Position numbers and translations under genes: made by a program
The notes under the pieces: model-generated
Database searches by the model: none
The model's input: the letters and a program-made list of their open reading frames with translations, nothing else
What the model was told of the DNA's origin: nothing
Source: Candidatus Omnitrophota bacterium
Lineage (GTDB): Bacteria; Omnitrophota; Gorgyraeia; Velamenicoccales; Velamenicoccaceae
Length of the DNA stretch: 29,384 nucleotides
Assembly: GCA_038068755.1 (NCBI GenBank)
Contig: JBBTLH010000095.1
Location: forward strand, 1-29,384
Reading direction: 5' to 3'
Shown here: positions 1 through 29,384 of the stretch, one piece after another
Numbering within the stretch: the stretch's first letter is position 1
Layout: each line of letters starts with the position of its first letter

Positions 1-201
1 CATGCCTAAGAAGTTTCGGCCACGGTAGAGAGATGCTTTTGTGCGCGCGTCTGCGATCTCAAAACTACCCGTAACCGAAAGTGTCGCGTCCATTCTATCT
101 TTTAAAACGGCTACGCGTATCTTGACCGGCTCTTTACCGAAGCCCGGCGCCAGGCCAAGAAAGATCAGAAAAACCACGAAAGGTAAAAGGCTTTTTTTCA
201 T
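1..201 (-). CDS. N-terminus of a secreted protein, probably SpoIID/LytB domain protein (partial, runs off the left edge; not in the ORF track)
   Basis: Hand translation from ATG at 201: MKKSLLPFVVFLIFLGLAPGFGKEPVKIRVAVLKDRMDATLSVTGSFEIADARTKASLYRGRNFLGM, open to base 1. It has a signal peptide and an IRVAVL strand. Its ATG overlaps the restored DUF2905 stop (ATGA). ruvB-DUF2905-spoIID-queA is a common gene order, so the product name rests mainly on context. Confidence 0.6.
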   Translation of the reverse strand, partial: MKKSLLPFVVFLIFLGLAPGFGKEPVKIRVAVLKDRMDATLSVTGSFEIADARTKASLYRGRNFLGM

Positions 202-457
202 TTTTTTGATAAAACCCATAAGATCAAAGATAGAACAAGACTTAAAAGAATAGACGTAGTCAGGGGAAAATAAAATGATACGTTCTTTCTTGGCACAAAG
301 CGCCAAGGACTGAAAAGATGAGAACCCTGTATGTGCAGTTTCTCTGGATAAATATATCACCGGGCAAACGGCCGATAAAAGGTATCTTGGCCCATACGTT
401 CCAAAGAAGGCCTATCAGAATAAAAACTATACCTATTATGATAAAAGATCTAGCCAT
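198..457 (-). pseudogene. DUF2905-family small membrane protein interrupted by a 53-bp frameshifting insertion
   Basis: The 5' part reads MARSFIIIGIVFILIGLLWNVWAKIPFIGRLPGDIFIQR (GRLPGD motif, AGGA SD before ATG 457). The family-typical C-terminus KNVSFYFPLTTSILLSLVLSLILWVLSKK* lies in another frame and ends at TGA 198-200. Removing 291-343 gives an intact 68-aa ORF. Confidence 0.85.
286..343. mobile_element. 48-bp insert flanked by 5-bp direct repeats (TTTCT, 286-290 and 339-343); possible miniature element or transposition footprint
   Basis: The direct repeats are visible at both junctions. The insert has short inverted ends (GCACA/TGTGC), and precise removal restores the reading frame. 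No cognate transposase is in the window. Confidence 0.5.
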
Positions 458-465
458 ACTGTTTC

Positions 466-867
466 CTAAAACCATATCGTGAGCGTATCCTGGAGCGTAT
501 CATCCTCAGAGCGATATCCTGACCTTGCAAGCTCTCTGTTGGCGACCCTGAAGATCTGTTCTCTGGCTTCCTTATTAATGGGCAGATAAACCCGGAGACC
601 TCCGAATCCGTTGACTTCCTCTTCGGTCAAGACCACGCCGACAAAAACAGCACCGTCTTTGTACAGCCAATCCACAAGCCGCTCTAAACGCACATTGTTT
701 TTAGCCTCAGGAGCGGATATTGACGCATGACGAACAAACCACGCACTGGCCTCGGGCTCTTCGTAAGTCTCGGTAACCGCAGATGTAACGGATTGAGGCC
801 ATAGAGAAGGAGCCAAAACTGATAACCAAGAGAGTAAAATCAAAAATCTAAAAAAACGAAACACCAT
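466..867 (-). CDS. Hypothetical secreted or membrane-anchored protein, 133 aa
   Basis: ORF track. Basic then hydrophobic N-terminus (MVFRFFRFLILLSWLSVLAPSLW). The start overlaps the upstream stop (TAATG). Confidence 0.75.
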   Translation of the reverse strand: MVFRFFRFLILLSWLSVLAPSLWPQSVTSAVTETYEEPEASAWFVRHASISAPEAKNNVRLERLVDWLYKDGAVFVGVVLTEEEVNGFGGLRVYLPINKEAREQIFRVANRELARSGYRSEDDTLQDTLTIWF

Positions 868-1262
868 TATCCAATAAGCTCCTTGGTAACTTCTAAAATT
901 TCTTCTCTGCTGAAAGGCTTGCGAAGCATTTTATCTATGGCCCCTTCGTCTAACATAGCCAGACAATCCGCGATATGGGTGGCAACACCTTTGGGCCAAC
1001 CTGTCATAATGCATACTTTTAATCTGGGTCTGATTTTTTTCAATTCGCGGAAAATATCCAATCCGCCCATTTCCGGGAAATGAATATCCAAAAAGATCAG
1101 GTCAAAAACACGATGCCGCACTTTTTCAATGGCTTCGGTGCCGCAAGAAGCCCATTCAGTCGCATATCCCGCTCTTTCTAATATAGCTTTCATGGCAAGG
1201 CCTGTATCTTCTTCGTCGTCAACAATGAGCAAGGCCTGTTTATTCCCGGAAATCTTCGCCAT
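867..1262 (-). CDS. Single-domain response regulator receiver (CheY-like)
   Basis: LLIVDDE acidic pocket, DLIFLD phospho-acceptor Asp, IMTG Thr, LRKPF Lys-Pro; GGGAGG SD upstream; no output domain. Confidence 0.93.
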   Translation of the reverse strand: MAKISGNKQALLIVDDEEDTGLAMKAILERAGYATEWASCGTEAIEKVRHRVFDLIFLDIHFPEMGGLDIFRELKKIRPRLKVCIMTGWPKGVATHIADCLAMLDEGAIDKMLRKPFSREEILEVTKELIG

Positions 1263-1275
1263 CTTAAACCTCCCC

Positions 1276-1821
1276 TTATACCTTCTTCTCTCTTTGTTCT
1301 ATCGCCTCTTTCTCGGAATAAATACAGCCGCAATAATTCTGGTGATAAAACTGCCACTCTTTAGAAATCTTGTGAGACTCGGCAAAACCGCGACGGAAAT
1401 CCCTCGCCAAAAAGCTAAGGCCGTATTTCAAAGCAAGCTCTTCGCCTAAAATTTTTATTTTATCTATGTCCTGATAGGGGCTCGAAAGAAGAGTCGTCGT
1501 AAAATTTGGTATGCCCTGTTCTGCCGCTACGCGGGCCGTCTCTTCTAATCGTATTCTCCAGCAGAACATGTGCTGCTCGCCTCTATCCCCTATGCATGAG
1601 ATCTCTCTTAAAAATTTCTCAAAATCATAGCGGTGGTAGATAACGTTTAAAGAAAGCCGCGCGGCCGCTGTTAAAACCGCCTCATACCTCTTTTTGTATT
1701 CAGAGTAAGGATGGATGTTGGGGTTGTAAAAAAACCCATCAACATCAAAACCTTCGTCTATAAGCGCCCGGACCGGATAGACAGCGCACGGCCCGCAACA
1801 GATATGAAGAAGAACCTTCAT
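1276..1821 (-). CDS. queH: Epoxyqueuosine reductase QueH (DUF208)
   Basis: [28 protein letters not shown] and QNYCGCIYS motifs; follows ruvB. Confidence 0.9.
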
Positions 1822-2828
1822 GGCCGGGGTTGGCTAAGATCAAGATGCTGGTAGGCGAGAGCCGTCGCTTCTCTACCGCGCGAGGTCCTCTTTAAGAAAC
1901 CTGCTTTCAGGAGATATGGCTCAATGGTATCAACTATGGTATCCTGCTCTTCGTTTAAGGTCGCGGCCAACGTCTCTATCCCCACAGGCCCGCCTTGATA
2001 CGTTGAAATAATGGCCTTCAAGACCTTACGGTCCACTTCATCCAATCCGGCTGCGTCTATGCCGAGGCTGGCAAGAGCGCTATCGGCAATATCCTGAGTT
2101 ATGGCGTTCGACGCCTTCACCTGGGCATAGTCCCTGACGCGTTTCAATAACCTATTGGCTACGCGGGGAGTACCGCGGGCCCGGCGGGCTATCTCAAGGG
2201 ATCCGCTCTCGTCTATCTTGATACCCAAGAGGCCGGCTGAGCGCTTGATAATAATGCTCAATGCCTCCTGTTTGTAAAAATCAAAGTGGTGCAGGATGCC
2301 AAATCTGGAGCGAAGCGGCGAACCGATAAGGCCGCTGCGCGTAGTAGCGCCCACCAAAGTGAAACGCTTAAGGTTGAACTTAATGGTCCTGGCGTAAGGA
2401 CCTTTATCAATGACGAAATCTATCTGGAAATTTTCCATTGCGGGATAGAGGAATTCTTCTACGACTTTAGAGAGGCGGTGTATCTCGTCTATAAAAAACA
2501 CGTCGCCTTCTTCAAGATTGGTCAGGATGCCTATAAGGTCGCCGGCGCGCTCTATGGCAGGGCCTGAAGTAGCAGTTATCTTGGAACCCATCTCGTGGGC
2601 AATGATGGTAGCAAGGCACGTCTTGCCTAATCCCGGCGGGCCGCAAAGAAGGACGTGCTCCAAAGGTTCGTTCCTCTGTTTGGCCGCTGTCAGGGAAACC
2701 TTAAGGTTATCTACGAGCTCCTGCTGACCGATAAACTCATCCAGCGCCGTAGGCCTTAGAGAAATATTTAAGACGACATCTTCGTCAGTTTCGCTCTTTT
2801 CCGCAAACGGATAGAATTTTTCGTCCAT
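1818..2828 (-). CDS. ruvB: Holliday junction branch migration helicase RuvB
   Basis: [20 protein letters not shown] Walker A, FIDEIHRL Walker [25 protein letters not shown]...RTSRGR. Confidence 0.98.
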
Positions 2829-2841
2829 ATGATAGCGTTAC

Positions 2842-3624
2842 CTATGCGTCAGTGATGGCCCGCGGCGCCTCTTCGATGGCCTCTTGCTGCGGGTGGCTTA
2901 CTTTAATATTTTCTTTGTTCCTAAAGACTTCTATTTCGCCAAAGACGGCCTTCTGCACTACGATGACCTCTTTTAAACGTATCAACTCAAGCACCGCCAA
3001 AAAAATTGCGATGATCTCCATTTTGCTTTTACCCTGAGAAAATAATTCAGAAAGTTTTATCCGGGGCCTTTCTGCAAACATGTGCAAAAGGCCATGGACT
3101 TTTTCCTCAACGGTAAACTCGTCTTTGATGACTTCGTAGAAGAGCTCCTTTGGGACGTCTTTTAAAGCTTTTGAAAAAGCGTTGATGAGGTCAAAAAGGC
3201 TCGCCTCAAAAAAAGACTCACCCGTATCCTTGTCTTCTAATACCTGGTTGCGTTTAAAAATATCCTGCCGCTGACGTTCTTTTAAGCGTAACACTTGCGC
3301 CGCTTCTTTGAACTGCCTGTATTCCAAGAGCCTCTTGACTAATTCCGCCCTTGGGTCCTTTTCGTCTTCGGGTATCTCATCTAAAATATTTGTTTCCTGA
3401 GGCAAAAGCATCTTTGACTTGATCTGCATAAGTGTCGCGGCCATCACGATAAATTCTCCGGCGATATTTAAGTCCAATAGCCTCATCAACTCCATATACT
3501 GCAGATACTGGTCCAAGATCCCGGCAATCGGTATATCATAGACGTTGAGCTCGTTCTTTTTAATAAGGTATAAGAGCAGATCAAACGGCCCTTCAAATAT
3601 ATCAAGTTTTATCTTGTAGGACAT
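2842..3624 (-). CDS. scpA: Segregation and condensation protein A (kleisin)
   Basis: FEGPFDLLLYLIKKNELNVYDIPI, AGEFIVMAATLMQIKSKMLLP, FLAVLELIR. Confidence 0.96.
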   Translation of the reverse strand: MSYKIKLDIFEGPFDLLLYLIKKNELNVYDIPIAGILDQYLQYMELMRLLDLNIAGEFIVMAATLMQIKSKMLLPQETNILDEIPEDEKDPRAELVKRLLEYRQFKEAAQVLRLKERQRQDIFKRNQVLEDKDTGESFFEASLFDLINAFSKALKDVPKELFYEVIKDEFTVEEKVHGLLHMFAERPRIKLSELFSQGKSKMEIIAIFLAVLELIRLKEVIVVQKAVFGEIEVFRNKENIKVSHPQQEAIEEAPRAITDA

Positions 3625-4607
3625 GGTGTCAACCTTACGGCCTCTCTTACCTCTTTCATCGTGACAGCGGCAACTTTTTCGGCGCGCGCGCGGCCGTCAT
3701 CAAGGATATTCTGGAGTTTCTTTTTATCTTCTAAATAATGGCGCCGTTTTTCCTGAAACGGCCCAAGCAATTTGACTAGTTTTTCCCCTAAGATAGACTT
3801 GCACTCCGTGCAACCCGCCTCGGCCTTCCTGCACCAAGAGGCGGCTTTATCTTTCAACTCCGGCGCGAATATTTCAAAATAGCTGTGTACGTTGCACACC
3901 TCAGGGTGCCCGGGATCTGTCTTTCTTATCCTTTTAGGGTCTGTGAACATCCCCTGAGTCTTCTTTTTGATAAGGTCTTCTGTATCGGAAAGCGCGATAA
4001 AATTATTATAGCTCTTGCTCATCTTGCGGCCGTCTAACCCAAGCAACCTCGGCACGGGGGTCAACAACGGCTTTGGTTCAGGAAATATCTCTTTGTAGAG
4101 CCCGTTGAATTTTCTGACGATCTCGCGCGTCAATTCCAAGTGTGGCAATTGGTCTTCTCCTACGGGCACAACGTGGGCCTTATATAAGCAGATGTCGGCA
4201 GCTTGCAAGACGGGATACCCTAAAAAAGCATAGGTGGAGATATGCCTGTCTTTTAATTCCCGCATCTGCTCCTTGTATGTCGGACACCGCTCCAACCAAC
4301 CCAAAGGTGTCAAGACCGAGAAAGCCATGCAGAGTTCTAAGTGAGCGGGTATTTGTGACTGAATAAAAATGGTGCTTATGTTGGGGTCTACACCGGAGGC
4401 AAGCCAATCCGCGACATTGTCGTAAAGAGAATCTTCTATGATCTTTGAATTCTCATATTCGCTCATGAGCGCGTGCCAATCAGCGACCATGAAGAAACAT
4501 TCGTATTCGCTCTGTAGGCGCACCCAATTGTTCAAAGCTCCTACGAGGTGGCCCAGATGAAGTTTTCCCGTAGGCCGCATGCCGCTGAGTATCCTTTTCT
4601 TAGACAT
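3609..4607 (-). CDS. trpS: Tryptophan--tRNA ligase
   Basis: SGMRPTGKLHLGH (HIGH-like), VPVGEDQLPHLE, KMSKS, YPVLQAADI. Confidence 0.98.
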   Translation of the reverse strand: MSKKRILSGMRPTGKLHLGHLVGALNNWVRLQSEYECFFMVADWHALMSEYENSKIIEDSLYDNVADWLASGVDPNISTIFIQSQIPAHLELCMAFSVLTPLGWLERCPTYKEQMRELKDRHISTYAFLGYPVLQAADICLYKAHVVPVGEDQLPHLELTREIVRKFNGLYKEIFPEPKPLLTPVPRLLGLDGRKMSKSYNNFIALSDTEDLIKKKTQGMFTDPKRIRKTDPGHPEVCNVHSYFEIFAPELKDKAASWCRKAEAGCTECKSILGEKLVKLLGPFQEKRRHYLEDKKKLQNILDDGRARAEKVAAVTMKEVREAVRLTPCPTR

Positions 4608-4622
4608 AGAATAGAGTGAATT

Positions 4623-4643
4623 ACCACCTGCTTTGTCGGTGGT
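4623..4643. other. Small hairpin ACCACC-N9-GGTGGT immediately upstream of the trpS start
   Basis: A perfect 6-bp inverted repeat is visible; function unknown. Confidence 0.35.
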
Positions 4644-4652
4644 TTCTTAAAA

Positions 4653-4841
4653 GAAAAAATTGGTTGGGCGTAGGCGACTTCAAAGGAGAGCATAAAATTC
4701 GGCGGCGCGCATAGCGCAAAAATGCACTGTTTGAGCCGTTACCCTGGTGTCTTATTCAGGGCGAGTTGTGTATTTTTAGCCGAATTTTGTGCGGTGCGTA
4801 AGCACTCCTTTGACTGGAGCCAGAGCCTAAGCAATTTTTTC
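4653..4841. ncRNA. Candidate structured RNA: ~190-nt rod-like imperfect hairpin with two side hairpins (strand uncertain, + slightly favoured)
   Basis: Nested pairings: 4653-4662/4832-4841 (10 bp), 4671-4675/4825-4829, 4680-4688/4805-4813 (9 bp), 4690-4703/4779-4792 (14 bp), 4718-4727/4768-4777 (10 bp), 4742-4746/4757-4761. Mismatches read as G-U on the + strand, and GTGC-GTAA-GCAC (4794-4805) is a GNRA tetraloop hairpin. Confidence 0.6.
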
Positions 4842-4862
4842 AAAGAACAAAATATTTATATT

Positions 4863-6956
4863 TTATTCAAGTTTACGCGCTATCTGCTCTAATTGAAACG
4901 CGTCTATAAAATCGCCTTCCTTGATATCGTTGAAGTTCGCAAGCGAGATACCGCATTCAAAACCTTCGCTCACGTCGCGGACGTCGTCTTTAAATCTCTT
5001 TAAAGCGGCGATCTTGCCCTCATGGACTACCTCGCCGTTCCTGATTAGCGCAACCTCGGCGTTCCTTGCGATCTTGCCTTTCCTGACCATAGAACCGGCG
5101 ACAACCCCCGCCTTGGTCAACTGAAAGACCTTCTTGACCTCAGCCCTGCCCAAAAAGACCTTCTTTATTCTCGGCGACAGCATCCCTTCCAAAGCCGCCT
5201 TCATGTCATTGATAATCTCATAAATAACACGATACATCCTTATATCAATACCTTCTTTGCTTGCCATCTCTCTTGCCTGAATATCGGGCTCAACTTGAAA
5301 ACCGATGATAATAGCGTTAGAGGCTACGGCCAGAACAACATCAGAGATATTTATGATCCCGACACCTTTATGCATCACGACTATCTGGACTTCACTCGTG
5401 CCTATTTTTTGCAAAGAGTCTACAATGGCTTCAAGAGACCCCTGGACGTCGGCTTTTAAAATGATATTCAGCTCTTTAACGCATCCGGACTTGATCTCCT
5501 GATAAAGGTTTTCCAGATGTATATGGGCTCTCTTATGCGCTGGTTCAAGGCGAAGCCTCCTTGATTCCTCTTGTTTGCTATCTACTAATTCGCGCGCCTT
5601 TTTTTCATCGCTCACTACAAAAAACTTATCGCCTGCCTCAGGCACGCCCGAGAGGCCCGTGATCTCAACAGGCATTGAAGGCCCCGCCTCTTCAAGTGTG
5701 TGACGTAAACTATCAGACATCGCCTTGACCCTGCCGCTCTGATAACCGGCAATTACAAAATCACCTAAGCGCAGCATGCCGCTCTGGACCAAGGCCGTAG
5801 CCACAGGCCCTCGCCCTTTGCTGAGCTTGGCTTCAACGATAACACCCGTTGCCTCCCGTTCGTAGACAGTTTTAAGCTCCAGCATTTCCGCTTCAAGCAG
5901 GATCATTTCTAACAGCTTATCAATACCCTCGCCTGTCTTTGCAGAGACGCCAACGGTGATGGTCTTGCCGCCCCAATCCTCTGGGATCAGCCCTAGCTCA
6001 TTGAGCTGCCTTTTGAGTTTATCTATATTGGCCTGCGGTTTATCTATCTTGTTCATTGCCACGATAATAGGCACGCCTGCCGCTTTAGCATGGTCCAAAG
6101 CTTCTATGGTCTGCGGCATGACGCCGTCGTCAGCAGCGATCACCAAAACAACGATATCTGTTACATTGGCGCCCCTGGCGCGCATCGCGGTAAACGCCTC
6201 GTGACCCGGCGTATCCAAGAAAGCTATCTTGCCCCTGGGCAATTTGACTTCATAGGCGCCGATATGCTGGGTGATACCTCCATGCTCGGATTCTGCGACT
6301 TTAGTGCGCCTAATGGCATCCAAAAGCGAAGTCTTACCGTGGTCCACATGCCCCATGAACGTCACAATAGGAGGCCTGGGCTTAAGTAATTTGGCATCAG
6401 CCTTGCTGGTTTTGACGACAACCTCTTCCAAAGAAAGCGGCTTTTTTAATTCAAACCCGTAGTTTTTCAATAGTTCAGAAACAATATCTTCGCTTAAATT
6501 CTGATTGATGTTAGCGAACAATTTGAATTTGATTATAAGGTATTTGATAAGTTCACTGGATTTTATCCCAAGCCGTATTGCCAGGTCCTTGATAGAAATA
6601 GGCACCGCTAATTCAAGAGGCTTATAAACCTTCTCAGGCGCCTGGACAGCCTCGGGCTGTTGTGCCAGGACGGCCTTAGGCAACGCCGCTTCTTCTTTTA
6701 AAATAACGCCCGGGTCTTCCTTTTTTACGGGGACATGTTTCTTTTCTTTCAAAGAAGGTTTAACGGCATCCGGTTTTTTAAAACCGGCTAAAACCGATCC
6801 GGTCCTTGAGGAAGCCCTCGCTTCTAAGAAAAGTTTCACAACGTCCTCATCAAGGCTGGCCATATGGTTCTTGGCCTCAATGTGGCGCTCTTTTAATTTA
6901 GCCAGAAGGTCTTTGCTGGCCAAGCCTAACTCTTTAGCTAACTCATACACTCTCAT
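4863..6956 (-). CDS. infB: Translation initiation factor IF-2
   Basis: MRVYELAKELG N-domain, GHVDHGKT, DTPGHEAF, NKID, KADVQGS, ECGI. Confidence 0.99.
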   Translation of the reverse strand: MRVYELAKELGLASKDLLAKLKERHIEAKNHMASLDEDVVKLFLEARASSRTGSVLAGFKKPDAVKPSLKEKKHVPVKKEDPGVILKEEAALPKAVLAQQPEAVQAPEKVYKPLELAVPISIKDLAIRLGIKSSELIKYLIIKFKLFANINQNLSEDIVSELLKNYGFELKKPLSLEEVVVKTSKADAKLLKPRPPIVTFMGHVDHGKTSLLDAIRRTKVAESEHGGITQHIGAYEVKLPRGKIAFLDTPGHEAFTAMRARGANVTDIVVLVIAADDGVMPQTIEALDHAKAAGVPIIVAMNKIDKPQANIDKLKRQLNELGLIPEDWGGKTITVGVSAKTGEGIDKLLEMILLEAEMLELKTVYEREATGVIVEAKLSKGRGPVATALVQSGMLRLGDFVIAGYQSGRVKAMSDSLRHTLEEAGPSMPVEITGLSGVPEAGDKFFVVSDEKKARELVDSKQEESRRLRLEPAHKRAHIHLENLYQEIKSGCVKELNIILKADVQGSLEAIVDSLQKIGTSEVQIVVMHKGVGIINISDVVLAVASNAIIIGFQVEPDIQAREMASKEGIDIRMYRVIYEIINDMKAALEGMLSPRIKKVFLGRAEVKKVFQLTKAGVVAGSMVRKGKIARNAEVALIRNGEVVHEGKIAALKRFKDDVRDVSEGFECGISLANFNDIKEGDFIDAFQLEQIARKLE

Positions 6957-8112
6957 CTTGTTTAGACAACCTTTCTTTAGCGCAAGCTATGATCTTTTCT
7001 GCCTTTTTTTCGCCGATGCCTTTTATCTGGGTCAGCTGTTCTACGGTTGCGGCCTTGATCTTTTCAAGACTATCAAAACCGGCGTCAATAAGCAAAGTCA
7101 GGGCCTTTTCTCCGATGCCATCAAGGCTCATTTCTGCGCGGGCCTTCTTGGCCTCTTCTTTTTCCTTGACGATCTCCTCGCGCGTGCGGATATCAAGGTC
7201 CCAGCCGATCAGCCTGGATGCCAACCGGACGTTCTGGCCGTGTTTACCTATAGCCAGCGACAACTGATCATTTGCAACGATCACCTGTGAGCGCTGGTCC
7301 TGCTTATCCAACCTGATCTCTGTTATCTTGGCCGGAGACAACGCGGCCGTGATATATTCCCTTAAGTCATCGCTCCAGCGGATGATATCTATTTTCTCGC
7401 CTTGAAGTTCCATGACTATATCTTTAACGCGGGAGCCGCGCATGCCTACGCAGGCGCCCACGCAATCCACCTTTTCATCCTTTGACCAGACGGCTATCTT
7501 TGTCCGCTCGCCGGCCTCGCGCGATATGGATTTCACCTCAACAATACCTTCAAATATCTCCGGCACTTCCAACTCAAAAAGTTTTTTTACAAAGATCGGG
7601 CTCGTCCTGGAAAGTATGATCTGCGGCCCCTTGGCTTCGCGCTTCACATCAAGCACGTAAGCGCGTATCCTCTGGCCTTGTCTGAAATCATCCCGCGGAG
7701 ACTGTTCGCGTTTAGGCATAAGCCCTTCGGCCTTACCCAACAGGTCCACGACGATATTGCCCTTATCAAACCTATAGACCGTGCCGCTAACGATATCGCC
7801 GACCTTAGCTGAAAATTCGTTGAAGATAACATCTTTTTCAGCCTCCCGGATCTTCTGTATGATCACCTGCTTAGCTGTCTGCGCGGCGATGCGTCCGAAA
7901 TCAACGTTCTTTATCTCTTCTTTATCCATATAAGCTCTTATCTTTCCGTCGCTTTTATCAATGGTAACGGATATATTATCCGCTGTCTTTGAGCCCATGG
8001 CCTTCTTCACGGCGCTAACCATCGCCGATTCAACAGCCGCCAGGAGCACCTCTTTCTTAATACCGCGTTCTCTTTCAATATGATCTAATATCGCCATCAA
8101 TTCATTACTCAT
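6943..8112 (-). CDS. nusA: Transcription termination/antitermination factor NusA
   Basis: FGRIAAQTAKQVIIQ, S1 and KH domains (REAGERTKIAV, GACVGMRGSRV, LAIGKHGQNVRLA), C-terminal HhH repeats. Confidence 0.99.
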   Translation of the reverse strand: MSNELMAILDHIERERGIKKEVLLAAVESAMVSAVKKAMGSKTADNISVTIDKSDGKIRAYMDKEEIKNVDFGRIAAQTAKQVIIQKIREAEKDVIFNEFSAKVGDIVSGTVYRFDKGNIVVDLLGKAEGLMPKREQSPRDDFRQGQRIRAYVLDVKREAKGPQIILSRTSPIFVKKLFELEVPEIFEGIVEVKSISREAGERTKIAVWSKDEKVDCVGACVGMRGSRVKDIVMELQGEKIDIIRWSDDLREYITAALSPAKITEIRLDKQDQRSQVIVANDQLSLAIGKHGQNVRLASRLIGWDLDIRTREEIVKEKEEAKKARAEMSLDGIGEKALTLLIDAGFDSLEKIKAATVEQLTQIKGIGEKKAEKIIACAKERLSKQDESV

Positions 8113-8570
8113 AAAATCACCTGCTTTGCCCGGTTGACCTTTTCTAAAGGTATCTTGATCGTTTTGTTTTCAGTTTTGATTGAAATTGCGTCTGCTCCGG
8201 CAGACTCAACATTCCCTAAATGCTCTATTTTACCATCGTAGGGTTCTTTTAAAAACACCCTCACCTTGCGGCCTATGACGCGCTTGAAATCAGGCAAGAT
8301 CACTAATGGCCGGTCTGTGCCTGGCGAGGAAACTTCCAGAATGTATTTTGCTGATATAGAAACGTTTTCCTCCGCGATATTGCCCAACTCCGCATTGAAA
8401 TGCCCGCACTCATCTAAAGTAATGCCGCCTTCTGCCCTGTCAGCCAAGACTTCCAGGATTAAGGCGCCTTCGTTATTCCTGTAAAACCTTATATCCACCA
8501 GGATATAACCGCACCTTTCTAAATGAGCGCTAAAAAGCGAACGCAGTTTTAAAAGGCAATCTTCAAACAT
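8109..8570 (-). CDS. rimP: Ribosome maturation factor RimP
   Basis: GGITLDEC, YILEVSSPGTDRPL...DFKRVIG; AGGAG SD; upstream of nusA. Confidence 0.95.
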   Translation of the reverse strand: MFEDCLLKLRSLFSAHLERCGYILVDIRFYRNNEGALILEVLADRAEGGITLDECGHFNAELGNIAEENVSISAKYILEVSSPGTDRPLVILPDFKRVIGRKVRVFLKEPYDGKIEHLGNVESAGADAISIKTENKTIKIPLEKVNRAKQVIL

Positions 8571-17361: not shown

Positions 17362-18939
17362 TTATTGGTGCACGCGGTAATCTATCTCAGGAAAAATATT
17401 GTCCTTATATTCCAATTCTTTTAAAAATTCTTCGTCAATACTATCGGAGGATATGTCTTCGGAGAGCTTGAAGAACCTCAAGAGATGGTCTTTGGTCCTG
17501 CGCTGGGCATAAGAAACATGCGTTCCGGTAGCTACTATAAACGCCCAATCCGAACTTTGTGCAAGTAAAAGCTCGCGCAGCGCCTGATTCAGGGCCCTCT
17601 TCTTCAACCCGTTCGTATTAGGGCTCTGCTTAACCAGGCACGTCATGACGCTTGAGGCTTTATGCAGATGCCTGTAGATCCAGTCATTGGACCCCTGAAG
17701 CCATACCTCGGAATAACCCTTCCACCCCCAGCTAGACATAGAAGGGGTAAGCACCTGGTTTCTCGGATTTTCCGCCAGATATTCGGAAGGGGTCACCAAT
17801 TTGATAGTCTTCTGGTCATAGGTTATCTTTCTGATCAGAAATTCAAGCCACATAGGGCCTTCAAACCACCAGTGGCCATAGAGCTCCGCGTCATAGGGAG
17901 ACACGATGATAGGCCTTCTGCCCAGCGCGTCATAAAGATACTCTACTTGTTTCTCCCTGTTGAACATAAAATTCGCCGCGTGAGAGGCGGCTTTTTCCCG
18001 CGCCATGTGGGGTTCGTAAGGCATCTTTTCATCCGAGGTACCGGTAATGCGGTAATACTTTATACCCGTATTTATCCTGACTCCGTCAGGAAGAATATAA
18101 GGCTTGATGTATTCGTATTCAAGATCAAAACCTACGTCACGGTAAAACTCACGGTAATAATAGTCACCCGGGTAGCCTTCAACGCTGGACCAGACTTGTT
18201 TGGAAGATTCCGTATCCCTTCCGAAAGCGGCGACTCCTGATTTACAATAAACCGGCGCAAATACGCCGTATTTGGGACGCGGCGTGCCGTGCAGGATGCC
18301 GTGAGAATCCACGAAGAAAAATTTGATCCCGTTCTCTTTCAAGATCTCGTCATCCCCGGGATGATAGCCGCACTCCGGCAGCCAAATACCCTTAGGTCTG
18401 CGTCCGAAATTTTTCTCGTAATTCGCGACCGCCACCTTCACCTGCGCGCGCACCGAAGCTTTGGCGACATCCATCAACGGAAAAAAGCCGTGAGTTGCCC
18501 CGCAGGTGACGATCTCTAAATTACCTGCATCCTGAAAACGCTTAAAAGCAGAAACAAGATTGCGGTGATACCTTTCAAAGAGCTCCCGCGCGTTGATGAA
18601 AATATTCAGATACATCACGGCGAGCTCCTGAAATCCCTGCATCCACCGCGTCCTTTCTACTTCTTTATGGGCCAGCTCTATCAATCGGTTAAGATGCCTC
18701 AAATAACGTTCCTGCAGTAACTGGTCCGTTAGCATGGAAGCTAAGGTGGGAGTAATAGACATGGTCATTCGGAAATTTATCTGGTCTTGACTCAATCGTT
18801 CAAACATCGCGATAAGAGGAATATAGGTCTCTGTTATAGCCTCATAGAGCCAATCTTCTTCCAGAAAATCCTCATGCTCCGGATGGCGCACATAAGGAAG
18901 ATGGCCGTGCAACACCAGGCATAGATATCCTTTGATCAT
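17362..18939 (-). CDS. Glycoside hydrolase family 57 (DUF1957-type) 1,4-alpha-glucan branching enzyme
   Basis: HGHLPYVRHP, EAITETYIPL, GIWLPECGY (nucleophile Glu), PYDAELYGHWWFEG (acid/base Asp), LLLAQSSDWAFI; no signal peptide. Confidence 0.93.
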   Translation of the reverse strand: MIKGYLCLVLHGHLPYVRHPEHEDFLEEDWLYEAITETYIPLIAMFERLSQDQINFRMTMSITPTLASMLTDQLLQERYLRHLNRLIELAHKEVERTRWMQGFQELAVMYLNIFINARELFERYHRNLVSAFKRFQDAGNLEIVTCGATHGFFPLMDVAKASVRAQVKVAVANYEKNFGRRPKGIWLPECGYHPGDDEILKENGIKFFFVDSHGILHGTPRPKYGVFAPVYCKSGVAAFGRDTESSKQVWSSVEGYPGDYYYREFYRDVGFDLEYEYIKPYILPDGVRINTGIKYYRITGTSDEKMPYEPHMAREKAASHAANFMFNREKQVEYLYDALGRRPIIVSPYDAELYGHWWFEGPMWLEFLIRKITYDQKTIKLVTPSEYLAENPRNQVLTPSMSSWGWKGYSEVWLQGSNDWIYRHLHKASSVMTCLVKQSPNTNGLKKRALNQALRELLLAQSSDWAFIVATGTHVSYAQRRTKDHLLRFFKLSEDISSDSIDEEFLKELEYKDNIFPEIDYRVHQ

Positions 18940-18945
18940 CGTGAT

Positions 18946-19992
18946 TTAGGGGTTTCGCGTTGTTTTTCTAGTTACGATAGGCGTGATCGTGCGCGTCTCA
19001 TTTATATGGGCCGACGAAGCTACTACAGGTATGACTTGTTTTCCGTCGGGTAAAGCAAAACGCAGCGTAAAAGTGCCGTCTTTTCTGAGTTTAACTGCCT
19101 TACCCTGTACAGTAACGCGCGCGTCTGCTTCTGTGGCGCCATAGACTATCAATTCCGCGTCCACGACAAGCCAGAATGCGCCTTTTTCTTTGCCCTTCTT
19201 TACGGGAGAACTAACACCCATGGAAGCTAATCCTCGGGATGAGATGTCTTTTTTAAGCCTCTCCTGCCACAGTTTCCCTACAGGGCTTGAAACATTAGGG
19301 CCCAGGCCTACGGACATGCCGTAAAGCCGCCTAAATTCATCATCGGGAATCATCCACTCTTCATCCGTGACCCAGGAAGGGCCGTCCAGCGGAAGCGAAA
19401 TAGTATTGGAACGCACCACCGTTATAAAACGGCCGTCCGGCAAAATAATGCCAAGGTCCACGCACCAGGACGCCCCCGGAGACCCAAAATTCAAATACCA
19501 GTTCCTGGCATCAAAATCAATGCCGGTGTCAAAGAAACGATGCGCGTTTGAGCCGTCAAAATTAATACAACTTACATCATAAGAACGCAAGACCCAGCGA
19601 GCCCTGTCAAAAACACCACCCAGTTCATTCTTTAACCTGTTTGCGGTGCCTGATGATACATCCCAATACGAATGCGCCCACCAAGGATCGCGTATCTGCA
19701 GAACGACAATGTCTTCATCGTAGCGCGCCGGTATCTGACGCCGCTCTAATTCAGCTATAGCTGATCTCTTATAAGATGGTTCAACCGAACTCGCGTACCC
19801 CGTGTAATATTTTGCCTGCTCAACCTTCATCTCGCGAAGAGGTATTTCATGCTTAGCAGGGGCAGGGGCCAAAACAGTCTTGCGCCTTGTCCTGCTTGCA
19901 CTGCGTGCAATGCGTGAACGCAGCTTTTTGCTGATGAGTTTCTTTTTGGGCTTGATCTTTGTAATTTTAGGTTTCTTGGCTGCTTTCTTCAT
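18946..19992 (-). CDS. DUF4912 domain protein with Lys/Arg-rich N-tail and C-terminal Ig-like module
   Basis: VVLQIRDPWWAHSYWDV and ARNWYLNF..PG.SWCVDLG..G.FITVVRSN motifs; AELIVYGATE..ARVTVQG...L..DGTF.LRFALPDG; typical neighbour of GH57. Confidence 0.85.
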   Translation of the reverse strand: MKKAAKKPKITKIKPKKKLISKKLRSRIARSASRTRRKTVLAPAPAKHEIPLREMKVEQAKYYTGYASSVEPSYKRSAIAELERRQIPARYDEDIVVLQIRDPWWAHSYWDVSSGTANRLKNELGGVFDRARWVLRSYDVSCINFDGSNAHRFFDTGIDFDARNWYLNFGSPGASWCVDLGIILPDGRFITVVRSNTISLPLDGPSWVTDEEWMIPDDEFRRLYGMSVGLGPNVSSPVGKLWQERLKKDISSRGLASMGVSSPVKKGKEKGAFWLVVDAELIVYGATEADARVTVQGKAVKLRKDGTFTLRFALPDGKQVIPVVASSAHINETRTITPIVTRKTTRNP

Positions 19993-20330
19993 CAGACACC
20001 CCCCGCTTCACTCGTGTTTTTAGACTCTACCTCAAGCACAGCTTTTTGACTTTGTTCCAGGGCGAGCTCCTCTTTTAATTGAGCTATTAGGCGCTTATTC
20101 TTTAGGCATTCTGCCCTCAACATCCTGGCTTCTGCCAGAATGGCCGCCTGGCCGTTCTGAAGCCTGATAGTCTTTTCTTCAAAATCAAGCCTCTGGGCCA
20201 TCTCGTCCTGGAAGTTTCTTTTAAATTTGTTAAGATCCGCGGTCGCCTTGACCAGCGACGACAAAACAAGAATGATCACCAATACGAAAAAAATATAGGC
20301 CTTGTTGGAATAAGGAGCTTTTGTCGTCAC
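19992..20330 (-). CDS. Hypothetical membrane-anchored coiled-coil protein, 112 aa
   Basis: GTG start directly after the upstream stop, one hydrophobic helix (YIFFVLVIILVLSSLV), then a heptad-like charged helix. Confidence 0.75.
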   Translation of the reverse strand: MTTKAPYSNKAYIFFVLVIILVLSSLVKATADLNKFKRNFQDEMAQRLDFEEKTIRLQNGQAAILAEARMLRAECLKNKRLIAQLKEELALEQSQKAVLEVESKNTSEAGGV

Positions 20331-20963
20331 TTACTTTAAATTCTCTTTTGGTTCCAACATCCCTGTAGGAACTTTCTTCAACTCAGGCAAGATGACTATC
20401 TCCACCCTGCGGTTCTTACGGCGGCCTTCCGGAGTATCGTTAGAATTAACAGGCCTATACTCGCCGTAGCCGATAGCCGCCAACTTTTCAGGCAATATGC
20501 CTTTCTCAAGCAAATAGTGAAGGACGCTTGTTGAACGCGCCGTTGAAAGCTCCCAATTGGTTTTCCATCCCGAATATTTTATAGGTTCGTTATCCGTATG
20601 CCCTTCAATGCCAACATTTAGATCCGCGGCTTTTGACGTAATGACCGAAGCCACCTTATCAAGCGCCGAGAAAGCCTCAGGCCTTATCTTTACCTTACCT
20701 GAATCAAATAATATCTCGTCTAAAAATGTGATGACCAGGCCTCTGTCTTCCATGCTCAAGCTCACGCCTTCAACGCCCTTAAGCTTACTCTCTAACTCGG
20801 CTTTTATCCCGGAAAGTCTGTCTACCTCTTCTTCTAGGGATTGTATCCTCTCAATGTCAGACTTGCGCCCTTTTTGAAATATGATGGTACATCCCGTCAA
20901 ATTTAAAAATATTATGCCTGCTGTCAACCCCATGGCCAAGGTCAAAAATCTCTTACTGAACAT
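20331..20963 (-). CDS. OmpA/MotB-family peptidoglycan-binding protein, probable lipoprotein
   Basis: Lipobox LTGC; coiled-coil linker; ILFDSG, IEGHTDN.PI, NWELSTARS, IGYGEYRP...N....GRRKNRRVEI; AGGAGG SD. Confidence 0.9.
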   Translation of the reverse strand: MFSKRFLTLAMGLTAGIIFLNLTGCTIIFQKGRKSDIERIQSLEEEVDRLSGIKAELESKLKGVEGVSLSMEDRGLVITFLDEILFDSGKVKIRPEAFSALDKVASVITSKAADLNVGIEGHTDNEPIKYSGWKTNWELSTARSTSVLHYLLEKGILPEKLAAIGYGEYRPVNSNDTPEGRRKNRRVEIVILPELKKVPTGMLEPKENLK

Positions 20964-20992
20964 ATTATCCTCCTGTAGGTTACAATGTTTTT

Positions 20993-21021
20993 ACAATAAC
21001 ACAGCAAAAATCATTCGTCAA
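20993..21021 (-). promoter_or_regulatory. Sigma70-type promoter driving the OmpA/MotB gene cluster
   Basis: Minus strand TTGACG (21021-21016), 17-nt spacer, extended -10 TGT-TATTGT (20998-20993), then AGGAGG SD (20974-20969). Confidence 0.75.
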
Positions 21022-21036
21022 GCCAAACTTCCTGTC

Positions 21037-24070
<3,034 letters not shown>

Positions 24071-24074
<4 letters not shown>

Positions 24075-25654
24075 AATCGGACTGTTTTCACTGACAAGAC
24101 ATGCTGCAAAGCCTTGATCTTTTCAATCACCTGTGGTGAAACACAAGCGTCTACGTTTAATACCGTCAGCGCGCGGCCACCTTGTTTATCACGGCCGAAA
24201 GACATAGCGGCGATATTGATGTTATTTTCTCCCATCACCCGGCCGACATTGCCGATAATACCTGGTTTATCCCAATTATGCATAAGGACCATGCATCCTA
24301 CGGGTATCGCCTCTACAAAAAACTCGTCTATTTTGACAAGCCTCGGCTCGCTCTTAGTAAATAAGGTGCCGGCTATCCTGTGGGTCTCCTTATGCGTCTT
24401 GACTTCCAAAGATATAAGGTTCACGAACTCTACGACCTGGGTATCTTTCATTTCCGTCACGCGGATACCCCGTTCTTTTGCAAGCGCGCGCGCGTTGATA
24501 AAATTAACCGTATCCTGAAGCATTGGGGAAAGCAACCCCTTTAAGAGCGCCATGGTCAAAGGAGACGTATCGTTCTTGGCTATATCGCCGCTATAGGTTA
24601 TCTTGACGTCATTCAAAGCGCCTTCTGATATCTGAGACGTAAAACTCCCCAGCCTTTCGCAAAGATTGATGTACGGCTGTAATACGTGATAGGCCTCTGG
24701 GTCCACTGAAGGATAATTGGCGGCATTGCGTATACCCTTACCCAATAAGGCGTCGCTGATCTGATGAGCCACCTCTATGGCCACGTTTATCTGAGCCTCT
24801 TCGGTGGAGGCGCCTAAATGAGGCGTTAACACGACGTTATTGAATTTAACCAATTTCAGATCTTTGGGCGGCTCCTCCACATAGACATCAAGCGCGGCGC
24901 CCGCGACCTTTCCGGATTCAAGGGCGCGCCCCAAAGCCGCTTCATCAATGATACCGCCTCTGGCGCAATTGATAACGCGCGCACTGGGCTTCATCATCTC
25001 AAATTGCTTATCGCCGATCATGCCCGTAGTCTCTTCGGTCAAAGGCACGTGCACGGTAATGTAATCAGCGCTCTGATAAAGTTCATCCAACTTCATCAGC
25101 TCCACGCCGAGTTGGTCAGCGACCTCCTTTGATAAAAACGGGTCGTAGGCCTTGACCCTCATGCCAAAAGACAAACACCGCTTTGCCACCTCTATGCCGA
25201 TACGCCCCAAGCCTATAATGCCGATGGTCTTATTATAAAGCTCCACGCCCATAAAATCTTTCCTGCGCCACTCGTTCTTCTTCATGGACTGGTCTGCCTG
25301 CGGGATAGAGCGTGAAAGTGACAATATCATGCTCATCGTATGTTCGGCCGTAGATATGGTGTTGCCTCCGGGCGTATTCATGACGATAATGCCCTTGGCC
25401 GTAGCGGCCTTTAAATCCACATTGTCTAAACCAACGCCTGCGCGCCCGATGATCTTCAATTTCGTGCCGGCTTCAATGACCTCCCGGGTCACTTTGGTCG
25501 CGCTGCGCACGACGAGCGCGTCGTAATCGCCGACAATAGCTTTAAGGTCCGGTGTTTTCAGACCTACCTTGACATCTACGATAAAATCTTTAGAGCTCTT
25601 TAAGATATTTATCCCTTCCTCAGCTAAAGAATCCGCCACCAAGATCTTAAACAT
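24071..25654 (-). CDS. serA: D-3-phosphoglycerate dehydrogenase (long form with C-terminal regulatory domains)
   Basis: VRSATKV, GRAGVGLDN, NTISTAEH, GLGRIG, VHVPL, NCARGGI, TPHLGASTEEAQ, DKPGIIG ACT domain. Confidence 0.98.
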
Positions 25655-25681
25655 TTGAGTCTCCGTGTTGTTAAACCTCGC

Positions 25682-26818
25682 TTACTTTAACAGTACTTCC
25701 TGGGCGGCCTTAAGGCCCGCGCCAAGCTCAAAACCATACCCCATCTTCTTTAATACTTTCTCCAGACATGCAATACCGAGGATGATGTCAAATTCGCTCA
25801 TATAACCCATGTGGGCTATCCTGAATAACTTGCCCTTCATCTCACCCTGCCCGCCGGCGATGGTGACGCCGTACTCGTCGCGCATGGCCTTGACAAGCTT
25901 TTCTCCGTCTATGCCGCCTGGCACCTTGACTGCCGTCACGCCATCCGAAGCAGCGGACGGCGAAAAAAGCTCAAGGTCCAACGCAAGCATTGCCGCGCGC
26001 GTCGCATCGGCCAATTTTTTATGACGCGCAAAAATATTGTCTAACCCTTCTGTTTTCATCATCTTGAGAACTTCATTTAAGGCTATAACAAGGCCTATTG
26101 CCGGCGTAAAAGGAGTATCTGTCTTATCATATGCCTTTTTAGCGGCCTTAAGGCCAAAGTAATACTTAGGGCACTGGGATTCCTCTACAAGTTTCCAGGC
26201 CTTCTTGCTGACGGCAATAAACCCAAGCCCCGGAGGAAGCATAAAACCCTTCTGGGAGCCGGAGACCACAACGTCAACGTTCCAGGCATCCATCTGAAGG
26301 TCAATGGCGCCCAGGCCGCTTATCGCGTCCACAACCAAAACAACTTCTGTATCTTTGATCACCTTGCCAAAACCCTCTATATCAAACGTAACGCCCGTAG
26401 ATGTCTCACAGTGCGTAACAAATACCGCTTTGATAGCTGGCTCTTTGTCCAGATACTCTTTTAAAACAGCCGGGTCCAAAGCCTTTCCCCACTCCACGTC
26501 AATAACAATGGGTTTGATACCGTAGGCTTCACAAAGTTCCGTCCAGCGTTCCCCAAACTTACCGCCCTGCACCACCAGCGCTTTATCACCCCAGGAAAGG
26601 AGGTTCACTACCGCAGCCTCCATAGCGCCCGTTCCCGAAGAAGTTAAAATAAAGACGTCATTTTTCGTTTGAAAAACGTTTTTTAGGCCTTCTGCGGCCT
26701 CTTTTAAAACGAGCTGAAATTGGGGCGTGCGATGATGGATGATAGGCCTGGATAACGCTTCGCATATTTCCGGAGGCAAAGGTGTCGGCCCAGGTGTCAG
26801 TAAATAATTTTTCTTCAT
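25682..26818 (-). CDS. Class V PLP aminotransferase (alanine-glyoxylate/serine-pyruvate family; probably acts as phosphoserine aminotransferase here)
   Basis: LLTPGPTP, HHR, SSGTGAMEA, HCETSTG, VVDAISG, VSGSQKG (PLP Lys), FRIAHMG; directly upstream of serA. Confidence 0.9.
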   Translation of the reverse strand: MKKNYLLTPGPTPLPPEICEALSRPIIHHRTPQFQLVLKEAAEGLKNVFQTKNDVFILTSSGTGAMEAAVVNLLSWGDKALVVQGGKFGERWTELCEAYGIKPIVIDVEWGKALDPAVLKEYLDKEPAIKAVFVTHCETSTGVTFDIEGFGKVIKDTEVVLVVDAISGLGAIDLQMDAWNVDVVVSGSQKGFMLPPGLGFIAVSKKAWKLVEESQCPKYYFGLKAAKKAYDKTDTPFTPAIGLVIALNEVLKMMKTEGLDNIFARHKKLADATRAAMLALDLELFSPSAASDGVTAVKVPGGIDGEKLVKAMRDEYGVTIAGGQGEMKGKLFRIAHMGYMSEFDIILGIACLEKVLKKMGYGFELGAGLKAAQEVLLK

Positions 26819-26833
26819 AAAAACCCCCCGTGG

Positions 26834-26946
26834 TTAAATGACAAATGACAAATTAATTCCAAAATCCCAATGATAAAAATTCAAAACGCCTGTTTTATAC
26901 ATTTGACATTGGAATTTATTTTGGAATTTGGATTTTGTCATTTGGA
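26834..26946. repeat. Imperfect inverted repeat built from 7-bp tandem units (consensus about TCCAAAT/GACAAAT)
   Basis: Left arm: GACAAAT GACAAAT taat TCCAAAA TCCCAAT GATAAAA. Right arm: ATTTGAC ATTGGAA ttta TTTTGGA ATTTGGA TTTTGTC ATTTGGA. The right arm overlaps the clpP stop. Confidence 0.75.
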
Positions 26947-27546
26947 TTTAATTTCTTTCGCCGCGATGACTTCGTCAATAAGGCCATAGGCCTTCGCCTC
27001 TTCGGCCGACATGAAATAATCCCTGTCAGAGTCCTTCTTTATCCTCTCAAGAGACTGGCCGGTATGCTTGGCTAAAACGTACTCAAGCGCATCGCGCAGC
27101 CTTAAGATCTCTTTGGCCTGTATAGAAATGTCCGATGCAGCTCCCTGAACGCCTCCCCACGGCTGATGGATCATTATCCTGGAATTCGGCAAAGCGTATC
27201 TCTTGCCTTTGGTCCCGGCGGCAAGAAGCAAAGCGCCCATGCTCGTAGCCTGCCCCACGCAGTATGTGGCAACATCGCACTTGACGAATTGCATGGTGTC
27301 ATATATAGCCAGGCCGCTCGTCACTGACCCGCCCGGCGTATTGATATAAACGCTGATGTCTTTGCCTACCTCTTCCATTTGCAAGAATAATAACTGGGCG
27401 ATAACGAGATTAGCAATGTTATCATCAATGGGCGTACCGACGAAAATAATCCTCTCTTTTAAGAGGCGCGAATAAATATCGTAAGCCCTCTCCCCCCTGC
27501 TTGACTGCTCTATTACCATAGGAACCAGAACTTGTCCGTTTGACAT
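26938..27546 (-). CDS. clpP: ATP-dependent Clp protease proteolytic subunit (start re-called to ATG 27546)
   Basis: [42 protein letters not shown] (Ser), MIHQP (His), DRD; GGAGG SD before ATG 27546. Confidence 0.98.
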
Positions 27547-27560
27547 AATATCCTCCATGT

Positions 27561-28430
27561 TTATTGCCACTCCGCTTCAGCAAACAGGAATTCAATGACG
27601 TGATTTATCATATGGTCATCTATCTTTATGCTCTCAAGCTTGGCGATAGTCTCTAAAAGCAAAAAGACCCTGACCTGTTGTTGCGCTTCTGTCTTAAACT
27701 TGGGCCCAAATTCTTTGAGGCGTTCTTTGACACGGTCTTCGGGAAGGCCGTACTCGGCCATCTGGTGCTCTGCCTGATGTTCCAACTCATGCAGCCTCTT
27801 CTCAACGAGAGACGCCGGGACCGCGAAAGATGCATTCTTGACAAGCTGGTCTATCAATTCTTTTTCTAACTTTGCCCTCTGGTCGTTCTCTTTTTTCAAA
27901 AATAGTTGTTTATTAAGGCAGTCACAGAACTCTTCTTTTGTCTTGTATCCCAGACTGCGCGCGAGGCGTTCATCGCTTATCTCGCCTGAACGCGCCTGTT
28001 TTAGCTGTTTAACATACTCTTCTACTTCGCTTGGCTCTATCTTGACTTCGCTTTTCGTTAATTTCAATCCTTTATACTGTTTGATCTTGATATCAGGCCT
28101 GACTTCTACCTGCGCCTTATAAGTCAATACATCGCCTTCTAACTTTACATCGCTTATCTCGGGCATATCAATGACATCAACGGTCTCGCTTTTGATACCT
28201 TCCTGATAAGAATCAGAAATAAGGCCTTTTATCGCCTCCTCGCGTGCGGCCTGAGAATGATATTGCTCAAGTATATGCCGAGGAGCTTTACCCGGCCTGT
28301 ATCCCGGGATCTTGGCCTCCTGGGCTATTTTTTCATAGACCTCGTCAATTTTTTTCTTGACCGTTTCCCTGGGAACCTCAATATCAAGAATGACTTTGTT
28401 TTCGTTGGATTTTTTTGAAGTTACTTTCAT
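27561..28430 (-). CDS. tig: Trigger factor lacking the FKBP-type PPIase domain (289 aa)
   Basis: Ribosome-binding signature [10 protein letters not shown]; [21 protein letters not shown]; C-domain ([36 protein letters not shown]); AAGGAG SD; upstream of clpP. Confidence 0.9.
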
Positions 28431-28454
28431 TATGTTCTCTCCTTGATTTTGTAT

Positions 28455-28472
28455 ATTGTAGGTTTCTATTCA

Positions 28473-28483
<11 letters not shown>
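28455..28483 (-). promoter_or_regulatory. Possible sigma70 promoter for tig-clpP
   Basis: Minus strand TTAAGA (28483-28478), 17-nt spacer, TACAAT (28460-28455). Confidence 0.45.
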
Positions 28484-29181
<698 letters not shown>

Positions 29182-29195
<14 letters not shown>

Positions 29196-29384
29196 TCAAC
29201 CCCTCTTCAGTAAACATCTCAAGCTTAGGCCGGCCTGTTAACACAAGCCTTTTGTCAGACGCCGTAAATATGGCTCCGTCGCTATAAGAGGTATTTTCTC
29301 CGCGGACGATCTTGACGTGGCCAACTGCTTCCATCTTGTCTATCTGCTTGGTGGCAGAGTTGAAAGTAATTGTCATCTTATCAG
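29182..29384 (-). CDS. C-terminus of an LptA/OstA-family protein (partial, continues beyond the right edge)
   Basis: Open frame ...DKMTITFNSATKQIDKMEAVGHVKIVRGENTSYSDGAIFTASDKRLVLTGRPKL, a beta-jellyroll-like pattern; directly upstream of lptB. Confidence 0.75.

What the first reader, a model, noticed from the sequence alone, without database searches (positions are those of the whole stretch)
4644..4847. Unassigned ~190-200-nt rod-shaped structured element between infB and trpS
Seen: the only long intergenic gap (255 bp) folds end to end. There are six nested stems (10, 5, 9, 14, 10 and 5 bp; a further TTCTT/AAGAA pair at 4644-4648/4843-4847). Two staggered one-sided bulges each form a mini-hairpin: GCGC-ATA-GCGC (4707-4717) and GTGC-GTAA-GCAC (4794-4805). 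Stem mismatches at 4693/4789 and 4724/4771 are G-U on the + strand but A-C on the mRNA strand, and the GNRA loop is on +. This favours selection at RNA level on a transcript antisense to the operon, ending in TTTTTT (4835-4840). The size matches 6S RNA but a symmetric central bubble is absent. Inference: a divergent 6S, a new ncRNA class, an RNase III processing or attenuation site in the infB-trpS mRNA, or a palindromic MITE. It sits where rbfA normally lies.
Basis: partly seen in the sequence, partly recalled or inferred. Interest (0 to 1): 0.72.

Follow-up and report, generated by a model that had tools for sequence, protein, structure and literature searches.

The report
Decayed gene-less IS200-type mini-transposon copy
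The 200-nt "rod" between infB and trpS is one worn copy of a small gene-less mobile DNA element, a miniature of an IS200-type insertion sequence scattered through this groundwater bacterium and its relatives; it is neither 6S RNA nor a dedicated operon regulator, but its conserved, strand-biased rod core remains unexplained.

Summary
It is not a single-copy RNA gene. The unit (window 4616-4849) has 4 full copies and 7 contig-end fragments in its own ~1 Mb genome, and at least 40 matches in a sister genus. A congener has an empty infB-trpS site, with the trpS ATG 1 nt after the infB stop.

Its ends match a ~640-bp IS200/IS605-family insertion sequence with a Y1 TnpA: TTAA|LE hairpins-tnpA-RE hairpin-TCAC|. 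In the repeat, the rod replaces tnpA. So it is a PATE-type non-autonomous element. The window copy keeps only the right end (RE) and the rod, so it is probably immobile.

No Rfam family matches, and a canonical 6S RNA lies on another contig.

Three things stay unexplained:
- The rod is kept by compensatory changes (36 of 44 pairs across families).
- Its core motif recurs in repeats with quite different ends, in this genome and in two other families of the class.
- The better-folding strand is nearly always antisense to the neighbouring genes, and appears to be the non-transposing strand.

No promoter or RNA data were found. Verdict: a new family, and an unusual variant, of a known kind of mobile element. 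The scan has reported PATE-like elements before on other DNA.

The parts
4616..4849 (-). One copy of the repeat (right end plus rod; transposon orientation is the window's - strand). The left end is missing.
   Evidence: BLAST and alignment of own-genome copies. Element depth is 10-35x that of the flanks, with loose ends at 4615 and 4849, in public groundwater contigs.
4616..4623 (-). Right-end tail TAATTCAC read on the - strand. It ends in TCAC, the presumed right cleavage motif (TEM).
   Evidence: The same tail follows the right-end hairpin of three tnpA-bearing copies and two relatives. Compare IS608 CR = TCAA (PMC5934647).
4624..4642 (.). Subterminal right-end hairpin CCACCTGC-TTT-GTCGGTGG (family consensus CCACCGAC-TTT-GTCGGTGG), the presumed TnpA binding site.
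   Evidence: Present in all copies and in the autonomous IS.
4644..4847 (+). It occupies the place of tnpA in the parent IS.
   Evidence: Folds. Covariation: 88.7% of cells paired against 35-50% in slid controls; 19 pairs changed on both sides against at most 6.
4705..4717 (+). 5'-side mini-hairpin (GCGC...GCGC). It covaries within genera g1, g2 and g6, and is replaced by a short bulge in more distant rods.
4718..4777 (+). Conserved core. It consists of helix AAAAATGCAC (4718-4727) / GTGTATTTTT (4768-4777), internal loop TGTTTGAG (4728-4735) / CGAGTT (4762-4767), and a variable apical hairpin.
   Evidence: Invariant columns in A1-A4. The same motif occurs in rod-B, in the G006 family, and in families f8 and f23.
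4794..4805 (+). 3'-side mini-hairpin GTGC-GTAA-GCAC (GCGAAGC-type in most other copies).
   Evidence: Covarying closing pair: UA 29 / CG 13; conserved across families.
4843..4849 (-). AAGAACA, the complement of TGTTCTT, which is the last bases of the tnpA 5' leader in the parent IS. In complete copies the left-end hairpins follow here.
   Evidence: Loose ends behind 4849 read ..ATACCACCRAC.. in other copies.
4850..4862 (.). 13-nt AT-rich spacer (aaatatttatatt) where the left end and its TTAA should be. It is shared with the remnant copy in G002.
   Evidence: Site alignment.
3609..4607 (-). trpS (tRNA-synt_1b), downstream neighbour.
   Evidence: Pfam 8e-65.
4863..6956 (-). infB (IF-2), upstream neighbour.
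   Evidence: Pfam IF-2 4.5e-40, GTP_EFTU 7.7e-37.

Best explanation
The rod is one copy of a gene-less mobile element, a PATE-type derivative of an IS200/IS605-family insertion sequence. The parent IS (~640 bp) reads, on its tnpA-sense strand: TTAA | left end (two CCACCRAC hairpins bracketing a GC-rich hairpin) - tnpA (143-aa Y1 HUH transposase) - right-end hairpin - TGATTCAC |. In the repeat, tnpA is replaced by a ~190-nt rod.

Inferred from the family's known mechanism: TnpA supplied in trans binds the end hairpins on single-stranded DNA, cuts after TTAA and after TCAC, and pastes the strand 3' of a TTAA without duplicating the target. That TTAA is often the one overlapping a stop codon. This would place copies just behind genes and in their orientation.

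Shown: one copy landed between infB and trpS in the ancestor of this genome and G002. Congener G001 keeps the tight, empty junction. The window copy has since lost its left end, so it is most likely an immobile relic.

Any effect on the infB-trpS mRNA (a long hairpin followed by a U-rich run) would be a by-product and is not tested.

The rod itself is kept by selection on folding. I take it to be a cis-acting structural module of the element, at roughly 50% confidence. Its strand bias does not fit that simple picture.
For: Copy number:
- 4 full copies (91-96% identical) plus 7 contig-end fragments in the own 977-kb, 73%-complete genome.
- 1, at least 2, 3 and at least 40 matches in G001, G002, G007 and G003.
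- 15 more copies on metagenome contigs.
- Element depth is 10-35x flank depth in groundwater runs.

Mobility:
- The infB-trpS site is empty in G001 and holds a remnant in G002.
- The C14 copy is absent from both congeners, which have TTAA at the junction.

Parent IS:
- G003:C186 and two metagenome contigs carry the same left and right ends around a Y1_Tnp gene (PF01797 1.3e-39; NF033573 146 bits).
- A mini-element with ends only also exists.
- The geometry TTAA|-13 nt-hairpin ... hairpin-4 nt-TCAC| parallels IS608 (TTAC, TCAA; insertion 3' of the target, which is retained in the left flank; preference for the +1 base) (PMC5934647).
- PATEs moved in trans by TnpA are known (PMC10055086; PMC3119063).

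Non-coding: indels that are not multiples of 3 fall in the loop regions.

Rod constraint.
Against: - No cognate tnpA was found in the own genome or in G001, G002 or G007; only G003 of 22 family genomes has one. These assemblies are 73-90% complete and break at repeats.
- The window copy lacks the left end, and its junctions are not a clean TTAA insertion.
- The absence of a target duplication and the exact cut sites are inferred, not demonstrated.
- The strand that folds better is the one opposite tnpA, that is, the presumed non-transposing strand.
- The same rod core occurs in repeats with unrelated ends. The rod is therefore not mere filler between IS ends.
Confidence: 0.85

Rival explanations
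1. The rod core is a functional strand-specific nucleic acid in its own right. It could be an antisense small RNA or antisense-transcription terminator read from the window's + strand, or a single-stranded DNA signal. Under this reading it hitch-hikes in several kinds of mobile element, and the IS200-type ends are only one vehicle.
For: - The core motif (AAAAAUGCAC / UGUYUGAG - hairpin - CGAGUUG / GUGCAUUUUU, plus a 3' mini-hairpin) is shared by four groups: the IS200-ended element; a TIR-bounded ~190-nt MITE in the same genome (5 copies); the G006 family; and long palindromic repeats in families f8 and f23.
- 36 of 44 pairs change on both sides across families, against at most 16 in slid controls.
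- The + strand is more stable in 31 of 35 copies, by a mean of 10.5 kcal/mol. G-U against A-C counts are 94:17.
- G-U variants are multi-copy, while A-C variants are mostly singletons.
- The end hairpin shows no such bias: 22 G-T against 29 A-C (my hand count from the listing, after discarding its false hits).
- The + strand is antisense to both neighbours in 26/31, 5/5 and 6/7 cases.
- In the orthologous pair G000_C90 / G002_C4, two substitutions keep + strand pairing only through wobble pairs.
Against: - No sigma-70-like promoter on either strand.
- The window's infB-trpS copy was largely deleted in G002.
- Distribution is patchy and multi-copy, as for selfish DNA: 0 of 150 further genomes of the phylum.
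- The counts are of cells, not independent events. About 10 multi-copy G-U variants stand against 1 multi-copy A-C variant.
Confidence: 0.3
2. It is a REPIN-like element moved by one of the RAYT-like (REP-associated Y1) transposases of the genome, not by an IS200 TnpA.
For: The own genome has at least 5 RAYT-like genes (NF047646 at 77-78 bits, cut-off 80; PF01797). REPINs are hairpin-forming, covarying doublets.
Against: The two RAYT-like genes with repeated flanks (C36, C82) are flanked by their own ~28-35-nt REPs, not by rods or CCACCGAC hairpins. The rod element's ends are identical to those of a tnpA-bearing IS. G001 has the element but no Y1 hit.
Confidence: 0.07
3. The rod is a guide-RNA scaffold (omega RNA) kept in a PATE for a TnpB or IscB nuclease acting in trans.
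For: PATEs often carry omega RNAs (PMC10055086). The rod abuts the right end, as TnpB omega RNAs do.
Against: No TnpB zinc-ribbon family (PF07282) in five element-bearing genomes, while the control genomes gave hits. The parent IS has tnpA only. No Rfam hit, including to the omega/HEARO-type families. The fold-favoured strand points away from the right end.
Confidence: 0.03
4. It is a divergent 6S RNA, or a regulatory (RNase III/attenuator) site evolved for the infB-trpS operon.
For: The size and rod shape, and the position inside an operon.
Against: A canonical 6S RNA is at G000:C75:16725-16878 (58.9 bits, gathering score 46.4). The rod has no Rfam hit. It is multi-copy. The site is empty in G001 and the rod is deleted in G002.
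Confidence: 0.02

Closest known systems
PATEs (palindrome-associated transposable elements): non-autonomous IS200/IS605 derivatives (Haloquadratum, PMC3119063; Geobacillus, PMC10055086)
   Same: No gene. Keeps the subterminal hairpin ends of an IS200/IS605-family IS. Many dispersed copies, far outnumbering the tnpA copies. Presumably mobilised in trans.
   Different: The interior is neither empty nor an omega RNA. It is a ~190-nt covarying rod whose core also occurs in repeats with other ends. The parent is a tnpA-only (IS200-group) element.
IS608 / IS200 (IS200/IS605 family; Y1 HUH TnpA; single-strand 'peel and paste')
   Same: Y1_Tnp transposase. Subterminal hairpins rather than terminal inverted repeats. 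A conserved 4-nt word next to the left end (TTAA against TTAC) and a related word ending the right end (TCAC against TCAA). A preferred base after the cut. Like IS200, it has a terminator-like hairpin in the left end, upstream of tnpA.
   Different: The left end has two TnpA-type hairpins plus a GC hairpin. The hairpin stems are perfect palindromes, so the strand cannot be read from them. Guide/target pairing could not be assigned.
REPINs / BIMEs with RAYT transposases
   Same: Hairpin-forming extragenic repeats kept by compensatory change. A Y1 HUH enzyme family is involved. RAYT-like genes are present in this genome.
   Different: The rod is not a doublet of the enzyme-binding REP. The RAYT-like genes here have other REPs. 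The ends match an IS200-type IS.
Structured MITEs with RNA-level side effects (Correia/NEMIS, ERIC, RUP, BOX)
   Same: Intergenic and co-transcribed with neighbours. Long hairpins that could be RNase III or terminator substrates.
   Different: Those have terminal inverted repeats and target duplications from DDE transposases. That applies only to the sister 'rod-B' family here.
6S RNA (RF00013)
   Same: A rod of ~190-200 nt.
   Different: No central bubble, multi-copy, no model match. The real 6S gene is on another contig.

Membership tests
PATE (non-autonomous IS200/IS605 derivative) | Both ends identical to those of an autonomous IS encoding a Y1 TnpA | tested here: met
   Met for the family: G003:C186, L122 and L123 carry the same left and right ends around tnpA. 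The window copy itself retains only the right end.
PATE (non-autonomous IS200/IS605 derivative) | No protein-coding capacity | tested here: met
   No conserved ORF. Loop indels are not multiples of three.
PATE (non-autonomous IS200/IS605 derivative) | Dispersed copies with presence/absence polymorphism | tested here: met
PATE (non-autonomous IS200/IS605 derivative) | Conserved target word abutting the left end (TAM) and a related word ending the right end (TEM) | tested here: met
   TTAA (rarely TTAG, CTAG or TTGA) lies next to the left end in the copies examined and in 5 IS relatives. The right end finishes in ATTCAC. TTAA is present at the empty C14 site in two genomes.
PATE (non-autonomous IS200/IS605 derivative) | Insertion without target-site duplication, with scarless empty sites | tested here: inconclusive
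   No duplication was seen. However, the three filled/empty comparisons have diverged flanks and small indels.
PATE (non-autonomous IS200/IS605 derivative) | Cognate TnpA available in the same genome | tested here: not met
   Not found in G000 (73% complete). The only hits are a 30%-identical IS200-like gene with an in-frame TAG and different ends, plus RAYT-like genes.
PATE (non-autonomous IS200/IS605 derivative) | Excision and integration by TnpA on single-stranded DNA | not testable with these tools
   Needs biochemical or genetic assays.
6S RNA | Match to the 6S covariance model, single-copy gene, central bubble | tested here: not met
   No Rfam hit at 4450-5050 even at E<=10. At least 8 copies. 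The real 6S is at C75.
TnpB/IscB omega RNA | An associated TnpB or IscB nuclease, and a scaffold transcribed toward the transposon boundary | tested here: not met
   PF07282 absent from 5 genomes. The favoured fold is on the opposite strand.
REPIN/RAYT | The repeat flanks its RAYT gene and consists of inverted REP doublets | tested here: not met
   The two RAYT-like genes with repeated flanks (C36, C82) are flanked by other ~28-35-nt REPs.
Classical TIR MITE | Terminal inverted repeats plus target-site duplication | tested here: not met
   The ends are TGAATYA-hairpin and hairpin-TTAGGTTAAGAGTTAA, and no duplication is seen. The sister family rod-B does have 23-bp TIRs.

The most novel reading that the evidence does not exclude
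The rod core is a helix AAAAAUGCAC/GUGCAUUUUU, an internal loop UGYUUGAG/CGAGUUG with possible tandem G-A pairs, an apical hairpin, and a GNRA- or GCGAAGC-type side hairpin. Under this reading it is a previously undescribed, strand-specific structured module of a class of Omnitrophota-like groundwater bacteria. It is carried by at least three mechanistically different repeat types: an IS200-type PATE, a TIR MITE and long palindromic repeats. It is almost always oriented antisense to the host genes. It would act as an antisense RNA or terminator, or as a single-stranded-DNA signal, and would not be mere transposon filler.
Probability: 0.3. Interest if true: 0.7.

Novelty: new variant of a known kind. 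Interest (0 to 1): 0.4.

Why it matters
For annotation, this removes a false candidate ncRNA or 6S gene. It also explains why these metagenome-assembled genomes (MAGs) break into many contigs: the repeat sits at 7 contig ends in this genome.

For biology, it adds a well-resolved IS200-type IS and PATE family in small-genome, Omnitrophota-like groundwater bacteria, with ends, target word, and empty and filled sites.

It also raises a concrete open question. Why is a structured core conserved by covariation, shared between mobile elements with unrelated ends, biased to fold on one strand, and kept antisense to host genes? If that core is a functional RNA or ssDNA signal, it would be an example of a cargo module exchanged among miniature transposons.

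Tried and rejected
- Rfam: nothing at gathering score over the whole window. Only a chance CRISPR-DR63 hit (E 7.2) at the permissive threshold.
- tRNA/tmRNA: none.
- RNA evidence: no RNA holder was listed for the window stretch or for the element. This is no evidence either way.
- Promoter and terminator scans: no sigma-70-like promoter. The only terminator-like site in a complete copy is the inner left-end hairpin, on the tnpA-sense strand.
The corrected pattern was then run on the family genomes and on metagenome contigs.
- I tried to assign the transposing strand from hairpin loops, from G-T/A-C asymmetry in the end hairpin (22 against 29, no bias), and from guide/cleavage-site pairing in relatives. 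All were inconclusive. The assignment rests on the IS608-like geometry and on the TTAA at an empty site.
- Empty-site comparison for the C69 copy: the flanks are too diverged.
- A 57-codon ORF starting at the conserved ATG (4722) was rejected because of frame-breaking indels among copies.
- GGCGAGTTG next to a REP at C82 was judged chance, since most genomic occurrences are coding.
- Phylum-wide search with model R2: no further hits in 150 genomes. Strict filters applied and only 21 candidates were scored per genome.

Full report
**Observation**

The 255-bp gap between trpS (3609-4607, -) and infB (4863-6956, -) folds end to end.
- + strand: -88.9 kcal/mol, z -6.4, with no shuffle as good.
- - strand: -70.1 kcal/mol, z -5.6.

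No Rfam family matches on either strand, and there is no tRNA or tmRNA.

**It is a repeat**

The own genome is 977 kb in 102 contigs and 73% complete. It holds four full copies that are 91-96% identical: C95 (the window), C77, C14 and C90. Seven partial copies all lie at contig ends, four being left parts and three right parts. That makes at least eight copies.

Aligning the copies sets the unit at window 4616-4849. This is wider than reported, because it includes a small hairpin at 4624-4642.

Public groundwater assemblies show the same picture. Summed contig depth over 4610-4857 is 10-35 times that of the flanks. Loose ends with many different continuations sit exactly at 4615 and 4849.

Relatives in the same family carry it too: G001 has 1 copy, G002 one plus remnants, G007 three, and G003 at least 40 matches. 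Fifteen more copies lie on metagenome contigs.

**It has moved**
- In congener G001 the infB stop and the trpS start are 1 nt apart, with no element.
- G002 has only a ~64-nt remnant at that site, with the same odd flanking bits as the window.
- The C14 copy is absent from both G001 and G002. Both have TTAA at the junction.

**What it derives from**

G003:C186 carries the same two ends around a 143-aa ORF on the opposite strand. That ORF is an IS200-type Y1 transposase (PF01797 1.3e-39; NF033573 146 bits). Two metagenome contigs whose TnpA is 92% and 87% identical to it have the same architecture.

Read in the tnpA sense, the IS is:
- TTAA | N-TCTTAACCTAAG
- hairpin [CCACCGAC-TTTA-GTCGGTGG]
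- a GC hairpin
- hairpin [CCACCAAC-GAA-GTTGGTGG]
- TACAATGTTCTTTG-ATG...tnpA...TAAGAAG
- hairpin [CCACCGAC-AAA-GTCGGTGG]
- TGATTCAC |

Relatives whose TnpA is 60-62% identical keep the hairpin, the TTAA and the ATTCAC tail. This mirrors IS608 closely. IS608 has CL TTAC and CR TCAA, inserts 3' of the target, retains the target in the left flank, binds hairpins on the top strand, and prefers a particular +1 base (PMC5934647).

The repeat is this IS with tnpA replaced by the rod, which makes it a PATE-type non-autonomous element (PMC3119063; PMC10055086). A mini form with ends only also exists (G003:C21).

The window's + strand is the strand opposite tnpA. The window copy has the right end (4616-4642) and the rod. 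After AAGAACA (4843-4849) it runs into 13 nt of AT-rich sequence where the left-end hairpins and TTAA should be. It is probably a dead relic. Several other copies lack the left end as well.

A cognate tnpA was found only in G003 among the 22 family genomes. These assemblies are incomplete and break at repeats.

**The rod is under constraint**
- Over 45 copies, 88.7% of cells pair, against 35-50% when partners are slid. Nineteen pairs change on both sides, against at most six.
- The + strand folds better in 31 of 35 copies, by a mean of 10.5 kcal/mol. G-U outnumbers A-C 94:17 on the consensus pairs.
- About as many columns show G-U as show A-C. The G-U variants are shared by 3-14 copies, whereas the A-C variants are mostly singletons. 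This suggests that G-U-bearing source copies kept propagating.
- The TnpA-binding end hairpin shows no such bias: 22 G-T against 29 A-C (my hand count from the listing, after discarding its false hits).
- In the orthologous pair G000_C90 / G002_C4 the element is 89% identical, the same as the flanking genes. Two substitutions keep pairing only on the + strand.

**Orientation**

In 26 of 31 copies with co-directional neighbours, the tnpA-sense strand runs with the genes, so the + strand is antisense to them. This fits the known strand-specific insertion of this IS family. It also means that the strand selected to fold is the presumed non-transposing strand. I could not resolve this conflict.

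**A wider family**

The rod core consists of:
- helix AAAAAUGCAC/GUGCAUUUUU;
- internal loop UGUYUGAG/CGAGUUG;
- an apical hairpin;
- a 3'-side mini-hairpin.

It recurs with other ends in three places:
- a second family in G006, with at least 17 hits, mostly at contig ends;
- a 190-nt repeat with 23-bp terminal inverted repeats, in five copies in the own genome ('rod-B');
- 260-290-nt palindromic repeats in two other families of the class.

Across all of these, 36 of 44 pairs change on both sides, against at most 16 in slid controls. That alignment was fitted to a model with only 19 pairs.

The motif strand is again antisense to the neighbours, in 5 of 5 and 6 of 7 cases. A further 150 genomes of the phylum gave no hit. 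The distribution is patchy, as for mobile DNA.

**Rivals**
- 6S RNA is excluded: the real gene is at C75 with 58.9 bits.
- An omega-RNA scaffold is unlikely: no TnpB was found in five genomes, and the favoured strand is the wrong one.
- RAYT-like genes exist in the genome, but the two with repeated flanks are flanked by their own short REPs.
- A regulator evolved for infB-trpS is excluded by the empty and deleted sites in the congeners.

**Organism**

NusA is nearest to Omnitrophota clusters in the protein Atlas (a lead only). The G003 record is titled 'uncultured Planctomycetia'. The holders are groundwater metagenomes.

**Verdict**

Shown: the rod is real, covarying and dispersed; it shows insertion polymorphism; and it shares its ends with a Y1-TnpA IS.

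Inferred: mobilisation in trans by single-strand 'peel and paste' 3' of TTAA; loss of the left end in the window copy; and a cis-structural role for the rod.

Unexplained: the strand bias, the antisense orientation, and the sharing of the core among repeats with unrelated ends.

The element is a new family and an unusual variant of a known kind. The scan has already reported PATE-like elements in other genomes, one of them with an unexplained conserved hairpin rod.

Noticed in passing
G000:C7:5650-5840, C52:1460-1650, C62:4310-4500, C81:7140-7330, C90:3450-3640 (loci L143-L147): 'Rod-B': a ~190-nt repeat in 5 copies with 23-bp terminal inverted repeats (TAAGCTTTTGATTATATTATTCA). Its apex carries the same UGUYUGAG-hairpin-CGAGUUG motif as the element studied. 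All five copies are antisense to their neighbours. The inner hairpin is followed by UUUUUC on the motif strand.
   Followed up: partly
G006 (same family, another genus): C30:110906-111186, C4:64216-64417, C12:31685-31873 and at least 14 further hits, mostly at contig ends: A second rod family with the same apex and side hairpin but different stems and different ends (GGCTA-rich flanks). Its sister species G014 has none.
   Followed up: partly
G032:C13:9866-9985; G102:C34, C17, C110; G071:C46; G047:C5; G113:C3 (loci L134-L138, L141, L142): Homologous rod cores in two other families of the class. They lie inside 260-290-nt fully palindromic repeats (ends GTGTACAAC...GTTGTACAC-like). Six of seven are antisense to both neighbours.
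   Followed up: partly
G000:C94:2893-3633, C98:2454-3671, C36:1948-2907, C4, C82: At least five RAYT-like Y1 transposase genes (NF047646 at 77-78 bits, just under the cut-off of 80). The C82 and C36 genes are flanked by their own ~28-35-nt REP hairpins, which recur on many contigs.
   Followed up: partly
G000:C42:1920-2318: A different IS200-like gene (30% identical to the cognate TnpA) with an in-frame TAG. It has CCCCGCAGC-TTGC-TGCGGGG hairpins on both sides. It is probably a decaying copy of another IS200 family.
   Followed up: no
G000:C75:16725-16878: Canonical 6S RNA gene (RF00013, 58.9 bits).
   Followed up: no
G000:C3:15946-16000 and C45:1-55: Two contig ends are exact reverse complements over 55 nt. 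Both are a left end of the IS family, with its GC hairpin, next to TTAA. On C3 that TTAA overlaps a rubredoxin-like gene's stop codon. These mark further unassembled copies, possibly of the tnpA-bearing IS.
   Followed up: partly
L046 (G003:C186) 440-910, - strand: A 156-aa phage-integrase-family fragment (PF00589, 3.7e-14) lies ~75 nt outside the IS200-type element, next to its right-end boundary.
   Followed up: no
window 4605-4607 compared with G001:C42:14734-14736: In the congener, trpS starts 1 nt after the infB stop, and no rbfA lies in between. In the window genome the insertion separates the two genes by 255 bp, and the second TrpS residue differs (MSKK against MVKK).
   Followed up: no
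L098:1288-1450 and G007:C22 (L012:1501-1774): Two copies carry structure-preserving insertions: an extended 3' mini-hairpin, and a 40-nt insert after the apical GGGCG.
   Followed up: no
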